NCBI GenBank assembly: GCA_964440805.1
Contig: CAYTTR010000003.1
Coordinates: forward strand, 22,888-86,887
Length of the DNA: 64,000 nt
Direction of reading: 5' to 3'
Origin: an uncultured Eubacteriales bacterium
GTDB taxonomy: Bacteria > Acidobacteriota > Aminicenantia > Aminicenantales > Aminicenantaceae
Below the pieces are notes generated by a model. That model was not told where the DNA came from. It did not search any database and saw only the letters and a program-made list of their open reading frames with translations. This document shows positions 1 through 64,000 of this stretch, one piece after another. The translations under genes and the position numbers were made by a program. How positions within the stretch are numbered: position 1 is the first letter of the stretch; each line of letters opens with the position of its first letter.

Positions 1-1348
1 CCTTCATCAAGCGGATCATTTCTTCATCAGCTACCAGGCTAAAATAAGATTTTTTAACCAGGCCTATCCCATGTTCACCCGAAATATGCCCTCCCCGGTT
101 TTGGCAGTCCCGGTAAAGCTCATCTCTTATTTTATCAATTTTAGGACGCCATTCATCAGAAGAAAGAGGAGTGCCGGCTCCATCGCGGAACTTACAGCGC
201 ATGATATGAGTATGGACATTTCCGTCAGCAGCATGGCCGAAAGTAGGCAGCCAGAGGCCGTATTTTTCTGAAACTTGCTGGACTTTTTTAACATGGCCGG
301 CTATTTCGGAGCGAGGCACCACTATATCAAGAATTTCTATGGTTTCATTCTTAATGGCTTCATATATTTTGCTCCGGATTTCCAGAACCTCTCTCTGTTT
401 TGATGGACTGTCAGCCACGTAAACATCCAGGGCTCTCTTTTCCAAGCAAATTTCAGCAACTCTCTGAGAAAGATGATCTATTTCAGCCTCAGTTGAAGCA
501 TCCAGGATGATTAAAATATCAGTCTGCCCTTTTCTGGAAGGCCAGGTTTTTCTTAAAAAATCTTCTGTGATTCTTATAACATCCTTGGAGATAAACTCCA
601 CAGCCAAAGGTACTATCTTGTTTTTACTTAGAGCGGGTACAGTCTCGATGGCCTGTTCCAGGTCTGCAAAAGGAATAATTAGTGACCTGGTTAAGGGAGG
701 TACAGGCTGCAGTTGAATAATAGCCTTGGTTATAATTCCCAAGGTTCCTTCTGAACCGATTATCAGCTGGAAAAGATTATATCCGGTTGAGCTTTTCATT
801 AGCTTACCGCCGAGATTCAAAATTTTTCCTCCCGCCAGAACAACTTCCAGTCCCCTGACATAATTGCGTATAACACCATACTTGACTGCCCTGGAACCAC
901 CAGCGTTGGTGGCGATCAGTCCTCCTATCATGGCACTCTCTTCGCCTGGATGAGGAGGAAAAAAAAGCCCTGTCTCTTCTATTGCCTTATAGAACTCTGA
1001 AAGCCTCACTCCAGCTTCAACCACGGCCATTTGATTAATCTGGTCAACCTCCAGTACGCGATTCATTCTTTCTAAGGAAAGGACAATTCCTCCCTTGGAA
1101 GGAACACAGCCTCCGCATAGTCCGGTGGCTCCTCCGCGCGGAGTAACGGGAAATTTTTCCTTGACCGCCAGCTCCATAACGCGGCTCACTTCAGCTGTTG
1201 AAGCAGGCTTGACCACTACTTCGGGCAGACGGGAAATTTCTTTCAGGGAAAACTCATCATGACTGTAATCACCCATTTTTTCCGGCTCAGTGATAATATT
1301 TTCTGAACCGACAATTTCATTCAACTGGTTTAAAATAACTTGTCTCAT
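1..1348 (-). CDS. FAD-binding oxidase, glycolate oxidase GlcD / D-lactate dehydrogenase-like (C-terminus runs off window edge)
   Basis: reverse-strand translation from ATG at 1346-1348 gives MRQVILNQL...PRGGATGLCGG...GGSRAVKYG...GEHGIGLVKK; typical FAD_binding_4 plus FAD-oxidase C-terminal motifs; not in ORF track because no stop inside window. Confidence 0.75.
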   Translation of the reverse strand, partial: MRQVILNQLNEIVGSENIITEPEKMGDYSHDEFSLKEISRLPEVVVKPASTAEVSRVMELAVKEKFPVTPRGGATGLCGGCVPSKGGIVLSLERMNRVLEVDQINQMAVVEAGVRLSEFYKAIEETGLFFPPHPGEESAMIGGLIATNAGGSRAVKYGVIRNYVRGLEVVLAGGKILNLGGKLMKSSTGYNLFQLIIGSEGTLGIITKAIIQLQPVPPLTRSLIIPFADLEQAIETVPALSKNKIVPLAVEFISKDVIRITEDFLRKTWPSRKGQTDILIILDASTEAEIDHLSQRVAEICLEKRALDVYVADSPSKQREVLEIRSKIYEAIKNETIEILDIVVPRSEIAGHVKKVQQVSEKYGLWLPTFGHAADGNVHTHIMRCKFRDGAGTPLSSDEWRPKIDKIRDELYRDCQNRGGHISGEHGIGLVKKSYFSLVADEEMIRLMK

Positions 1349-1606
1349 GATGTTTATTATAACCAAAATAATTTTTTCTGCTTAAAATTAACTTTTTCGG
1401 TTCTCTTCCATTCCCAAGATTGAGTGAGACTTTTATCACCTACAACCAGCTTCACCTGATAATTCCGGGGACAGCCACTGAAGTATTATCATGAGTGATG
1501 GGGCCACCGGATGGGCCCTGTTTGGTTTTATCATTGGCGGTAAGGTCAGGACTGATAATTTCCCAGCTTTGTCCCTCATTGGTTGTCTTGAATAAAACCT
1601 GTAAAG

Positions 1607-1625
1607 AAGGGGGACGTTCCCTTTC
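1607..1625. repeat. partial copy of palindromic repeat P (GGGGGACGTTCCC hairpin) overlapping transketolase stop
   Basis: sequence aagggggacgttccctttc; same hairpin core as 8 other loci. Confidence 0.5.
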
Positions 1626-3447
1626 ATAAAAGATTTTTGACTGCCTTTTTAATATGAATGGCTGAGATACCGTAATGTTCCATCAATTCTTGAGGTTTTG
1701 CCGAACGGGGAATTCCGGAAACAGCCAGGTGAACAAGCGTTACTTTTCCAGTCAAAGCTGAAGCAACAGCTTCTCCCAGGCCTCCGGCGGGATAATGATC
1801 TTCCACCACAACCACCCGGCCCCCAGCTTCATTTGCTTCTTTTCTTAGGGTTTCAACATCCAGGGGCTGCACAGAATAAGCATCTATAACGCAAATTGAA
1901 ATATCTTCTTTCTGGAGCTCCTCATATGCCTTGAGAGCCTCGAAAACAGTGATTCCGGCTCCTACCACCACAGCTTGGTCTTGAGAACTTTTTTTGAGGA
2001 CTTTGCAACCACCGATAGGAAATTTTTCTTTTCTGTCATAAAGCAGAGGGGTAGCTGGGCGGGTTGTTCTAAGGTAAGCCATTCCTTTATATCTGGCCAT
2101 TGATTCAAGACAGCCCTCAGCCGAATAGCCATCACTGGGATAGAGAACAACACAGCCAGGAACCGAGCGGAACATGGCCAGGTCTTCCAGCCCCATCTGG
2201 GAAGGCCCATCTTCGCCTATACTTGTGCCTGCATGTGAGCCCACAAATTTCAGGGAAGCAAAAGAATAAGCAGACATCCGTATCTGGTCATGAGCCCTGG
2301 TTAGAAAAGCAGCAAAAGATGCCATAAAAGGAAGAAATCTTTTGGTTGCCAGACCTAATCCAATTCCGGCCATGTTTTGTTCGGCAATATAACACTGGAT
2401 GGCTCTCTCCGGGAAAGACTCAAAAAAATCTTCAGCATAGGTGGAATTCTTGACATCTCCGTCCAGAGCAACCACATTCTGGTTGATTTTTCCTAATTTA
2501 ACCAGGGCATTCCCGTAGGCTTTTCTGGTAGCAACTTTATCCTTATAATCAGTGCGGGGAAAGCGAAAACCATTCTTTTTCAATGGAGCCTGGAAGGGAC
2601 TGGGTTTCGTTAAAATCTTTCTGGCATCAATTTCCGGAAGCGGACCCAGCTCATTGAGAGCTCTTTCCAATTCTTCCTGCTTAAGCGGTTTTCCGTGCCA
2701 GCCCTGTTTTCCTTCCAGGAAGGAGACCCCCTTACCCTTTATGGTTCTGGCTATAATGGCTACCGGTTTACCTGATTTTCTGGCCATCTTAAAAATTGAA
2801 AGGATCTCCGGGATATTATGACCATCAACAGAAAAGGTCTCCCAGCCAAAGGCCTGAAATTTTATTTGATAAGCTTTAAGGTCATGACCATGCATTGTTT
2901 CATCTGATTGCCCCAGCCTGTTCACATCCACTATAGCCCAGAGATTCGAAAGCTTCCTTTCCCTGGCAGTATTGGCTGCTTCCCAGACAGCTCCTTCAGC
3001 ACATTCACCATCTCCCATAAGGACAAATGTCCTGGAGGGACTGCCTCTGAGCTTAGCTCCCAGAGCCATGCCCACTCCAACCGAGAGTCCCTGGCCCAAA
3101 GAACCTGTGGCTACCTTGATCCATTTCATTCGGGGAGTTGGATGGCCTTCCAGAACACTGGAAATTTTTCTCAGGTTCATCAGATTCTGGTGAGAAATAA
3201 TTCCAGCTTCTACATAGGCTGCCCAGATAATAGGGGCAGCATGGCCCTTGGAAAGAACCAGCTCATCATTGGCCAGTTCATCCGGATTTTGAGGATTAAA
3301 GGCCATCTCATCAAAAAACAAACAGGCTAATAGATCGGCTGCCGACAGGCAGGTAGTGGGATGTCCGGAGCCTGCATTGGTGGTGGCAATCAAGGAAAAA
3401 ATACGCAATCTCTTAGCCACAGATTCAAGGGCATTTTCTTTTTTCAT
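1624..3447 (-). CDS. tkt: transketolase (full-length fused N/C form)
   Basis: 607 aa; GHPTTCLSAADL..., TPP and pyrimidine-binding domain motifs, GDGECAEG; SD GAGGAGG upstream. Confidence 0.9.
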   Translation of the reverse strand: MKKENALESVAKRLRIFSLIATTNAGSGHPTTCLSAADLLACLFFDEMAFNPQNPDELANDELVLSKGHAAPIIWAAYVEAGIISHQNLMNLRKISSVLEGHPTPRMKWIKVATGSLGQGLSVGVGMALGAKLRGSPSRTFVLMGDGECAEGAVWEAANTARERKLSNLWAIVDVNRLGQSDETMHGHDLKAYQIKFQAFGWETFSVDGHNIPEILSIFKMARKSGKPVAIIARTIKGKGVSFLEGKQGWHGKPLKQEELERALNELGPLPEIDARKILTKPSPFQAPLKKNGFRFPRTDYKDKVATRKAYGNALVKLGKINQNVVALDGDVKNSTYAEDFFESFPERAIQCYIAEQNMAGIGLGLATKRFLPFMASFAAFLTRAHDQIRMSAYSFASLKFVGSHAGTSIGEDGPSQMGLEDLAMFRSVPGCVVLYPSDGYSAEGCLESMARYKGMAYLRTTRPATPLLYDRKEKFPIGGCKVLKKSSQDQAVVVGAGITVFEALKAYEELQKEDISICVIDAYSVQPLDVETLRKEANEAGGRVVVVEDHYPAGGLGEAVASALTGKVTLVHLAVSGIPRSAKPQELMEHYGISAIHIKKAVKNLL

Positions 3448-3643
3448 GGAAATGAGTCCTCCTCGGATTTTCTTTATGTGGGCGGTTATGGATTTTCTCC
3501 ATTAAATCCTCTTCCTGAGGCGGAAAGATTACCATTATAATTTCTTTGCCCTCATACCACAACCAAAAACTTAATGAAGTAATTATCTTCAAAAATGTGA
3601 AGAGAGGTAAATAATTTCCATCAGGGAAATAGAGATGCTTCTC

Positions 3644-4290
3644 TCAATGAAGCTTAAGTTCATACCAAATACCTGTTTCCTTATCCTTGAAATCAAGCGA
3701 ACGATAAAGCCTCACCGCTGGCCTATTCTCTTCATCAACAGTTAACTCCACCCTGGTTGCTCCCCGTTCGGCCCATCCAATCAGGCTTTCGATAAGAATA
3801 ATTCTACCCCATCCCTTTCCTCTCCAACAAGGAAGGACTCCAAACATGTGAATTCTTCCAGCACTATCGCAGCCAGAATTTAGTCGTTGTGGCCACACAT
3901 AGCCAATATTTTCCCCGGCTACACTCAGCTTAAGTATATCTTCAAGCCGGCTTTCTGTAAGTCTAAGGTAGTAGCAGATTTCCTCGGGAGTGTTGAGACA
4001 AAATCCCCAGGTTCCCCTGAAAATTTCATTTTGAAGCAGGCAAAAGCCACGGTATTTCCATTACGAAAGGCCAGTAAAATATCTTTCTCCGGGAAAAGGC
4101 CGGGGCGAGAAAGCCGGACTTCCACTTCTTCCAGACTCCCCTCAATCTTTTTGCCCTGCTTTTCTTTAAATAATCTGTAAATATTTTCAAGCTCGGGAAT
4201 TTCTTTCATGGTGAATCCTCTATAAGAGAAAAAAGGTGGACGAGAATAAAGAGGCTTTTTTTTCATTGAAGAAAATTGTAACAGAGGCAA
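3644..4290 (-). pseudogene. GNAT family N-acetyltransferase split by a frameshift (N-terminal piece 3925-4290, C-terminal piece 3644-3898 in a different frame)
   Basis: N piece has GNAT beta-strand region ILLAFRNGNTVAFACF; C piece has motif A VLPCWRGKGWGRIIL; the pieces are 26 nt apart in different frames. Confidence 0.45.
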
Positions 4291-4396
4291 AAATTATATA
4301 CAATTCAGTTTTTTATCGGGGAAATAGAGTGGCCACCCCCTCCGGGTTTGCCACAGATTCTGGTGACCAATCCTATCCCTTCCCCTCATAGCTGTT

Positions 4397-5146
4397 TTGG
4401 AAATGCCTCCTTCATCTGGTAAGATATTAAGGAGAAGAATTATGGAGCATCAAACCGTTGATATTTTAGTCATTTCCCCTCACCCTGATGACGCCGAGTT
4501 TGGGGCAGCAGGCACAGTAGCCAAACTAATTGGAGAAGGGAAAAAAGCAGCCTATGTAATCTGCACCAGTGGGGAAAAAGGCACAGATGACATCAATTTA
4601 AAGCCTGAGAATTTTTCCCGCATCCGGGAGGAAGAGCAAAAGCAAGCCTGCTCGGTTCTTGGAGTGGAAAAAGTAGTTTTTCTTCGCTATCCTGACCAGG
4701 GTTTGGAAGATACTCCCCAATTCCGTAAGGATCTTGTCCGCCAAATTCGACGTTTCAAACCCAGAGTTGTTATAACTTCAGATCCTTACCGCCGCTACAT
4801 CTGGCACCGTGATCACCGGATTACTGGACGGGCAGCCCTGGACGCAGTTTTCCCTTACAGCAGGGATATCTGGGCTTATCCTGATCTTCTCAGGGAAGGG
4901 CTTGATCCTCATAAAGTCAAAGAAGTATGGCTCTGGGCACCTGAACCAGATGATATTAATTTTCGTTCGGATATAACATCCACCTTTAAAGTAAAAATAA
5001 AGGCACTCCGCTGCCATAAAAGCCAGATAAAGCAACATGTCACAAAGGAAATAGAAAAATGGCTTTGCCAGAGAGCCAGAGATGCAGCTCAAGGTGAAAA
5101 CTTCAAGCTTGCAGAAGCATTTCACCGAGTGGAAGCCTGGTTTTAA
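4397..5146 (+). CDS. PIG-L / LmbE family N-acetylglucosaminyl deacetylase (start may be the internal ATG at 4442)
   Basis: VISPHPDDAEFGAAGT signature of LmbE-like deacetylases (MshB/BshB family). Confidence 0.8.
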   Translation: MEMPPSSGKILRRRIMEHQTVDILVISPHPDDAEFGAAGTVAKLIGEGKKAAYVICTSGEKGTDDINLKPENFSRIREEEQKQACSVLGVEKVVFLRYPDQGLEDTPQFRKDLVRQIRRFKPRVVITSDPYRRYIWHRDHRITGRAALDAVFPYSRDIWAYPDLLREGLDPHKVKEVWLWAPEPDDINFRSDITSTFKVKIKALRCHKSQIKQHVTKEIEKWLCQRARDAAQGENFKLAEAFHRVEAWF

Positions 5147-6380
5147 GCTGGCTTTCTTTTTGCTTCACATCCCTGTAAAAATCCATGATTTCTTCCGCGG
5201 TTTTCTTCCAGTCAAATCTCTTCACAGTATCTTTCCTGATAATTTCTGGATTCCAGAGAGTTTTAGTCTTTTCAGGAAAAGAGACAAGAACCCTGGCCAG
5301 CGATTCTGGATTTCCGGGAGTAAAATAAAAACCGTTTTTTCCTGGTTTGACAATACTCTTAAGGCCTCCGGTTCTGGAAGCAATAACCGGGGTTCCGCAG
5401 GCTAAAGCTTCTCCCGCAACCAGGCCAAAAGATTCATAATAACTGGGAACAATAAGAGCATCAACGGATGAATAATATTTATTAAGCCCGACTTGTTTTA
5501 TTGAACCAAGAAAAGAAACGTTATTTTCCAAACCTTCCATAAAAACAAACTGCCTTAATGACTTAACTTCCGGATTTTTCTGGAGTTCATCATCCACCCT
5601 GCCTCCTCCCACTACCAGCAGTTTCATCAGCCGAAGTTTATCAGGATGATACCTTTTAAGCAGAGACAAAGCTTCCAGGACTGTACGAAGCCCCTTGACA
5701 GGCTCAATACGTCCAACATAAAGAAAAGTGATGTCACCAGCTTTCTGTGAATTTATTAAAGAAACCGCTTTTACTGGCAGAAAAAGCCTGTGGTTAATAC
5801 CAGGATAAACCACCCTGGCTTTGCTACAAGGAATGCCCAGAAATTTTTCCAGGGCTTTTTTTTCTTCCCCGCAATTGCAAACAATTCCATCTGAACTAAA
5901 AGCCAGTCCCTGCTCTGAGCTTACCCTTGATGGGTGCTCACTTTCCAGGAGGGTCTCTTTTTTAAGTAAAGCCATGGTATGGTAGGAATGGAACAGAATC
6001 CCTCCGAATTTTTGCCTAAGCTTCTCCCCTACCAAACCTGAAAGCCAGTAGTGCGAGTGGATGATATCATAGTGGAAGCCTTCAGCTTCAATAAAGCTCT
6101 CTGCTTCCTTGGTAAAATGAGGAATATACTTCAAAAGGATTTTTCTATCTACCGGAAATTCAGGCCCGTCTTTGAGATGAATTAACCGGATATCAGGCGC
6201 CACTTCTTTTATTTTTTTCAAGGAAGGCATTTGTCTTCTGGTAAGGATATCAATTTTTGCTCCGCAACAATTACTCAAAGCCTGGCTGAGTTCCCTTAAA
6301 TAAACACTCATTCCTCCTGTGCCTTCGCTTCCCAGGAGAGAATATGGACAGCTGTGATAACTTAAAAAACAGATTCTCAT
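5103..6380 (-). CDS. GT4 family glycosyltransferase (MshA/BshA-like retaining glycosyltransferase)
   Basis: 425 aa, N-terminal GT4 fold, C-terminal E-x7-E-like region VPSYYESFGLVAGEALACGTPVIASRTGG; its 3' end converges on and overlaps the deacetylase by 44 nt. Confidence 0.8.
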   Translation of the reverse strand: MRICFLSYHSCPYSLLGSEGTGGMSVYLRELSQALSNCCGAKIDILTRRQMPSLKKIKEVAPDIRLIHLKDGPEFPVDRKILLKYIPHFTKEAESFIEAEGFHYDIIHSHYWLSGLVGEKLRQKFGGILFHSYHTMALLKKETLLESEHPSRVSSEQGLAFSSDGIVCNCGEEKKALEKFLGIPCSKARVVYPGINHRLFLPVKAVSLINSQKAGDITFLYVGRIEPVKGLRTVLEALSLLKRYHPDKLRLMKLLVVGGGRVDDELQKNPEVKSLRQFVFMEGLENNVSFLGSIKQVGLNKYYSSVDALIVPSYYESFGLVAGEALACGTPVIASRTGGLKSIVKPGKNGFYFTPGNPESLARVLVSFPEKTKTLWNPEIIRKDTVKRFDWKKTAEEIMDFYRDVKQKESQLKTRLPLGEMLLQA

Positions 6381-6384
6381 GAAT

Positions 6385-7383
6385 TCAATCTCCAGAAATC
6401 AAAGTGAGGTTATATGTTCTATCAGATTTTGGAGAGAAGGAGATTTTATACTTTTCTTGTCCTCTAAGAAAATCCACAATTTTAACCTTCCTTTCCACAG
6501 CCCGCCGGATTGCCTCCTGAAATAAATAAATGCCCGGGCTGAGAGAAGAAAATTCCCGGTCATAGGCAACATTGTATAGAGAAAGGGTGTCGTCATAAAG
6601 AAACTGAATCAAGTAAGCAATGGGCCTTTCTCCATTAAATAATTTAAGCAGCTCCAGCTTTCCCCAACCGGTCAGTCTAAAGGACATATTACTGAAAAAT
6701 TCTATCATTCCTTTTTTTCCCCAGAATTTTTCTCTTTCTGGTGTCCCGGACCGGTGGAGTTTTATGAAACAGCCAATCTCCTTCTTAATTCTTTCAGGTT
6801 CATTAATTTTCTCAACAACAAGGCTGCTTAGCGATTCTAAGCGCCTGGATTTCCGCCTTAACTCGTGGCGGCTTTTCCGGCTTAAGCGGGAAAGAAACTC
6901 TTCAAAACTTGAAGGAACTTCCAACCTGAGAACAGTTTCTGAAGGAGAAACATTCACCCGGAAACCGGTTTCGACCGCCAGGTCAGGCAGAAGCAGATAA
7001 GTGGAAGAATCAGAAGGGATATTTATTAATTGGACAGCCTCGATCTCTTCCCTTGCAGTTTTAAGATACCTGAGAAAACTCACTAAAATCTCTTTTTCCT
7101 TTCCTTTTGCAGCGATAAAATCGCAATAGTCGCTCACTTTAGAAGATGCCAGAAAGTAAAGTCTTTTATTTTTTATACTCAGCGGGACAATTCCTTGGAG
7201 GTTGTTGTTTTTATAAAAAACAAGAATCTTCAACAAACTTCTATCATGGAAAGCCTCCCACCAGGAAAAAAACCAGTGGTGAGTGAGAAATATCGACGGC
7301 CGGCCGCTTGCCTCTACAAGATTGTTCCAGTCTTTCTCTAATAACTTAAATTCTTCAATGGTGTTTATACATTTTAATTTCAT
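6385..7383 (-). CDS. FemAB / CelD-like (Acetyltransf_6, GNAT-fold) protein
   Basis: 332 aa with LTHHWFFSWWEAF N-terminal motif typical of BioF2/CelD-like GNAT-fold proteins; commonly sits next to GT4 and PIG-L genes. Confidence 0.55.
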   Translation of the reverse strand: MKLKCINTIEEFKLLEKDWNNLVEASGRPSIFLTHHWFFSWWEAFHDRSLLKILVFYKNNNLQGIVPLSIKNKRLYFLASSKVSDYCDFIAAKGKEKEILVSFLRYLKTAREEIEAVQLINIPSDSSTYLLLPDLAVETGFRVNVSPSETVLRLEVPSSFEEFLSRLSRKSRHELRRKSRRLESLSSLVVEKINEPERIKKEIGCFIKLHRSGTPEREKFWGKKGMIEFFSNMSFRLTGWGKLELLKLFNGERPIAYLIQFLYDDTLSLYNVAYDREFSSLSPGIYLFQEAIRRAVERKVKIVDFLRGQEKYKISFSPKSDRTYNLTLISGD

Positions 7384-7546
7384 GAGAATTCATTCTATAA
7401 CAAATATGGGTACTACCGAAAACAGGGGATGTTAAATTTTAAAGAGTAAAGAGAAGTGTTGATATGTTTATCTATTTTCCAACTAATTTCCCATGGCCGC
7501 TTTGTCACCCTCGATGGATGAAAATTCTCCTTTGTCATTCCTTCAG

Positions 7547-7617
7547 ATGGCGGTTGCTTTTCTCGCCCGTCTCGCAATATCAAGTCCAGATAAACCGGGC
7601 AGACCAGATAGACTAAA
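7547..7617. repeat. composite intergenic repeat (GAG-box and 9-mer array, reverse orientation)
   Basis: cttttctcgcccgtctcgc plus ccagataaaccgggcagaccagatagactaaatagaccgaat; homologous to loci at 17231, 21231, 31870, 41981, 44015, 54691. Confidence 0.6.
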
Positions 7618-7647
7618 TAGACCGAATTGACGGAAAAGAAGAGAAGT

Positions 7648-7719
7648 GCGCCTGGCAGGATTCGAACCTGCGGCCTTCGGATCCGGAGTCCGACGCTCTA
7701 TCCCCTGAGCTACAGGCGC
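7648..7719 (-). tRNA. tRNA-Arg (anticodon CCG)
   Basis: reverse complement GCGCCTGTAGCTCAGGGGATAGAGCGTCGGACTCCGGATCCGAAGGCCGCAGGTTCGAATCCTGCCAGGCGCA folds as a cloverleaf; anticodon loop CTCCGGA; no encoded CCA. Confidence 0.85.
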
Positions 7720-7776
7720 TCAGTTTCAAGATTATTAATTTATCTTAAACCAACCTAAAAAACAACTCCCTTGATG

Positions 7777-7800
7777 GAGGGGGACGTTCCCCCTTTTACC
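7777..7800. repeat. palindromic repeat P copy (GGGGGACGTTCCCCC followed by TTTT)
   Basis: ggagggggacgttcccccttttacc. Confidence 0.6.
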
Positions 7801-7881
7801 TGAATTTCCTTTTATGTTATAAAGAAATGTGTTCAAATATTTATTTTCTGTCTTCATTTTATCATTTGAAGGGAGTTATTC

Positions 7882-8970
7882 ATGGCCAAATTCGAGGGTG
7901 TTAAGTGGGCATCCAAGCAAATGTGCTATCTTCTGACTGAAAGAAACTTCGGTCTTTTCGAGGCCGATGCCCGGGTTTTTGCTGTCTCCCGTTCTATTCA
8001 TTACGGCCAATTTCTGGCCTTTGAAGGAATCCGTTTCTTCTGCAAAAAAGATCAGAAAGGCCAATTAAATGTAATCTTTCTCAACTGGCATGATAACTTC
8101 GAACGGTTGAGAAGGGGGATAGCTTTCAACCTGTCCAGGGAACAACAGAAATTAGTGCCCAGTATAGATGAGCTGGAAAATCTTTTTATCCATCATTATT
8201 TTAAAAATCCTGAAATGAGACAATTTCTGTCCACTATGGCCGATGATAACGCCCAGGGTTACCTCCGTCCTTTCACTGTAGATGAAGAACAGTCCATTGG
8301 CGTTACCTTCCCGGGCAAACCCTCTATCCGGGCCGTAGCCTGCAGTTATGACCGCTACCTGGGTGAACCATTTTCAGGAGTGGTGGTTCCCAATCTGGTA
8401 AGGGCTGTTGGAGCCAACGGCACCGGCTGCCTGAAACTGGGAGTTAATTATCTGATGAGTGTTAAGGCCATTGATGATGCCAGAAAGATTTATCCGGAAG
8501 CCGCCTCAGCTCTTTTCCTCGATGACCAAACCCATCTTCCATTGGAAAAAAGACATGTCACCGAATGGGACTCATCCTGCTGCCTTTTTGCTTACGAAGA
8601 CGGCACTGTGATCAAAATTCCCGAAAGCAACCTTATCCTTCCCTCTGTTACTATTAAAGGCATAACCTCCATTCTCAAAGAAAATGGAATAAAAGTGGTG
8701 AAAAGAAATATTACTTATGGAGAACTCCTTGATTCAGTAAAGTTAAAAGACCTGGCCGTTGTCTGCAGCGTGGGAACTGCCGGAATCCTCAGCCGCTGCC
8801 AAAAGTTAATTCTGGTCGATACTAAGGGAAAAATTCTGGACACCTATTTTATTAACCGGGAAAACCCTGTTTATAAGAAACTGGGAGAAGCCAGAAAACG
8901 CTATTGGGAACTCTATCAAGAGAAATCTCCTCTTCCCGCAGGAATGAAGCTTTATAAATATATTCTTTAG
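7882..8970 (+). CDS. ilvE: branched-chain amino acid aminotransferase (class IV, fold-type IV PLP enzyme)
   Basis: SRSIHYGQFLAFEGIRFF matches the IlvE HYGTSVFEGIR motif; GANGTGCLKLGVNYLMSVKA contains the catalytic Lys region. Confidence 0.7.
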   Translation: MAKFEGVKWASKQMCYLLTERNFGLFEADARVFAVSRSIHYGQFLAFEGIRFFCKKDQKGQLNVIFLNWHDNFERLRRGIAFNLSREQQKLVPSIDELENLFIHHYFKNPEMRQFLSTMADDNAQGYLRPFTVDEEQSIGVTFPGKPSIRAVACSYDRYLGEPFSGVVVPNLVRAVGANGTGCLKLGVNYLMSVKAIDDARKIYPEAASALFLDDQTHLPLEKRHVTEWDSSCCLFAYEDGTVIKIPESNLILPSVTIKGITSILKENGIKVVKRNITYGELLDSVKLKDLAVVCSVGTAGILSRCQKLILVDTKGKILDTYFINRENPVYKKLGEARKRYWELYQEKSPLPAGMKLYKYIL

Positions 8971-8986
8971 CCAGAGTTTTTCTGGT

Positions 8987-9688
8987 TTATCCGGCCATAA
9001 GAAGGGTGCGAGGGTCGAGCCTTATGGAAAGTTTTCCAGCGGGTGGGAATGTATGATCCTTAACCACTGTCAAACCAACAGCCTGGTCTTTAAACTTCAG
9101 AGTAATTAATATATCCACCATATTCCAGTACTTCTTCAAAGCAAAAGGAACGCCTTTTTCATCAAAGAGATTTTCCCCTTCCTTGAGAGAGGCGCTGAAC
9201 CATATTTCCAAACCCAGCCTGTTAGCAAAATCCTTAAACCGGACAAAATCATCTACTTCCGAAACATAGAAATCATACCCGTCAACAATTATTGTACGGG
9301 CGGAGAAATTTCCAAAACTAATCATGGCTTCAACACTTTTTAAAACCTGCTCTGTCCGGGCAGCATCCTGTTTGAAATTCATAATAACCCTGTTTTTAAA
9401 GAGTTCATTCTGGACTTCTGCTGCTTTTTTTAGCTCGCTTTTTCTGGCTATCTCTTTGAATATATCCTCATACCAGTTGATAATGTAATCCACCCGGCTG
9501 GAATATGAGACATGGATAACCGGTTTTTTCTGAAAGAGTCTGTCTGTCGCCAACTGGACTAAGCAGGCTGTCTTTCCCACTCCTTTGCGGGAAGCAAAAA
9601 TCCCTATGTGGCCAGGCCCCATTCCACCCTGGATCGACTTTTCCAGTAGGCGGAGAGGACTCCTCAGAATGAGTTCTTCATCGATCAT
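8987..9688 (-). CDS. single-domain KaiC/RecA-superfamily ATPase
   Basis: 233 aa; Walker A-like SRKGVGKTACLVQ; Walker B-like IIVDGYD; 24 nt downstream of EF-G paralog on same strand. Confidence 0.55.
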   Translation of the reverse strand: MIDEELILRSPLRLLEKSIQGGMGPGHIGIFASRKGVGKTACLVQLATDRLFQKKPVIHVSYSSRVDYIINWYEDIFKEIARKSELKKAAEVQNELFKNRVIMNFKQDAARTEQVLKSVEAMISFGNFSARTIIVDGYDFYVSEVDDFVRFKDFANRLGLEIWFSASLKEGENLFDEKGVPFALKKYWNMVDILITLKFKDQAVGLTVVKDHTFPPAGKLSIRLDPRTLLMAG

Positions 9689-9712
9689 AATATCCCTCCT
9701 CTTAGACCTGGG

Positions 9713-11806
9713 TCATTTCCTGGAGTCTTTCTTTTTTCTTTTTTCCTCAAGCTCGGCCATCAACTTTTCTGCCAGATCAGAAGGAAGCTTGCCGTAACGG
9801 AGAAACTCCATGGTGAATTCAGCTTTCCCCTGGGTAAGGGAACGAAGCACAGTTGAATATCCAAACATTTCACTCAAGGGAACCTCGACATCAATGCGGC
9901 TAAAAATTCCGTCTTCTATTGAACTGATAATTACTCCCCTTCTCTGGTTAAGACTGGCAAAAATATTCCCCGCAAATTCAGAGGGCCCTTCCACCGAAAC
10001 CTTCATTAAGGGTTCCAGAATCTGGGGGCAGGCCTTCCGGTAGGCTTGTTTGAAAGCTTCCCTGGCAGCTATCTGGAAAGCAATATCTGAGGAATCAACC
10101 GGATGATACTGGCCGTCCTCAAGAACAACTCTTACCCCAATAACAGGAAAGCCGGTCAAGTTCCCCTTTTCCAGGGACTGCTGGAATCCCTTGTCACAGG
10201 AAGGAATAAATTCCCGGGGAATCCGGCCTCTTTTGACTTGATTAACAAACTCATATCTTCCTTGTTCAAGAGGCTCCAAATAACCGCTCACTCTGCCGAA
10301 TTGCCCTGCCCCTCCGGTTTGTTTCTTATGAGTATAATCATAATTCGCTCTCCTGGTGATGGCTTCCCTGTAAGCTACCTGGGGCCTGCCTGTTTGGACC
10401 TCAGCCTTGTATTCCCTTTTAATCCTTTCCAAATAGACTTCCAGGTGAAGCTCTCCCATTCCCTGGATTATGGTCTGTTTTGATTCGGGATCAATATAAA
10501 CCCGGAAAGTGGGATCCTCTTTGACAAACCTCTGCAAGGCTTTTGACATCCGGTCGGATGATTTGCTGTCGGCTGCCTCCAAGGCGAAAGAAATTACAGG
10601 ATCAGGCACAAAAATCGAAGAAAGAGTCAGATTATGCCCAGGCTTGATAAAAGTATCACCAGAGACACATTCTATACCAAAAAGAGCCACTATATCACCG
10701 GGGCCGGCCTCTTCAATGTCTTCCATCTTGTCAGCGTGCATTCGGATCAAGCGTCCAACGCGGATATTTTTCTGGGCTCTGGTATTATATAGCTCATCTC
10801 CTTTCCCGAACTTACCCTGATAAACTCGAATGTAGGTCAACTGACCATAGGGAGTATCTTCAAGTTTAAAAGCCAGAGCCACAGTAGGAGCAGCCGGATC
10901 CGGGTAAAGCCTGACTTTTTGTTCTTCCTTGTCCAAATCCGCGGCAAAATTTTCCACTTCTCCCGGATGAGGTAGATAACGGCAGACCGCATCCAGCAAT
11001 GGCTGAACTCCTTTGTTGCGGTAAGCTGAACCCATAAAAACAGGGGTGAGTTTGCGGGCAAGAGTTCCTTTTCTTATGGCTTCGATAATCATCTCCTCAG
11101 TCTCTCTTCCTTCAAGGACTGCTTCCATTAATTCATCCGAAAACATAGAGGCGGCATCGAGAAGAATTTCTCTTTTCCGGGCAGCTTCCTCTTGCAGTTC
11201 AGGCGGGATCTCCTTTTCCCGCACCACTATTCCCTCTTCTCCTTCAAAATACAGGGCTTTCATGGATATAAGATCAACTACTCCTCGGTGTTTGTCTTCC
11301 AGTCCTATGGGAAACTGCATTAGGAGGGCATTATGTCCGAGAGTGTTGGCCAGTTGATCCCGAACCTTATAAGGATTAGCTCCGATCCGGTCACATTTAT
11401 TTATAAAAGCAATTAAAGGCACATTATAGCGCCGGAATTGCCGGTCAACCGTTATACTCTGAGACTGGACTCCTCCTACGGAACAGAGGACCAGAATTCC
11501 TCCATCAAGAACCCTCAAAGCTCTTTCCACTTCTATGGTGAAGTCCACATGACCTGGAGTATCGATGATATTTATCATGTAATCAATCCAGTTGACCGAG
11601 GTAGAAGCTGAAGAAATGGTTATTCCCCTTTCTCTTTCCAGCTCCATGGAATCCATAGTGGCTCCCACTCCGTCTTTTCCCCGGACTTCGTGCATTTTAT
11701 GTATTTTTTTGCAGTAAAATAGTATTCTTTCAGTTAGAGTAGTTTTGCCTGAATCAATATGGGCACTGATTCCAATATTCCTCATTTTTTCAATATCTAT
11801 CGCCAT
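9713..11806 (-). CDS. fusA: translation elongation factor G (paralog, not in the str operon context)
   Basis: 697 aa; [18 protein letters not shown]1 motif, full EF-G domain order; no rpsL/rpsG upstream. Confidence 0.9.
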
Positions 11807-11911
11807 GGGTATAAAAACACCTCCCTGTTCCCTGGGTTCGGAGATTAATCAAACCCTTCGAACGAAGGCTTAATGAGAGACTGAATTATAGCCCAAAATC
11901 AACCCCTATGC

Positions 11912-11946
11912 AAGGGGACGTTCCCCAAGGTACCACCCCTTCCCAA
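11912..11946. repeat. palindromic repeat P variant (GGGGACGTTCCCC AAGGTACCACCCCTTCCC), plus orientation
   Basis: forms an inverted pair with the copy at 12328-12368. Confidence 0.6.
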
Positions 11947-12028
11947 GATCGAAATTAATATTCAATTTTGGTTTATTAAATTCACATGTTCTTTTCTATT
12001 TTTATTCAAGTAAGGTTGAAAAAATTAA

Positions 12029-12283
12029 GGGCATTAGATGTGCCTTCCGCTCTCCTTCGGCGCTTTTTCCGCCTTCTCTCACCGCTCTTCTCGGCAGCTG
12101 CGTAACTCCGCACCATTGTTCAATAAAAATCACTTTATTCTGTGTTCTGCGTTTATAATAGTCTAACCCATTTTTCCTGAGGCGTGCTCAATACATACTC
12201 GCTGTCCGACAAAGTCGGATTCCCCCGAATCGCAGTTCGAGAAGGCGTGCGCCTCAATGTCGCGGAAGGCACATTTAATGCCC
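12029..12283. mobile_element. TIR-bounded roughly 255-bp element (MITE-like or structured ncRNA), copy B, reverse orientation relative to copy A
   Basis: 22-bp terminal inverted repeats gggcattagatgtgccttccgc / gcggaaggcacatttaatgccc; core is homologous to 24183-24389 (blocks GCGACATTGAGGCGC, GGGAATCCGACTTTGTCGGA, GGAGTTACGCAGCTGCCGAGAAGAGCGGTGAGAGAA, GCGCCGAAG) and carries a roughly 60-nt AT-rich insertion. Confidence 0.55.
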
Positions 12284-12327
12284 TCCAAAAAAACATTTCT
12301 TACAAAAAGGTAAATAACGCCTCTCTT

Positions 12328-12368
12328 GGGGAAGGGGTGGTACCTTGGGGAACGTCCCCCCCTTTTTG
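12328..12368. repeat. palindromic repeat P variant, minus orientation (partner of 11912-11946)
   Basis: gggaaggggtggtaccttggggaacgtcccccccttttt. Confidence 0.6.
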
Positions 12369-12419
12369 ACTTTTCTAATTATACTGGATAACATGATGCC
12401 GCAAAGGAAAGGGGAAATA

Positions 12420-13520
12420 ATGAAAACCATTCTTGGCTCCAGACTTCGCCGGGCAAGGGAAGAACTGGGACTTTCTCAAGCTGATCTGGCAAGGAAAATC
12501 AAAATCTCCAACGAGCACATCTGGCACTTAGAACATGGAAAACGAAGCCCCAGTTTGGATGTTCTTACCCGTTTGGCAGAATTTTTCAAAAAAGATATTG
12601 GCTATTTTATAAAAGAAAAGGAGGCTTCTTTTCAACTGCTTTTCCAGGAAAAAACACTGGATAAAAAAACCAAATCTTATCTCCGGAAATTTAAAAAACA
12701 CTGCCAGGATTATTTGCTTCTGGAAGAGCTGACCGGGAACCGCTTGCCTAACGCCCCTCTTTACCATACTCCTGACCCGGAAAAAATGGCTATAGAAGAA
12801 AGACAGCGGCTTGGTTTGGGAAACCATCCGCTAAGAAATGTTTTTTTTCTACTGGAACAACAAAACTTTCATCTTATCCGGCAATGCCTGGGGACAGAAA
12901 GTCAAATAACGGGTATTTTCATTTATTTAAATGATGAAGATGAAGCCTTTGCTCTAATTAATGCTTCGCTATCAGAAGAAAAACAAACTCTGGCCGCAGT
13001 CCATCTCTATGGACATTTCCTCAAAGACCGTCTTGGAGGGCCAATTATTGATAATCCTGATGTTTTTATTGACGAATATCTTGAGCTCTATCATCCAAGA
13101 GAGAAATTCTCCCAGATTTTTACCTCCCGCTTCCTTCTCCCCCGGACATTTCTTAAGGATTTAATTTCCTCTTTCTCTAAGAAAAGTTTTCTGGACTTAG
13201 AAGTTATCCTTTATTTAAAACGTATCACTGGAGTGGAACAACAAGTACTGCTTTCTGCTCTCCAAGAAATGGAAGTATTGACCTCAACTCACGGTAAGGA
13301 TTTAAATAAACTCGATTTAAATAAAGAAGCTGAAAAATTTTTCTCAATTCCAGAGCGGACCGGGCATCCCAAATTGAGAAAAGGACAAATAATAATCTCT
13401 GACCGCTTCTATTTCCTGGCTTGTGGAGCCTTTAGAAAGAAAAAAATCACTCTTGAGGAAACAGCCCAGCTAACCGGGGTAGAGAAAAACAAGATTAGCA
13501 GCTTTTTCCGGAAAAAATAG
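12420..13520 (+). CDS. XRE-family HTH transcriptional regulator with a long (about 300 aa) C-terminal domain, possibly a degenerate ImmA/IrrE-like domain
   Basis: start ATG at 12420 preceded by aaaggaaagggg; HTH LGLSQADLARKIKISNEHIWHLEHGKRSPS; C-terminal HLYGH in place of HExxH; the ORF-track start at 12345 lies inside the repeat. Confidence 0.6.
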   Translation: MKTILGSRLRRAREELGLSQADLARKIKISNEHIWHLEHGKRSPSLDVLTRLAEFFKKDIGYFIKEKEASFQLLFQEKTLDKKTKSYLRKFKKHCQDYLLLEELTGNRLPNAPLYHTPDPEKMAIEERQRLGLGNHPLRNVFFLLEQQNFHLIRQCLGTESQITGIFIYLNDEDEAFALINASLSEEKQTLAAVHLYGHFLKDRLGGPIIDNPDVFIDEYLELYHPREKFSQIFTSRFLLPRTFLKDLISSFSKKSFLDLEVILYLKRITGVEQQVLLSALQEMEVLTSTHGKDLNKLDLNKEAEKFFSIPERTGHPKLRKGQIIISDRFYFLACGAFRKKKITLEETAQLTGVEKNKISSFFRKK

Positions 13521-13560
13521 CTATCTACCTTATCTGGATTATTAAAATAAGGAGAAGAAA

Positions 13561-13878
13561 GTGAACAATGTTAAAATCTTGAGCATCGGTGTCATTTTTC
13601 TTTTACTTATTATTACCTTAATCAGTTGCGTTCCAGGCCCCAACAAACTGGAAAAAACTCCCAATGAAGAAGGAAGGGTAGCTGGCTTTTTACTGGGTAT
13701 ATGGCACGGCCTCCTGGCTCCAATTACCTTCATTATCTCTATTTTCACCAAAAATGTCCGCTTCTATGAAGTCCACAACAACGGCTTCTGGTACAACCTT
13801 GGCTTTGTCCTGGGCGCTGGCCTTTTTCTAAGCGGAGGCATTCTGGGGAAAAAAGGCACCAAAAGAAGTAAATACTGA
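13561..13878 (+). CDS. small lipoprotein / membrane protein (GTG start)
   Basis: signal peptide with lipobox-like LISC; second hydrophobic segment. Confidence 0.4.
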   Translation: MNNVKILSIGVIFLLLIITLISCVPGPNKLEKTPNEEGRVAGFLLGIWHGLLAPITFIISIFTKNVRFYEVHNNGFWYNLGFVLGAGLFLSGGILGKKGTKRSKY

Positions 13879-13980
13879 CTATAGCTTAATAAAAAATCAC
13901 CCCAAAAGGCTATGGTGCAGAGTATTAACGGTTATGTTATAATATATCAGAATATAAAAGATAGCTTATCCCGGTTAAAA

Positions 13981-16900
13981 ATGAGACAAAAGAAGAAAAG
14001 CAATAAAATTACTTCCGGAGAGAAAAAGAATTCTCCTCCATTAGACTCTGGCAAAAATAAGAGAAGCTCTCTCCCCTCCAGTTCAGAAGAAAAATTCAAT
14101 CTTATCTTTCAATACGCTCCTGATGCCTATTATATAAACGATTTTAAGGGAAATTTTCTTGATGGAAACCAGGCGGCTGAGGAACTCACAGGCTATAAGA
14201 AAGAAGAGCTTATCGGTAAGAATATGCTGGAATCAGGCCTTCTTCCGCCAGATCAAATTCCCATTGCCGCAAACAATCTCAAAAGGAATGCCGCAGGTGA
14301 AGCCACCGGCCCGGATGAAATCATAATTGTCCGCAAAGACAGCTCTCGTATTCCTGTTGAAATCAGGACCTTCCCTGTAACCATCCAGGGAAAATCCATG
14401 GTTCTGGCAATCGCCAGAGACATTTCAGCCCGAAATCAGAAGCAGGCTGAAAGAATCATCAGAAGGCGAAACGCTCAATTGGAACTTATCCGCCGTATCC
14501 AACAGGAAATCCCTATGGATACGGATATAGAGACAATTCTGAAAAATTCATCAGAGAGCATAGGAAAAATATTCGGCTATCATAAAGTTGCAGTTAACCT
14601 TTATGATGAAAAAACTAAAGAAATCATCCATCTTCTGGGCTGGAATACAACTGGAGTAGAGACTCCCCGCAATTACAGACAGAAGCTTGGCCAGGGCTTA
14701 ATAGGCAAAGCTGCCGCAGACCGCAAGACAATTCTTTGCAACGACGTCTCCACACATCCGGATTATTTCAGTTTACCCGGAGAAAAAACCCAATCTGAAC
14801 TATGTATTCCTCTTTTAGCCGAAAACAGGCTGGTCGGAGTGCTGGATATTCAAGACAACCGTTTGAATGCTATCTCTGAGGAAGATATATCCATCCTCAA
14901 ATCAATTGCCCGCTATATAGCCTATGTCATTAATGCCCGCCAGAAAGAAGAAGCATTGGAAGAAAGCCTGGGTAAACACCGGGATATCCTGACCAATATG
15001 CAGGAAGCTTATTATGAAACGGATCTCCAAGGAAACTTTACCTTCTTTAATGATTCTTTGTGCCTGATGTTGGACCTGCCTGCTTCCCGGATAAAGGGAA
15101 TGAACAACCGGGAGTACATGGATGAAGAAAGTGCCAAGAGGGTATTTAATATTTTCAATAAAGTCTACCAAACCGGTAAACCGTTTAAAGCAGTGGAGCT
15201 TGAAGTAACCAGGGAAGACGGCACCAGGCAGTATGTGGAGTTTTCGGTTTCCTTAAAAAAAGACCGTCAAGGTAAACCCTCGGGCTTCTGGGGAATAATC
15301 CATGATGTAACAGAGCACAAGGAAGCAGAAAAAGCTTTACAAAAGGCAAACACCTGGCTTAATTCTCTTATTATGGCTATACCCGATGTAGTTTATCTTA
15401 AAGATATTTACGGCCGCAACCTGGTAGTCAACAAAGCTTTCGAAGACTTGGCCGGTGTTCCCATAAGTAAAATTGAAGGGAAAAAAGATGATGAACTTCT
15501 TCCTCCGGACTTAGCTGAAAACTGCCGGAAAAGCGATTTAGATACAATTAAGACCAGGAAAGTCATCAAGCTGGAGGAAAAGTATACTATGCCCGAAGGA
15601 AAAATCCGTTATTTCGAAACCATTAAATCCCCCATTTATGATGAAAAAGGCCAAGTTGCCGGTCTGGTTGGAGTAAGCCGCGATATTACGGAGAGAAAAA
15701 ACTGGGAAAAAGAACTCAAGAGAAGCGAGATGGTCTACCGGGCTCTTTTTGAGCATGCCAATGATGCTGTTTTCCTGATGGATTTAAACGGCATCCATAT
15801 ATCGGCCAACCGGAGAGCAGCAGAAATGCTGGGATACAGCCGGGAGGAAATTATCGGCAAATCTTTTGAAGAACTGGTAGCTTTAAGCGAAAAAGAAGCT
15901 GCCCGGAAAAAATTAAAAAATATAATCGGAGGAAAAACTTTACCTACTTACGAACGCTACTTCAGGAGAAAGGACGGAAAAGAATTCCCGGCTGAAATCA
16001 ATGTTTCCTTAATAAAAGACAGCTCCGGTAACCCCATAATGATTCAAAGCATTGCCCGGGATATCACTGAACGGAAGCAGTTTGAAGAAAAATTAAAGTT
16101 ATCTGACGCAATTCTTCAAAATGTAGGAAATATTATCCTGGTTGGAGACACCAAAGGAGATATTATTTATGCCTGCCCGGCTGTTGAAACCAGCCTGGGT
16201 TATAAACCGGAAGAAGTTCTGGGAGACGGCTGGTGGAAGCTTTCCCGCGAAGATCCAGAAGAAAGGAAAAAGGAAAAAGAACTGGTAGCCCGTTTTGCCA
16301 GAGGGGAAGCTAAAATAAGAGAAGATCTCTACGAGGCTGAACTTGTTCACAAAAACGGCAGCAAACGGTGGATCCTCTGGCACGACTCCAAAGGACCGGC
16401 TGGAACCGTAATCGGGGTTGGTTACGACATTACTGAACGCAAAAAAGCCCAGGCCCAGTTACAATACTCCCTTCAAGAGAAAGAAATTCTGCTTAAAGAA
16501 ATACACCACCGGGTTAAAAACAACTTGCAGGTAATTTCAAGCCTGCTTAATCTTCAGTTAAGAAAAATAACCGATCCCGATTACGTAACCATTTTCAAAG
16601 AAAGCCAGAACCGCATCCGTTCCATGGCCTTGGTTCATGATATGCTTTACCGTTCAGAAAGCCTTAACCAAATTGATTTCTCCTCCTATATAAAAAGCCT
16701 GACCGATTATCTCTTGCAATCCTACCAGGTGACCAAGAAAGATATAAAACTCCATTACCAGGTCGAAAACATCCCCTTGGATATTTCCACTGCTATCTCC
16801 TGCGGCTTGATTATAAATGAGCTGGTTTCCAATGTCTTGAAACATGCTTTCCCGCCGGGGGAAAAAGGAGATATTCACCTTACTTTTAAAAAACTTAAAG

Positions 16901-17088
16901 ACAAAAAATTACTGCTGCAAGTGAAAGACACCGGTGCCGGACTTCTGGAAGACTTTGATATTCAGAAAACCACGTCTCTGGGAATGAAAATTGTATCCAT
17001 GCTGGCCGGTCAAATTCAGGGCAAGCTTGAATTTGACTCCAACGGCGGCACTGAATTCAGGGTTATTTTCGAAGATAAGGGAAAATAA
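13981..17088 (+). CDS. multi-PAS/GAF sensor histidine kinase, HisKA_2 (HWE-type) family
   Basis: several PAS modules (ERKxxEE junctions), a GAF-like region, the H-box EIHHRVKNNLQVISSLLNLQ typical of HisKA_2, and a C-terminal HATPase; the ORF could start at 13912. Confidence 0.8.
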   Translation: MRQKKKSNKITSGEKKNSPPLDSGKNKRSSLPSSSEEKFNLIFQYAPDAYYINDFKGNFLDGNQAAEELTGYKKEELIGKNMLESGLLPPDQIPIAANNLKRNAAGEATGPDEIIIVRKDSSRIPVEIRTFPVTIQGKSMVLAIARDISARNQKQAERIIRRRNAQLELIRRIQQEIPMDTDIETILKNSSESIGKIFGYHKVAVNLYDEKTKEIIHLLGWNTTGVETPRNYRQKLGQGLIGKAAADRKTILCNDVSTHPDYFSLPGEKTQSELCIPLLAENRLVGVLDIQDNRLNAISEEDISILKSIARYIAYVINARQKEEALEESLGKHRDILTNMQEAYYETDLQGNFTFFNDSLCLMLDLPASRIKGMNNREYMDEESAKRVFNIFNKVYQTGKPFKAVELEVTREDGTRQYVEFSVSLKKDRQGKPSGFWGIIHDVTEHKEAEKALQKANTWLNSLIMAIPDVVYLKDIYGRNLVVNKAFEDLAGVPISKIEGKKDDELLPPDLAENCRKSDLDTIKTRKVIKLEEKYTMPEGKIRYFETIKSPIYDEKGQVAGLVGVSRDITERKNWEKELKRSEMVYRALFEHANDAVFLMDLNGIHISANRRAAEMLGYSREEIIGKSFEELVALSEKEAARKKLKNIIGGKTLPTYERYFRRKDGKEFPAEINVSLIKDSSGNPIMIQSIARDITERKQFEEKLKLSDAILQNVGNIILVGDTKGDIIYACPAVETSLGYKPEEVLGDGWWKLSREDPEERKKEKELVARFARGEAKIREDLYEAELVHKNGSKRWILWHDSKGPAGTVIGVGYDITERKKAQAQLQYSLQEKEILLKEIHHRVKNNLQVISSLLNLQLRKITDPDYVTIFKESQNRIRSMALVHDMLYRSESLNQIDFSSYIKSLTDYLLQSYQVTKKDIKLHYQVENIPLDISTAISCGLIINELVSNVLKHAFPPGEKGDIHLTFKKLKDKKLLLQVKDTGAGLLEDFDIQKTTSLGMKIVSMLAGQIQGKLEFDSNGGTEFRVIFEDKGK

Positions 17089-17089
17089 C

Positions 17090-17178
17090 TGGTGCCGGAG
17101 GAGGGAGTCGAACCCACACCCTGGTCGCCCAGGACTGGATTTTGAGTCCAGCGCGTCTGCCAGTTTCGCCACTCCGGC
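17090..17178 (-). tRNA. tRNA-Leu (anticodon CAA) with long variable arm and encoded CCA
   Basis: reverse complement GCCGGAGTGGCGAAACTGGCAGACGCGCTGGACTCAAAATCCAGTCCTGGGCGACCAGGGTGTGGGTTCGACTCCCTCCTCCGGCACCA; anticodon loop CTCAAAA. Confidence 0.85.
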
Positions 17179-17230
17179 TGAATCCATTTTTTAACATTTT
17201 TCACCTGACCGGTCAATACACAGAAAAAGA

Positions 17231-17366
17231 CTATTCAGTCTGTCTGGTCTATTTCGTCTATTCAGCCTATTCGGTGATTCAATTAAATCAATTGGGCGGG
17301 GCGAGATGAGCGAGAAAGGCGAGAAAAGTAAAAAGCGTTAGTTGCGTTTATTGCGTTAGTTGCGTG
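17231..17366. repeat. composite intergenic repeat (9-mer array, GAG-box GGGCGGGGCGAGATGAGCGAGAAAGGCGAGAAAAG, second array GCGTTAGTTGCGTTTATTGCG)
   Basis: homologous modules at 6 other loci. Confidence 0.6.
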
Positions 17367-17512
17367 TTACCATGTCGTCTGCCTTCAGGCATGTTCTAGT
17401 GATTACAGGACGTCATTTCTATCAGTTGCGGGTAGCGAGGTTGCCTTAGGTAATCAGCTTCTAAAATTTGACTTTTAGGCTAAATCTAAGCATAATCTTT
17501 GGCTGAAGTTCG

Positions 17513-18514
17513 GTGAAAATATCCAAAAAAAAACTGAAAGAAACCCTGGACCGCTTTGCCGGAAAAAAAATCATAGTCTGGGGTGACTTTATCTTAGATG
17601 AATACATTACTGGTGTTACCAGCCGCGTATCAAGAGAAGCCCCAGCCTTAATTCTTTCTTTCAGGAGCAGAGAATTCTTTCTTGGTGGTGCCGGAAACAC
17701 TGTACGTAACCTGAAAGCCCTGGGTGCCCAGCCTATACCGGTAGGAGTAATAGGCAGGGATAAGACGGGGGAAATAGTTGCCCAGAAACTACGGGAAGAA
17801 GGAATTACAACCAATTATTTAATTTCCTGTCAGAATTTTCCCACTCCATTAAAAACCCGCATTCTGGCCGGCGAGGAATCTGCCCGGAAGCAACAAATTC
17901 TTCGCCTGGATTACGAAGAAAAAGTCCCGGATGAGAAATCTATTAAACAGTCTGTTACAGCTCATCTTAAAACCTTAATACCCAGCGCCGGAGGAATGAT
18001 TATCTCTGATTATAACTATCTGGGAGTAAAAGAGGATACATTCAGAAATATTTTACCTGAGTGTCGCAAGACCGGTTTTGCTCTCACTCTTGATTCAAGA
18101 TTCAGGTTGCTTAACTTCAGAGAAGTAACCGCTTTAACTCCTAATGAATCCGAAATTGAAGAAGCTCTTCATATTTCTCTTAACGACAATACGGAAATAA
18201 TAATAAAAGCAGGACGGGCTGTTATCAAGAAAACCGCTGCCAAGGCCGTACTCCTTACCCGTGGTTCTAAAGGGATGATCCTTTTTGAAAAAAGAAAATC
18301 TCCTTTCTTTATCCCTATTCACGGAACAACCGAGATAGTTGACGGCACCGGTGCCGGAGATACAGTAATCAGTGTCTTTTCCTTAGCTTTAGCCTGCGGA
18401 GCTTCAGCCAGAGAGGCTGCTTTCCTTTCTAACTTAGCCGGCGGGGTGGTGGTCATGAAAAAAGGTACGGCTGTTTGCAGCCGTAAAGAACTGGAAGAGG
18501 CTGTTATTTCTTGA
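17513..18514 (+). CDS. hldA: D-glycero-beta-D-manno-heptose-7-phosphate kinase (HldE domain I, PfkB family)
   Basis: 333 aa; PfkB carbohydrate kinase motifs; C-terminal GAGDT. Confidence 0.8.
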   Translation: MKISKKKLKETLDRFAGKKIIVWGDFILDEYITGVTSRVSREAPALILSFRSREFFLGGAGNTVRNLKALGAQPIPVGVIGRDKTGEIVAQKLREEGITTNYLISCQNFPTPLKTRILAGEESARKQQILRLDYEEKVPDEKSIKQSVTAHLKTLIPSAGGMIISDYNYLGVKEDTFRNILPECRKTGFALTLDSRFRLLNFREVTALTPNESEIEEALHISLNDNTEIIIKAGRAVIKKTAAKAVLLTRGSKGMILFEKRKSPFFIPIHGTTEIVDGTGAGDTVISVFSLALACGASAREAAFLSNLAGGVVVMKKGTAVCSRKELEEAVIS

Positions 18515-19008
18515 AAGATCAGAAAATTTTCCCGCTGTCACATCTCATCCGCCTTATTGAAAAAGAAAAAAAAAGAGGAAAAAAAATTATCTTGGCTAAC
18601 GGCTGCTTCGACCTTATCCATGTGGGACATATCCGCTATCTCCGGATATCCAAAAAAAAAGGAGATATCCTGGTGGTTGCCCTTAACAGCGATGCCTCGG
18701 TTCGAAATCTCAAAGGAGCCGGAAGACCCATCCTCAGTTTGAAGGAAAGACTGGAAATTTTAGCCGCCATAGAGTATGTCGATTACCTGACTTTTTTTGA
18801 AGAAAGTTCTGTGGACAAAATTCTTCAGGCTCTCAAGCCCGATGTCCATGCCAAAGGCTCCGATTATACCGAAGAAAGTGTCCCGGAGAGAAAAACAGTT
18901 CTTTCATACGGAGGAGAAATTGCCATTACCGGCGGTCCAAAAGTAAGGTCAACCTCTGACATAATCCGGGAAATCAAGGAAAAGTTAAGCCCGGAAAAGA
19001 GTGAATGA
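18511..19008 (+). CDS. hldC: D-glycero-beta-D-manno-heptose-1-phosphate adenylyltransferase (HldE domain II)
   Basis: ANGCFDLIHVGHIRYL cytidylyltransferase-like HxGH motif; 4-nt overlap with the kinase gene. Confidence 0.8.
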   Translation: MKDQKIFPLSHLIRLIEKEKKRGKKIILANGCFDLIHVGHIRYLRISKKKGDILVVALNSDASVRNLKGAGRPILSLKERLEILAAIEYVDYLTFFEESSVDKILQALKPDVHAKGSDYTEESVPERKTVLSYGGEIAITGGPKVRSTSDIIREIKEKLSPEKSE

Positions 19009-20021
19009 GAGATATTTTAATAATCCGCCTCAGCTCCTTAGGAGATATTATCCACACTCTCCCTGCTTTTGCAGCTTTGAGAAAATACTGCCGCGGAAAA
19101 ATAAGCTGGGTGGTGGAAGGAAAAGGCCGGGAAATACTTGAATGCGTTCCCGGAATAGATGAAATAATCTGCCTTCCATCCCCGAAAAGCCAATGGTGGT
19201 CCTATTTTTTGGGAAAAGAATCTTCTTCTCTCAGGCAAAAAAACCGCTTAGCGCTTGACTTCCAGGGATTGCTTAAATCCGGATTTTTAGCTTTCTTTTC
19301 CCGGGCCGAAAAGAGACTGGGATTCAGCCGGATAGATTTAAGAGAACCGGCAGCCTCCATTTTTTACACTGTTCATCTTCCCAATCTCCGGAGAGAAACA
19401 CATGTAATTCAAAAGAACCTGAAACTTCTTTCCCTACTGGGAATAAAAGAACAAAAAATACTTTTTCCCTTGGAAATCCCGGAAGATGCCTGCTTGAGCC
19501 TTCAACAAAAACTCAACGAGCCGGTTTCTCTAAATAACTCTTCCCTTTTGGTAGTCAATGTCGGGGCAGCCTGGGAATCAAAGAGATGGTTCACCTCTTC
19601 CTGGGTAAAATATCTGGAGCTTCTCCGGGATATTCCGGGCCTCTCCCCTCTAATTCTCTGGGGAACGGAGTCAGAAAAAAAACAGGCCCAGGAATTATCC
19701 GAAAAAACAGGAACCCCGGTGGTTCCTTTTCTGACTTTAAAAGAAGTCCTGGCTCTTATTGAAAAATCCCGGTTAGTGGTCAGCGGAGATTCCTTTGCCC
19801 TGCAGGCTGCCACTGCTTTACAGAAACCAATGGTGGCTCTTTTTGGCCCCACCAATCCCCAAAGGAACGGCCCCTTCCACCAGGAAAGCAGAGTGGCTTT
19901 CCATAAGCTCTCATGCAGCTACTGCTACCAGAGAACCTGTTCCCGGCTGGACTGTCTGAAAAATATCACTCCTGAAGAAATTATCTCTCTCACCCGGGAT
20001 TTATTAAAAAACGATGGATAA
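19005..20021 (+). CDS. GT9 family ADP-heptose:LPS heptosyltransferase
   Basis: N-terminal ILIIRLSSLGDIIHTLPAF typical of RfaF/RfaC/WaaQ. Confidence 0.8.
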   Translation: MRDILIIRLSSLGDIIHTLPAFAALRKYCRGKISWVVEGKGREILECVPGIDEIICLPSPKSQWWSYFLGKESSSLRQKNRLALDFQGLLKSGFLAFFSRAEKRLGFSRIDLREPAASIFYTVHLPNLRRETHVIQKNLKLLSLLGIKEQKILFPLEIPEDACLSLQQKLNEPVSLNNSSLLVVNVGAAWESKRWFTSSWVKYLELLRDIPGLSPLILWGTESEKKQAQELSEKTGTPVVPFLTLKEVLALIEKSRLVVSGDSFALQAATALQKPMVALFGPTNPQRNGPFHQESRVAFHKLSCSYCYQRTCSRLDCLKNITPEEIISLTRDLLKNDG

Positions 20022-20565
20022 AAAGAAGGTAATCGAAAAACTCTATAAAATAAGAGTTAAAGCTGGTTTTCTGGGTATTATTTTAAGCGTGATCCTCAGC
20101 CGGCCTTCACTTTTAAGCCTGGCTATAGGGACCGGCTTAATCTTAACAGGTCTTCTACTCCGGACCTGGGCCTGCGGCCATCTTAAAAAAGACAGTCAAC
20201 TTACCACTTCAGGACCTTACCGCCATACCCGCAATCCTCTTTATTTAGCCAATACCATAATTGGCCTGGGAGTGGCTGCAGGAGCCAATTCTGTCTGGGT
20301 TTTATTAATTGTTTTCACCTATTTTCTCATTTTTTATCCGGTTATTATTTACCGGGAAAAAGAAAGAATGCGATGCAACTTTCCTCGTGAGTATGAAGAG
20401 TACTCAAACAGAGTTCCTCTCTTTTTACCCCGCCTGAAACCTGCCTCCGGCACTGATAAAAAAAAATTCAGTTGGGAACTATATCAAAAAAACAAAGAGA
20501 GCCGGGCTCTCTGGGGCGGCCTCCTTTTCTGGACCGCCATGACCCTAAAAATGCTGCTTTTTTGA
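20014..20565 (+). CDS. isoprenylcysteine carboxyl methyltransferase (ICMT/PEMT-like) family membrane methyltransferase
   Basis: TSGPYRHTRNPLYLAN motif; multiple TM helices. Confidence 0.6.
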   Translation: MDKKKVIEKLYKIRVKAGFLGIILSVILSRPSLLSLAIGTGLILTGLLLRTWACGHLKKDSQLTTSGPYRHTRNPLYLANTIIGLGVAAGANSVWVLLIVFTYFLIFYPVIIYREKERMRCNFPREYEEYSNRVPLFLPRLKPASGTDKKKFSWELYQKNKESRALWGGLLFWTAMTLKMLLF

Positions 20566-20582
20566 ACACTAAGGTAAATCAA

Positions 20583-21182
20583 GTGACAACTAAAGAGAGA
20601 GCAGCCAAAATAAAAAAATTTCTTTCCTTCCGTCAATCCGACCTCAGAGTTGTCCTGGAAGATGTAACCAACACCCATAACGCCAGCGCAGTGGTCAGAA
20701 CTTGTGATGCCGCCGCTATCCTATATCTGGACGTTATCTACAACCAGCCATTTGAGCTTCCGGTGAATGAAGCCATTTCCACCAGAGCAGAAAAATGGCT
20801 CCATTTCACTTACTACTCATCTACAGAAGAATGCTTCACTGCTCTCAAAGGCAAAGGATTTAAAATCGCAGCCACATCTCTTGCTCCTGAATCCCAACTT
20901 TATACTGAAATTGACTATACTCAACCCTTGGCTATAGTATTCGGAAATGAGGCCGAAGGCATCTCACCCAGAGCCAGGGCCCTGGCCGATTATTTAATCA
21001 TGATTCCCATGAAAGGCATGGTTCAAAGCCTTAACCTTTCGGTTTCAGCAGGAATTATTCTTTTTGAAGCCCTCAGGCAGCGGTCTATCTTTAGTGACCC
21101 CAAGAAACACTGCCTTCAACCCCAGGAATATGAATATTTTTTAAAAAAGTGGCTCTACCAAAAAAATTATAATAGTAAATAG
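20583..21182 (+). CDS. SpoU/TrmH family RNA 2'-O-methyltransferase (GTG start; the ORF track extends to 20472)
   Basis: VVLEDVTNTHNASAVVRTCDAAAI motif 1; LIMIPMKGMVQSLNLSVSAGIILFE motif 3. Confidence 0.7.
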   Translation: MTTKERAAKIKKFLSFRQSDLRVVLEDVTNTHNASAVVRTCDAAAILYLDVIYNQPFELPVNEAISTRAEKWLHFTYYSSTEECFTALKGKGFKIAATSLAPESQLYTEIDYTQPLAIVFGNEAEGISPRARALADYLIMIPMKGMVQSLNLSVSAGIILFEALRQRSIFSDPKKHCLQPQEYEYFLKKWLYQKNYNSK

Positions 21183-21230
21183 TAAATGGCAAATAGTAAA
21201 TTGATTGAACCATCTTGAAATATGTTGACT

Positions 21231-21318
21231 AAACAGACTGAACAAACCGAATAGACGAAATCAACACAACTAACGCTATAAACGCAATTAACGCAATTAA
21301 CGCTTCTCTCGTCTCGCC
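21231..21318. repeat. composite intergenic repeat (arrays and GAG-box, reverse orientation)
   Basis: aaacagactgaacaaaccgaatagacgaaa...aacgcaattaacgcaattaacgcttctctcgtctcgcc. Confidence 0.6.
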
Positions 21319-21352
21319 AAAATCCACTTTCCTACTGAATCTACACTGTTTT

Positions 21353-21388
21353 CCAGGGAAAAGGGTGTCCCTTTGGGGAACGTCCCTC
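21353..21388. repeat. palindromic repeat P copy (minus orientation) followed by a T-run; candidate bidirectional terminator between SpoU(+) and HtrA(-)
   Basis: ccagggaaaagggtgtccctttggggaacgtccctc then tttttat. Confidence 0.55.
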
Positions 21389-21449
21389 TTTTTATATGGT
21401 TGGAGAGAGGCACTTAGGCCTCTCCCCCGGAGATGGGAACAAGAGCAGA

Positions 21450-23081
21450 TTAGACTCTTATACCCCGGTACATTCTTAACAGAGAATTCAGTTCTCCCTT
21501 AAATTCTTTCTGCTTTTCCAAAAGTTTCCCGTCTCCTTCCTGCGACTTCTTCTTCAGTTCCTCTCTCAGGTTTTTCATTTTTTCCTGGATTTCCCGGAAT
21601 GATTCCTGCTCCCACTGAAGCATTTTTTCGCCTGTGTTCCGGGAATAAAACTTGAAAGATTCCGGAAAAGCCGGGAAATATCTTCCAAATGAGGTTTTTT
21701 CCCGGGTAATTTTTACATCAGCTTTCTTTTTCTTGCGGTCTCTGAGAAATTCAATCTCTATCTTTTCCCCTTCATTCTTGTTCTGGATGATGCGGCTCAA
21801 GGCATCAACAGACTCAACTCTTTTTCCCTCAGCTCCGACAATTACATCACCCACTTTCAATCCGGCCTCATCGGCCGGACTGCCTTTATCGATCCGGCTT
21901 ACTAAAAGCCCAATTCCTTCTTTTACTCCAAAATACTCGGATAACTCTCGGTTCATCTCCTGAAGATAAACTCCAATGTAGTTCCGGCTTCCCAACTGCC
22001 ATCTGCCGCTTCTTGGTCCAAGGGGAAAAGGCTCGAAGGATTCGGGAATTTTAAACAGGCGGGGAAATTTTCTCTCCAATTCATCCCAAATATTCTCTTC
22101 AGTATATTCTCCCAGTTCGACCTCTATTTCTAATTCTTTTCCATGCCTGAGAATTTTCAGTTTAATCACCTGACCGGGTTTTTGCTGGCGAATGAAATCG
22201 GCAAACATCTTTGTCCCGGTAACTTCATATCCATTAACCTGCAAAACAATATCATGTTTTCTCAATCCGCCCTTTTCAGCCGGGGAATCAGGATCAACCT
22301 CCAGTATTTCCACCTCACCTTTTTCATTCTCACCTATTAAAGCTCCCAACCAGCCCCGCTCTACCTTGCCTTTTTCTTTGATCTCTGAGGCCACTCTGAC
22401 CACTACATCAACGGGAACGGCCAAGGCCATCCCGGAGGCAGGAGCCTGAGCGGCACTAAAGACATAGCCTGAACCTACCACTTGTCTTTCTTTGAACTCA
22501 AAGACTACCGGTTGGTTATCATAGTAGATTCCCCTGAGAAGACCAATCATTTTTCCTTGATCATTCACTACCGGGCTGCCGCTTGAACCGGGCACTACCC
22601 AGACATTCAGCCGGAGGCGCTCATCGCCAATAGAACTGACGATGCCCTGGGTAACAGCCGGCCTGTTTTCCGGGGAAACGGAAACAACTCCAATCCAGGA
22701 ACCGGGAGAAATTTCCCGGCTGTCTCCTAATGGAACAGCAGGCAGCTTAGCTTCAGTTTTGATAAGAGCCAGATGAGTCAAGGGGTCCATGCCGGCCAAA
22801 ACAGCCTCAAATCTGTTTCCCTCGGTATCAATAATATGAATTTTTTCATCTCTTGGAGTAATAAGAGCAGTGGTAACAATATATCCTTCCTTATCAAAAA
22901 CCACTCCGGTAGCAATTTTTCTGGTAAAGTTCCTGACTTCAACCCTTACTACAGAAGGAGAGATTTGCTTGAGAATTTCAGGCACATCTTCATCTTTGGG
23001 TAATGAATAGGCCGGGAAAACAGAGATTATAAGAAAACTCAAAATTAGGCTTATAATTACAGCTCCTTTTTGTTTTTGCAT
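21450..23081 (-). CDS. htrA: periplasmic trypsin-like serine endoprotease with two PDZ domains (HtrA/DegP/DegQ family)
   Basis: signal peptide; catalytic GSSGSPVVN; two PDZ segments. Confidence 0.8.
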   Translation of the reverse strand: MQKQKGAVIISLILSFLIISVFPAYSLPKDEDVPEILKQISPSVVRVEVRNFTRKIATGVVFDKEGYIVTTALITPRDEKIHIIDTEGNRFEAVLAGMDPLTHLALIKTEAKLPAVPLGDSREISPGSWIGVVSVSPENRPAVTQGIVSSIGDERLRLNVWVVPGSSGSPVVNDQGKMIGLLRGIYYDNQPVVFEFKERQVVGSGYVFSAAQAPASGMALAVPVDVVVRVASEIKEKGKVERGWLGALIGENEKGEVEILEVDPDSPAEKGGLRKHDIVLQVNGYEVTGTKMFADFIRQQKPGQVIKLKILRHGKELEIEVELGEYTEENIWDELERKFPRLFKIPESFEPFPLGPRSGRWQLGSRNYIGVYLQEMNRELSEYFGVKEGIGLLVSRIDKGSPADEAGLKVGDVIVGAEGKRVESVDALSRIIQNKNEGEKIEIEFLRDRKKKKADVKITREKTSFGRYFPAFPESFKFYSRNTGEKMLQWEQESFREIQEKMKNLREELKKKSQEGDGKLLEKQKEFKGELNSLLRMYRGIRV

Positions 23082-23096
23082 CTTATTCTTTCCTCC

Positions 23097-23492
23097 TTAA
23101 TATTTAACTGGTGTACCGGGACTATCAGAAACCTGCTCCAGAATATATATGGTCGGCGTTTTTTGTCTTTCTCTTCTGAATTCACCATTGTAGGTCACTT
23201 GCTCGGTAATAGGGAATACTCTTTCCCCGCTATATCTCACTTCCGGGTCAAACGGAATGTCAGCTTTTTTGGCATCCGCCTGATCTGTCAGGGGTTGATG
23301 AGGAATGATAAGGACTGAAATTATAAGAAAAGCCAGGATTATTGTCCCGGCGGCTCCAGCCAAAGAAAGCCCGAGAGTGCGGATTCTTTTCCTCTTTATC
23401 TTTCGTTCTATCAACATCCCCCCAACTTGACTCTCGAAATCCGGAGGAGCCTTTACTCGTTTCATACTTTTTAAAAGTTCAATCTCATCCAT
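23097..23492 (-). CDS. putative membrane-anchored anti-sigma factor
   Basis: 131 aa, single TM, overlaps the stop of the upstream ECF sigma gene by 8 nt; assigned by context only. Confidence 0.4.
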   Translation of the reverse strand: MDEIELLKSMKRVKAPPDFESQVGGMLIERKIKRKRIRTLGLSLAGAAGTIILAFLIISVLIIPHQPLTDQADAKKADIPFDPEVRYSGERVFPITEQVTYNGEFRRERQKTPTIYILEQVSDSPGTPVKY

Positions 23493-24105
23493 TTTCCCCT
23501 TCTCCTTCTTTAAAAAAATCCTCCTTATTAGAGAATTTCTCCAATTCTTTTCTTAAATAGTTTCTTCCCCGGCTGATACGGGCCTTGATTGTTCCTACCG
23601 GTACCTTCATAATTTGGGCGATTTCCTCCTGGGAAAAACCCTCCATATCCTTCAGAACAACCGGAATCCGGTAACGCGGGTGAAGGTTATTTAGGGCCCG
23701 GCGAAGAATTCTTATTGAATCTTTCTTTTCCGGTGAATCAAAGGAAGCCTCTTCCTCAATAAAAAAATCCTGTACCTCATCGAAAGAGACAGCAGACATT
23801 TTTCGCTTTTTTTTCAAATCGGTTTTGGCTAAGTTGGCGGCTATGGTGTAAATCCAGGAACTGAAAGGAGCAACCGGCTGGTACTGCTTGGCTTTGAAAT
23901 AAACTCTCATAAATGTCTCCTGGGCCAGCTCCACTGCTCTTTCATAATCCCCGGTGAGCTGCCAGATGAAATTGACCATCCTGTCTTTGTAGGCCCTGAC
24001 GATCTTTCCAAAAGCCGCTTCATCACCATCTTTAATCCGCTCCATCAGTTCTTGTTCATCCATCTCCAATTCCTTGTAACCTTTAAGTCCAGTTTTTCGT
24101 TGCAT
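23485..24105 (-). CDS. ECF-subfamily sigma-70 factor (sigmaE-like)
   Basis: region 2 ...FIWQLTGDYERAVELAQETFMRVY; region 4 HTH EEIAQIMKVPVGTIKARISRGR. Confidence 0.8.
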   Translation of the reverse strand: MQRKTGLKGYKELEMDEQELMERIKDGDEAAFGKIVRAYKDRMVNFIWQLTGDYERAVELAQETFMRVYFKAKQYQPVAPFSSWIYTIAANLAKTDLKKKRKMSAVSFDEVQDFFIEEEASFDSPEKKDSIRILRRALNNLHPRYRIPVVLKDMEGFSQEEIAQIMKVPVGTIKARISRGRNYLRKELEKFSNKEDFFKEGEGENG

Positions 24106-24182
24106 TTTCAGCCCGGAGATAATAAATTCCTTTTTTTTGAAAAATCAATTCTTTTCCCTCCGTTTTGAATGTTTATAATATC

Positions 24183-24389
24183 ACAATAAGAAATCATCAG
24201 ATATGCCCGGAGCGACATTGAGGCGCTAGTCTTCTCGAGCCGCTATTCGAGGGAATCTGATTTCGTCGGACGGCGAGTGCGCATTAAGCTGACGGAATGG
24301 AGTTACGCAGCCGCCGAGAAGAGCGGTGAGAGAATGGCGAAAAAAGCGCCGAAGTAAAGCGGAGGGCATACCTGATGATTTCTTATTGT
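24183..24389. mobile_element. TIR-bounded roughly 207-bp element (MITE-like or structured ncRNA), copy A
   Basis: 25-bp TIRs cacaataagaaatcatcagatatgccc / gggcatacctgatgatttcttattgt (1 mismatch); core homologous to 12029-12283 with compensatory stem changes. Confidence 0.55.
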
Positions 24390-24451
24390 TCAGAATCAAG
24401 TACAATAAAATGGAAAAAGAATCATTCGGGCAAATTGTATTTATAAAAAAA

Positions 24452-24958
24452 TCAGCCCTTCTCCTCAAGTTCAACCAAAATTTTATCAACATCTACCAAC
24501 AGCCCCTCAGAAACATGGACTTTCTTGACTACCCCGTCGATGGAGCATCTCAACTCGTTTTCCATCTTCATGGCTTCAACCACCACTAAGGTTTGATTCT
24601 TTTTAACTTCATCACTGTCTTTAACCAGAATTTTAATAACTTTCCCGGGCATAGGAGCTTTTATCTGCAGTTTATCCGCCGAAGACATTCCCTCATCTTC
24701 GTCAAAAACCTCTTTATCCTCAACCGGCTCCTGAACCAGCCATTGTTCTCCGTTAACATAGCACAGGTATTTGTCATTATCTGAAACAATGTAAACCACC
24801 AGGGCTGAATCTCCCATGACAAGGGAAAGGCAGTTAGGTGAAACCCATTGAACATCTGCCTGAAGAGTTTCTTCACCGAAGCTTGCCAGGTATCCTTTCT
24901 CTGATTTTTCCAGGGAAAGGGTACGAATTTGACCATCCAGCAACAATTCAAAGTCCAT
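24452..24958 (-). CDS. biotin carboxyl carrier protein (standalone biotinyl domain)
   Basis: VVVEAMKMENEL biotinylation motif. Confidence 0.8.
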   Translation of the reverse strand: MDFELLLDGQIRTLSLEKSEKGYLASFGEETLQADVQWVSPNCLSLVMGDSALVVYIVSDNDKYLCYVNGEQWLVQEPVEDKEVFDEDEGMSSADKLQIKAPMPGKVIKILVKDSDEVKKNQTLVVVEAMKMENELRCSIDGVVKKVHVSEGLLVDVDKILVELEEKG

Positions 24959-24959
24959 G

Positions 24960-26468
24960 TTATCTCCCCTTTCCTAAACGCCAGCGACCAAGTTCCTGCC
25001 AGGGGGAAAAAACCTCCTTCACCTCTCCTCGAGAATCTCTGCGTCCCGGTTTCACTGCGGCTGTTTTAAGAGCAGCCGCCAAAAGAGCGAACTTGGCTCC
25101 TTCTTCACTCTTGGCAGCCGGTTTCCATTTTTCAAAATGGCGGTTAATGAAATGGGTGGTTGTTCGGCCTTTGAGAAACTCAGGATGATTAACCACCTGC
25201 TTTAGAAAAAGGACTGTGGTCTGTATACCCAAGATTACATAATCACTTAGAGCCTGAATCATTCTCCGGCAGGCTTTCTCCCGGTTTTCTCCCCAAACAA
25301 TAAGCTTGGCCAGAATGGGATCATAGTAAATAGGTACCTCGAAGCCGCTGTAAACACCACCGTCATGTCTTATTCCCGGGCCGCATGGTTCTTTGTAGAA
25401 AAGTATTTTCCCTGAGGAAGGAAGAAAATTATTGGCCGGGTCCTCAGCATAAATCCGGCATTCAAGGGCATGGCCTCTCTGACTCAGCTCTTCCTGGGAA
25501 AAAGCAAGCTTTTCACCGGCAGCCACCCGGAGCTGCTGATGAACCAGATCAATGCCCGTAGTAAACTCTGTGACCGGATGTTCTACTTGCAGCCTGGCAT
25601 TTACTTCCAAGAAATAAAAGTTTTTATTTTTATCAAGGAGAAATTCCACTGTTCCGGCATTGGTATATCCGGCTGTTTTCATGACTTTTACAGCGGTTGC
25701 GCCCATTTTTTCTCTTAATTCCGGAGTAAGGGCCGGTGATGGAGTCTCTTCCACTATTTTTTGGTGGCGGCGCTGGATGGAACATTCCCTCTCAAAAAGA
25801 TGAACCACATTTCCATGCTGATCAGCCAGAACCTGGAATTCCACATGGCGGGGCTCTTCGATATATTTTTCAAGGTAAACCGATTCATCTCCAAAAGCAG
25901 ATTTAGCTTCTCTCATTCCTCCTTCAAGGGATGACCTGAGGTTTTCTGCCTGATAGATAATCCTCATTCCTTTTCCCCCTCCACCGGCTGAAGCTTTAAT
26001 CATCAAGGGATATCCGATCTTTTCCGCCTCTTTTTCGTATTCTTCAAAGCGCTGCAAGATTCCTTTCATTCCAGGGATTATAGGAACTCCTGCTTTTTCC
26101 ATGGTCTGACGGGAACAAATTTTGTCTCCAACCAGGTCCATTGCCTGGGAATTTGGTCCAATAAAAACAATGCCTTCATCTTCACATAAACGGGCAAAGT
26201 GAGGATTCTCGGCTAAAAAGCCGTAACCTGGATGAATGGCCTTAGCCCCGGTTTTATGGGCAGTGTCAACAATCCGCTCCATGTTCAAATAACTCTCCAG
26301 GGCCGGCGGAGGACCGATACAAACAGCTTCATCGGCTGTCAGGACATGGAGGGCATTCCGGTCCGACTCAGAGAAAACAGCGACCGTCTTGATATCCAGT
26401 TCCCGGCAGGCCTTAATAATTCTAACCGCAATTTCGCCTCTGTTGGCAATCAGGACTTTATCGAACAT
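24960..26468 (-). CDS. biotin carboxylase (ATP-grasp; alpha-subunit function of an acyl-CoA carboxylase)
   Basis: KVLIANRGEIAVRIIKACRELDI N-terminus, ATP-grasp motifs, 502 aa. Confidence 0.9.
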   Translation of the reverse strand: MFDKVLIANRGEIAVRIIKACRELDIKTVAVFSESDRNALHVLTADEAVCIGPPPALESYLNMERIVDTAHKTGAKAIHPGYGFLAENPHFARLCEDEGIVFIGPNSQAMDLVGDKICSRQTMEKAGVPIIPGMKGILQRFEEYEKEAEKIGYPLMIKASAGGGGKGMRIIYQAENLRSSLEGGMREAKSAFGDESVYLEKYIEEPRHVEFQVLADQHGNVVHLFERECSIQRRHQKIVEETPSPALTPELREKMGATAVKVMKTAGYTNAGTVEFLLDKNKNFYFLEVNARLQVEHPVTEFTTGIDLVHQQLRVAAGEKLAFSQEELSQRGHALECRIYAEDPANNFLPSSGKILFYKEPCGPGIRHDGGVYSGFEVPIYYDPILAKLIVWGENREKACRRMIQALSDYVILGIQTTVLFLKQVVNHPEFLKGRTTTHFINRHFEKWKPAAKSEEGAKFALLAAALKTAAVKPGRRDSRGEVKEVFSPWQELGRWRLGKGR

Positions 26469-26488
26469 GATTAACCTCTATTTGTGTT

Positions 26489-27295
26489 TTATTCCGACTC
26501 ATCTCCGGCCCAGAACGGCTTTCTCTTCTCCAGAAAAGCAGCCATTCCCTCTTGGCCTTCACGGCTTACTCTGAGCTGGGCAATCATGCGGGCAGTAAAG
26601 GGTTTGGCTTCTTCCAGACTCATGGCCGGCACCCGAAGAAGGAGTTCCTTGCAGCATGCAATGGCTTCCGGGCCGGAACTCAACAGCAAGTCAACCAATT
26701 CCTTCCCCGCTGATTTTAGCCCGGAAAGGGGAACCACCCGGTTTACAAGACCGATTTCCTTTGCAATATCAGCAGTAATTCTTTTTCCGGTAATAAAATA
26801 TTCCCGGGCCCGGCTTTCTCCGATTTTGCGGACCACATAAGGAGAAATAGCTGCCGGAACCAGTCCAATCTTCACTTCACTCAAGCCGAAGCTGGCACTT
26901 TGTGCTGCAATCGCAATGTCACAGGCTGAAAGAAAACCTGTTCCCCCTCCGATAGCTGCCCCATTCACCAAAGCAATGGTTGGTTTGGAAAGAGTGTAAA
27001 TACGGTGAAGAAGTTCTGCCACCTGAAGCGATTCTTTGAGATTCTGCTCAAAAGAATAGCGGATTATCTCCCGCATCCAGTTGAGGTCTGCTCCGGCACA
27101 GAATGACTTTCCGGCACCGGTCAGCACCACCACTCTTATTTCTTTCTCCATGGCTTCCTGCTGAAAAACCCGGTTCAGTTCTTCAATCATCTGCGCATTG
27201 AAAGCATTGTGGACTTCAGGCCTGTTGAGGATTATTCGCAGAAGCTTTTTTTCTTTTTCTACACAAATTGTGTCTAAGGTCTTTTTAGTATTCAT
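26489..27295 (-). CDS. enoyl-CoA hydratase/isomerase (crotonase; methylglutaconyl-CoA hydratase-like)
   Basis: crotonase fold motifs AAINGAAIGGG / SASFGLSEVKIGL. Confidence 0.8.
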   Translation of the reverse strand: MNTKKTLDTICVEKEKKLLRIILNRPEVHNAFNAQMIEELNRVFQQEAMEKEIRVVVLTGAGKSFCAGADLNWMREIIRYSFEQNLKESLQVAELLHRIYTLSKPTIALVNGAAIGGGTGFLSACDIAIAAQSASFGLSEVKIGLVPAAISPYVVRKIGESRAREYFITGKRITADIAKEIGLVNRVVPLSGLKSAGKELVDLLLSSGPEAIACCKELLLRVPAMSLEEAKPFTARMIAQLRVSREGQEGMAAFLEKRKPFWAGDESE

Positions 27296-27297
27296 CT

Positions 27298-28905
27298 TTA
27301 CATCCTGAAAATACCAACTTTGTAGTCTGGGATGGGAGCGTTAAGGCTCATGGAAATACCCAGGGCTAAGGCTTCCCTTGTTTCCAGCGGATCAAGGATT
27401 CCGTCATCCCATAGTCGGGCAGTGCTGTAGTAAGGGCTGGCTTCATGCTCGTATTTTTCCAGAATCGGTTTCATGAACTGCTTCATTTCTTCTTCGGTCA
27501 TATCCTTGCCTTTGTCTTTCATTCTCTTGACTTTAACCGTAAAGAGGACATTAGCAGCCTGCTCACCGCCCATAACACTTATCCTGGCGTTAGGCCACAT
27601 CCAGAGAAGCCTGGGCCCATAAGCCCGGCCGCACATGGCGTAATTACCAGCTCCATAAGAACCGCCGACGATAACAGTAAATTTGGGAACATCAGCGTTG
27701 GCCACAGCATGAACCAGTTTGGCTCCATCCTTGGCGATTCCTTTGTGTTCATATTCCTTGCCCACAATAAAACCAGTGATGTTCTGCAGAAAAAGAAGAG
27801 GAATTTTCCTCATGGAACAAAGGGTTACAAAGTGAGCCCCTTTCAATGAGCTCTCAGAAAAAAGTACACCGTTGTTGGCCAGGATTCCAACCGGGTAACC
27901 CATAATCCGGGCAAAGCCGCAAACAAGAGTCTGGCCGTAGAGCTCCTTGAATTCCTGAAAGCGGCTGCCGTCAACTAAGCGGGCAATGACTTCCTTGATA
28001 TTAAAAGAACGTCGAAGATCCTTGGGAATAATTCCGTAGAGTTCCTGGGGATCATAATAAGGCTCATCCGGCTCAGTCACATCCAGGGGGAATTTGCGCG
28101 GAGGATCCAAGGTTTCGACAATATTACGGGCAATCTGAAGGGCATGCTCATCATTGAGGGCATAATAGTCTGAAACACCTGATATGCGGCAGTGGACATC
28201 AGCTCCTCCCAGCTCTTCATCGGTAACTTCCTCGCCGGTGGCAGCCTTAACCAAGGGCGGACCGCCGATAAATATAGTTCCCTGGCGCCGGACAATCACG
28301 GTTTCATCACTCATGGCCGGCACATAAGCCCCTCCGGCCGTACAAGAACCCATAACAATTGAAATCTGGGGAACACCGAGAGCTGAAAGCCGGGCTTGAT
28401 CGTAAAATATCCGGCCGAAATGTTCTTTATCGGGAAAAGTGCCTGCCTGGTGCGGTAAAAATATTCCTCCTGAATCTACCAGATAAATGCAAGGCAGGCG
28501 GTTTTCCAAAGCCACTTCCTGAGCCCTGACATGTTTCTTAATGGTCATAGGGAAATAAGTTCCCCCTTTGACAGTGGCATCATTGGCCACCACCAGCACT
28601 TCCCGGCCGTGAACTTCTCCGACTCCGGTTATCATACTGGCAGCCGGAGCCTCATTATCGTACATATCGTAGGCGGCCAGAGGGCTTAATTCCAGAAAGG
28701 GAGTATTTTTATCGAAAAGCTTCTCCAGCCTCTCCCGCACCAGCAGCTTTCCTCTTGATTCATGAAGTTCTCGATACTTGGGGGGGCCGCCTTTTTGGAT
28801 TTTATTTAGGCGGCTTTTATAAGTCTCGACCACCTTTTTGTTTGTTTCAAAATTTTCCCGGAACTCAGGGCTCCGGGTATCAACCTTACTTTCCAGACGA
28901 AACAT
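27298..28905 (-). CDS. acyl-CoA carboxylase carboxyltransferase subunit (methylcrotonyl-CoA / propionyl-CoA carboxylase beta-like)
   Basis: 535 aa; N- and C-terminal carboxyltransferase halves; resembles MccB/LiuB. Confidence 0.85.
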
Positions 28906-29016
28906 ACCGCACTCCTTCTCTTTTTTCTGCGGGAAGTGACCAGATCTGCATCTGGTGCAGCTTCAATCCTTGAATGATTCAGAATAAATCCCGGTCACAT
29001 CCTGGTTATTTATCAA

Positions 29017-29409
29017 TTATTCAGGTACGAATTTATAGCCGTAACAGATAATGCCGGCCTCGCCCTCCTCAAATATCTTGCGAAATTCTATTTTAACCGG
29101 CAGCCCTACCCGCAGTTCATTAAAAGAGCAGTCCACTATTTGAGCCATTACTTTCACTCCATCTTCCAGCTCAACAATTCCCATGGCATAAGGAGTCTGG
29201 TCAACAAATTGGTGCGGAGGAACCCTGATAACGGTATAAGTTAGAACCTTTCCTTTTTCAGCCAGCTTGACGGGGTCAAATTCCTTGGAACCGCAGGCAG
29301 CACAAATTAGGCGGGGCGGGAAATAAATCTGGCCGCAGCGGCGGCATTTTTCGGCCTCCAGCCGGTATCTCTGAGGGATTTCTCTCCAATATTTTGACGG
29401 TGTAGGCAT
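29017..29409 (-). CDS. DUF35 Zn-ribbon/OB-fold protein (partner of archaeal-type thiolase/HMG-CoA synthase complex)
   Basis: CRRCGQIYFPPRLICAACGS Zn-ribbon then OB-fold; adjacent to thiolase and HMGCS. Confidence 0.7.
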   Translation of the reverse strand: MPTPSKYWREIPQRYRLEAEKCRRCGQIYFPPRLICAACGSKEFDPVKLAEKGKVLTYTVIRVPPHQFVDQTPYAMGIVELEDGVKVMAQIVDCSFNELRVGLPVKIEFRKIFEEGEAGIICYGYKFVPE

Positions 29410-29420
29410 GGTTTCCTCCT

Positions 29421-30578
29421 TTACTCTTCCCTTTCTAAGATGTGGACTACTGTACTTCCTCCACTGCCGCCCATATTCTGGGTCATTCCAATCCTGGCAT
29501 TTTTAACCTGGCGGGCTTCAGCCTGGCCGCGGAGCTGTTTGACCACTTCCACTACCTGGGCCGCTCCGGTAGCACCAACTGGATGGCCTTTGGCTTTCAG
29601 GCCACCGCTTGGATTGACCGGAATTTTTCCGTCAAGCGAAGTCAATCTACTCTGGACAGCCGGTCCGGACTGACCTTTTTCAAAAAATCCCAGAGCTTCA
29701 AGGACACATAGTTCAGCAATAGTGAAACAATCGTGGACTTCCACTAGGTCAATATCCTCAGTTTTTCTCCCTGCCATGGCGTAAGCTTGTTTGCCTGCCT
29801 GGTGAGTGGCCTCAAGCCAGGTAATATCCTTCCTCTGGGCTAAGGCAATGGAATCAGTGGCCTGTCCGGTTCCGGTAATTTTTATAACCGGTTTTCTTTT
29901 GGAGCGGACCAAATCGGCCGGGCAAAGAATGACGGCAGCCGCTCCATCTGTAATGGGCGAGCAATCCAGAATACGGAGGGGATCCGCCACCATTACAGAA
30001 TTCAGGACTGCTTCCACCGTCACTTCAAAAGGAAACTGGGCCAATGGATTCCGGGCTCCATTGAAATGATTTTTAACCGCTACCATGGCCAACTGTTCCC
30101 GGGTGGTACCGTATTTTTCCATGTGAGCCCGGGCAATCAATGCATACAGGCCGGGAAAAGTAATGCCGTGGTAGCCCTCATATTCCTGGTCTGCTGCAGT
30201 TCCCAGGGCATAAGTGGCTTCATGGCCGCTAACATCGGTCATTTTTTCAATTCCGCCGGCCAGAACTATATCGCTCATACCCGAAGCAACTTCGATGAAG
30301 CCCTGTCTGACTGCCAGTCCACCTGAGGCGCAGGCTGACTCAACTCTGGAAGCAGGCACAGGTGCCATTCCTAAATAATCAGCCAGAAGAGAGGCTATAT
30401 GTTCCTGGCCCACGAAAAGGCCTGAGGACATGGAGCCGATATACATAGAATCAACTTTATCTACTCCGGCATCATCCAAGGCCAGCAAAGCTGTCTCCAC
30501 AAATATATCCCGGAGGGATTGCTCCCAGAGCTCCCCCCACTTAGCCATCCCGATTCCTAATACAGCTACTTCTCTCAT
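29421..30578 (-). CDS. thiolase (acetyl-CoA C-acetyltransferase, SCP-x-like archaeal-type)
   Basis: thiolase fold with active-site Cys region ESACASGG; the start probably lies at the internal Met (the ORF track extends to 30635). Confidence 0.8.
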
Positions 30579-30588
30579 CTCTTCCTCC

Positions 30589-31635
30589 TCACTCAGCCTT
30601 CCGGATTTTTCTCCGGAACTTGGCATATTCACCATATTCCAGATAATTTTTCCGCGAATCCAGCAAATAACGTGTTTTCAATGCCATTTCCCTTGCTTCG
30701 TTGATTCTTTCGGTTACTTCAAAGACGAATGCATCACTGCCGGCTCCGGAACCATAGGAAACCATCAGGATCTTATCTCCTTCTGCGGCTATATCCAGAG
30801 TGGATGTCAATCCCAAAGGTGAAGAACCGGAATAGGTGTTTCCCAGTTTGTTTACCAGCCAGCCGGGAAGAATCTGTTCTTTTGTAAAGCCTAGCATCTT
30901 ACCTACTCTGAAAGGAAACTTACCGTTGGGTTGATGGAAAATTACATACTGAAGATCCTGAGGCTTCATTCCGGCCTTTTTCAATATTCCTTCCGAAGCT
31001 CCTAAAATATGCTTGAAATAGGCCGGTTCTCCGGTAAAACGGCCTCCGTGCTGGGGATAGTACTGGTATTCCCGTCTCCAAAAATCTGGAGTATCGGTCA
31101 TGAAAGAATATGTTTCCAGGACCTTGGCAATGATTTTTTCCCGGCCGAAAATAAAGGCAGCAGCCCCGGCAGCAGTCGAATATTCCAGAGCATCTCCCGG
31201 AGCTCCCTGGGATGTATCTGCGCCCACTGCCAAGCCGTAATCAACCTCGCCTGCTTTAACCAGACTGTAGGCGACAAACATCCCTTCGGAGCCGGCCTTG
31301 CAGGCAAATTCAAAATCCGCCGTATGGACGTCGGGTGTGGCTCCAATAGCTTCAGCCAGAACTGTTCCGCTCGGTTTAACGGCATAAGGATGAGATTCCG
31401 ACCCTACATAGACAGCTCCAATCTTTAACGGATCAATGCCGGCTCTTTTGAGAGCACTCCGGCTGGCTTCTACCGCCATGGTAATTGTGTCCTGGTCAGG
31501 AGAAGGAACCGATTTTTCTTCCAGCATCAAACCTTTCTTGTAAGAGGGAGCATCTGCTCCCCAGACCTTGGCTATCTCTTCAACCTTAATTCTGTTCCGG
31601 GGAATATAGGCCCCGTAACCAACAATACCAACCAT
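30589..31635 (-). CDS. hydroxymethylglutaryl-CoA synthase (archaeal-type HMGCS)
   Basis: [23 protein letters not shown]... with catalytic Cys region [12 protein letters not shown]. Confidence 0.85.
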
Positions 31636-31823
31636 AAAACTCCTCCCTGATAGATTTTATTTAAATTAAAAATAATCATAAAAAAGCCTTACTCTCTATA
31701 TTAAATATAACCTGGATTAAAGGATTTGGGAATTAGCTGATTCTGTTGAATGATTTTTTCATCCATACCCTGAAATTTGAGCTAATAATATTGGCATAAT
31801 TACAATTTGAAGTCAAGATATTT

Positions 31824-31860
31824 AAGGGGGACGCTCCCCAAAGGGACACCTCTTCCCCTG
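31824..31860. repeat. palindromic repeat P copy (plus orientation)
   Basis: aagggggacgctccccaaagggacacctcttcccctg. Confidence 0.6.
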
Positions 31861-31869
31861 AACAAATTA

Positions 31870-31985
31870 GTTTATTGCGTTTATTGCGTTTATTGCGTTT
31901 ATTGCGTTCATTTAGTTTGTCTGGTTTATCTGGTTTGTCTGGTTTATTTAGTTTAGAAGAAGGGTGAGGCGGGTGAGAAATGATT
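31870..31985. repeat. composite intergenic repeat: 4 x GCGTTTATT, then TAGTTTGTC/TGGTTTATC units, then GAG-like box
   Basis: gtttattgcgtttattgcgtttattgcgtttattgcgttcatttagtttgtctggtttatctggtttgtctggtttatttagttta gaagaagggtgaggcgggtgagaaa. Confidence 0.65.
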
Positions 31986-32109
31986 GTTGATGTTTAAGGG
32001 GGATTCTGTTTTGTTGACATAAGAATCTGTTGAATATAAATTTTGAGCGGATGTTCCCCATTCTGATGGAACTATTTTTTCCTGGATTTCGTCTTTAGGA
32101 ATGTGAGAA

Positions 32110-32670
32110 GTGGAAATAGAAGAAACCATAAAAAAATGCCTGAACGGAGACCAAGGAGCCTGGAAAATGATCGTTAATGCCTATTCCCAGAAGATATTCA
32201 GCATGTCCTACCAGTTCACCGGTTCACACCAAGAAGCCGAAGACCTTACCCAGGAAATATTTTTCAAACTCTACTCTTCTTTGAAAAAATATGATTTCCG
32301 CAAAAATTTCTCAGCCTGGCTCCTGACTCTGGCCAAAAATTACCTCATCGACAATTACCGCCGGACAAAATGGGAGAAGAAAAACCGGGATGAGCTCGAT
32401 GAGCGTTTCTTTGAGTCAGCAGAAAGCGAAAAGCCGGAACATAAACTTGAACAACAGGAAACTCAGAAGACGATCTGGAAAGGACTCAATCAGCTTTCCC
32501 CGGATATCCGGCTGGCACTCATCCTTTTTGATATTCAGGGCAAAACCTATGAAGAAACAGCCGAAATCCTGGCTGTCCCGGTTGGCACAATCAAATCCCG
32601 CATTAACCGGGGACGCCTGCAATTGGCCCAGATTTTAAGGGGAACAAGGGAGGTTTGCCATGACTTGTAA
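32110..32670 (+). CDS. ECF-subfamily sigma-70 factor (GTG start)
   Basis: region 2 AEDLTQEIFFKLY; region 4 EETAEILAVPVGTIKSRINRGR. Confidence 0.75.
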   Translation: MEIEETIKKCLNGDQGAWKMIVNAYSQKIFSMSYQFTGSHQEAEDLTQEIFFKLYSSLKKYDFRKNFSAWLLTLAKNYLIDNYRRTKWEKKNRDELDERFFESAESEKPEHKLEQQETQKTIWKGLNQLSPDIRLALILFDIQGKTYEETAEILAVPVGTIKSRINRGRLQLAQILRGTREVCHDL

Positions 32671-33157
32671 ACAAGTGCAGGAACTTCTCTCTTCTTATCT
32701 GGAAGAAGAGCTAATAACCCGGGACAAAAAGAAACTCGAGGCCCATCTCAAGCATTGCCCGGACTGCTCCGGGATTCTGGCCTTGATGGAGGAAACCCAG
32801 TCAGCTCTCCGGAATTTTCCCGAACCAGAACCATCCGCCGAACTTCTTTCCCGGCTTTATTCCATACCGGAAAAGAAGAAAAGCACCCGGTCAATCCGCA
32901 ATATACTTCTTCATCCTTCATTTCAACCAGCGGCTGCAGCTGCAGTAATTCTTTTAACCGTGGTTTCATTCTTCGCCTTCAATCCTGAACGCCAGGAGCT
33001 CGAAAAGGCTTTTCAACACAATCTTCACTTAGGATATAACAAAGCTGTCCAGCTTTTCACCCGGGCCGAAGCCACCTATGATTCTCTCAATGAATATAAA
33101 GACGAATTTTTACTTTCCCTGAAAAACATCAAGCTTTTCAGCGGAGAAGAAGAATAA
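32660..33157 (+). CDS. zinc-finger (ZAS-type) anti-sigma factor with one TM
   Basis: HLKHCPDC H-x3-C-x2-C motif; overlaps the sigma gene stop. Confidence 0.6.
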   Translation: MTCKQVQELLSSYLEEELITRDKKKLEAHLKHCPDCSGILALMEETQSALRNFPEPEPSAELLSRLYSIPEKKKSTRSIRNILLHPSFQPAAAAAVILLTVVSFFAFNPERQELEKAFQHNLHLGYNKAVQLFTRAEATYDSLNEYKDEFLLSLKNIKLFSGEEE

Positions 33158-33183
33158 AAGATGAATTTCCATGGAGGAATAAA

Positions 33184-33675
33184 ATGGAAGAAAAAACAAA
33201 CGAAAAGATAGTCATTCAAAAGCCACCCAAGTCCCCTGCCCTGGCTGGCATACTCGCTTTTTTCTTTCCCGGAACAGGAGCCCTATACAACCGGCAAGTT
33301 CTCAAGGGAATCCTGTTTATAATTGTTTTTGCCGGTCTTGTTTCCATGCAGCACCACGGTGACGCTCAGCCTTTTATAGCTCTCATTCTGGCTGGATTTT
33401 ACATTTTCCAGATAATAGATTCTGTTCAGACTTCAAAATCCGTCAACCACCGCTATCTCAAGGGAGAAAAAGAGATTGAAGAAGCATTTTCAGAGGAATT
33501 CACAGCCGGCTCCATATTCTGGGGTATTTTTTTGATCATCCTGGGAGGAGTGCTGCTTTTAGCGAATTTCGAGGTTATAAGCTATGGAGTGCTTTTTGAT
33601 TTCTGGCCACTGGCAGTAATTGGTATTGGAGCTAAACTGATCTATGATTCTTCGAGAAAAAAGAACGGGAGTTGA
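33184..33675 (+). CDS. membrane protein with LiaF/LiaI-like TM region
   Basis: 4 predicted TM helices; operon position after sigma/anti-sigma. Confidence 0.4.
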   Translation: MEEKTNEKIVIQKPPKSPALAGILAFFFPGTGALYNRQVLKGILFIIVFAGLVSMQHHGDAQPFIALILAGFYIFQIIDSVQTSKSVNHRYLKGEKEIEEAFSEEFTAGSIFWGIFLIILGGVLLLANFEVISYGVLFDFWPLAVIGIGAKLIYDSSRKKNGS

Positions 33676-33685
33676 GGAGGGAAAA

Positions 33686-33910
33686 ATGTCATCTACCAGA
33701 AAAAGAGATAATTTTGCCTGGGGATTAGTCCTGGTTATTCTGGGGCTAATTTTCCTGCTCCATAATATTGATATTAAATTATGGGGTTCAGTAGCCCGTC
33801 TCTGGCCTTTGATCCTCATCGTTTGGGGAGCCTGGAAGCTTTACTACGGCCTTCAGGAGAGAAAAGAGCAAAAGGATTCCCTGACAGAAAACAACAGCGA
33901 AGAACAATGA
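33686..33910 (+). CDS. small two-TM membrane protein (LiaI/DUF5668-like)
   Basis: MSSTRKRDNFAWGLVLVILGLIFLLHN...LWPLILIVWGAWKL. Confidence 0.4.
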   Translation: MSSTRKRDNFAWGLVLVILGLIFLLHNIDIKLWGSVARLWPLILIVWGAWKLYYGLQERKEQKDSLTENNSEEQ

Positions 33911-35262
33911 GAGCCCGAGAAGTAATTCTGCTAGCCTTGCTTCTTGCCGGGGGCATTCTGTTTACCCAAATTTATACCGGCAAACTGGATGTAAGCTGGG
34001 GATTTGACGAATTTCCCTTCTGGCACCTTAAAGAGTTCGAATTCGAGGAAAGAGAAATCATCTCACCTCCTCTACCTCCTGAATTGGAATTATTAAACGC
34101 TCACGGCGAGGTGGAGATTGAAGGCACGGATGATGAACAAATCAATATCATCTTTCTTAAAAAGTTCCGGAGAAAAAATCAAGATGAGGCCGCGGCTGAG
34201 GCTGCCGGCCTCCGCCTATTCGCAAGCAAGAGCAAAGAACGCCTGAAGCTTTCCAGCAACAGGGATGAAGTAAGAAAAAAGAACCTGAAGACCTGCTTCA
34301 AAATCCAAGTCCCTTCATCAATGAAGATCAAAGTGGAAAACTCTTATGGCCTGGTCATGGTGCAAAATGTCCGCGATACAGAAATCAGCAACCCTTACGG
34401 CAAAACAATAGTCTCAGACATTAATGGAACTCTGAACCTAACCAATAAATACAAGAATGTAGAAGTCACCGGAGTTTCTTCTTCATGTCAGATAGAAAGC
34501 CATTACTCAAAGGTTTACCTGAAGGATGTAGCGGGAGAAACAAACATCAGTCATTCCTATGGAACCTTGAACCTGGAAAATCTTTCTGCCGGATTGACAC
34601 TCCAAGGAAGACACAGTGTGGTGGAAGGTTTTAAACTTACCGGTCCAAACCAGATTGAAACAACTTATAAAAAAATCCGCCTTGTTGAAATAGGCCCGAC
34701 AAAACTAATTACTCATAATTCCCCGGTTGAAGTTATTCAAGCCGATGGAGATATTTTTATCGAAAACAGCTACGACAGAGTAAGTCTAAAAAAAATAAGG
34801 GGAAATTTAACCGTCAAAGGAAAATACCTTCGGCTCTCCGGTGCTAATATCAGAGGAGATTTCCTGGATATATCATCATCATACAGGGAAATTGAGCTTT
34901 CCCGCTTCTCTGGACAAACAAAAATTCTTCTTTCTCATGGTGATCTCATTCTTGTTCCTGACTCATTAACTGCTCCCCTTGAAATCAATGGAGATTATGT
35001 CAATATCAGCCTGACCTGGCCGGCCGGAGGAAGATATCCTTTGGAAATCCATAACAAAGGGGGAGAAACCAACTGGTTGCTAAAAGAAAAGGCTTCCTTT
35101 GAAACCTTAAATAACACAACTACCCTCAAAGCCTTCAGTCAGGAAAAAACCCAGCCCTCAATATCCATCTCCACCACCTACGGAACCGTTACTATAAGAG
35201 AAGGGGACGTTCCCCAAAGGGACACCCTTTCCCCTGAAGGAAATAGCTTATCGCTTTATTGA
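33907..35262 (+). CDS. DUF4097-type putative adhesin / beta-helical repeat protein with N-terminal TM (YvlB-like)
   Basis: repeated N-x-Y/G-x-I/V-x-V beta-strand units; start ATG at 33907 overlaps the previous stop; the last 13 codons are encoded by repeat P. Confidence 0.5.
   Translation: MRAREVILLALLLAGGILFTQIYTGKLDVSWGFDEFPFWHLKEFEFEEREIISPPLPPELELLNAHGEVEIEGTDDEQINIIFLKKFRRKNQDEAAAEAAGLRLFASKSKERLKLSSNRDEVRKKNLKTCFKIQVPSSMKIKVENSYGLVMVQNVRDTEISNPYGKTIVSDINGTLNLTNKYKNVEVTGVSSSCQIESHYSKVYLKDVAGETNISHSYGTLNLENLSAGLTLQGRHSVVEGFKLTGPNQIETTYKKIRLVEIGPTKLITHNSPVEVIQADGDIFIENSYDRVSLKKIRGNLTVKGKYLRLSGANIRGDFLDISSSYREIELSRFSGQTKILLSHGDLILVPDSLTAPLEINGDYVNISLTWPAGGRYPLEIHNKGGETNWLLKEKASFETLNNTTTLKAFSQEKTQPSISISTTYGTVTIREGDVPQRDTLSPEGNSLSLY
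35200..35240. repeat. palindromic repeat P, best full copy (plus orientation), embedded in the 3' end of the DUF4097 CDS
   Basis: gaaggggacgttccccaaagggacaccctttcccctgaagg. Confidence 0.65.
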
Positions 35263-35854
35263 GTTTCTTTGGTTGATTTAGTTCATTACATTTAGGGCAA
35301 TCATTTACGAGGAGCAGAGTGAAAGTTCTAAGTGGTCCCAACATACTACAAAGCACTTTGTTAAACACCTTGAGAGCCTCGGTTTTAAAGTAAATCTAGA
35401 ACCGATTTCTCTAGCTGCATGAGTTTCATGTTCTTATTTTCAAGCTAATGGTATGATAAAGTCTCAATTATTTCGGTCAATATTGAAAATTTTCCACCAT
35501 TTCAATCTTATTTTTTAAAACGTGATAAAATTAACCTTTCCCTAAAGGTCAACGTATTTTGTTTATTATCAACAGATTTCTTTATTTCCTTTATTATCAA
35601 TTAGTTACAAAAAAGACCGAATCTTGTGCAATCTGCCATATCTCTCAGATTTTACTTAAAGTTAGGGTCCAAAAACTTGGATTTATCCACAAGTTTTCCA
35701 CATTTTTTGTGAATAACTCTGAACATCACTTTTCTTCTCTTTTTCAGGTTCTCCCCTCTGATAAAAGCTTCCCTTTCCCGTCTATATATTTACTCTTTTG
35801 CCTGCATTTTCACAAAAAAAATATCTGTAGACAAAATGTTTCTTTCTGTTCCTC

Positions 35855-36850
35855 TCATAAACCTTTTAAAAAGTCAAAAAAAGTATACCCTTTGATAGGG
35901 TCAGGAATAAAAGAAAGCAAAAAAACAAAAAAAGTTACTATTCCCAAAATTTTTCTTCCTTTGGAAAGAGGAGTTTCCTCATCCACAATCCGGGGATGCC
36001 GAAGGCCAAGAAAGACAATTATTATGGCCCAGAGAAGCCAGCCAATCCAGAAGAAAAGACCCATAAAAACAAACAACAGAATAAAAACTGGAACTAACTT
36101 CCTGGAACGGTTGCCAATAAGGGCATAAATTATATGTCCTCCGTCAAGCTGTCCAACTGGAAAGAGATTAAAAGCGGTCACCAAAATACCGACCCATCCA
36201 GCAAAAGCCACCGGGTGAAGAATAATATCATAACCCTCAGGAACTCCTTTGAACATAAAAACCGATATTGCTTTAAGGAGGAGCGGCTCTCCAAAAATTA
36301 GACTTCCTTCCGCAGGGACAGAAGAAACAGTCTTGGATAAAGACAGCCCAATAATAAGAGCCGGAACTGAGAGAATAAAGCTCACGAGAGGCCCAGCCAC
36401 TCCAATATCAAACAACTGCTGTTTCCGGCTAATAGGGGATTTTATTTTAATAAATGCTCCCAGAGTTCCAATAAGTGTCGGCGCAGGGATAAAGTATGGA
36501 AGAGTAGCCCGCAGGCCATAATACCGGCAGGTCAGGAAATGACCCAATTCATGTCCCGTTAAAATACCAAGCAGAACTACAACATAAATAAAACTAAGTG
36601 AAAGAACTTCCGGCCGGGTAAAAATTTCTAATTCTATTTGAAGATCCTGATTATTCTGCTGGATTAGATCAGCATAGAGAAAACTAATACTCCAGGTCAG
36701 ACCCACCACGAAAGTTGATCCTGTTGTTAAGATGAAAAGGGCAACATTCGGCCACACCTTTGATTTAGGAGGAGGTTCAGGTTGATAGCTGAATGATTTA
36801 AAAGAAATTTCGGTCATTACAGGAGAAAAAATAGGAGTGACCCCGGTCAC
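35855..36850 (-). CDS. M50 family (site-2-protease-like) zinc metalloprotease
   Basis: HELGHFLTCRYYG HExxH in a TM helix; multiple TM segments. Confidence 0.7.
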   Translation of the reverse strand: MTGVTPIFSPVMTEISFKSFSYQPEPPPKSKVWPNVALFILTTGSTFVVGLTWSISFLYADLIQQNNQDLQIELEIFTRPEVLSLSFIYVVVLLGILTGHELGHFLTCRYYGLRATLPYFIPAPTLIGTLGAFIKIKSPISRKQQLFDIGVAGPLVSFILSVPALIIGLSLSKTVSSVPAEGSLIFGEPLLLKAISVFMFKGVPEGYDIILHPVAFAGWVGILVTAFNLFPVGQLDGGHIIYALIGNRSRKLVPVFILLFVFMGLFFWIGWLLWAIIIVFLGLRHPRIVDEETPLSKGRKILGIVTFFVFLLSFIPDPIKGYTFFDFLKGL

Positions 36851-36885
36851 TTCTATTTTTACTGAGATCTAGATAACGCTACTTT

Positions 36886-37158
<273 letters not shown>

Positions 37159-37198
37159 TTATTATATCTTTTTGCATTTGTTTTACAAGAAATAAGAT

Positions 37199-37855
37199 TT
37201 AATTACCTCCTTCTATCCTGGAAACAATCATTCTCGCTTCGTAACCATAATATGATTGGGGAAATTCCTCCTGAATTTTTTTGAAGACATTTAAGGCTTC
37301 ATCTATATTACCTTTTTTTTCAAGCACCTTGGCTTTATTAAAAAGAATAATATCCAGGGGAAATTTCTTAATCTCCATCTCTTCAAGTTTCTGATAAATT
37401 TGGAGGGCTTGCTCGTAATCCTTCTGGACACATAGGATCTGGGCCTTGAGGTCATGGATTTTTACATAGAGCTCATCTTTTCTACTTCTATCGGTCTTTT
37501 CTAAATACGCCAGAGCTTTCTCAACATCTCCTTTTTCATACCAATAAGCAGCCAATTCCAAATAAGCCAGGCGGGAAAACTTCCCTTTGCCAGCTAATTC
37601 CTCAAGAGCATTGAGTTTTCCTGGATCCTCATTAAGCATTTCTCTGGTTTCTAATATTTCTGTCAATAACCGGCTCTCTTTTTTGAGATCATGAGCTTTT
37701 ATCAGACGGACTCCTATAAATATAACAACTAAAATAACAATTCCTGAAATCACAATCAGAATTTCACGTCTTTTATTAAACATAAAAGAATAAATTTCAT
37801 TCATTAAACGGGCAAATTCATTTTCTTTGAGCTGATGTCTTTCTTTTCGCTTCAT
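37199..37855 (-). CDS. membrane-anchored TPR-repeat protein (YfgM-like)
   Basis: N-terminal TM then TPR-like helical repeats. Confidence 0.55.
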   Translation of the reverse strand: MKRKERHQLKENEFARLMNEIYSFMFNKRREILIVISGIVILVVIFIGVRLIKAHDLKKESRLLTEILETREMLNEDPGKLNALEELAGKGKFSRLAYLELAAYWYEKGDVEKALAYLEKTDRSRKDELYVKIHDLKAQILCVQKDYEQALQIYQKLEEMEIKKFPLDIILFNKAKVLEKKGNIDEALNVFKKIQEEFPQSYYGYEARMIVSRIEGGN

Positions 37856-37934
37856 TTAAATCTCCTTGACATTTTTCTATACCATACATCGAAAAAAAAA
37901 GAAAGTTGACTTCATTTTTATTTAAGTCAACAGG

Positions 37935-37974
37935 AGAAGGGACGTTCCCCAAAAGGACACCCTTTTCCCTGGAC
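37935..37974. repeat. palindromic repeat P copy (plus orientation)
   Basis: gagaagggacgttccccaaaaggacacccttttccctggac. Confidence 0.6.
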
Positions 37975-38321
37975 AAATAAACTCTTATTCTTTTCTATTA
38001 GCCTGGATTATTCACGAGTCGAGGTTGCCGTAGGGGTTAGGCTGGGTCGGGGCGAGGCATAAGACACACAGCTTTGATCTCTCCACCGCAAGTACCCTGT
38101 AATAAAACAGATGCGGCAAGATCGACTCTCGCCCAGAGGGTAAAAAAGGCCGATTTTAGATAAGCTTTAATGGCAGAATTTAATAAACTTACTTTTTTTA
38201 TGTAGCCTGAGAGAAAATCTTTTAAGTCATACATAGTATTTGTAATAATTTAAGTACTGGACTTTCTATGAATAGTTCAGGTTAGTAGCATTAAAATAAA
38301 ATTGAAAAATTATTATCACCT

Positions 38322-38355
38322 CTGGAAAGGGTATCCCTTTGGGGAATGCTCCCTT
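38322..38355. repeat. degenerate palindromic repeat P copy (minus orientation), partner of 37935-37974
   Basis: ctggaaagggtatccctttggggaatgctccctt. Confidence 0.5.
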
Positions 38356-38362
38356 AAATTGG

Positions 38363-38440
38363 TGGTGCGCCTGGCAGGACTCGAACCTGCGACTCAGGGA
38401 TTAGGAATCCCTTGCTCTATCCGTACTGAGCTACAGGCGC
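38363..38440 (-). tRNA. tRNA-Arg (anticodon CCT), CCA encoded
   Basis: reverse complement GCGCCTGTAGCTCAGTACGGATAGAGCAAGGGATTCCTAATCCCTGAGTCGCAGGTTCGAGTCCTGCCAGGCGCACCA; anticodon loop TTCCTAA. Confidence 0.85.
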
Positions 38441-38505
38441 TTATTAGGAAAAAATAGTTTATCAGAGATTGTTGGAAATTTGCAATAAACCACCTATCCC
38501 AGTGG

Positions 38506-38880
38506 TCATTTCCTGCTCATAAGCTTTTTAAGCCAGGATAAAATGAAATGTGAATTGGTACTTCTTTCAATGTCTTCCCGTGAAAGATCCTTAATTTTTT
38601 GAAAAAATTCTTTGTTTTTCTGGTTGCGTAAACTGACTGTTCCGGCAATTTTTTCAGCTAATTCCGGATTCCGATTGAGGACATTGGCAAAAGTTAGAGC
38701 ATCGATTTTCAAGAGTACGCTTTCTTCCATAGTTTTTACAGTTGCAGTCCTGGGCATTCCGGAAAAAAGAGACATCTCACCAAAAAGTCCTCCTGGCCCA
38801 ATAGTAAACTCTGATACATAATTCTTTCCAGCTTCCAAATAATGAATTTCGCCCTTAATAAAGCTGATTTTTTTCATCAA
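38506..38880 (-). CDS. cyclic-nucleotide-binding (CAP effector) domain protein, apparently N-terminally short
   Basis: FGEMSLFSGMPRTATVKTMEESVLLKI phosphate-binding cassette motif. Confidence 0.55.
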   Translation of the reverse strand: MMKKISFIKGEIHYLEAGKNYVSEFTIGPGGLFGEMSLFSGMPRTATVKTMEESVLLKIDALTFANVLNRNPELAEKIAGTVSLRNQKNKEFFQKIKDLSREDIERSTNSHFILSWLKKLMSRK

Positions 38881-38898
38881 TGAAATTTTATTCCGGCT

Positions 38899-41103
38899 TT
38901 ATTGGCTGGGTTTAAAAGAGAGTTTTTTCCCCATTTCTATTAATTTTTCCCTCAACCGGGTATTTCTCTGAATAGGCTTATCGTTTCTAATGGCAATATG
39001 AAGAGCTTTGTAGGCTCCCACAATAACACAGAGCCGTCGGGCTCTGGTAAGAGCTGTGTAGAAAAGATTTCTCTGCAGCAGGATGAAATGCTGGGTCATC
39101 AAAGGCAAAACAACAGCTAAATATTCACTTCCCTGGGATTTATGAACAGAAACAGCGTAAGCCAGAGTTGTTTCATTTAATTCTTCTTTGTCGTAAGCTA
39201 CAGTTCTTCCTTCAAAATCCACAAATATCCGGTAGTAAGATTTATCTATATGAACAATGGTTCCCACATCTCCATTGTAAATATCCTTCTCATAATTGTT
39301 TCGAAGCTGCATAACCTTATCATGAAGGCGAAGTTCTTTTTGACCCAGTTTTATTCCCTCTTGTCGGGGATTAAGCCTTCTTTGCAGCTCATTGTTAAGA
39401 TGATCCACCCCTACTAATCCCCGATACATAGGACTTATAACCTGAATTTGCGGTGAAAGTGGATTAAGAGACAATTTTTTTGGAATTCGGAAAGAACAAA
39501 GATCCATAATAGTTTGAAAGGCTTTCTGTTCATCTTCATGGTGAATAAAGTAAAAATCCGACTCTGTATCTCCCCGGGGCGGATAAATGAGAGATTCTCC
39601 GCGGTTAACCCGGTGGGCATTTCTAACTATAAGGCCCCCTTTTTCCTGCCTGAAGATTTCATCAAGAACCACTATTTCCACCTGACCACTCTGAATGATA
39701 TCCTGGATCAGGTTTCCCGGACCGACAGACGGAAGCTGGTCTTTATCCCCAACCAAAACAAGATGCATCCAATGAGGAACAGCTTGAAGGAGAGAATGCA
39801 TCAAAGGCAAATCCACCATGGAGCATTCGTCAATAACCAGCAGATCTCCGGATAAATTCCGGTTAACTCCTCTTTTAAAACCGCCTGTTTTCGGATTATA
39901 CTCAAGAAGCCTATGAATTGTTTTTGCTTCTTTGCCAGTGGCTTCTGATAACCGTTTGGCTGCCCGTCCGGTGGGAGCAGCTAATAAAACCTGACGCCCC
40001 CAAAGACCAACTATTTCTGAGATAGCCCTGATGATAGTAGTCTTTCCTGTGCCCGGCCCCCCTGTTATGACCAGAATCTTTTTATTCAAGCCTTTACTGA
40101 TTGACTCTCTTTGCTTTGGAGTAAATTTAATACTTAACTCCCGTTCTACTTTCTCAAGAGTTCTGCTGATATCAAAAAGAGGCTTGACTGCTGGAAAGTG
40201 AGCCAGTTTCTGGATAAGAAAAGCCACTTCCTGTTGAGCTTGGTAAAAAAAAGGCAGATATACGGCTGAATCTCCGGCAGTATTTTCAATGATGACCGCC
40301 TTTTTCTCAGATAATTCATCAATAGCTTGTGAAACACTGAATTCATCGACTTCAAGATTCTTTTGACAATTGGTAATCAATGAATTTTTCCAGGAAAAAA
40401 CATGACCTTCTTCGGTATCCCTTTTCAGCAAATAATGTAGATAAGCTTTTATTCTTTCCGGCGATTTAGGATCCAACCCCAACTTAAGAGCCATCTGATC
40501 AGCGGTCTTGAAACCTATCCCCCAAATGTCATAACAAACCTGGTACGGATTTGATTTAAGTATGTTGAAGGCTTCCTGGCCGTATTCTTTGTAAATCTTA
40601 GTAGCTAAGCTTGTGGAAATATTATGTTCCTGGAGAAAAATTATCAATTCTCTGATATCTTCATGTTCAGACCAGGACTTCTTAATTTCCGTCAATTTGA
40701 CTTTTCCTATCCCCTCAACATCCAGTAGTTTTCCCGGCTTTCTTGAAAGAATATCGATAGTTTTATCACCGAAAGCATTGATAATTCGCCTGGCCAGAAC
40801 CGGGCCGATTCCTTTGATAAGACCTGAAGAGAGAAATTTTTCTATCCCTTTAACCGATGAAGGAAGCACGGGAGTACACAAATATACTTTGAATTGTCTC
40901 CCGAACCTCGGGTTAATTTCCCATTCTCCTTTTACCCGCAAGACTTCTCCCACAGATACAGGTGGAAAAATACCTACAATGGTCAGGCGTTGGCCTTCTT
41001 CTGTACAAAATTGACAGACAGAATAACCGCTCTCCGGACTATAAAAAATTATCTGTTCTACCGTCCCTTCAATGGACTCCATTTGAGACTCCGGCATAAT
41101 CAA
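38899..41103 (-). CDS. recD2: RecD2-type SF1B 5'-3' DNA helicase
   Basis: 734 aa; N-terminal HhH region; Walker A ITGGPGTGKTT, motif LLAAPTGRAAKRL, VLVGDKDQLPSVGPG, and a C-terminal SH3-like region. Confidence 0.85.
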   Translation of the reverse strand: MIMPESQMESIEGTVEQIIFYSPESGYSVCQFCTEEGQRLTIVGIFPPVSVGEVLRVKGEWEINPRFGRQFKVYLCTPVLPSSVKGIEKFLSSGLIKGIGPVLARRIINAFGDKTIDILSRKPGKLLDVEGIGKVKLTEIKKSWSEHEDIRELIIFLQEHNISTSLATKIYKEYGQEAFNILKSNPYQVCYDIWGIGFKTADQMALKLGLDPKSPERIKAYLHYLLKRDTEEGHVFSWKNSLITNCQKNLEVDEFSVSQAIDELSEKKAVIIENTAGDSAVYLPFFYQAQQEVAFLIQKLAHFPAVKPLFDISRTLEKVERELSIKFTPKQRESISKGLNKKILVITGGPGTGKTTIIRAISEIVGLWGRQVLLAAPTGRAAKRLSEATGKEAKTIHRLLEYNPKTGGFKRGVNRNLSGDLLVIDECSMVDLPLMHSLLQAVPHWMHLVLVGDKDQLPSVGPGNLIQDIIQSGQVEIVVLDEIFRQEKGGLIVRNAHRVNRGESLIYPPRGDTESDFYFIHHEDEQKAFQTIMDLCSFRIPKKLSLNPLSPQIQVISPMYRGLVGVDHLNNELQRRLNPRQEGIKLGQKELRLHDKVMQLRNNYEKDIYNGDVGTIVHIDKSYYRIFVDFEGRTVAYDKEELNETTLAYAVSVHKSQGSEYLAVVLPLMTQHFILLQRNLFYTALTRARRLCVIVGAYKALHIAIRNDKPIQRNTRLREKLIEMGKKLSFKPSQ

Positions 41104-41903
41104 TCCTCCAAGTAAAGAATCACCTCATCTTTAGGTTTGAAATTCAGTTCAAGTGAGGCAGAACCTTTTTTAAGAGCTACTTCAAGATACCCCAAACTTC
41201 CTTGAAGAAAAAAAACTTCATTATCAGGGCCCGAGGTGTAATTCAGAGAAAAACCGGCTATCTTGCGTTCTTTCACCTGAAGAATGATTTTTTTTTCTGG
41301 AAATCTCTGGCGTAATTGATCAAACCATTCGAATTTGATATCGGTTATTCCATTTCCAAACTTATCCACATAAATGATACTGCCTGTGATTTGGTTATTT
41401 GTTTGGACAGGTTTCCGGTAATTTAGTTTCACAAAGCGGTGACATTCCGGCCCGAACTCAGAAGTAGAAATTCCAAGAGAAACCCAGGCTGCTACCGAAG
41501 CCATTTTATCACGGGCTTCGAAAGTAGAACTTGTTTCTTCCAGAAAATAAACAGGGTTATTCACTTCTCTTATTTCCTCGGGTTTTTCTTTATCCAGCAC
41601 CAGCGTTAAAAGACCGTTATCTGGACTGATAAAATAGTGTTTCTGTGTCCGGACAAGAATTATTTTCCTGGAGGAACCTACACCCGGATCAACTACACTT
41701 AAAAATATTGTTTCCTTAGGGAAAAAACAGGCGGAAGCATAAAGAATAAAAGATGCATCGAAAACATCAAATGAATCAACCTGGTGCGTTATATCAACCA
41801 ACCTGACTACAGGATTGATGGAAAGAATAACTCCTTTAAGAGAGCCTACAAAATAATCCGAATTCCCGAAGTCAGTCAGAAGAGCTATCAAAGGATTTTT
41901 CAT
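41100..41903 (-). CDS. S-adenosyl-L-methionine hydroxide adenosyltransferase (DUF62 / SAM hydrolase, fluorinase-chlorinase superfamily)
   Basis: IALLTDFGNSDYFVGSLKGVI and VVDPGVGSSRK family motifs; 4-nt overlap with recD2. Confidence 0.75.
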   Translation of the reverse strand: MKNPLIALLTDFGNSDYFVGSLKGVILSINPVVRLVDITHQVDSFDVFDASFILYASACFFPKETIFLSVVDPGVGSSRKIILVRTQKHYFISPDNGLLTLVLDKEKPEEIREVNNPVYFLEETSSTFEARDKMASVAAWVSLGISTSEFGPECHRFVKLNYRKPVQTNNQITGSIIYVDKFGNGITDIKFEWFDQLRQRFPEKKIILQVKERKIAGFSLNYTSGPDNEVFFLQGSLGYLEVALKKGSASLELNFKPKDEVILYLED

Positions 41904-41980
41904 TGATTTTATGATTTAATCTTAGAGAAATCCCCTTTTTTGGTCAACTATTCTCATCCATCATTTCTTAAAACCAAGCA

Positions 41981-42222
41981 GTTCGAAGTCTGTTCAGTCT
42001 ATTCGGTTTATCTCGTTTATTTAGTTTGTTTGGTTTATTTAGTTGAAAAAAAAGACGGGATGAGTGATAAGGGCGAGAGGATCGAGGCGGAAAGAAATAG
42101 CTTGTTGCGTTTATCTGGTTTGTCTGGTATAAATGATTTGAAAAAGCCGGGGCGGGGCGAGATGAGTGAGGCCTAATAAGCTACATAAACGACATAAACA
42201 AGATAAACAATAAAATGGGCGA
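41981..42222. repeat. composite intergenic repeat (two arrays, two GAG-boxes, reverse array)
   Basis: agtctgttcagtctattcggtttatctcgtttatttagtttgtttggtttatttag...gggcgagaggatcgaggcgg...gcgtttatctggtttgtctgg...ggggcggggcgagatgagtgagg...cataaacgacataaacaagataaacaa. Confidence 0.6.
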
Positions 42223-42322
42223 AACTGGAGGTAGCAAGCACTGAACCAGGACTTAGATACACCGTGCCCTCCTATGTTCAACCTGTCTCAAAATTCGGGG
42301 GGCTTCACTCAATCAAACCCTG

Positions 42323-42350
42323 TTGACCAGGTCTGGAAAAGATGTTAATT
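42323..42350 (+). promoter_or_regulatory. candidate sigma70-like promoter (TTGACC-16-TTAATT) immediately upstream of the 42358 gene
   Basis: hexamers read by eye; implies a near-leaderless GTG start or a downstream true start. Confidence 0.2.
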
Positions 42351-42357
42351 TGCCATA

Positions 42358-44007
42358 GTGCAATTCATCAAAGTCTTGTTTAATTCTATTGTAAGTGGAT
42401 TTTTCTTCTGTTGGCTCTTATCCACCCTGATAATCGATCTTAATTTTCATCTTCCCTTCAGCTTTTTCTGTCAGTTAAATCTTACTGTATTTCTTACGGT
42501 TACCTATGGCCTTTTAATTACGCTGGTAAGCTTACTGAGTTTTTATTTGTTTCAATTCTTTAGAGGGAAAAAAATAACTCTCGCTTTAATTTCTCCAGCA
42601 TTTCTAATGATCAATTTCACTTTAGTCCTAATATTATTTCTTTATATAAAGAAAGTTAATATAGATTTTTTCAGGTCATTCTTTCTTCCTCAGAATCTTT
42701 CCCTTGTTAGAAGCCAAACAACCATCTACATCGCCTTGGTATTGATCGGAATTCTCTGCTTGTACTTTTTTCTACGACTGGGAAAAAACATAATTTTCAC
42801 TTCAGCCTATTTCCTTTGCTTGTTTACAGGACTGTTCATAGTAACCCACCAGAGAAATAAATTCGTTTCTCCTAATCCTCCGGAAACAACTCCTTATCTT
42901 GAACCAAAAAACATCGAACGCAGGATTACTGCCATCGGACTTGAGGGTTTGTCATTTGATTTTCTCATTCCGCTTATCAATCAAAACAAACTGCCTAATT
43001 ATGCCTGGCTTATGGAGGAAGGAAGCTGGGGAAGACTGTCGACTTTTACTCCTAATGAAGCCTTCATTTTAAATAATTCTTTTTCGTCGGGAAAACTCCC
43101 TTCTAAGCACCATGGAATTTCCTACTTCAAATACTATATTCCAACCCTGGAACAGGAAATTTATGCTGTTCCCCGGTTTATATTTTTTAGACAGCTAACC
43201 CGTTTGGGGCTTCTTGTTCCTTCACCGAATCCTTTGGATTCTGTTGCCGTTGATCTTTGTAGTATAATCAAATTCAATAAAGGTCTTGCTATCCGGCGAG
43301 ATTGGCCTTATGGATTTCAAGTATTAAATCCCCAGGAGGAGACAAGAAAAAATTTCGAACGTTTCTTCAGCGAACTTCAATTTGATGAAAATTCTATTGT
43401 TTCTACTCTCAGACAGTCTTTTTACATAGATACAGAATTCGAAAAGAAAGCCTTCCAGGAAAAGACCTTACGCCAGCCTCATCTCTTTTCCCTTCTTCTA
43501 AACGGATTGAATATCGTGGAAGCATATTTTTATAAGTTCAGTTCTCCGGAATATTTTGGAGAAGTCTCTCATGAAGATATAAATAAATATCAAAGCGTCA
43601 TCGAAACTTATTACAAATTCTATGATCAGATAATCGGAAAATATTTAGCTTCACTAAAAGATAATGAACTCCTGCTGGTCTATTCTCCACATGGAATGGA
43701 ACCTCTTCCCATTTGGAAAAGAGTTGTCGAATGGGGCTTGGGAAATTCAGATATAACGGCTTCTCACGAATGGGCTCCGGATGGGGTTGTCTTTTTTTTC
43801 GGAAAAGATGTGAACAAAGGAAAGAATATTGAGGAGACCAACATTCTTGACCTTGCTCCAACCTTACTTTACTACCTGGGCTTACCTGTGGCCAAGGACA
43901 TGGACGGAATAGTCCTGAGTTCAATCTTTATTAGGAGTTTTACTTCGGAAAATCCAGTCTTTTATATAAGTTCTTATCAGAATGTTATCGAGAGTAAGAA
44001 AGAATAA
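42358..44007 (+). CDS. membrane-anchored alkaline-phosphatase-superfamily enzyme (type I phosphodiesterase / nucleotide pyrophosphatase-like)
   Basis: about 6 N-terminal TM helices; TFTPNEAFILNNSFSSGKLPSKHHGI resembles the NPP TFPNHYSIVTGLYPESHGI motif; VYSPHGME and DLAPTLLYYLGLP C-terminal motifs. Confidence 0.6.
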   Translation: MQFIKVLFNSIVSGFFFCWLLSTLIIDLNFHLPFSFFCQLNLTVFLTVTYGLLITLVSLLSFYLFQFFRGKKITLALISPAFLMINFTLVLILFLYIKKVNIDFFRSFFLPQNLSLVRSQTTIYIALVLIGILCLYFFLRLGKNIIFTSAYFLCLFTGLFIVTHQRNKFVSPNPPETTPYLEPKNIERRITAIGLEGLSFDFLIPLINQNKLPNYAWLMEEGSWGRLSTFTPNEAFILNNSFSSGKLPSKHHGISYFKYYIPTLEQEIYAVPRFIFFRQLTRLGLLVPSPNPLDSVAVDLCSIIKFNKGLAIRRDWPYGFQVLNPQEETRKNFERFFSELQFDENSIVSTLRQSFYIDTEFEKKAFQEKTLRQPHLFSLLLNGLNIVEAYFYKFSSPEYFGEVSHEDINKYQSVIETYYKFYDQIIGKYLASLKDNELLLVYSPHGMEPLPIWKRVVEWGLGNSDITASHEWAPDGVVFFFGKDVNKGKNIEETNILDLAPTLLYYLGLPVAKDMDGIVLSSIFIRSFTSENPVFYISSYQNVIESKKE

Positions 44008-44014
44008 TAGAAAT

Positions 44015-44196
44015 CGTCTATTCAGTTAAAACAAAATAAGTGAGTGAAACGAACAAAATTAATAGAAAGGGTTGATTGCGTTTATAGAGTTTATTGCGTT
44101 TGTTGCGTTGACTGTTTTCGTAATTAAGAAATTAATTAACCATGACCGACTTAAAACTGCGATAAACACAATAAACGCAATCAACTACTGGTTGCG
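44015..44196. repeat. composite intergenic repeat (array plus inverted array)
   Basis: cgtctattcagtt...ttgattgcgtttatagagtttattgcgtttgttgcgttgactg...gataaacacaataaacgcaatcaac. Confidence 0.5.
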
Positions 44197-44203
44197 AAAT
44201 TTA

Positions 44204-44920
44204 TCAGCGGATAACCTTAAGCATCCTTTCCCATCTTGCTTTGGGAATAAAACTTACGATTTTCTGAAGCCGATCCCTGAAGCTTGTTTTTAAATAGGCA
44301 TCCTTTTCAGCTTTATAAGAAAAATAAATAATCCATGGTCTTCCCTTAATATTGTCACGGGGCAGGAATCCCCAATACCTGCCGTCCAAACTATTATCAC
44401 GATTATCTCCCAGAACAAGGCAGTGGCCAGGAGGTACTACGACTGGACCAAAGTTATCCCTTATCATGTCATCATAGCTGTAATAATCCGATTTTTTATA
44501 CACCTGATTATCTATATGTACTTTGTACTCTTCAGCTATTAATACATCATTTATATACACTTCTTTATCCTTGATTTCTACCTTTTCCCCTTCCATAGCA
44601 ATCACCCGCTTGACATAATCCTTGGACAGATCTCTTGGGTATTTGAAGACAACAATGTCATAACGTTCAATATCTTTTCTGGGAAAGATCGTTTTTTCAA
44701 ACGGAAACACGGGCTGGATGTAGGCCATTTTGTTGACAAGGAGAAAATCACCTACCAGCAACGTTGGTTCCATGGAACCAGTGGGAATCTGAAATGCCTG
44801 GACAGTAAAAGTCATTACAAAAAAAACGAAGATTGCCGTTTCTGTAAGAAGCTCAAAATATTCCCGGAATATACTGACTTCCCGTTTCTTTTTTTCTTTT
44901 TTCTTTATTAGACCGCTCAT
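44204..44920 (-). CDS. lepB: signal peptidase I
   Basis: PTGSMEPTLLVGDFLLVNK (catalytic Ser), GDNRDNSLDGRYWGF box E. Confidence 0.85.
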   Translation of the reverse strand: MSGLIKKKEKKKREVSIFREYFELLTETAIFVFFVMTFTVQAFQIPTGSMEPTLLVGDFLLVNKMAYIQPVFPFEKTIFPRKDIERYDIVVFKYPRDLSKDYVKRVIAMEGEKVEIKDKEVYINDVLIAEEYKVHIDNQVYKKSDYYSYDDMIRDNFGPVVVPPGHCLVLGDNRDNSLDGRYWGFLPRDNIKGRPWIIYFSYKAEKDAYLKTSFRDRLQKIVSFIPKARWERMLKVIR

Positions 44921-45182
44921 TTTCTACTCTTTTATAAATTATTTTTTAAAAAATTAGGGTTAACTATAATACAAAAGAAAAAATTCAGCAAGAAAAATAG
45001 GTATCCCCCCAAATTTTTAAGACAGGCTCAACTGATAAAGACACACCCTGCCCTCCCATTTAGCCTGGACTATTCAACTTCTAACAAAAAAATAAATTAG
45101 TCCTGTTTAGCTTGAAAACTTGAGTGAACTTCTAGAGGTATTCTCTGTTTACCTCAATCTGAGATCATTGTATACTGAGTTC

Positions 45183-46256
45183 ATGAAATTCACTTTATTC
45201 GGTTATCCAAAAACCGGAAAAACAACCCTCTTTAATCTTCTCACAGGAGCCAATATTGAAACTCAAGCTTATGATTCCGGTAAAAAAGAACCTAATCTGC
45301 GAACCTGTATTATTCCAGATGAAAGACTGGAAAAGCTTGCCTCTCTCTATCCAGAACTTGAAATAAAACCAGCTACTGTGGATTATTCAGATCTGGCCGG
45401 CCTGGCTTACGGAGAGGCTAAAACCTCTACCTATCTCTCTTTTCTGAGACAGGCAGATGGATTGTCTCATGTAGTAAGGGGATTTCATAATCCAGAAATT
45501 CCCCGCTTCTTACCCGAAAGCTCTCCTCAGCAGGACATTAAATCAATGGAAGAGGAATTGATTCTGGCTGACTTAGTTTTAGTCGAGAATAGACTGGAAA
45601 AAATTCATCAGGAACTTAAGGGAAAGAAAACTCCCCAGGCCCTTCACGAAAAAGAACTTCTGGAAACATTACAGAATCACCTCACCCAGGAAAAGCCGTT
45701 GAGGGAATTCGATTTTTCTCAAGAAAATGAAAAAATGCTCAGGGCCTTTTCTTTTCTTAGCCAGAAACCACTTCTTCTCGCCATTAATATTGATGAAAAC
45801 GATATTAATCTGGTGGAGAATCCAGAGAAAATAATATCCCCTCCTGGAAAAAGAACCGCAGTCATGGTCTTTTGCGGCAAAATCGAGCTTGAAATACTTC
45901 AACTTGAGAATAAAGAAAAAGAAATTTTCCTTAAGGAATACGGCTTAAAGGAACTGAGTCTTAAAAAGTTTCTTAGAACTTCATTTGAATTGATGGAAAC
46001 AATAACTTTCTTCACTATAGGCAAAAACGAAATCAAAGCCTGGACTTCAAAAAGAAACACTCCCGCCCAAAAAGCAGCCGGTCTCATCCATACCCAAATG
46101 GAAAAAGGATTTATCAGGGCTGAGGTAATCTCCTGGGAAGAGCTTATTGTTCATGGATCTTTCCAGGCAGCCAAGGATAAAGGCGCGGTGGGGCTGGAAG
46201 GAAAAGACTACTCGGTTAAGGACGGAGATATCATCTATTTCCGTTTTTCACCTTGA
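45183..46256 (+). CDS. ychF: ribosome-binding ATPase YchF (Obg-family GTPase with TGS domain)
   Basis: G1 GYPKTGKTTLFNLLT; DYSDLAGL; C-terminal TGS GKDYSVKDGDIIYFRF; the ORF track start at 45120 is probably too far upstream. Confidence 0.85.
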   Translation: MKFTLFGYPKTGKTTLFNLLTGANIETQAYDSGKKEPNLRTCIIPDERLEKLASLYPELEIKPATVDYSDLAGLAYGEAKTSTYLSFLRQADGLSHVVRGFHNPEIPRFLPESSPQQDIKSMEEELILADLVLVENRLEKIHQELKGKKTPQALHEKELLETLQNHLTQEKPLREFDFSQENEKMLRAFSFLSQKPLLLAINIDENDINLVENPEKIISPPGKRTAVMVFCGKIELEILQLENKEKEIFLKEYGLKELSLKKFLRTSFELMETITFFTIGKNEIKAWTSKRNTPAQKAAGLIHTQMEKGFIRAEVISWEELIVHGSFQAAKDKGAVGLEGKDYSVKDGDIIYFRFSP

Positions 46257-46272
46257 AGAAATTGTTCTATAA

Positions 46273-47415
46273 ATGGAAAAAGAATTTAAAATACTCCACC
46301 AAGATAATTCTTCTTCAGCTCGAGTAGGCCTGCTCCGTACTTCCCATGGAGGCATCCAGACTCCTGCTTTTGCTCCGGTGGCCTCCCAGGGAAGCGTCAA
46401 GGCTTTGACCCATGAGATAGTGGCTGGATTAGGAGCCCAGCTCATTCTAGTTAACACCTATCACCTTTTTCTTCGCCCAGGCATTAAGACTATAAACAAC
46501 TTGGGAGGAATTCACTCCTTCATTTCATGGCCGGGACCAATTCTCTCTGACAGTGGAGGATTTCAGATTTACAGTCTCTCACCTTTAACCAGAATTTCAA
46601 AAAAGGGAGTCTCTTTTTCTTCCCACATAGATGGAACCAAAATTTTTCTCACTTCAGAAAAAGTGGTGGATATCCAATTGCAAATGGGGACAGACATTCT
46701 TATGCCTCTGGATAACTTTGTTCCCTATCCCTCGCCGAAACCAACCGCAGAAGAATCCGTCAATCTAACTACAGAGTGGGCAGAAAGAGCCAGGGAACAT
46801 TTTGTAAAGCATAAATTATCTTTCTCTCGTTTTCTTTTCGGAATTTGCCAGGGAGGAGTGTTCCGGGATTTAAGAGAAAAAAGCATTGAAGATTTAGTCC
46901 GTTTTGAATTTGACGGTTATTCCCTGGGTGGGCTGGGCTTGGGAGAACCCAAATCTCTTTTTAATGAAATTGTAGAATACTCAACCCAACTTCTCCCCCC
47001 TGATAAACCCCGTTATCTAATGGGGATTGGCTATATTGCTGATATTCTGGAAGCTGTCAAAAAGGGTGTTGATCTTTTTGACTGCGTTCTTCCTACCAGA
47101 AATGCCCGGACAGGAACTCTTTTTACAAACCAGGGGAAATTAGTTATCAAGCATAAGCGATATACCGACGATCATCGCCCCATTGATGAGACGTGTTCCT
47201 GCTATACCTGCAGCAATTTTTCCCGGGCCTACCTCAGGCATCTTTATGAGCGGAACGAAATCACTTCCTCCATATTAAACACTATTCATAACCTCCATTT
47301 TTATCTTGACATCTTTCGAAAAATCCGGCAAGCTATTGAATTAAATTCGTTTGATAAATTCAAATGCAATTTATTAGAGAAACTAACAAAGGATAAAGAG
47401 GATGACTCTTTTTAG
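46273..47415 (+). CDS. tgt: queuine tRNA-ribosyltransferase
   Basis: TSHGGIQTPAFAPV, YLMGIGY, zinc site CSCYTCSNFSRAYLRHL; canonical tgt-yajC-secDF context. Confidence 0.9.
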   Translation: MEKEFKILHQDNSSSARVGLLRTSHGGIQTPAFAPVASQGSVKALTHEIVAGLGAQLILVNTYHLFLRPGIKTINNLGGIHSFISWPGPILSDSGGFQIYSLSPLTRISKKGVSFSSHIDGTKIFLTSEKVVDIQLQMGTDILMPLDNFVPYPSPKPTAEESVNLTTEWAERAREHFVKHKLSFSRFLFGICQGGVFRDLREKSIEDLVRFEFDGYSLGGLGLGEPKSLFNEIVEYSTQLLPPDKPRYLMGIGYIADILEAVKKGVDLFDCVLPTRNARTGTLFTNQGKLVIKHKRYTDDHRPIDETCSCYTCSNFSRAYLRHLYERNEITSSILNTIHNLHFYLDIFRKIRQAIELNSFDKFKCNLLEKLTKDKEDDSF

Positions 47416-47740
47416 TATGTTTTATTTAGGCTCTCAACAAGATGCTCCTCCCTCAGGAGGCAGCCTTTTCTCTGCTTTGATCCCTTTTATTCTGGTTTTT
47501 GTAATTTTTTACCTCTTGATCATCCTTCCCTCACGGAAAAGACAAAAAAAACACCAGCAGATGGTGGAGCAGCTCAAACCAGGAGATAAAATTGTTACTT
47601 CAGGGGGAATTTACGGAACGGTCATGGGTGTGCAAAACGACCGGATTGAAGTCAAAATTGCAGCCAATGTCAAAGTTGATATTACCAAGAGTGCTGTAGC
47701 TGCTGTTTTATCTTCCAAAGGAATTGAAGAAAAAAAATAA
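47402..47740 (+). CDS. yajC: preprotein translocase subunit YajC
   Basis: single TM, KPGDKIVTSGGIYGTVMGV motif. Confidence 0.8.
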   Translation: MTLFSMFYLGSQQDAPPSGGSLFSALIPFILVFVIFYLLIILPSRKRQKKHQQMVEQLKPGDKIVTSGGIYGTVMGVQNDRIEVKIAANVKVDITKSAVAAVLSSKGIEEKK

Positions 47741-47786
47741 GAGGAAAGCACTCTAAAAGAAAAATTAAGTAGATAAGACCGATAAA

Positions 47787-49334
47787 ATGAAAAAAAACCT
47801 GAGGTGGAAAGCCGCTGTCATAATAGGAGTGGTTGCCTTATCCATTTATTTAGCTTATCCTCCCGCGGAAAAAATAAAATTGGGCCTTGACCTCAAGGGA
47901 GGAATGCATTTAGTTCTCCAGGTTGTTACCGATGATGCCATCAATATTGAAACCGATCAAATCATTCTTCGTCTTCAGGAACAACTAAAAAAAGAAGACA
48001 TTTCTTACAGCAATATAATAAAAGACAAAATTGGCCAGATTACTATCCAACAAATAAGCCACGAAGATGAAAGAAAGCTGCGTGCCTTACTGGATGATTA
48101 TTACCGGGATTGGACTTACTCCATTTCAGGAAACAGGGTAACTCTCAGACTCCAAGCCGGAGTGGCAACCTACCTCAGAGAACAAGCAGTCCGCCAGGCC
48201 AGAGAAACCCTTGGATCCAGAATTGATGAGTTGGGCTTGACTGAACCTACTATTCAGCGACAGGGAATCGCCGGTGATCGGATTATTGTCGAACTTCCCG
48301 GCGTAGATAATCCAGAAAGAGTCAAGGAAATAATTAAAACTACGGCACTTCTTGAATGGAGACTGGTTATTGCCGGACCGGCACTGGACAGAGAAACATT
48401 GCTTCAGGATTATAATGGTGAGGTTCCTGAAGATCTGGAAACACTGCGCGGAGACCCCAGGAGAACAGAAGGTGGATATTACTTAGTCCAGAAAGTATCA
48501 CCAATAGTAGGAAAAGATCTCAGGAACGCCCGGCGCAGTGTTGATGAATGGAACAATCCTGCTGTCTCTTTCACTCTGAGTCCTGAAGCAGGAAAAAGAT
48601 TTTACAAATTCACCGGAGAAAATCTGGGTAAACCGCTGGCTGTAGTCCTTGATGGAAGAATACAACAGGTAGCCACTATTCAAGACAGAATATCCGATAG
48701 CGGAATAATTCACGGCCGGTTCACCCTGGAAGAAGCAGAAGACTTAGCTCTGGTCTTAAGGGCAGGGCCCCTGCCGGCCACCATAAAATATCTGGAAGAG
48801 CGAACTATTGGACCGTCCCTTGGAATCGACTCCATCCGCAAGGGATTGACTGCTGTCATTATCGCTCTTATTGCGGTTATGGCTTTCATGGTTATGTATT
48901 ATAATCTTTCTGGAATAAATGCTGTTCTGGCCCTCATGCTTAATATCATCCTTCTTATGGGAGTTCTCGCTTATTTTGGGGCCACCTTGACTCTCCCGGG
49001 TATTGCCGGCATCATTCTGACCATAGGAATGGCTGTTGACGCCAATGTACTTGTGTTTGAAAGGATACGAGAAGAATTGGCAACCGGAAAAACAGTAGCG
49101 GGCGCCATTTCCTCCGGATTTTCCCGGGCTTTTCGTACCATTTTGGACGCTAATATAACGACTGTCATCGCTGCCATTTTTCTCTTCCAATTCGGCACAG
49201 GGCCAGTCAAAGGCTTTGCGATGACCCTTATTATCGGAATTACTGCCAGCATGTTTACAGCAGTCTTTGTCTCCCGTTTTATTTTTGATTTTTTCCATAC
49301 ACGTAAAAGAAAAACACAAAAATTGAGCATCTAA
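47787..49334 (+). CDS. secD: protein translocase subunit SecD
   Basis: 515 aa, N-terminal TM, large periplasmic domain, 5 C-terminal TM helices with RND-like motifs. Confidence 0.9.
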   Translation: MKKNLRWKAAVIIGVVALSIYLAYPPAEKIKLGLDLKGGMHLVLQVVTDDAINIETDQIILRLQEQLKKEDISYSNIIKDKIGQITIQQISHEDERKLRALLDDYYRDWTYSISGNRVTLRLQAGVATYLREQAVRQARETLGSRIDELGLTEPTIQRQGIAGDRIIVELPGVDNPERVKEIIKTTALLEWRLVIAGPALDRETLLQDYNGEVPEDLETLRGDPRRTEGGYYLVQKVSPIVGKDLRNARRSVDEWNNPAVSFTLSPEAGKRFYKFTGENLGKPLAVVLDGRIQQVATIQDRISDSGIIHGRFTLEEAEDLALVLRAGPLPATIKYLEERTIGPSLGIDSIRKGLTAVIIALIAVMAFMVMYYNLSGINAVLALMLNIILLMGVLAYFGATLTLPGIAGIILTIGMAVDANVLVFERIREELATGKTVAGAISSGFSRAFRTILDANITTVIAAIFLFQFGTGPVKGFAMTLIIGITASMFTAVFVSRFIFDFFHTRKRKTQKLSI

Positions 49335-49335
49335 A

Positions 49336-50493
49336 ATGCAGCTGTTGAAAAACCCAAAATTCAAGTTCATGAAATTCAAGGTAACTGCTTTCATCCTTTC
49401 TGGAATAATGATTGCTATTGGGATTACAAACATTACAGCAGGAAAAGGATTAAATTACGGAATAGATTTCGCCGGAGGAACACTCATCAGAATTATGTTT
49501 AAAGATCCAATCCCGGCGGGAGAAGTCCGCCTGGCGTTAGAAAACAAGGGATTAGGCAAGAGCCGTATTCAACAACTGGGTCACAGCAGCCAGGAATACC
49601 TCATAAGAACCCTCCAGCACCTGGAAGGCTTGGAACTTGAAGAAGAACTGGAAGCCCATGAAATAATAGGGAACCAGGTTGTAGAAGCTCTTCGTTCTGA
49701 AGAATATGATACTCTGATGGAAAAAGGCCTGCTTGACCTGAATAATATTGATATATCAGAACTCACTTCTCTTCTCCAATCAGATTTTGAAGATGCTTCC
49801 GAGGTTGCAAAACAAATAATAGATCATCGGGTGAACCAGGGAATTATTCACGATTTCTCAAGCCTTCAACAGGAGACCGGAGTTTCTTCAGAAATCATCC
49901 GGTTTTTAGAAAAAAAGACCATCCTCGGGAATTTAACCGTTCTCAGCAAGGAAACAGTGGGACCTCAAGTAGGACGTGACTTGAGAAGAAAAGCCACTCA
50001 GGCTACTATATGGGCTCTTTTTGGAATGCTTCTTTATATTGGTTTTCGTTTCAAGTTTGCCTACGGAGTATCGGCCATCCTAACCCTGACTCATGATGTT
50101 CTGATAACCTTAGGAATATTTTCCCTGACCAACCGGGAAATTAACCTTCCCGTGATTGCTGCTATTCTGACCATAGTGGGTTACTCTCTAAATGACACAA
50201 TTGTTATATTTGACCGTATCAGAGATAATCTTAAAATTCTCCGCAAGCATCCACTTGAAGAAATTATTAACAACAGTTTGAACCAGACCTTGAGCCGTAC
50301 CTTTATCACTTCAGGTACTACTTTCTTGACAGTTCTGGCTCTTTTCATTTTTGGCGGTGAAGTAATAAATGATTTTGCCTTTACTCTGATAGTTGGCATT
50401 ATTGCCGGAACATATTCATCAATTTACCAGTCTTGCCCTTATCTTTTTTACTGGAATAAATTGTTTAAACCTAAAAAAGGGTTAAGAAAATAA
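49336..50493 (+). CDS. secF: protein translocase subunit SecF with an extra roughly 60-aa periplasmic insertion
   Basis: 385 aa, longer than the usual ~320; C-terminal TM bundle; insertion resembles a ComEA-like HhH domain. Confidence 0.85.
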   Translation: MQLLKNPKFKFMKFKVTAFILSGIMIAIGITNITAGKGLNYGIDFAGGTLIRIMFKDPIPAGEVRLALENKGLGKSRIQQLGHSSQEYLIRTLQHLEGLELEEELEAHEIIGNQVVEALRSEEYDTLMEKGLLDLNNIDISELTSLLQSDFEDASEVAKQIIDHRVNQGIIHDFSSLQQETGVSSEIIRFLEKKTILGNLTVLSKETVGPQVGRDLRRKATQATIWALFGMLLYIGFRFKFAYGVSAILTLTHDVLITLGIFSLTNREINLPVIAAILTIVGYSLNDTIVIFDRIRDNLKILRKHPLEEIINNSLNQTLSRTFITSGTTFLTVLALFIFGGEVINDFAFTLIVGIIAGTYSSIYQSCPYLFYWNKLFKPKKGLRK

Positions 50494-50566
50494 TTTTTCG
50501 CTTGTCAAATAGGTTATTTTTTTTTATACTTAAACTGGTAATAAAAAGATATTAAACGAGGTAAAA

Positions 50567-51346
50567 ATGGCTGAAAAAACAAAGCCTAAAAAAAAGAATG
50601 AAATTCCTGATATTTTTGAAGACTCCTTTTTCATTTCAGAAAAAGGAGGTGCCCGGAGAGCCTTAGCTTTTCCCATTGCCCTCCTTCTTCATGCGACTCT
50701 TGTTGCTGCCATGATTGTTATTCCTCTTCTCAACACCACCAACCTTCCCCAAGTCGAAGTCTACAGCGCCTTTCTCGCCCCTCCTCCACCACCTCCCCCC
50801 CCACCACCTCCTCCGGCCAAGAAAAAAGCCAGATCTGAGACCAGAACCCGAATTAAACCTGTCCAAGCTCAGTCAACTATTCAACCCGGCCAATTAGTAG
50901 CACCGGTGGACATTCCAGAAGAAATTGCCGAAGAAGAACTTTCCGATATTGGCATTGAAGGCGGAGTTGAAGGCGGAGTTGAGGGCGGAGTGGTTGGTGG
51001 AGTTCTTGGTGGAGTAGTCGGCGGAGTCCTGGGTGGAGTGGTTGGTGAAGTTGAAGAAGCTCCTGTCAGAGCTGTTGGTGAGATAAAACCGCCTAAACTT
51101 ATTAAAAAGGTAGAACCAACTTACCCCGAAATCGCCCGCCAGGCACGGGTAGAAGGTGTGGTTATTCTGGAATGTATTACTGACATTTATGGACGAGTTC
51201 AGAATGTCAAGGTTCTTCGCTCCATTCCTCTTCTGGAACAGGCTGCCATTGATGCAGTTCGACAGTGGGTTTATGAGCCGATGATTATCAACGGTCGTCC
51301 CAGGGGAGTTATTTTTACTGTTACTGTTATCTTTAAATTGAAATAG
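50567..51346 (+). CDS. tonB: TonB-family energy transducer
   Basis: N-terminal TM, poly-Pro run, Gly-Gly-Val repeats, C-terminal TonB_C. Confidence 0.75.
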   Translation: MAEKTKPKKKNEIPDIFEDSFFISEKGGARRALAFPIALLLHATLVAAMIVIPLLNTTNLPQVEVYSAFLAPPPPPPPPPPPPAKKKARSETRTRIKPVQAQSTIQPGQLVAPVDIPEEIAEEELSDIGIEGGVEGGVEGGVVGGVLGGVVGGVLGGVVGEVEEAPVRAVGEIKPPKLIKKVEPTYPEIARQARVEGVVILECITDIYGRVQNVKVLRSIPLLEQAAIDAVRQWVYEPMIINGRPRGVIFTVTVIFKLK

Positions 51347-51397
51347 TAATTGAAAAGCTAGTAATGGCTTTCGTCATTTAAAAAGGAGGTAAATAAA

Positions 51398-52078
51398 ATG
51401 CAATTTGGTCTAATTGAAATGTGGCAGGCCATGGGAGTTGTGGTCAAGTTTGTTGCCTTTATCTTGATCTTCCTCTCCATCATCACGTTGTATTTTTTCA
51501 TCGAACGGCAGTGGGTCTTCTTTAAAGCTCGCAAAAAATCAAAAGAAATCGCTCCAAAACTTGCTGATCTGATGAAAAGCGGAAAAATCCAGGAGGCCCT
51601 TACTCTTTCTTCGAAAAAAGAGAACAGGGGAAGCCATTTAGCCAGAGTGACTGCTGCCGGCATTAAAGAATTTCTGGAAGGAAAAGAAGTCAATCTTCCT
51701 CTGGAAGAACAAATTGAGTCAGCCCGAAGAGGATGTGAAAGAGCTTCAAACATCTTCACCCAGGAATTAAAGAAAGGCTTAAACACCCTGGCAACTATCG
51801 CTACCTCATCACCCTTTATCGGGTTGTTCGGAACAATCGCTGGAATCATTAACGCTTTCCGGGGGATGGCTCTGACCGGTTCCGGCGGAATCGGTGCTGT
51901 TGCCCAGGGAATCGCTGAAGCTCTGGTAGCGACAGCCTTCGGAATCGGCGTGGCTATTATCGCCCTCTGGTGCTATAACTTCCTTAATACAAGGATAGAA
52001 CTTTACAACTCCGAAATGTCCAATATGAGTTCTGAAATTATCGATTTCTTTGTAAGAAGAACTGAAGGCAAGGCTTAA
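51398..52078 (+). CDS. exbB: MotA/TolQ/ExbB proton-channel protein
   Basis: 3 TM helices; SSPFIGLFGTIAGIINAF motif. Confidence 0.8.
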   Translation: MQFGLIEMWQAMGVVVKFVAFILIFLSIITLYFFIERQWVFFKARKKSKEIAPKLADLMKSGKIQEALTLSSKKENRGSHLARVTAAGIKEFLEGKEVNLPLEEQIESARRGCERASNIFTQELKKGLNTLATIATSSPFIGLFGTIAGIINAFRGMALTGSGGIGAVAQGIAEALVATAFGIGVAIIALWCYNFLNTRIELYNSEMSNMSSEIIDFFVRRTEGKA

Positions 52079-52114
52079 AAAAGCCTTAATCCAACTATAA
52101 TATAGGGGAATAAA

Positions 52115-52540
52115 ATGGCTGTTTCAGTTAAAACAGGAAAAGAAGGCGAAGTTTCAGCAGAACCCAATGTGGTTCCGCTGTGCGATGTTCTTCTGGTGCT
52201 GCTAATCATCTTCATGGTTGTCACTCCCCTGGTACAAAAAGGAGCGGATGTTCGTCTTCCCACTGCTCTAAACACAATTAACCAGCCGGAAAATCCAGAG
52301 GTAGTTTTATCTATTAAAAGAGATGGAACCATATTCGTTAACCAGGATGAAGCTACCATGGATAACCTTCACACGCTGCTCGAAGATGCATTTTTAACCG
52401 CCAGCGATAATAAGTTGTTTCTCAGAGCTGATCAAGATCTTGAATATGGAAAAATAGTTGATGTTATCGATATCCTAAAGAATGCCGGCGTTGAAGTTGT
52501 GGGAATTATTACCGAAAAGAAAACAGAGAAAGCAAGATAA
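52115..52540 (+). CDS. exbD: ExbD/TolR biopolymer transport protein
   Basis: PNVVPLCDVLLVLLIIFMV TM with the conserved Asp. Confidence 0.8.
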   Translation: MAVSVKTGKEGEVSAEPNVVPLCDVLLVLLIIFMVVTPLVQKGADVRLPTALNTINQPENPEVVLSIKRDGTIFVNQDEATMDNLHTLLEDAFLTASDNKLFLRADQDLEYGKIVDVIDILKNAGVEVVGIITEKKTEKAR

Positions 52541-52556
52541 TATCCGCTCGTAGAAC

Positions 52557-53684
52557 CTAACCGGAGTTTTTAAAGTTACAAGCCGCGGGGGAAGAAAGAT
52601 AATTTTCAACATCGTTCTTTCCCCGTGGCTTTTTCTCTAACCCCCCCTCCCAAATTTCCTTTGATTCCATGCAGAAATAAAAAGGAATTTTTCTTCCTTT
52701 GGAAAATTTCCTGAATACATTGATAATGTTAAGATACAGCTCAAGCCTCAAAGGCCTGAAATAGCGCAATTTCCCATCTATTCCAGGAATCATCTCTTCA
52801 TCTGTTATCCTGGTTAAGGGAAACCTATCCTTGATTATTTCCTTCATCTTTCTGGGAAACCTCAGACTTCCTAAGCTAATCCAAGCCATTCTATCCAGGG
52901 GAATTCTTTTTAATAGGCGAACCGAAAGTTCCTCATAATCCTCTCGCCATCCCGGGTAACGGATAATGGGATCAAAATGGAAAGCCACTCTGAATCCTTT
53001 TTTTATAACCTCAACAGCCGCTTCAATTCTTTCCTCCACTTGAGGAGCTCCTTTTTCCTCCATTTTTACTATAAAAGGAGTGTTTAACGACCAGGAAATA
53101 ATAATATTACTGGCTGGCTCTTCTTTTATTACATTGGCTATATTTGTTGTTTTTGTCTTTAATTCAAAAAGGGCTGATGGTTTTTTCCGGAAAAATGAAA
53201 TTAATTCTCTTGAGTGATTGGTAAGATGATCCAGAGCTAAAGAATCAGATAGCTCTCCTGTGCCTATCCGGAATCTTCTTCCCTTCTTTTTTTTTATAAA
53301 ACAATCAAGTTCTCTCCAGAGTTTATTCCGGTTAACATAAACAGTAATAGCTGGAACAGAGAGGTAATCCTGGAGGATGCAGTATGAGCAATCTAAGGGA
53401 CATTGATAATCAAGGTTAATTATAAAATAATTACATCCCATATAATGAGGAGTGCAGGGACAGGATTTAACGAACTCTCCTGGCTGAGTGTCCAGAAGCA
53501 GGATCTTTTTGCTTTCACCTATAGGGTCAAATGATTGTTCAATCTCAGGAAAAATCTCTAAAGACTCATCTACTGTTTCAACCGGTATTGAGGACAGAGA
53601 ATTCATTATTCGCCTGGATAAATCATATTTCAAGGCGTTTGAAGTAATAAAAAGTTTTTCTGGAAAAAACAAATCACTCTTCAT
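52557..53684 (-). CDS. spore photoproduct lyase (SplB) family radical SAM protein
   Basis: CPLDCSYCILQ aligns with B. subtilis SplB CMGHCHYCYLQ; further collinear blocks (ITVYVNRNKL, LALDHLTNHSRELISFF, IIISWSLNTPFIVKMEEKGAPQVEERIEAAVEVIKKGFRVAFHFDPI). Confidence 0.7.
   Translation of the reverse strand: MKSDLFFPEKLFITSNALKYDLSRRIMNSLSSIPVETVDESLEIFPEIEQSFDPIGESKKILLLDTQPGEFVKSCPCTPHYMGCNYFIINLDYQCPLDCSYCILQDYLSVPAITVYVNRNKLWRELDCFIKKKKGRRFRIGTGELSDSLALDHLTNHSRELISFFRKKPSALFELKTKTTNIANVIKEEPASNIIISWSLNTPFIVKMEEKGAPQVEERIEAAVEVIKKGFRVAFHFDPIIRYPGWREDYEELSVRLLKRIPLDRMAWISLGSLRFPRKMKEIIKDRFPLTRITDEEMIPGIDGKLRYFRPLRLELYLNIINVFRKFSKGRKIPFYFCMESKEIWEGGLEKKPRGKNDVENYLSSPAACNFKNSG
52580..52636 (+). 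terminator. candidate intrinsic terminator for the tonB-exbBD transcript (imperfect GC hairpin plus T-run) lying inside the 3' end of the convergent gene
   Basis: gccgcgggggaagaaag...ctttccccgtggc then tttttctct. Confidence 0.25.
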
Positions 53685-54633
53685 CGGAAAAAAGGGAAAA
53701 CAATCTGTTTATTGATTCTGATTCAACCGTATTTCCGAGTCTTTCTACTTTTTCTTTAAATCCCTGCTTGCTGGAAAAGGAAAAGGACAGGGTATATTCA
53801 TTTTTTTCAAAAAAAGGAGAAGGCTTCAGCTTTATATCTTTTGGCCAATCAAGGTCAAAGAGAATTTTTTCTACTTTTTTCGTAGTTCTGTAAAAAAACG
53901 GATAATACTTCTTCCTCAAAAACTCCAAGAATCTCTCCGCTTTCTGGACTTCACTTACTTTATATTCTGACCAGATAATCTCCACTTCCCTTGATTTCAA
54001 AATATCAAGAGGACTCCTCCTTTCTCTTTTTGATATTCCAGTGAGGAGTTCAAATGTTTCTCTAATTTTATTTCTTCCGAAAGTCTTAAGCTTAGGCACA
54101 AGTAACTTTTGCTCCTTTTTGTTATAATCCAGAAAAAGACGTGCAATCTGAAATGGAAGTTTTTTTTCAAAAATCATTCCTTTTGCCCGGTAGTCCAATT
54201 GAGTAATTCTAACGAAATCCTGGATATATTTAATTGACCGGGGAATTTCTAAAGGGAGACAGTATTTTTCTAAAATTACTGAATCAGCCGAACCGAAGCT
54301 TTTTACTTTTTTTACTACTTCTGCTTTTTCCAGAACATCGAAATCCCTGGAGGACAGATTTTCCTGAAGGATTTTGAAAAACATCTCAGCATCTTTGGCT
54401 TCCTCAATAATTTGAAAAGGGACTTCCTTGAGACCTAATTCCTGGCAAACTAATAAACGCCGCCACCCAGAAGCTAATACAAACCGACCTTTACGTTCAA
54501 CTAACCAAACCGGATAATTTATTCCACTACATTCTATTGAGCGTCGAAGTTTACTTTTATCGAAAAAATAAGACGTCCGGAACCTTTCATCTCGAAGATT
54601 AATCTCCTCAATAGATATCATTTTCTTGTTCAT
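53674..54633 (-). CDS. ParB/Srx-like N-terminal domain protein (ParB-family CTPase-fold DNA-binding protein)
   Basis: N-terminal YPVWLVERKGRFVLASGWRRLLVCQELG resembles the ParB box II GERRxRA region; 11-nt overlap with the downstream radical SAM gene. Confidence 0.5.
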   Translation of the reverse strand: MNKKMISIEEINLRDERFRTSYFFDKSKLRRSIECSGINYPVWLVERKGRFVLASGWRRLLVCQELGLKEVPFQIIEEAKDAEMFFKILQENLSSRDFDVLEKAEVVKKVKSFGSADSVILEKYCLPLEIPRSIKYIQDFVRITQLDYRAKGMIFEKKLPFQIARLFLDYNKKEQKLLVPKLKTFGRNKIRETFELLTGISKRERRSPLDILKSREVEIIWSEYKVSEVQKAERFLEFLRKKYYPFFYRTTKKVEKILFDLDWPKDIKLKPSPFFEKNEYTLSFSFSSKQGFKEKVERLGNTVESESINRLFSLFSDEE

Positions 54634-54690
54634 AGAACTTATTTTATGAGAAATCAGAGTTTTTAGTCCACCCTATAAAACGGTTTTTTT

Positions 54691-54822
54691 CGTTTATTTA
54701 GTTTATTTCGTTTATTTAGCTTGAAAATACGGAATCCGGTCTGTTCAATCTATTCGGTTAAGTCAACTTATTCTTTAAGTTTAGATTGTGTGAGAAGGGC
54801 GAGACGAGCGAGAAAAGCAGCC
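54691..54822. repeat. composite intergenic repeat (array CGTTTATTTAGTTTATTTCGTTTATTTAG, GGTCTGTTCAATCTATTCGGTT, GAG-box GAGAAGGGCGAGACGAGCGAGAAAAGC)
   Basis: homologous modules at 6 other loci. Confidence 0.6.
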
Positions 54823-54996
54823 GGTATCCGCAGAAATGATAAAGGTACATTTTCATCCATAGCAGGTGGCAAGGCCGCCATGAGAAACCCATTTCTATTT
54901 AAGGCCGATATACCCTCTGGACTTGAGAGCATCAGATTTCTGAGACACCCCGGTCTTTACTCATTCATTTAATTTTGTTATTTTTGGCTGAAAGAA

Positions 54997-55707
54997 ATGA
55001 GAGAAAAATCAATAGTCAAGCCTTCCCTGTTGAAAGATATAAAGGTAAAAAGGGCTTTTTACCTACCCTTTGATAGACCTGGATCGAGCATCTGGAAAGA
55101 ACTTAAAAAAAATGCCAGCAAGAAAAAAGAACTCGGTTACGGAGTGCTTTTCTATCTCCCGCAAGCATTGGTTCTTTGCCAGTCTGTAGGAGCTCCAGCT
55201 GCTATCATTGGTCTGGAACAACTGACTGTTTCCGGTCTTTCTGAAGTAGTTCTGCTTGGTTGGTGCGGAGCCTTGAACAGGAATAGAAAAATTGGAGAGG
55301 CGGTAAGTATCTATCAAGCTTATTCCAATGAAGGAACCTCCAGCCATTATTTTCCCCGTAAAAAAGTATTTTACCCTGACAAGCTGCTCAAAAAGAGACT
55401 GGAACAGAAATTGATTTCACTGGGTTTATCCTTTACTGAAGGAAACCTTGTTTCAACAGATGCACCTTACCGGGAAACACCATCCTGGATACTCAGGCAA
55501 AAAGAAAAAAATATCGGTTTTGTGGACATGGAAGCATCAGCTGTTTTTGCCTGGGCGAAATTCCGTCATATCAAGGCTGCAGCCTTGATGATAGTAAGCG
55601 ACCTGGTTGAACCCAATTGTTGGACTCCCGGTTTTGGCAACAGATATTTTACTTCCCAGGTTAAAAATTACTTTTTGCCTCTACTTTTTACTGAAAATCC
55701 ATTTTAG
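54997..55707 (+). CDS. PNP_UDP_1 family nucleoside phosphorylase/nucleosidase (MTA/SAH nucleosidase- or futalosine hydrolase-like)
   Basis: GFVDMEASAVFAWA matches the family-1 nucleosidase motif. Confidence 0.55.
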   Translation: MREKSIVKPSLLKDIKVKRAFYLPFDRPGSSIWKELKKNASKKKELGYGVLFYLPQALVLCQSVGAPAAIIGLEQLTVSGLSEVVLLGWCGALNRNRKIGEAVSIYQAYSNEGTSSHYFPRKKVFYPDKLLKKRLEQKLISLGLSFTEGNLVSTDAPYRETPSWILRQKEKNIGFVDMEASAVFAWAKFRHIKAAALMIVSDLVEPNCWTPGFGNRYFTSQVKNYFLPLLFTENPF

Positions 55708-55721
55708 CGAGGAGGAAAAGA

Positions 55722-56681
55722 ATGAAACCTAAGGTTCTAATCACCAGGGATATTCTTCAAGAGGCTGAAAAATATTTAAAACAACATGTTACCTGTGAGA
55801 TGGCCGCTACCGGCCGCCGGCCTTCCAAAAAAGAAATTATCAGAAAAATCGGGGATAAACAGGGCTTGTATACCCTTCTTGTTGATGAAATTGACCGGGA
55901 AATAATCGATGCTGGCCGGGAACTAAAAATTATTGCCAACTGTGCCGTCGGATATGACAATATTGACGTCAACTATGCCAGGAGAAAAGGAATTATGGTG
56001 ACTAATACACCAGGAGTATTAACCGAAACCACAGCCGACCTAACCTGGGCCTTAATTCTGGCCACGGCCCGGCGTCTTCCGGAGGCTGACCGGTACATTA
56101 GAGAAGGAAAATTCAAGGGCTGGGAACTCGATCTGTTTCTGGGACAAGAAGTTACTGACAAACAACTGGGCATAATCGGAATGGGGCGGATTGGCCGGAC
56201 AGTGGCCAAGAAAGCCCTGGGTTTTCAAATGAAAGTGGTCTATTGTGATCCAAATAAACTTTCTTCTTTAGAGGAAAAAGAACTGCGTGCCTCTTACCTT
56301 TCATTTGAAGAGCTTTTATCTACTTCAGATATAGTTACCATCCATACTTCCTTGACTTCTCAAACCCATCACCTGATTTCAAAAAAAGAATTCCAGTTGA
56401 TGAAAAAAGAGGCTATCCTGATCAATGCTGCCCGGGGACCGGTGATTGACGAAAAAGCCTTGGCTGAGGCTTTGGAAAAGAAAATTATTTGGGGAGCTGG
56501 CCTGGACGTTTATGAAGAAGAACCAAAGGTAGAACCACGTCTTCTCGGATTAAAAAACGTTGTCCTTTTGCCTCATATCGGCAGTGCTTCTTATGAGACC
56601 CGGCTAAAGATGGCTTTGACCGCAACCAAGAATTTACTCAAGGGACTCAAAGGAGAAAAACCAGATAATCTTATCTGGTAA
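55722..56681 (+). CDS. D-isomer-specific 2-hydroxyacid dehydrogenase (glyoxylate/hydroxypyruvate reductase-like)
   Basis: GIIGMGRIGRTVAKKA NAD-binding motif; catalytic region INAARGPVIDEKAL...LPHIGSAS. Confidence 0.85.
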   Translation: MKPKVLITRDILQEAEKYLKQHVTCEMAATGRRPSKKEIIRKIGDKQGLYTLLVDEIDREIIDAGRELKIIANCAVGYDNIDVNYARRKGIMVTNTPGVLTETTADLTWALILATARRLPEADRYIREGKFKGWELDLFLGQEVTDKQLGIIGMGRIGRTVAKKALGFQMKVVYCDPNKLSSLEEKELRASYLSFEELLSTSDIVTIHTSLTSQTHHLISKKEFQLMKKEAILINAARGPVIDEKALAEALEKKIIWGAGLDVYEEEPKVEPRLLGLKNVVLLPHIGSASYETRLKMALTATKNLLKGLKGEKPDNLIW

Positions 56682-56710
56682 AAAAGAAATCAAAGTTATA
56701 GAAGAAATAA

Positions 56711-57550
56711 TTATTCTTTTTTGGGAGTAGGTTTTTTCAAGGCTTCATTCATGCTTCCCGAACGGTATCCCTGAAGATCAAGAGTGATATATACAAACCC
56801 CAGGACTTTCAATTGACTGCAGACATTAATTCTTATTTCGTTGTTTAAAAACCTGTTCAGTTCCTTTTCGCCTACTTCAATCCGGGCTGTTTCTCCATGA
56901 TGACGAACCCGGACCTGCCGGAAACCTAAGGATAGAAGAAAATCTTCGGCTTTCCCTACTCTCAGCAGTCCTTCCCGGTCAATAGGATGTTCATAGGGAA
57001 ACCGGGAAGCTAAACAGGCAAGTGATGGTTTATTCCAGGTAGGAAGACCAATTTTATGTGACAGTAATCTGATTTCTTCTTTGTTCAAACCCACCTCCTG
57101 GAGGGGTGAACGTACTCCCAGCTCTCTCCCGGCTTTAGCTCCGGGCCTGTAATCACTCAGATCATCAGCATTGGCGCCGTCCAGAACATAAGCGAGGCCT
57201 TTCTCCCCGGCTATATGAGTTAAATTGGAAAACAACTCTTTCTTGCAATGATAACACCTGTCAGCAGGATTCTTAATGAATTCAGAATGTTCCAGTTCGT
57301 TGGTTTCAATTAATTTAAAAGGAAGGCCCAAATCCCGGGCCAGTTGAACAGCCTGATCGATTTCTTTTTGAGGATAAGTCTCTGAAGTAGCAATAACTGC
57401 CATAAAGCGGCTTCCTAAAACATCAAAAGCAGTTTTGGCCAGGAAGGTAGAATCTACTCCTCCAGAAAAAGCCACCAAGACACTGCTCATCTCACCAATG
57501 ATATTTTTAAGTTTCTGATATTTTTTCTCAGTTGATGAGGGAATACCCAT
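56711..57550 (-). CDS. PP-loop ATP pyrophosphatase, LarE-like (TIGR00268 family)
   Basis: VAFSGGVDST PP-loop motif; about 280 aa typical for LarE-like proteins. Confidence 0.7.
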   Translation of the reverse strand: MGIPSSTEKKYQKLKNIIGEMSSVLVAFSGGVDSTFLAKTAFDVLGSRFMAVIATSETYPQKEIDQAVQLARDLGLPFKLIETNELEHSEFIKNPADRCYHCKKELFSNLTHIAGEKGLAYVLDGANADDLSDYRPGAKAGRELGVRSPLQEVGLNKEEIRLLSHKIGLPTWNKPSLACLASRFPYEHPIDREGLLRVGKAEDFLLSLGFRQVRVRHHGETARIEVGEKELNRFLNNEIRINVCSQLKVLGFVYITLDLQGYRSGSMNEALKKPTPKKE

Positions 57551-57560
57551 GTTTTCTCCT

Positions 57561-58691
57561 TCACTCCGGATTGGTTTTATTAGCTAAAGACCTTACTTCT
57601 TCAACAAATATATCAATAATTTCATCTTCTTTCACCCGGCGATAAAGCTCTCCTTTTTTGAAAATAACTCCTGCTTCCTTACCGCAGGCAAGGCCAATAT
57701 CAGCTTCCTTGGCCTCTCCAGGACCATTGACCACACAGCCCATAACAGCTACCGTCAAAGGAGTCTTGAGACTGGAAAGTTTTTTTTCGATTTCTGAGGC
57801 AATAGAAAACAGGTTGACCTGACAACGGCCGCAAACAGGACAGGAAACAATATTAACTCCCCGTTGGCGAAGACCAAGCGAGGAAAGAATAAGATAACCC
57901 ACTCGAACTTCTTCTTCTGGCGGTGCTGTCAATGAAACTCTTAATGTATCTACCAATCCTTGTGAAAGAAGAAGAGTCAGGCCAGCAGTGGATTTTACAG
58001 TCCCTGGAATCATTCCTCCGGCCCCGGTGATCCCTGCATGAAATGGATAGTCTACTTCCCTGGCCAGCAACTGATAGGCTTTCAGAGTTCTGAAAACGTC
58101 TGAAGCTTTGAGAGAAACCTTAATTATGTCAAATCCAAGATCCTCTAAAATTCTAATATGACGAAGGGCACTTTCCACCATTGCCTCAGGAACAGCTCCC
58201 AGGTACTTTTCCAGAAGCTCTTTCTCCAGGGAACCTGAATTGACTCCTATCCGGATGGGAATTTTTCTTTTCAAGGCAGCCAGAACAACTTCCCTGACCT
58301 TTTTTTTTGATCCGATATTTCCTGGATTTAACCTCAGACCATCCACCCCTGCTTCCAAGGAAGCAAGAGCCAAGCGGTGGTCGAAATGAATATCAGCCAC
58401 CAGAGGAAGAGAAACCTCTTTCTTGATTTTAAAAAGAGAAGCAACAGCATCCATGTCCGGAACAGCCAACCTGATAATTTCACAACCAGCTTCTTCCAAA
58501 CTCCGGATCTGGGCTAAAGTAGCCTTGACGTCACTGGTACTGGTTTTGGTCATGGATTGTACAACTACAGGAGAATCCCCTCCCACCACTACTTTCCCTA
58601 ACTTTATGGGCTTGGTCTTTCTTCTCTTGAATCTCCCGGATAATAATGAAGGAAAACAAGGAGAGTCCGGTTTTCTTTGCTTTCCGCCCAT
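57561..58691 (-). CDS. ispG: 4-hydroxy-3-methylbut-2-enyl diphosphate synthase (IspG/GcpE)
   Basis: VVVGGDSPVVVQSMTKT, C-terminal Fe-S cysteines CPVCGRC. Confidence 0.9.
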   Translation of the reverse strand: MGGKQRKPDSPCFPSLLSGRFKRRKTKPIKLGKVVVGGDSPVVVQSMTKTSTSDVKATLAQIRSLEEAGCEIIRLAVPDMDAVASLFKIKKEVSLPLVADIHFDHRLALASLEAGVDGLRLNPGNIGSKKKVREVVLAALKRKIPIRIGVNSGSLEKELLEKYLGAVPEAMVESALRHIRILEDLGFDIIKVSLKASDVFRTLKAYQLLAREVDYPFHAGITGAGGMIPGTVKSTAGLTLLLSQGLVDTLRVSLTAPPEEEVRVGYLILSSLGLRQRGVNIVSCPVCGRCQVNLFSIASEIEKKLSSLKTPLTVAVMGCVVNGPGEAKEADIGLACGKEAGVIFKKGELYRRVKEDEIIDIFVEEVRSLANKTNPE

Positions 58692-58698
58692 TCAAACC

Positions 58699-60030
58699 TC
58701 ACCAGGGAATTAAACTTTCCCAGCCGTGAGGAAGTCTCTTGACAACATCATTTAAAATGGCAAATACGATTAGAAAAATGAAGATGGCGAACCCGATTTG
58801 CATTATGACTTGTTTAACCTTAGGGGGAAAATCTTTTCTGAAAATCCCTTCAATTATCAAAACAAGAATCTGGCCGCCGTCGAGGACGGGAATGGGGAAA
58901 AGATTAATCACTCCAAGTTGAAGACTGATTAAGGCAATCCAGCTCATCAAGCTGAGCAAACCCATACGAAAAGCAGCATAAGAAAAACTGGCTATCTCAA
59001 TCGGCCCTCCTAATTGACTGGGAGAAGCTTCTCCTGTGAATAGATTCTTTATGAAATCAATAACCAGAGTGACCAGCTGGGCATTCCATTTGACACTCTC
59101 TATTATGGCAGAAAAAAAGTTGTACTTTCTCGTTTCCGAGCGGGGAGCTTGCATTATTCCGATACGTCCTATATCTCCCCTTCTTTCGGGAGTTACTTGG
59201 ATTGTGATTTTTTTATTATCTCTCTCAATAAGAAAACCCAGGGTTTCTCCTGGATTCTGCTGGACAATCTCCACAAATTTATAAAAATAAACAGGCTCTC
59301 CGTTTATAGCCAAAATAACGTCTCCTGGTTTAATCCCTGCCTCTTCCGCTGGAGAGTTCGGCTCGACCATTTCCACCTGAGTAAGGATTTGCCCGTAAAA
59401 TCCAGCATATCCCATCTGGTAGCGAGTTTTGCTTTCAGTAGTTAGGGGAACCTCCAGCATTTCCTCATCCCTTTTAATTTCGATATTAATGGTCCGGTCA
59501 GGTTTTGTTCCCACTGCCAGGTTGACATCATTCCAGGTTCCTGTCTTCTTATCATTAATTCTGAGGATAAGATCACCTGGCTTCAAACCAGCTCTCTCTG
59601 AAGGAGAATCAGGTTCTATCCAGCCGATAACAGGAGCTTCATTCAAGTACTGGGGCACATTCACCCCAACCATATTGATCACAGTCATTAGGAATACAGC
59701 TAAGAGAATATTCATGACTGAACCCATGACCAGCACTAAAAACCGCTCCCATCTTTTCTTGGACATGAAATCCCCGGGACTGCTGCTATCCGGTTTGGAA
59801 TAGTCTTCTTCACCGCTGAACTTAACGTATCCTCCCATGGGAATAAGACTTATCCGGTAATCTGTCTCTCCCTTTTTTATACCGAAAAGGCGTTTTCCAT
59901 ATCCCCAGGAAAAAACCTCTATCCTCATACCTACAAGTTTTCCCATGAAAAAATGTCCAAACTCATGAACAAAAACAAGAATGCCAAAGACCAAGGCAAA
60001 GGCAAACAAGGTTCCTATTAATGATCCCAT
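58699..60030 (-). CDS. rseP: RIP zinc metalloprotease RseP (site-2 protease) with PDZ domains
   Basis: HEFGHF in TM1; PDZ segments; conserved position between dxr and ispG. Confidence 0.85.
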   Translation of the reverse strand: MGSLIGTLFAFALVFGILVFVHEFGHFFMGKLVGMRIEVFSWGYGKRLFGIKKGETDYRISLIPMGGYVKFSGEEDYSKPDSSSPGDFMSKKRWERFLVLVMGSVMNILLAVFLMTVINMVGVNVPQYLNEAPVIGWIEPDSPSERAGLKPGDLILRINDKKTGTWNDVNLAVGTKPDRTINIEIKRDEEMLEVPLTTESKTRYQMGYAGFYGQILTQVEMVEPNSPAEEAGIKPGDVILAINGEPVYFYKFVEIVQQNPGETLGFLIERDNKKITIQVTPERRGDIGRIGIMQAPRSETRKYNFFSAIIESVKWNAQLVTLVIDFIKNLFTGEASPSQLGGPIEIASFSYAAFRMGLLSLMSWIALISLQLGVINLFPIPVLDGGQILVLIIEGIFRKDFPPKVKQVIMQIGFAIFIFLIVFAILNDVVKRLPHGWESLIPW

Positions 60031-60035
60031 TTGAA

Positions 60036-61190
60036 TTACCTTCTTTCTAAAATTTTCTGTGTTTGAATTCGGGCTTCCCGATCGAGTGCCAGAATGTCTT
60101 CCAGTGTGGAAGCAGACTGATGACTATGTTTTTCTACTACTTCCATGACTATTTGATGAATCCGGGTAAAATCAATTCGTCCTTTGAGAAAAGCGGCCAC
60201 TGTGACTTCATTGGCTGCATTTAAAGTCACTGACTTGCTCTGGTTTTCAGCTAATACTTTTCGGGCAAGGTTAACCAAAGGAAATTTTTCCTCATCCACC
60301 TTAAAGAATTCAAGAGATCTGACCCGGGCCAAATCAAGGGAAGGAATGATTCCTTCTTCTCTTGATGGAGCACTTAGAGCGAATTGAATTGGAATTTTCA
60401 TATCGGTGGGGCTAAGCTGGGCCAGAAAAGAACCATCCTTCATTTCAACCAGAGAATGGACTATGCTCTGGGGGTGGATTAAAATATCTAATTTTTCCGG
60501 AGGAAGACCGAAGAGCCAGCGGGCCTCAATAAGCTCCAGTCCTTTATTCATCATGGTGGCTGAATCGACTGTAACTTTGGCCCCCATTTTCCACCTGGGA
60601 TGCTTAAGGGTATCTTCAATGGAGACAGCGAATAATTTCTCTTTTGGAGTCTTGAAGAAGGGTCCTCCAGAGGCAGTCAGGATAACCTTCCTTACATGGT
60701 CAAGTTTTTCCTTGCTTAAACATTGATAGACACCGCTGTGTTCACTGTCCACAGGGATTATTTCTGCTCCTGAGCGGGAAGCCTCTTCCTGAATTAGTTT
60801 TCCTCCAGCAACCATGGATTCCTTATTGGCCAAGGCTATCCTCTTACCTGCCTTGACTGCTGCCAAGGTGGGTTCTAGACCTCTGATTCCAGTTATAGCT
60901 GAAATCACAATATCGTTTTCTTCTAATCCGGCAATTTCCCGGGCTCCCTTTTCTCCTTGAAGAACAGTGACAGAAAGATGTTCAGCTTGCTGCCGGAACC
61001 ACTCGTATTCTCTGCGTGAATCAAGAGCTACATACTGAGGTTTAAATTCTGTCGCTTGCTTTAACAGTAAATCAGTGTTTTTTCCAGCTACTAATCCAAT
61101 AACCTTGAATTTCTCTTTGAAATGCCGGATGACTTCAAGAGTGTTTTTTCCTATAGAGCCGGTTGAACCCAGAATTGTTACTCTTTTCAT
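60036..61190 (-). CDS. dxr: 1-deoxy-D-xylulose-5-phosphate reductoisomerase
   Basis: ILGSTGSIGKNTLEV N-terminal NADPH motif, 384 aa. Confidence 0.9.
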   Translation of the reverse strand: MKRVTILGSTGSIGKNTLEVIRHFKEKFKVIGLVAGKNTDLLLKQATEFKPQYVALDSRREYEWFRQQAEHLSVTVLQGEKGAREIAGLEENDIVISAITGIRGLEPTLAAVKAGKRIALANKESMVAGGKLIQEEASRSGAEIIPVDSEHSGVYQCLSKEKLDHVRKVILTASGGPFFKTPKEKLFAVSIEDTLKHPRWKMGAKVTVDSATMMNKGLELIEARWLFGLPPEKLDILIHPQSIVHSLVEMKDGSFLAQLSPTDMKIPIQFALSAPSREEGIIPSLDLARVRSLEFFKVDEEKFPLVNLARKVLAENQSKSVTLNAANEVTVAAFLKGRIDFTRIHQIVMEVVEKHSHQSASTLEDILALDREARIQTQKILERR

Positions 61191-61284
61191 CCTTCTTCAC
61201 TCATAAAGTTAGATTATACCTTATAACCAAAATCATTTCCCCCATAAGACAAATTGGAGATTCTTCTGACGAAATTCATATTGG

Positions 61285-62139
61285 CTAAAAAAAATATCTC
61301 AAGAGATAATAATAAAAAGGGGTAGCTAAAATAAGGCTGTCTGCTCTATCTAAAATTCCCCCATGCCCGGGGAGAATATTGGATGAATCTTTTACTCCTA
61401 CTGCTCTCTTAAAGAGTGATTCCAAGGGATCACTCACTTGAGCCACAGCATGAACAATAAAAGCAAACACAATTCCTCTAATCACTCCCATTTCCGGAAG
61501 AAGCACCTGTTGAGCTATCCACCCTCCCAAACAGGCTGCGACAATTCCACCAAGACCTCCTTCCCACGTCTTTTTTGGGCTGGCCAAAGGAGTCATCTTC
61601 CTTTTTCCGACGAGTTTTCCCAGCAGGTAAGCTCCGGTGTCTCCAACAAAAATAACTGCAAACAGATAATAAACATACAAAGGGCCTCTCTCTTCCCTTA
61701 ATAGACTTATGTGATTAAGAGTGAAGCTCAAATAAACCACTCCGAAAAAAGCCAGCCCTATGGAGGCAGGGAAAAGGGGAAGTTTCTCTATCTTGTTAAC
61801 CGAGACAACAAAATAAATTCCGGCAAGAAAAAGAACCAGAAATAAAGCTAAAGCCAGATCAATACAAGAAAAATAAAAGGGCAGGCTGACAATCATGGCC
61901 ATAATCAGACCAAAGGCTTTGAGGGGAAGAATTTTTCTTTTTTCAGCCAGATTTAAGAACTCATAAAGGGCTACCAGGATTACAGCCTGAAGAAAAAGGA
62001 AAAAAACGGGACGGGGAAAATACTGAATGGAGATAAAGACAAAAGCAAGCAGGATTAGAGCTGTTATTGTTCTTTTACCAAAATCCATGCTTTCCTCGCT
62101 AAAAAAAATATCTCTTTTTTTGGACAAAAACCAGTTCAA
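61285..62139 (-). CDS. cdsA: phosphatidate cytidylyltransferase
   Basis: multi-TM protein with the C-terminal CTP_transf_1 signature SLFKRAVGVKDSSNILPGHGGILDRADS. Confidence 0.8.
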   Translation of the reverse strand: MNWFLSKKRDIFFSEESMDFGKRTITALILLAFVFISIQYFPRPVFFLFLQAVILVALYEFLNLAEKRKILPLKAFGLIMAMIVSLPFYFSCIDLALALFLVLFLAGIYFVVSVNKIEKLPLFPASIGLAFFGVVYLSFTLNHISLLREERGPLYVYYLFAVIFVGDTGAYLLGKLVGKRKMTPLASPKKTWEGGLGGIVAACLGGWIAQQVLLPEMGVIRGIVFAFIVHAVAQVSDPLESLFKRAVGVKDSSNILPGHGGILDRADSLILATPFYYYLLRYFF

Positions 62140-62164
62140 AGGCTTAATTGAAAAACTCTTCTAA

Positions 62165-63013
62165 CTATTCCCTTTCCCTTCGGGAGTTTTCAAGCCCGCC
62201 AAACCTTCTTTCTCTTTTTTGATATTCCAGGATGGCTTGAAGCATATGAATCCGCCTGAAATCAGGCCACAAGACATCAGTAATCCATATTTCAGAATAA
62301 GCAATTTGCCAGAGGAGAAAATTGGAGATTCTCATCTCCCCGCTGGTCCTTATCAATAAATCAGGATCTGGAATCTCACCGGTGTACAGAAAGTGCGTGA
62401 ACGATTTCTCATCAAGCTTTTCTGGGGAAATATTTTCACTCCTCAGAATGTTTTGGCAAGCATCCACAATTTCCGACCGGCCTCCATAATTTAGAGCAAG
62501 AATCACAGTCATTCTGTCGAAATCCCTCGTAATCTCCTCCACTCTTTCCAATTCTTTTCTAACCGAGGGAGGAATTCTTTCCTTTCTTCCAATCACTTTC
62601 AATCTCAGCCTGTTTTCCTGGAAATCTTTATCCTGTTTTTTTAAATAATCCTCCAGGAGTCTCCAGAGAGTTCTAACTTCTCTTGGCGGCCTTTTCCAGT
62701 TTTCATTGGAAAAAGCAAACAGGGTTAAATATTTAATGCCCGCCCTGGCTGCTGTCTCCACCGCTTCCTGGACTGACTTTGTCCCAGCCCGGTGGCCTTC
62801 TATCCGGGGCAGATTTCTCATTTTAGCCCATCGTCCATTGCCGTCCATGATGATGGCTATATGAAGGGGGAGCCGGTTAAAATCTATTTTTTCGACGACC
62901 TTCTCTTCTTCACTGCCGGGGCTTATGTATCCCTTTAATGATTCCAACATAGCAGAGAAATTATAGGGAGTCATCAAGAAATTGTCAAAAAGGAAAAAGG
63001 AGACATTCCTCAC
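62165..63013 (-). CDS. uppS: undecaprenyl diphosphate synthase (cis-isoprenyl transferase)
   Basis: HIAIIMDGNGRWAKMRNLPRIEGHRAG motif; true start may be an internal Met. Confidence 0.85.
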   Translation of the reverse strand: MRNVSFFLFDNFLMTPYNFSAMLESLKGYISPGSEEEKVVEKIDFNRLPLHIAIIMDGNGRWAKMRNLPRIEGHRAGTKSVQEAVETAARAGIKYLTLFAFSNENWKRPPREVRTLWRLLEDYLKKQDKDFQENRLRLKVIGRKERIPPSVRKELERVEEITRDFDRMTVILALNYGGRSEIVDACQNILRSENISPEKLDEKSFTHFLYTGEIPDPDLLIRTSGEMRISNFLLWQIAYSEIWITDVLWPDFRRIHMLQAILEYQKRERRFGGLENSRRERE

Positions 63014-63105
63014 TGGAACTTCTTTTGCACTTCTGCTAATCTATATAGTCAAGAAGATTGACCTGAGGAATGTCCCGGTTTAAATTCAAAAGAAAGGTAG
63101 ACAAA

Positions 63106-63342
63106 ATGTGCCTGGGAATACCTGCCAAAGTGGTGGAACTCAAGGATCAGACTCAAGGAAAAGTAGATTATCTGGGAACCAGAGTTCCGGTGGACTTTTC
63201 ACTCCTTGATAAGGTTCAACTTAATGATTGGGTAATTGTTCATGCCGGTTTTGCTATCTCCAAGCTTAATGAGAAAGAAGCTGAAGAAACCTTTCAGCTT
63301 CTTGAGGAGTATGTCAGAGCAGTCAAAACAGAAGATGAATGA
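63106..63342 (+). CDS. hypC: hydrogenase maturation factor HypC/HupF
   Basis: MCLGIPAKVVEL N-terminal motif; start refined to ATG 63106. Confidence 0.8.
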   Translation: MCLGIPAKVVELKDQTQGKVDYLGTRVPVDFSLLDKVQLNDWVIVHAGFAISKLNEKEAEETFQLLEEYVRAVKTEDE

Positions 63343-63372
63343 AGAAAGACATAAATTGTAAGTAATTAAAAA

Positions 63373-64000
63373 ATGAAGACAGAAGAACTCAGGAATCCAG
63401 AAGTAATTCGCGGCCTTCTAAAGAAAATTTCTGAAAAAACTCATATTCTTCCCCGGACTCCTGTCAGAATCATGGAAGTCTGCGGAACCCATACCATGGT
63501 TATTCATAAATTTGGTCTGCGGGAGCTGCTTCTTCAGGCAGGGATAGAAATGCTTTCAGGTCCAGGATGCCCTGTTTGCATCACTCCCAACGAGTTTCAC
63601 CAGGCAGCCATCTCATTGGTTACCAATGAAGCCAACATTATTCTGAGCACTTTCGGGGATATGACCAGGGTCCCCACTCCATCGGGCTCCATTCAGACAG
63701 CAATACCTCACAGGAATTCTAAAGTCCGGGTAGTCTATTCTCCCTTTGAATCCTTAAATTCAGCCCGTAATAAGCCGGACAAAGAGTTTGTTTTTTTCGG
63801 GGTTGGCTTTGAAACAACTATTCCTGGTATTGCCATGACCATTAAAAAGGCTGTCCAAGAAAGAATAAATAATTTTTCTGTTCTATCTGCCTTCTGGCTG
63901 ATTCCACCTCCGCTTAGGACTATTGTTGAAAGTGGAGAAACAAATATCCATGGATTCCTTTATCCAGGTCATGTCTCTGCCATAATCGGTATTAAACCGT
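63373..64000 (+). CDS. hypD: hydrogenase maturation factor HypD (N-terminal part, continues beyond window)
   Basis: MEVCGTHT and GPGCPVC motifs; no stop before the window end. Confidence 0.85.
   Translation, partial: MKTEELRNPEVIRGLLKKISEKTHILPRTPVRIMEVCGTHTMVIHKFGLRELLLQAGIEMLSGPGCPVCITPNEFHQAAISLVTNEANIILSTFGDMTRVPTPSGSIQTAIPHRNSKVRVVYSPFESLNSARNKPDKEFVFFGVGFETTIPGIAMTIKKAVQERINNFSVLSAFWLIPPPLRTIVESGETNIHGFLYPGHVSAIIGIKP

Follow-up and report, generated by a model that had tools for sequence, protein, structure and literature searches.

The window, by which we mean the whole 64-kb stretch of DNA that was analysed, contains a real family of dispersed intergenic repeats of ~30 bases, each with two hairpins, which we refer to as P. 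The repeat is sharp-edged, non-coding, polarised toward gene 3' ends, dimer-forming, and present in several phyla, and comparison of the sequences shows that it is built of hairpins of the same kind as those that flank the genes of the RAYT-like tyrosine transposases termed TIRYTs. On this basis, we consider it reasonably probable that P is a REP/REPIN-like non-autonomous element that is moved in trans by a TIRYT.

A Hamming scan of the 64-kb window with the 26-nt core GGGGACGTTCCCCAAGGGGACACCCT yielded seven full copies at ≤5 mismatches (11914+, 12359-, 21387-, 31827+, 35203+, 37938+, and 38353-), where approximately none are expected. The 32-nt consensus given in a sequence-only reading of this DNA, which had claimed a dispersed two-hairpin family, matched at four positions with ≤3 mismatches (21356-, 31827+, 35203+, and 37938+), versus none in 100 shuffles. 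Hairpin 1 alone, without a full unit, was found at two further sites (1607-1625 and 7777-7800), at which the hairpin-1 13-mer matches with one mismatch at 1610 and exactly at 7780. At ≤2 mismatches, this 13-mer produced 12 strand hits at nine loci of the window, compared to 1.3 expected, and one of the loci, 32047, lies outside the nine copies that the sequence-only reading had listed. The coordinates of those nine were all right to within a few bases, and copies are present on both the + and the - strand, as had been claimed (Table 1). Non-coding DNA constitutes 12% of the window (~88% is coding) and contains eight of the nine P sites, the ninth, at 35203, being located within the last 60 nt of an ORF. 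The density is ~1 copy per 7-9 kb. These results indicate that the family is present as claimed, with seven full and two partial copies versus none expected, and that it shows both an excess over composition and an intergenic enrichment in the window.

Table 1. Full copies of P and solo hairpin-1 units in the window
Feature	Position	Strand	Remarks
Solo hairpin-1 unit GGGGGACGTTCCCT	1607..1625	+	13-mer with one mismatch; outside ORFs
Solo hairpin-1 unit, exact GGGGACGTTCCCC, then CTTTTACC	7777..7800	+	13-mer scan; + strand scored as terminator-like
Full P, hairpin-2 subfamily AAGGTACCACC	11912..11946	+	Left arm of the first heads-outward dimer
Full P	12328..12361	-	Right arm of the first dimer; on the + strand, antisense hairpin 1, then CCCTTTTTG
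Full P	21353..21388	-	63 nt past the stop of a minus-strand HtrA-like gene, sense orientation
Full P	31824..31860	+	Upstream of an ECF sigma factor gene, between divergent genes
Full P, best consensus match	35200..35240	+	Within the last 60 nt of ORF 33781-35262, sense
Full P	37935..37974	+	Left arm of the second heads-outward pair
Diverged P, five mismatches	38322..38355	-	Right arm of the second pair

The P core is a sequence of ~28 nt, GGGGACGYTCCCCAARGGGACACCCT, with sharp edges: across 88 copies from 63 loci, conservation spans about -3 to +24, and only background is seen beyond. The extension ...CCCTTTCCCCTG, which had been included in the earlier consensus, is right for the genome of the window, where the core carries an extra lineage-specific tail, but lies outside the core common to other lineages. 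Both hairpins open with GGGGAC. Hairpin 1 consists of GGGGA-CGT-TCCCC and hairpin 2 of (A)AGGG-GACA-CCCT, and GGGGACAC in hairpin 2 is nearly invariant among the 88 copies (63 loci). The 5' context is C-T-N-G, with G at -4 in just four of the 88 copies, and CGTC is confined to the antisense strand of hairpin 1. Hairpin 2 exists as two subfamilies with a compensatory change, AAGGG..CCCTT and AAGGT..ACCTT, which indicates that the structure counts. Covariation does not separate the two alternative folds of the a-a'-a-a' design, since the arms repeat each other and both folds fit, and the counts of G-U versus A-C, by which the folding strand was assessed, did not differ significantly (15 versus 10).

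The copies are placed in a polar manner relative to genes. The head of P often lies 0-20 nt past the stop of the upstream same-strand gene, or past a tRNA, and the first G is often adjoined by TAG or TGA. Heads were located within -60 to +25 nt of an upstream same-strand stop for 18 single and 25 paired copies, whereas the tail side was equally near a convergent stop for only four single and two paired copies. The position typical of REPs, with the upstream ORF ending close by and the downstream ORF at a variable distance, was found across 138 copies, and in the window it is clear for three of the seven full copies (21387, 35203, and 38353). For the individual copies in the window, the one at 21353..21388 is situated between convergent genes, that at 38322..38355 is in sense orientation to tRNA-Arg(cct) and begins 9 nt past its 3' end, and that at 31824..31860 has a 9-nt tandem array directly behind it. 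The solo unit at 1607..1625 directly adjoins the stop codon (1624-1626) of a minus-strand transketolase-like gene, and the unit at 7777..7800 has tRNA-Arg(ccg) on one side and an aminotransferase-like gene on the other.

Some ORFs run into P and terminate in it, which looks like insertion. The ORF at 33781-35262, for which no relatives were found in the metagenome collection, obtains its residues GDVPQRDTLSP from the P copy at 35200..35240. A coding motif or C-terminal tag was rejected, as the read-through ORFs enter P in all three frames (9, 7, and 12 cases) with none preferred. The repeats also cause breaks in assemblies and make ORF calls at gene ends too long, and annotators of such MAGs should mask them.

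In other genomes, the two units of a P dimer point heads-outward, and their 26-nt cores are separated by about 7 to 290 nt, in most cases by <130 nt; the sequence between them is mostly unique. The two inverted pairs in the window had been likened to the architecture of MITEs. The pairs themselves are real, and the arms of the first (11914+/12359-) are 100% complementary across 31 nt, but their interiors are unrelated, so that they are not classic MITEs with a common interior. The interior at 11947-12327 contains a different repeat, which is also present at 24183-24389 without P arms, and has no relation to the interior at 37975-38321. Together with the short, variable spacers seen elsewhere, the unrelated interiors make the window pairs look like REP dimers with enlarged spacers. 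The dimer spacers of Aminicenantes and of the window are unique and not conserved, and most dimers are therefore not copied as units.

The chromosome to which the window belongs is Aminicenantes-like. MAGs with the same ~28-nt core are numerous and carry the labels Omnitrophota, Aminicenantes, Desulfobacterota, and Planctomycetota, some of the MAG taxon labels being unreliable. For the copy at the HtrA-like gene (21353..21388), a decayed orthologous copy is kept in the relative L108, at 76% amino-acid identity; it has decayed by transitions, with pairing retained via G-U pairs. Consensus copies are present in unrelated genomes, and a decayed ortholog alongside such copies is the pattern expected of continuing new-copy production. 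Insertion polymorphism was not demonstrable, because the nearest relative is too distant: the syntenic Aminicenantes locus was too diverged for an empty-site comparison, and the nearest HtrA homologue (76% identical) retains the copy. The exact P core had no match in 2.9 million viral contigs, by which a phage origin was rejected, and a known RNA family was rejected because Rfam returned nothing around the P copies, either at the gathering score or at E≤5. A literature search with the P sequence itself gave one unrelated match. A CRISPR array was rejected in view of the mixed orientations, the irregular spacing, and the presence of ≤3 exact pattern matches per 8-kb stretch (up to five copies in the densest stretch when mismatches are allowed), and an integron attC in view of the missing cassette context, the neighbours being housekeeping genes.

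The link to a transposase comes from the TIRYTs, RAYT-like HUH tyrosine transposases (PF01797) whose genes, together with the flanking inverted repeats, are called "TIRtrons" (PMC3733652). The inverted repeats beside these genes have GGGGWSAS in common (PMC3733652, section 16), and P hairpin 2, GGGGACAC, satisfies this motif. A set of 80 metagenomic TIRYT loci contains 77 occurrences of GGGGACAC, compared to 9.8 expected, located in inverted repeats that usually precede the gene by ~40-130 nt and follow it by up to ~70 nt. Near-identical hairpins, heads outward, flank the TIRYT genes in these 80 loci and in one Omnitrophota-labelled TIRYT. The locus L136 carries tandem GGGGACACCCTT units that are identical to P hairpin 2; the flanking sequences AAAGGGGACGCTACCCTTT and GGGGACGCTTCCC are near P hairpin 1, with a double hairpin in L187; and the Omnitrophota-labelled TIRYT is flanked by inverted GGGACACTTCCC, which matches P hairpin 2 in its Omnitrophota form but for one mismatch. 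Between TIRYT flanks and P, one hairpin-2 11-mer agrees exactly, and the other matches are of 12-13-mers that carry a single mismatch or indel.

None of the 80 metagenomic TIRYT loci contained the complete two-hairpin P, homologue searches for a P-flanked TIRYT gave flanks that were related and none that were identical, and no dispersed copies of the TIRYT-locus repeats were found within the 10-kb flanks of the TIRYT loci examined. As no transposase was found to be flanked by exact P, we infer the TIRYT link from the hairpins. One identical TIRYT protein plus its repeats was present in two distinct genomic contexts, which indicates that TIRYT units move. Searches by tblastn and phmmer with E. 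coli RayT, and with an HMM of the published RAYT/TIRYT alignment, revealed no Y1/RAYT transposase, either in the window or among P-bearing loci totalling ~0.9 Mb, a sample that is uninformative given that ~one gene is expected per genome. The REP/BIME-like character suggested by the sequence-only reading is borne out, in that P is short, palindromic, extragenic, present in both orientations and as inverted dimers, and located at gene 3' ends, and the family, which that reading could not name, can now be tied through its sequence to the GGGGWSAS-type hairpins that flank the genes of TIRYTs.

In the mechanism that we propose, the P hairpins would be the recognition structures of the RAYT-like TIRYT subgroup of the HUH/Y1 tyrosine transposases, which belongs to the IS200/IS605 superfamily (PF01797). 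A chromosomal TIRYT, probably single-copy, would bind P hairpins extruded in single-stranded DNA and would cut and rejoin beside them, by which single units or heads-outward dimers would be copied to new sites. The copies would persist mainly just downstream of genes, where they presumably do little harm, and the retained ones would be transcribed as 3'-end hairpins. About one quarter of the copies, those with a T-run after the antisense head, could terminate incoming transcripts. For the TIRYT group, which is poorly understood, P offers a concrete candidate for an enzyme-substrate pair, and the conserved GGGGAC hairpin of the TIRYTs suggests why the repeat looks alike in distant hosts. It also marks gene 3' ends in genomes whose terminators are hard to predict.

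The T-runs, from which it had been proposed that some copies act as terminators, do exist, but they are found past antisense hairpin 1, on the head side (12347+, 21375+, 35215-, and the solo hairpin at 7779+). They follow the antisense head in 27% of 135 copies and the sense strand in 7%, against a background of 8%. Four sites in the window score as terminator-like, three of which lie antisense to a full copy, in a scan that itself yields 1.6 to 1.7 times the shuffled expectation. From these sequence features, terminator activity is plausible in a minority of copies and in the antisense direction only. The excess of T-runs would also agree with P being a host RNA 3'-end signal, such as a terminator, a protection from exonucleases that stabilises the transcript, or a processing site, and not a mobile element; a conserved RNA-binding protein would recognise it, selection would keep it at gene ends, and the similarity to TIRYT repeats would be incidental. 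The strongly polar placement in sense orientation 0-20 nt past stops or tRNAs, which is seen even for single copies (18 versus 4), the retention of the HtrA-downstream ortholog at the amino-acid distance given above, with pairing kept through G-U, and the Omnitrophota form of P, which folds as a single long hairpin with U's behind it (z = -2.9), all fit such a signal. We nevertheless regard it as unlikely, because the 25-nt near-identity across phyla with sharp edges requires copying rather than site-by-site selection, and the ORFs that end in P are insertion-like. Moreover, the sense strand lacks a U-tract, a single unit has weak hairpins of 5 bp and about -6 kcal/mol, full-unit z-scores fall short of significance, there is no Rfam family, and the hairpins that resemble those of P flank transposase genes.

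If P is mobile, its arms might instead form the terminal inverted repeats of a MITE that descends from a conventional DDE-type insertion sequence, with the single copies as solo ends left by deletion. Heads-outward inverted pairs are indeed common, and in one Omnitrophota MAG (L010/L022) the pair forms a ~127-nt unit with a conserved interior that occurs at least twice in 8 kb. This origin is nonetheless very unlikely in our judgement, since target-site duplications of >4 nt were absent from the 42 heads-outward dimers (28 without any and 13 with only 2-3 nt), the interiors in Aminicenantes and the window are unique, no transposase lies between distant inverted copies, and no neighbour protein recurs among the 63 P loci. 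In addition, each arm forms a palindrome of its own and can be found singly or as tandem hairpin-1 units, which fits a hairpin-recognising Y1 enzyme better than a DDE enzyme. An autonomous element between distant inverted copies (L059 and L027) was also rejected, as only housekeeping genes are found between them. A binding site in double-stranded DNA, either for a chromosomal protein such as gyrase or a nucleoid protein or as a DNA uptake signal, would have its sequence maintained by protein specificity. Such a site would account for the finding that the sequence of P is more strongly conserved than its structure, and the direct arrangement GGGGAC-N9-GGGGAC resembles two adjacent binding sites; the ends of transcription units are also where E. 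coli BIMEs bind gyrase. However, it leaves the origin of identical copies and the compensatory hairpin-2 subfamilies unexplained, and an orientation bias to the upstream gene is unexpected for a symmetric chromosomal role, so that we hold it to be highly improbable.

Beyond the preferred reading of P as a TIRYT-moved repeat, P might serve as substrate for a REPIN-like replicator that moves with its TIRYT partner between phyla and, at the same time, a two-state RNA switch past stops, a combination that we consider quite doubtful. The hosts would be uncultivated anaerobes of Omnitrophota, Aminicenantes, Desulfobacterota, and Planctomycetota. A terminating ribosome over the first arm, 0-20 nt past the stop, would flip the a-a'-a-a' fold, and the end of translation would, if this is true, be coupled to transcript fate.

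To our knowledge, REPs and their tyrosine transposases have so far been studied almost only in Proteobacteria, and their families are held to be lineage-specific and vertically inherited. REPs are palindromic units of 20-40 nt with many extragenic copies in both orientations, located <20 bp from where the upstream ORF ends, with a variable distance to the downstream ORF (PMC3733652, Di Nocera et al. 2013). Their terminus often supplies or abuts TAG, some enter ORF ends, subfamilies show compensatory stem changes, and inverted dimers with 20-100-nt spacers are formed, known as BIMEs in E. coli and SMAGs in Stenotrophomonas (PMC3733652). P shares the unit size, the extragenic dispersal, the position at upstream 3' ends, the TAG, the frequent dimers, the entry into ORF ends, and the compensatory subfamilies. 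Conversely, it has neither the unpaired GTAG tag nor the CGTC tag of the superfamilies of Di Nocera et al., and is therefore REP-like but in neither tagged superfamily. The P unit also comprises two hairpins, a-a'-a-a', whereas that of a REP has one, and its consensus is common to phyla without cultivated members.

The terminal inverted repeats (TIRs) of TIRYT genes include "double palindromic" ones and form dimers and clusters like REPs, and their repeat families are only "moderately abundant" and rare (PMC3733652). P resembles them in that its hairpin 2 fits GGGGWSAS and near-identical hairpins lie beside TIRYT genes, but its combination of hairpin 1 and hairpin 2 was seen beside no TIRYT in the 80 loci, and its density of about one copy per 7-9 kb differs from that of the "moderately abundant" TIR families. 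In the REPIN-RAYT system, two inverted REP-like arms form one long hairpin and the presumed mover is a single-copy domesticated Y1 transposase (PMC3116915, PMC5581495); published accounts portray REPIN families as inherited vertically and restricted to a lineage (Bertels and Rainey 2011, PMC3116915; Bertels et al. 2017, PMC5581495). Inverted P arms can likewise form one long hairpin and are presumed to be non-autonomous and Y1-moved, and the ~127-nt Omnitrophota unit with its conserved spacer looks like a REPIN. In contrast to REPINs, most P dimers have unique spacers and are not replicated as units, the consensus spans phyla, and the candidate enzyme is a TIRYT and does not belong to RAYT group 2 or 3.

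With IS200/IS605 elements and their miniature derivatives, P has in common the short hairpins and the absence of target-site duplication, as at the 42 P dimers. The ends of these elements carry subterminal hairpins on the same strand, not inverted repeats, and the HUH/Y1 enzyme recognises them in single-stranded DNA. P dimers and TIRYT flanks are, by contrast, true inverted repeats, and the dimers contain no TnpB or TnpA gene.

Seven of the nine copies that the sequence-only reading had listed for the dispersed two-hairpin family P are full units, and two sites, one of which it had called partial, carry hairpin 1 (GGGGA-CGT-TCCCC) only. Its 32-nt consensus, at ≤3 mismatches, gave 4 matches in the window against 0 in 100 shuffles, and the 26-nt core GGGGACGTTCCCCAAGGGGACACCCT, at ≤5 mismatches, gave 7 copies against ~0 expected, which bears out a dispersed family. 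The 13-mer of hairpin 1, at ≤2 mismatches, gave 12 strand matches at 9 loci against 1.3 expected; one of these loci, at 32047, had not been listed. The additional tail ...CCCTTTCCCCTG proposed for the unit is correct for this genome. Elsewhere, hairpin 1 likewise occurs solo or in tandem beside full units.

Positions of repeats and related features in the window (or in loci prefixed L), and repeat types flanking TIRYT genes
Feature	Position	Strand	Remark
Full P copies	11914+, 12359-, 21387-, 31827+, 35203+, 37938+, 38353-	both	26-nt core scan
Hairpin-1-only sites	1607-1625; 7777-7800		13-mer: 1 mismatch at 1610, exact at 7780
Terminator-like hairpin 1 + T-run	7779+, 12347+, 21375+, 35215-		antisense strand at 3 full copies
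Q copies	12020-12290; 24183-24389	opposite	~210-270 nt; the latter without P arms
Non-coding stretch	38002-38153		between tRNA-Arg(cct) and TPR gene
9-nt arrays	17322-17384, 31864-31955, 35256-35310, 41982-42053, 42102-42140, 44047-44127, 54668-54730
9-nt arrays	21228-21303, 42183-42210, 44159-44187, 7586-7635	-
9-nt array	L108 2990-3080
G-rich box	17294-17314, 42066-42086, 42150-42170, 54792-54812		weaker at ~21300 (-), 7560 (-)
~89-nt sequence	7487-7575 (-); 54799-54887 (+)		80% identity
Hairpin GGGGGAGAGGC-CTAAGT-GCCTCTCTCC	~21400-21430; L108 2860-2890	- (window)	3' of HtrA gene
In-frame tandem repeats	50955-51054		within ORF 50567-51346
TIRYT-flank repeat			TCYGGGGACACCATACTTA
TIRYT-flank repeats			hairpin AAAGGGGACGCTACCCTTT; GGGGACGCTTCCC; each near P hairpin 1
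TIRYT-flank repeat			ATTAGGGACACTCCCC; near Omnitrophota hairpin 2
TIRYT-flank repeat	L136		tandem GGGGACACCCTT units, identical to P hairpin 2
TIRYT-flank repeat	L187		double hairpin

Coding sequence fills about 88% of the window. Eight of the nine P sites lie in the remaining 12%, and the ninth is at the end of an ORF, within its final 60 nt. The genes around the sites have housekeeping functions (a transketolase-like enzyme, EF-G, HtrA, SpoU methylase and an ECF sigma factor). The window has 3 tRNAs, and copy 38353- begins 9 nt past tRNA-Arg(cct), indicating that the gene-end rule of P is independent of translation. The DNA is syntenic with MAGs labelled Candidatus Aminicenantes (65-68% identity), the name also borne by its HtrA homologues, and the lineage is isolated, since the closest HtrA is 76% identical and the second 57%. 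Separately, tandem repeats within one ORF (12, 24 and 36 nt; unit TTGAAGGCGGAG) indicate a repetitive segment in the predicted protein.

A scan for GGGACGYTCCCCAARGG, with one genome per species, matched at least 106 stretches. After chance matches from G+C-rich genomes were taken out, at least 88 P copies at 63 loci remained among the matches listed, the hosts being at least 14 Omnitrophota and at least 8 Aminicenantes MAGs, one Desulfaltia MAG, several Planctomycetia MAGs and some MAGs labelled 'Eubacteriales'. The last label is doubtful, judging from a locus so labelled (L002) that is almost the same as one of Candidatus Desulfaltia (L072), and from two others (L089 and L092) that have non-coding DNA in common with the Aminicenantes-like window. 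The public taxon label of another MAG locus, L102, is likewise at odds with its sequence when compared with the window. Column by column, conservation comprises a T near -3 and then GGGGACGYTCCCCAARGGGACACCCT, falling to background on either side, so that the edges are sharp; an A-rich bias 5' of P is the sole signal outside them. Variants are lineage-specific, as in the Omnitrophota form GGGGACGCTCCCCAAAGGGACACTCCCC. The core had 0 matches in 2.9 million viral contigs, Rfam held no family for P, and a literature search for the core sequence returned one match, which was unrelated. A near-identical consensus in several uncultivated phyla is the one feature that a specialist might not expect.

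P is polar relative to genes. In 18 single and 25 paired copies, its head, the GGGGACG end, lies -60 to +25 nt from the stop codon of an upstream gene on the same strand. The first G of P is often overlapped or abutted by TAG or TGA. The tail is equally near a convergent stop in only 4 single and 2 paired copies, and rarely so near a gene start (4 and 0, respectively); a divergent gene start lies ≤25 nt from the head at 12 copies. Inverted pairs are heads-outward in every case, with ~7 to 290 nt between the 26-nt cores (<130 nt in most) and often with a few extra complementary bases private to each pair. No target-site duplication was seen at 42 dimers. In one Omnitrophota MAG, the dimer is a unit of ~127 nt whose interior is conserved.

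The unit is laid out as a-a'-a-a' (GGGGA, TCCCC, GGGGA, CCCY), which permits two folds, namely two adjacent hairpins or a middle hairpin inside an outer stem. RNA folding predicted either one, depending on the variant, and base-pair counts are compatible with both; stability is clearly above shuffles only for the Omnitrophota form (z = -2.9), which has an additional outer stem and a U-run. Two hairpin-2 subfamilies, AAGGG-GACA-CCCTT and AAGGT-ACC-ACCTT, differ by compensatory change and co-occur in the same genomes, even in one dimer. In addition, the orthologous copy in the 76% relative (L108, named for its HtrA identity) differs by transitions that preserve G-U pairs. The compensatory subfamilies and these transitions support real pairing in P; counts of G-U against A-C did not identify the folding strand.

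A coding role for P was rejected, as read-through ORFs use all three frames (9, 7 and 12 cases). As to the suggestion that copies followed by T-runs could act as terminators, hairpin 1 with a T-run scored as terminator-like at four sites, in a scan that is weak evidence because its yield exceeded that from shuffled sequence by a factor of only 1.6 to 1.7. Of 135 copies, 27% have a T-run after the antisense head, equally for single and paired copies, and 7% have one after the sense tail, against a background of 8%. Transcripts entering a dimer from either of two convergent genes would run through a long inverted repeat and then, where present, a U-run, making a terminator role plausible for a minority of copies.

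Both wide pairs in the window had also been likened to MITEs, and neither is a MITE whose interior is shared across the family. The arms 11914+/12359- are 100% complementary over 31 nt and both belong to the rarer hairpin-2 subfamily, so they are copies of each other. Their 384-nt interior holds a copy of another repeat of ~250 nt, Q, as if Q had inserted into the spacer of a P dimer. The two Q copies share 91% identity over a 46-nt core, have inverted ends of 45 nt (78% complementary) and had no Rfam match; the one inside the dimer carries an additional 67-nt insert. In the second pair, 37938+/38353-, the arms are unlike and the interior is unrelated to that of the first. The non-coding stretch inside it is partly conserved in two other MAG loci (70% identity to L089 1229-1362; 94% over 32 nt to L092 4766-4797), had no Rfam hit and could be a conserved small RNA.

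Beside P, a second dispersed family consists of intergenic tandem arrays of 4-10 copies of the 9-nt unit GTTTATTGC (GTTTATYTR or GTCTATTCR), a period that differs from the DNA helical repeat. Three arrays begin ≤45 nt from the tails of 21387-, 31827+ and 35203+, and the array 3' of HtrA is kept in the 76% relative. A G-rich box, GGGCGGGGCGAGATGAGCGAG or variants, adjoins the arrays; array and box together appear to make up a composite module that recurs. Directly after this combination, at two distant intergenic sites, comes the ~89-nt sequence, which could be a small RNA or leader; its sole Rfam hit was D12-methyl, at 19 bits, well below the gathering score of 57. Between the HtrA stop codon and copy 21387- is a strong hairpin that the 76% relative keeps at the same position.

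REPs are palindromic units of 20-40 bp, found mainly between convergent or tandem genes, ≤20 bp from the 3' end of the upstream ORF and at variable distance from the next; their termini often supply a TAG stop, occasional copies lie inside ORF ends, and dimers have 20-100-bp spacers (Di Nocera et al. 2013, PMC3733652). P fits all of these properties in size, palindromy, 3'-end placement, TAG, dimers and ORF ends. The repeats of P form a genuine REP/REPIN-like family; the sequence-only reading had called it REP/BIME-like. The two REP superfamilies are defined by an unpaired GTAG or CGTC tag (PMC3733652), and P has neither.

TIRYTs are RAYT-like HUH/Y1 tyrosine transposase genes (PF01797) bracketed by other inverted repeats, some with a common GGGGWSAS, some 'double palindromic' and some present as dispersed families (PMC3733652); P hairpin 2, GGGGACAC, matches the GGGGWSAS motif. 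Six TIRYT sequences, rebuilt from the supplementary alignment of PMC3733652 and aligned, were scanned against the metagenome collection; relatives were encoded in 577 of 600 stretches, and 80 loci were retained. The full P unit was absent from all 80, and GGGGACAC occurred 77 times against 9.8 expected. Of the 44 loci whose flanks were usable, most have heads-outward inverted repeats on both sides of the gene, usually ~40-130 nt upstream and up to ~70 nt downstream, and GGGGAC[AG]C or a near variant is present in most of these repeats. In six samples, housekeeping genes border a TIRYT that NCBI names Candidatus Omnitrophica; the inverted repeats on its two sides, AGGGACACTTCCCATATT, differ from the Omnitrophota hairpin 2 by 1 mismatch. 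Another TIRYT with repeats of this kind, a 224-aa protein (P0335), occurs in identical form in two contexts (L199 and L200 versus L201), one with integrase-like gene fragments around it, and has the same inverted GGGACACTT(T/C)CC repeats in both, so the whole unit is mobile. No dispersed repeat copies were seen within 10 kb of these Omnitrophica-named and P0335 genes, consistent with only some TIRYT hosts having repeat families (PMC3733652). Neither the window nor ~0.9 Mb of P-bearing loci yielded a Y1 gene; for a single-copy gene, this amount of sequence is far too small. Judged from motif and architecture, rather than from a P-rich genome in which P flanks the gene, P most likely carries the recognition hairpins of a TIRYT-type HUH tyrosine transposase that mobilises it now or did so formerly.

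What the first reader, a model, noticed from the sequence alone, without database searches (positions are those of the whole stretch)
52557..54633. Two-gene operon pairing a ParB-like CTPase-fold protein with a spore-photoproduct-lyase-family radical SAM enzyme
The downstream gene aligns collinearly by eye with B. subtilis SplB (CxxxCxxC block CPLDCSYCILQ and several downstream blocks).
The upstream gene overlaps it by 11 nt. It has a ParB/Srx N-terminal domain with a GxRR box (SGWRRLLV) but no ParA partner and no origin context.
In B. subtilis the SPL partner is the small regulator SplA, not a ParB-like protein.
The candidate H-donor Cys of SPL (GSCTSD block) appears replaced (IGTGELSD), so the chemistry may differ from classic SP repair.
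A ParB-type DNA-sliding/CTP-binding protein coupled to a radical SAM DNA lyase could be a DNA-damage or DNA-modification module in an organism lacking sporulation genes. I do not recall this pairing being described.
Basis: partly seen in the sequence, partly recalled or inferred. Interest (0 to 1): 0.65.

Follow-up and report, generated by a model that had tools for sequence, protein, structure and literature searches.

The report
ParB-like adaptor with SPL-family radical enzyme
A ParB-like nucleotide-switch protein and a radical SAM enzyme related to spore photoproduct lyase form a conserved, sometimes fused, gene pair in many non-sporulating bacterial phyla; its chemistry is unknown but it is probably not classic spore-photoproduct repair.

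Summary
Two minus-strand ORFs overlap by 11 nt: a 319-aa ParB-like protein and a 375-aa SPL-family radical SAM protein. The organism is an Aminicenantes bacterium.

The pairing is not a chance adjacency.
- In 85 non-redundant loci from about ten phylum-level lineages with different flanking genes, 62 have the partner directly upstream or fused, and 5 more have it within 7 kb.
- One metagenomic protein (P0177, 705 aa) is a full-length ParB-like::SPL-like fusion.
- About 25 other representatives carry only the C-terminal part of the ParB-like protein (here called X), fused to the enzyme.
- Recurrent accessory genes are a GT2 glycosyltransferase (26/85 loci, not in this window) and a PNP_UDP_1 nucleosidase-like protein (adjacent here, fused in Elusimicrobia).

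The enzyme is not an SplB orthologue.
- It fails the NCBIfam equivalog cut-off.
- Glu replaces Cys140.
- The thymine-recognition residues Arg193 and Glu268 are lost, and the hairpin tip is deleted.
- Three extra Cys are conserved across the family.
- SAM-binding and phosphate-binding residues are kept.

No member was found in viral contigs, and no defence-system model matched. No paper I could search describes the pair.

Best reading, by inference: a ParB-assisted radical SAM module acting on DNA, more likely modifying a base than repairing spore photoproduct.

The parts
52557..53684 (-). SPL-family radical SAM enzyme, 375 aa. It is not an SplB orthologue.
   Evidence: Pfam SPL 114.8 bits. TIGR04070 scores 129 against a cut-off of 400. 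hhalign against true SPLs gives Prob 100, E 5e-40 over 325 columns. There are 2133 cluster representatives at E<=1e-3.
53379..53402 (-). Radical SAM cluster motif CPLDCSYC (C95, C99, C102), including Tyr101, which corresponds to Gt Tyr96.
   Evidence: The three Cys are present in 149-150 of 151 family sequences.
53244..53264 (-). GTGELSD block. Glu144 occupies the position of the SPL H-atom donor Cys140.
   Evidence: Alignments to 4rh0 and 4fhg and hhalign. The position is Glu in 144 of 151 family sequences.
53433..53462 (-). CPCTPHYMGC segment holding family-invariant Cys75 and Cys84. Cys75 lies at or next to the Clostridium-type H-donor site, in the loop that holds the 3'-thymine in SPL.
   Evidence: The role of the loop is taken from PMC3467042.
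52671..52673 (-). Cys338 of the family-specific C-terminal YLCME motif. The motif lies beyond the stretch that aligns to SPL.
   Evidence: Cys in 149 of 149 non-gap sequences. hhalign ends just before this motif.
53674..54633 (-). ParB-like partner protein, 319 aa.
   Evidence: Homologues lie upstream of the SPL-like gene in 62 of 82 informative loci.
54304..54633 (-). ParB/Srx NTP-binding N-domain (residues 1-110) with GWRR (54457-54468) and ENLSSR (54346-54363).
   Evidence: Foldseek matches CTP-bound ParB 7bnr and Noc 7nfu. G56 and R59 are invariant in 56 diverse partners. Coordinates were checked.
54088..54303 (-). ParB-type HTH-like region (residues 111-182). It is acidic in most family members.
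   Evidence: It aligns to the ParB and Noc HTH. Median pI is 5.6.
53677..54087 (-). C-terminal X module (residues 183-319): a basic helical part followed by a beta-beta-alpha part with an invariant FFE. This is the piece shared with all fused variants.
53674..53684 (-). 11-nt overlap (ATGAAGAGTGA) between the stop of the ParB-like gene and the start of the SPL-like gene. This suggests translational coupling.
   Evidence: Across 49 loci with an adjacent full-length partner the median gap is 10 bp.
54634..54996 (.). Divergent intergenic region between the ParB-like gene and the PNP_UDP_1 gene. It presumably holds both promoters and contains no conserved element.
54997..55707 (+). PNP_UDP_1 (nucleoside phosphorylase/nucleosidase superfamily) protein, 236 aa. 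It is a probable accessory component.
   Evidence: NCBIfam hits to AMP nucleosidase and DeoD, all far below their cut-offs. Pfam PNP_UDP_1 is recorded on orthologues. It shares 26% identity (E 6e-9) with the PNP domain of the PNP-X-SPL fusion P0219. The fusions are shown. GT2-PNP-SPL operons are L128, L141, L144 and L145.
55722..56681 (+). 2-hydroxyacid dehydrogenase, 14 bp after the PNP gene. It is only a possible accessory reductase (weak evidence).
   Evidence: Pfam 2-Hacid_dh_C 207 bits. It is adjacent in all six Aminicenantes loci. Other phyla have an SDR or an aldo/keto reductase next to the module.

Best explanation
This is a dedicated two-protein module with optional accessory enzymes. 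The ParB-like protein is the adaptor or activator of an SPL-family radical SAM enzyme that works on nucleic acid, most likely DNA.

Proposed mechanism; all steps are inferred unless marked as shown:
1. The ParB-like protein binds an NTP through its conserved GxxR pocket and associates with DNA, mainly through its basic X-helical segment.
2. Its C-terminal X module docks the enzyme. It is shown that X alone is what stays attached to the enzyme in fused variants.
3. The enzyme takes a nucleotide step into its pocket. It is shown that the phosphate-binding Arg and Lys of SPL, and the SAM and cluster ligands, are conserved.
4. SAM is cleaved reductively, and the 5'-deoxyadenosyl radical attacks a pyrimidine.
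5. Cys75, or a metal site built from Cys75, Cys84 and Cys338, completes the reaction.
6. The neighbouring PNP_UDP_1 protein removes 5'-deoxyadenosine or de-adeninylates an adenosylated intermediate.

The base-recognition residues of SPL are lost, and a glycosyltransferase and a nucleosidase recur in the operon. I therefore think the outcome is a base transformation or modification step rather than splitting of spore photoproduct.
For: **Linkage**
- 49 loci have an adjacent full-length partner, 10 an adjacent truncated partner, 2 a partner cut by the contig end, and 1 a fusion, out of 82 informative loci. These span Aminicenantes, other Acidobacteriota, Thermodesulfobacteriota, Binatia, KSB1, Deferribacteres and others, with different flanks.
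- P0177 is a full ParB-like::SPL-like fusion: the A1 HMM covers positions 8-314 at E 4e-32.
- X-only fusions and PNP-X-SPL fusions also occur.

**ParB nature of the partner**. GxxR is invariant.

**Nucleic-acid-type pocket**
- K178, S199, R275 and K305 correspond to Gt K174, S195, R273 and K309.
- The roles of those residues come from PMC3467042.

**Not an SP lyase**
- TIGR04070 scores 129 against a cut-off of 400.
- E144 replaces C140, S197 replaces R193, and G272 replaces E268. A 6-residue deletion removes the hairpin tip.

**Accessory enzymes**
- GT2 in 26 of 85 loci, and also with X-SPL.
- PNP_UDP_1 adjacent, fused or in the operon.

**Precedents for ParB-fold helpers of DNA base-modifying enzymes**
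- DpdB with DpdA (PMC10164549).
- ParB-dependent thymine dioxygenases, often next to GT-A enzymes (PMC13229309; bioRxiv 2023.12.21.572611).
- An SPL-like radical SAM enzyme in thymidine hypermodification (PMC8989533).
Against: - No experiment exists, and the substrate is unknown.
- The HTH region is acidic in most members, and no parS-like palindrome is conserved near the operons.
- Ten loci have a partner without the NTPase N-domain, and 15 have no partner within 8 kb. The ParB N-domain is therefore dispensable in some lineages.
- The GT2 subfamily often occurs without ParB-like or SPL-like genes next to it (45 of 68 loci), and it is absent from this window.
- GT2, aldo/keto reductase, SDR and epimerase neighbours would fit a sugar or lipid pathway equally well.
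- DNA modification systems are usually mobile or tied to restriction. This module sits in conserved housekeeping synteny and is absent from viral contigs and PADLOC models.
Confidence: 0.4

Rival explanations
1. Direct-reversal DNA repair. The enzyme splits a methylene-bridged or dihydropyrimidine-type intrastrand lesion. This would be either spore photoproduct itself or, more plausibly, another crosslink formed by radical damage under anoxia. The ParB-like clamp scans DNA and delivers the enzyme.
For: - The closest characterised relative is SP lyase.
- The phosphate-binding and SAM-binding residues are kept, and a Cys lies at or next to the Clostridium-type H-donor site.
- The context is single-copy, chromosomal and vertically inherited.
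- Other SplB-like subfamilies are paired with DNA-repair adaptors: ImuB-C/SRAP in PMC3765255 and the PCNA-binding NreB in PMC4929162.
- An SNase/Ada-Zn nuclease lies downstream in 10 Desulfobacteria loci.
Against: - A conserved in-operon glycosyltransferase and a fused nucleosidase have no role in direct reversal.
- The thymine O4/N3 recognition residues R193 and E268 are lost, and the base-flipping hairpin tip is deleted.
- Tyr98 is Ile here.
- The score is far below the SplB equivalog cut-off.
- The carriers are non-sporulating and mostly from dark anoxic habitats.
Confidence: 0.2
2. Non-DNA pathway. The SPL-fold enzyme modifies a nucleotide-sugar, nucleoside or isoprenoid-linked substrate. 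GT2, PNP_UDP_1 and a carbonyl reductase process that substrate further. The ParB-like protein is a regulator, or an NTP-binding subunit with no DNA role.
For: - GT2, PNP_UDP_1, aldo/keto reductase, SDR or 2-Hacid_dh, and epimerase neighbours.
- The GT2 subfamily is 54-59% identical across phyla and often stands alone.
- The HTH region is acidic and no operator was found.
- The ParB N-domain is absent in some lineages.
- Radical SAM followed by a PNP homologue and then a GT is the logic of hopanoid side-chain synthesis (HpnH, HpnG, HpnI) and of MqnE (PMC13459092).
Against: - A full-length ParB-type protein (N-domain plus HTH) fused to the enzyme is hard to explain as a mere regulator.
- The residues of SPL that hold the inter-nucleotide phosphate are invariant.
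- Every characterised SPL-fold relative acts on DNA.
- The shared X segment is strongly basic.
Confidence: 0.22
3. The ParB-like gene is just an autoregulator or a chromosome-organisation protein (Noc/ParB-like). On this reading it is co-transcribed with an unrelated enzyme, and the adjacency is inherited synteny without physical cooperation.
For: Within Aminicenantes the whole neighbourhood is syntenic, so adjacency there could be inherited.
Against: - The adjacency persists across phyla where both flanks differ.
- There is a gene fusion and there are X-domain fusions.
- Start and stop codons overlap, with a median gap of 10 bp.
- The partner evolves fast (about 33% identity) but stays linked.
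Confidence: 0.03

Closest known systems
Spore photoproduct lyase SplB (Geobacillus/Bacillus; PDB 4FHC-4FHG, 4RH0)
   Same: - Same Pfam family and fold.
- CxxxCxxC motif and Tyr96 equivalent.
- SAM ligands K174 and S195.
- Phosphate-binding R273 and K309.
- Collinear over 325 columns.
   Different: - C140 is Glu, and Y98 is Ile here.
- R193 is Ser and E268 is Gly.
- The hairpin tip (Y300-Y305) is deleted.
- Three extra Cys are invariant, with HFDP and YLCME motifs and a C-terminal extension.
- The score is below the equivalog cut-off.
- The partner is ParB-like, not SplA, and the hosts do not sporulate.
DpdA/DpdB 7-deazaguanine DNA modification (PMC10164549)
   Same: A ParB-fold NTPase with a helical C-terminal domain is encoded next to a base-flipping DNA-modifying enzyme and is needed for it to act on DNA.
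   Different: - The enzyme there is a TGT-like transglycosylase, not a radical SAM enzyme.
- DpdB belongs to the DndB/SspE branch (DGQQR motif), not the ParB/Noc branch.
- Dpd is part of a restriction-modification island. This module is not.
ParB-dependent phage thymine dioxygenases (5mYOX/ParB; PMC13229309) with GT-A glycosyltransferases (bioRxiv 2023.12.21.572611)
   Same: The trio has the same logic: a ParB-like activator, an enzyme attacking a pyrimidine in DNA, and a GT-A/GT2 glycosyltransferase with DxD and EDY motifs.
   Different: - The enzyme there is an O2-dependent Fe/2OG dioxygenase. Here it is an O2-independent radical SAM enzyme.
- Those ParBs lack an HTH.
- Those systems are viral, and this family was not found in 2.9 million viral contigs.
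- The GT2 is absent from this window.
Phage M6 gp53, SPL-like radical SAM isomerase in thymidine hypermodification (PMC8989533)
   Same: It is an SPL-fold radical SAM enzyme that modifies, rather than repairs, a thymine derivative in DNA.
   Different: - gp53 is only about 13% identical to SPL and is phage-encoded.
- It works with a kinase, an aGPT-Pplase and PLP enzymes, and has no ParB partner.
Other SplB-like subfamilies with DNA adaptors: ImuB-C/SRAP-linked (PMC3765255) and archaeal NreB-linked (PMC4929162)
   Same: These are SplB-like enzymes in non-sporeformers, encoded next to (sometimes overlapping) a protein that targets them to DNA or to a clamp. Their substrate is unknown.
   Different: The adaptor families are different, and no ParB, GT2 or PNP_UDP_1 is reported for them.
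HpnH/HpnG/HpnI (hopanoid side chain) and MqnE/MqnB
   Same: A radical SAM enzyme is followed by a PNP_UDP_1-family nucleosidase and then a GT2. There the 5'-deoxyadenosyl radical is added to an olefin and the adenine is later removed.
   Different: The radical SAM enzymes there are not of the SPL family, the substrates are lipids or chorismate derivatives, and no ParB-like protein is involved. The resemblance is one of pathway logic only.

Membership tests
Spore photoproduct lyase (SplB, TIGR04070 equivalog) | Radical SAM CxxxCxxC motif and SPL fold (Pfam PF20903 above the gathering score) | tested here: met
   C95, C99 and C102 are present. PF20903 scores 114.8 against 27.
Spore photoproduct lyase (SplB, TIGR04070 equivalog) | Score at or above the curated equivalog cut-off (400 bits) | tested here: not met
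   129.1 bits. TIGR03886 scores 51.2 against 437.6.
Spore photoproduct lyase (SplB, TIGR04070 equivalog) | H-atom donor Cys140 (Bacillus type) | tested here: not met
   The position is Glu144, and it is Glu in 144 of 151 family sequences.
Spore photoproduct lyase (SplB, TIGR04070 equivalog) | Alternative H-donor Cys at the Clostridium position (Gt Ser76 / Cac Cys77) | tested here: inconclusive
   Cys75 aligns with residue 76 of the S76C mutant 4rh0 by HMMER, but with Lys77 by hhalign, next to a 7-residue insertion. No Clostridium SPL sequence was obtained.
Spore photoproduct lyase (SplB, TIGR04070 equivalog) | Tyr98 of the radical relay | tested here: not met
   The position is Ile103 in the window. 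Across the family it is I 58, F 48, Y 29 and V 11.
Spore photoproduct lyase (SplB, TIGR04070 equivalog) | Dihydrothymine recognition by Arg193 and Glu268 | tested here: not met
   The aligned residues are Ser197 and Gly272. The roles of the SPL residues come from PMC3467042.
Spore photoproduct lyase (SplB, TIGR04070 equivalog) | Phosphate-binding Arg273 and Lys309, and SAM ligands Lys174 and Ser195 | tested here: met
   R275, K305, K178 and S199 are invariant or nearly so.
Spore photoproduct lyase (SplB, TIGR04070 equivalog) | Long beta-hairpin with Arg304 and Tyr305 at its tip | tested here: not met
   A 6-residue deletion spans Gt Y300-Y305.
Spore photoproduct lyase (SplB, TIGR04070 equivalog) | Cleaves 5-thyminyl-5,6-dihydrothymine | not testable with these tools
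   This needs an anaerobic enzyme assay.
ParB/Noc-type CTPase DNA clamp | ParB/Srx N-terminal fold | tested here: met
   Foldseek top hits are 7bnr, 7nfu, 6sdk and 8qa9. The family profile matches PDB ParB and Noc at E~1e-14. As a single sequence the protein is just below the Pfam cut-off (23.9 against 26.3).
ParB/Noc-type CTPase DNA clamp | GxxR nucleotide-binding motif (Box II) and ENxxR (Box III) | tested here: met
   GWRR is at 56-59 and ENLSSR at 91-96. G56 and R59 are invariant in 56 partners from many phyla. N92 and R96 match the consensus residue in 60-90% of those sequences.
ParB/Noc-type CTPase DNA clamp | Sequence-specific HTH with a parS/NBS-like palindrome | tested here: inconclusive
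   The region aligns to the ParB HTH but is acidic, with median pI 5.6. No conserved palindrome was found in 63 operon regions.
ParB/Noc-type CTPase DNA clamp | ParA partner or origin-proximal context | tested here: not met
   There is no ParA or canonical ParB in the window and no GC-skew turning point. A ParA-like gene follows the fusion only in L005.
ParB/Noc-type CTPase DNA clamp | ParB-type C-terminal dimerisation domain | tested here: not met
ParB/Noc-type CTPase DNA clamp | CTP binding, CTP hydrolysis and DNA sliding | not testable with these tools
   This needs DRaCALA or ITC and DNA-loading assays.
ParB-assisted DNA base-modification systems (DpdAB, 5mYOX/ParB) | ParB-fold protein genetically coupled to an enzyme of a DNA-acting family | tested here: met
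   Adjacency in 62 of 82 loci, plus fusions.
ParB-assisted DNA base-modification systems (DpdAB, 5mYOX/ParB) | Modified base present in DNA, with the partner required on dsDNA | not testable with these tools
   This needs LC-MS of DNA and reconstitution.
ParB-assisted DNA base-modification systems (DpdAB, 5mYOX/ParB) | Location on a phage, mobile element or defence island | tested here: not met
   There were no viral-contig relatives and no PADLOC match. The context is housekeeping synteny.
Radical SAM adenosylation followed by a PNP nucleosidase (HpnH/HpnG, MqnE/MqnB) | PNP_UDP_1 homologue coupled to the radical SAM enzyme | tested here: met
   The window gene is 54997-55707. The fusions are P0219 and P0223. 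The operons are L128, L141, L144 and L145.
Radical SAM adenosylation followed by a PNP nucleosidase (HpnH/HpnG, MqnE/MqnB) | Radical SAM enzyme homologous to HpnH or MqnE, with an adenosylated product | tested here: not met
   The enzyme belongs to the SPL family, and no HpnH or MqnE model was among its NCBIfam hits. The product is not testable here.

The most novel reading that the evidence does not exclude
An oxygen-independent DNA base hypermodification pathway native to anaerobic bacterial chromosomes. The SPL-derived radical SAM enzyme is brought to DNA by a ParB-like NTP switch. It functionalises a pyrimidine, possibly by adding the 5'-deoxyadenosyl radical to the C5=C6 bond, possibly with help from an auxiliary metal site formed by three family-specific Cys. 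A PNP_UDP_1 nucleosidase then trims the adduct, a reductase reduces it, and a GT2 glycosylates it. This would be a radical SAM counterpart of the base J and phage 5mYOX/ParB/GT-A systems.
Probability: 0.12. Interest if true: 0.92.

Novelty: new variant of a known kind. Interest (0 to 1): 0.7.

Why it matters
- **A large uncharacterised family.** The family has 2133 cluster representatives at 50% identity and hits in at least 579 species genomes. It is currently auto-annotated as 'spore photoproduct lyase' in organisms that make no spores, and that annotation is probably wrong in substance.
- **A new ParB partner class.** The dedicated ParB-like partner adds a radical SAM enzyme to the short list of enzymes that use a ParB-fold NTP switch as helper (DpdA, phage thymine dioxygenases). 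It extends that principle from mobile elements to core chromosomes of environmentally dominant anaerobes.
- **A ready experimental handle.** The natural fusions and the minimal X module show directly which part of the partner to test for docking to the enzyme.
- **A testable enzymology prediction.** The three extra invariant Cys predict a second metal site.
- **Possible new DNA chemistry.** If the product is a DNA modification, it would be a new, oxygen-independent route to modified pyrimidines. If it is repair, it would define a new lesion class relevant to anoxic life.

Tried and rejected
- **parS-like loading site.** I found no inverted repeat of note in 52000-55100. No palindromic half-site is shared among 63 operon regions beyond shuffled controls.
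- **Conserved regulatory element.** The regions upstream of the ParB-like gene in six Aminicenantes loci do not align. There are no Rfam hits in 51500-56000.
- **Defence or phage origin.** PADLOC gave nothing relevant. A viral-contig scan found no relatives.
- **GT2 as an exclusive partner.** This was rejected. Only 23 of 68 informative metagenome GT2 loci have ParB-like or SPL-like genes downstream, and there is no GT2 in the window.
- **Other recurrent neighbours.** TPR protein, UvrD-like helicase, MurI, EF-G-like protein, GH57, DUF374, NifU-like protein and a RAYT transposase are each confined to one lineage. I treated them as synteny.
- **Clostridium-type SPL sequences.** I wanted these to settle the Cys75 question. 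The last homology search returned only Bacillaceae SPLs.
- **Literature.**
  - Searches for the pairing found nothing.
  - The ParB-CTPase survey PMC12704722 does not mention radical SAM or SPL in its text or in the supplements held.
- **Chance adjacency or pure synteny.** This was rejected because of the fusions and the cross-phylum conservation.

Full report
**1. The observation**

The window holds two minus-strand ORFs, 52557..53684 (375 aa) and 53674..54633 (319 aa). The junction reads GATGAAGAGTGA. The downstream ATG therefore lies inside the last codons of the upstream gene, and the overlap is 11 nt.

The downstream protein is an SPL-family radical SAM protein.
- It matches Pfam SPL (PF20903) at 114.8 bits against a cut-off of 27.
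- It matches the Geobacillus SP lyase crystal structures at E~1e-20.
- Its cluster motif CPLDCSYC is at residues 95-102.

The upstream protein is ParB-like.
- As a single sequence it is just below the Pfam ParB_N cut-off (23.9 against 26.3 bits), with a weak HTH_ParB match. It matches TIGR00180 at E 5e-12.
- A profile of 24 family members hits Myxococcus ParB, Noc and Spo0J structures at E~1e-14, across both the N-domain and the HTH.
- An AF2 model (pLDDT 89.5) has CTP-bound ParB, Noc and KorB as its best Foldseek matches.
- GWRR (residues 56-59) and ENLSSR (91-96) occupy the ParB Box II and Box III positions.

Names on the closest homologues place the contig in Aminicenantes (Acidobacteriota). 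All factual parts of the finding are confirmed.

**2. Is the pairing more than chance?**

Within Aminicenantes the pair is conserved, but so is the whole neighbourhood (dxr-rseP-ispG ... exbD-exbB-tonB-secDF). That alone proves little.

I therefore searched all 1.84 billion cluster representatives with the enzyme. There were 2133 hits at E<=1e-3 and 502 at E<=1e-30. I then scanned one genome per GTDB species with an alignment of 46 diverse members. At least 579 stretches encode relatives, and the best 80 loci were kept. They carry labels from:
- Thermodesulfobacteriota and 'Deltaproteobacteria'
- several Acidobacteriota classes
- Binatia
- KSB1
- Zixibacteria
- Sumerlaeota
- Nitrospinaceae
- SAR324
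- Deferribacteres
- others

I called ORFs and searched them with an HMM of the ParB-like family. The 85 non-redundant loci break down as follows:

| Arrangement | Loci |
|---|---|
| Full-length partner immediately upstream, same strand | 49 |
| Adjacent truncated partner, lacking the NTPase N-domain (mostly Binatia) | 10 |
| Adjacent partner cut by the contig end | 2 |
| Fusion | 1 |
| Partner 0.3-7 kb upstream | 5 |
| No partner within 8 kb | 15 |
| Uninformative | 3 |

For the 49 adjacent full-length partners the median gap is 10 bp, and 31 of them overlap or lie within 20 bp. The genes flanking the pair differ between lineages.

Three kinds of fusion give independent evidence.
- P0177 (705 aa, from a high-GC metagenome contig) is a complete ParB-like protein joined to the enzyme (family HMM positions 8-314, E 4e-32).
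- About 25 representatives of 430-490 aa carry an N-terminal extension homologous only to the C-terminal part of the ParB-like protein (HMM positions about 180-250/300). I call this part X.
- Two Elusimicrobia-type proteins (P0219/P0305 and P0223) have the architecture PNP_UDP_1 - X - enzyme.

The functional link is therefore established as well as comparative genomics can establish it. The minimal conserved partner is the X module, not the ParB N-domain.

**3. Anatomy of the partner**

The N-domain keeps the GxxR motif in all 56 full-length partners examined. ENxxR is less strictly kept.

The region that aligns with the ParB HTH is acidic in most members (median pI 5.6). The helical first half of X is strongly basic (median pI 9.9, net charge +5).

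The window holds no ParA and no canonical ParB. Its GC skew shows no turning point.

**4. Anatomy of the enzyme**

A profile-profile alignment of the family against bona fide Bacillaceae SPLs is unambiguous (Prob 100, E 5e-40, 325 columns). I combined it with the residue roles given in the SPL structure paper (PMC3467042) and with counts over 151 sequences.

Kept:
- the three cluster Cys
- Tyr101, the equivalent of Tyr96
- the SAM ligands K178 and S199
- R275 and K305, which correspond to the Arg273 and Lys309 that hold the inter-nucleotide phosphate of the lesion

Changed:

| SPL feature | State in this family |
|---|---|
| Cys140 | Glu144, Glu in 144 of 151 sequences |
| Tyr98 | Ile in the window; I, F, Y or V across the family |
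| Arg193 (binds the dihydrothymine) | Ser197 |
| Glu268 (binds the dihydrothymine) | Gly272 |
| Beta-hairpin tip (Arg304, Tyr305) | Removed by a six-residue deletion |

New:
- Cys75, Cys84 and Cys338 are essentially universal, as are His236 and Asp238 (the HFDP motif) and a C-terminal YLCME...W motif.
- Cys75 lies in the loop that holds the 3'-thymine in SPL. It sits at or one residue from the position where Clostridium SPLs carry their H-donor Cys.
- Cys338 follows Tyr336, which may be the equivalent of SPL Tyr339. The profile alignment ends just before this point, so the correspondence is a guess.

Whether the three Cys form an auxiliary metal site in the substrate pocket is my inference, because I could not read model coordinates.

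The protein fails the curated equivalog thresholds: TIGR04070 scores 129 against 400, and TIGR03886 scores 51 against 438. It should not be filed as SplB.

**5. Accessory genes**

- **GT2 glycosyltransferase.**
  - It is about 277 aa and matches Pfam Glycos_transf_2 at 130 bits.
  - Copies are 54-59% identical across phyla.
  - It lies immediately upstream of the ParB-like gene on the same strand in 26 of 85 loci, across several phyla.
  - It precedes the P0177 fusion and overlaps an X-enzyme fusion gene.
  - The link is not exclusive: of 68 informative metagenome loci with this GT2, only 23 have the pair downstream.
  - There is none in this window.
- **PNP_UDP_1 protein.**
  - It is divergently adjacent in the window (54997..55707) and in three other Aminicenantes loci.
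  - It is fused to the enzyme in Elusimicrobia.
  - It sits between GT2 and a shorter SPL-like gene in four metagenome operons.
- **NAD(P)H carbonyl reductases.** Three unrelated families sit beside the module in different phyla: 2-Hacid_dh in Aminicenantes, SDR in Thermodesulfobacteriota, and aldo/keto reductase in KSB1, Deferribacteres and Elusimicrobia. Such families are common, so I treat this as a hint only.
- **SNase/Ada-Zn nuclease.** It follows the enzyme in ten Desulfobacteria loci.

The family is absent from 2.9 million viral contigs and matches no PADLOC model.

**6. How it most likely works**

*Shown:*
- The genetic and physical (fusion) coupling of the enzyme with the X module of a ParB-type protein.
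- Retention of the SAM, cluster and phosphate ligands.
- Loss of the thymine-dimer recognition residues and of the hairpin tip.
- Recurrent GT2 and PNP_UDP_1 partners.

*Inferred:*
- The ParB-like protein gives the enzyme access to DNA, as DpdB does for DpdA (PMC10164549) and as phage ParBs do for thymine dioxygenases on dsDNA (PMC13229309).
- The loss of the enzyme's own flipping hairpin fits such dependence.
- The PNP_UDP_1 protein either clears 5'-deoxyadenosine or trims an adenosylated intermediate. The latter is what HpnG and MqnB do after the adenosylating enzymes HpnH and MqnE. I read the HpnH, HpnG and MqnE steps in PMC13459092. The role of MqnB is from my own knowledge.
- The in-operon glycosyltransferase argues for a multi-step transformation rather than direct reversal. 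Phage clusters of a base oxidase, a ParB and a GT-A enzyme are a close logical parallel. An SPL-like radical SAM enzyme already works in thymidine hypermodification (PMC8989533).

I put about 0.4 on a ParB-assisted, DNA-directed radical SAM step that modifies or processes a base. I put about 0.2 on direct repair of a non-SP lesion; other SplB-like subfamilies pair with the repair adaptors ImuB-C and NreB. I put about 0.2 on a non-DNA (sugar, nucleoside or lipid) pathway, and very little on coincidence.

**7. Comparison with what is known, and novelty**

None of my searches of the paper library returned a paper that describes the pairing. The recent survey of the ParB-CTPase fold does not mention radical SAM or SPL partners in its text or in the supplements held.

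The module combines two known kinds, a ParB-fold helper of a DNA-acting enzyme and an SPL-family radical SAM enzyme, in a combination not described. Its active site is remodelled, and its distribution is chromosomal and vertically inherited in major anaerobic phyla. I rate it a new variant of a known kind, with interest 0.7. The function is unproven, and the present 'spore photoproduct lyase' annotations are likely misleading.

Noticed in passing
window 52557-53684 and 53674-54633: The public annotation of this contig starts the enzyme at Met27 (P0001, 349 aa) and the ParB-like gene at Met5 (P0121, 315 aa). Homologues and the Pfam SPL profile (position 1 aligns at residue 6) support the longer enzyme ORF and hence the 11-nt overlap.
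   Followed up: partly
window 50567-51346: The TonB-like ORF has a run of 12 prolines followed by GGV(E/V/L) repeats (GGVEGGVEGGVVGGVLGGVVGGVLGGVVG). This is an unusually long low-complexity linker.
   Followed up: no
window ~54681-54718 (minus strand): A-rich direct repeats (AAATAAACGA AATAAAC TAAATAAACGA) lie upstream of the ParB-like start. They are not conserved in five other Aminicenantes loci.
   Followed up: partly
window 55722-56681; L013-L030 (SDR); L006 9605-10585, L008 9185-10132, L088 7962-8909 (AKR): Three non-homologous NAD(P)H carbonyl reductases (2-Hacid_dh, SDR, aldo/keto reductase) sit next to the module in different phyla. This could be non-orthologous displacement of a reductase step, or chance.
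   Followed up: partly
window 53460-53462, 53433-53435, 52671-52673: Cys75, Cys84 and Cys338 are conserved in 146-149 of 151 family sequences, in addition to the radical SAM triad. His236, Asp238 and Glu144 are invariant or nearly so. This may be an auxiliary metal or Fe-S site in the substrate pocket.
   Followed up: partly
L050 and L060: MAGs labelled 'Clostridia' and 'Eubacteriales' share the complete Aminicenantes synteny and have very close ParB-like proteins (E 5e-95 and 3e-117). Their taxonomic labels are probably wrong.
   Followed up: no
L130 2089-3819 and 8 other metagenome loci: An IspH (LytB) domain is fused to a polytopic membrane domain (576 aa) directly upstream of the GT2. In 18 GT2 loci a canonical ParB (NPYQPR/GERRWRAA) lies nearby on the other strand.
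   Followed up: no
L005 6029-7081: A ParA/MinD-like ATPase (CbiA/AAA_31) directly follows the ParB::SPL fusion gene. This is the only locus with a ParA-like neighbour.
   Followed up: no
L015, L019, L022 (e.g. L022 3634-4194): An ORF that by eye looks like a REP-associated tyrosine transposase (RAYT/IS200-like) lies between the SPL-like gene and the SDR gene in three Thermodesulfobacteriota loci. It was not run against a domain library.
   Followed up: no
L035, L051, L059, L064, L068, L069, L071, L078, L080, L084: A secreted-looking SNase domain protein with a C-terminal Ada-type Zn-binding domain lies immediately downstream of the SPL-like gene in Desulfobacteria-type loci. Several of these loci lack the ParB-like partner.
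   Followed up: partly
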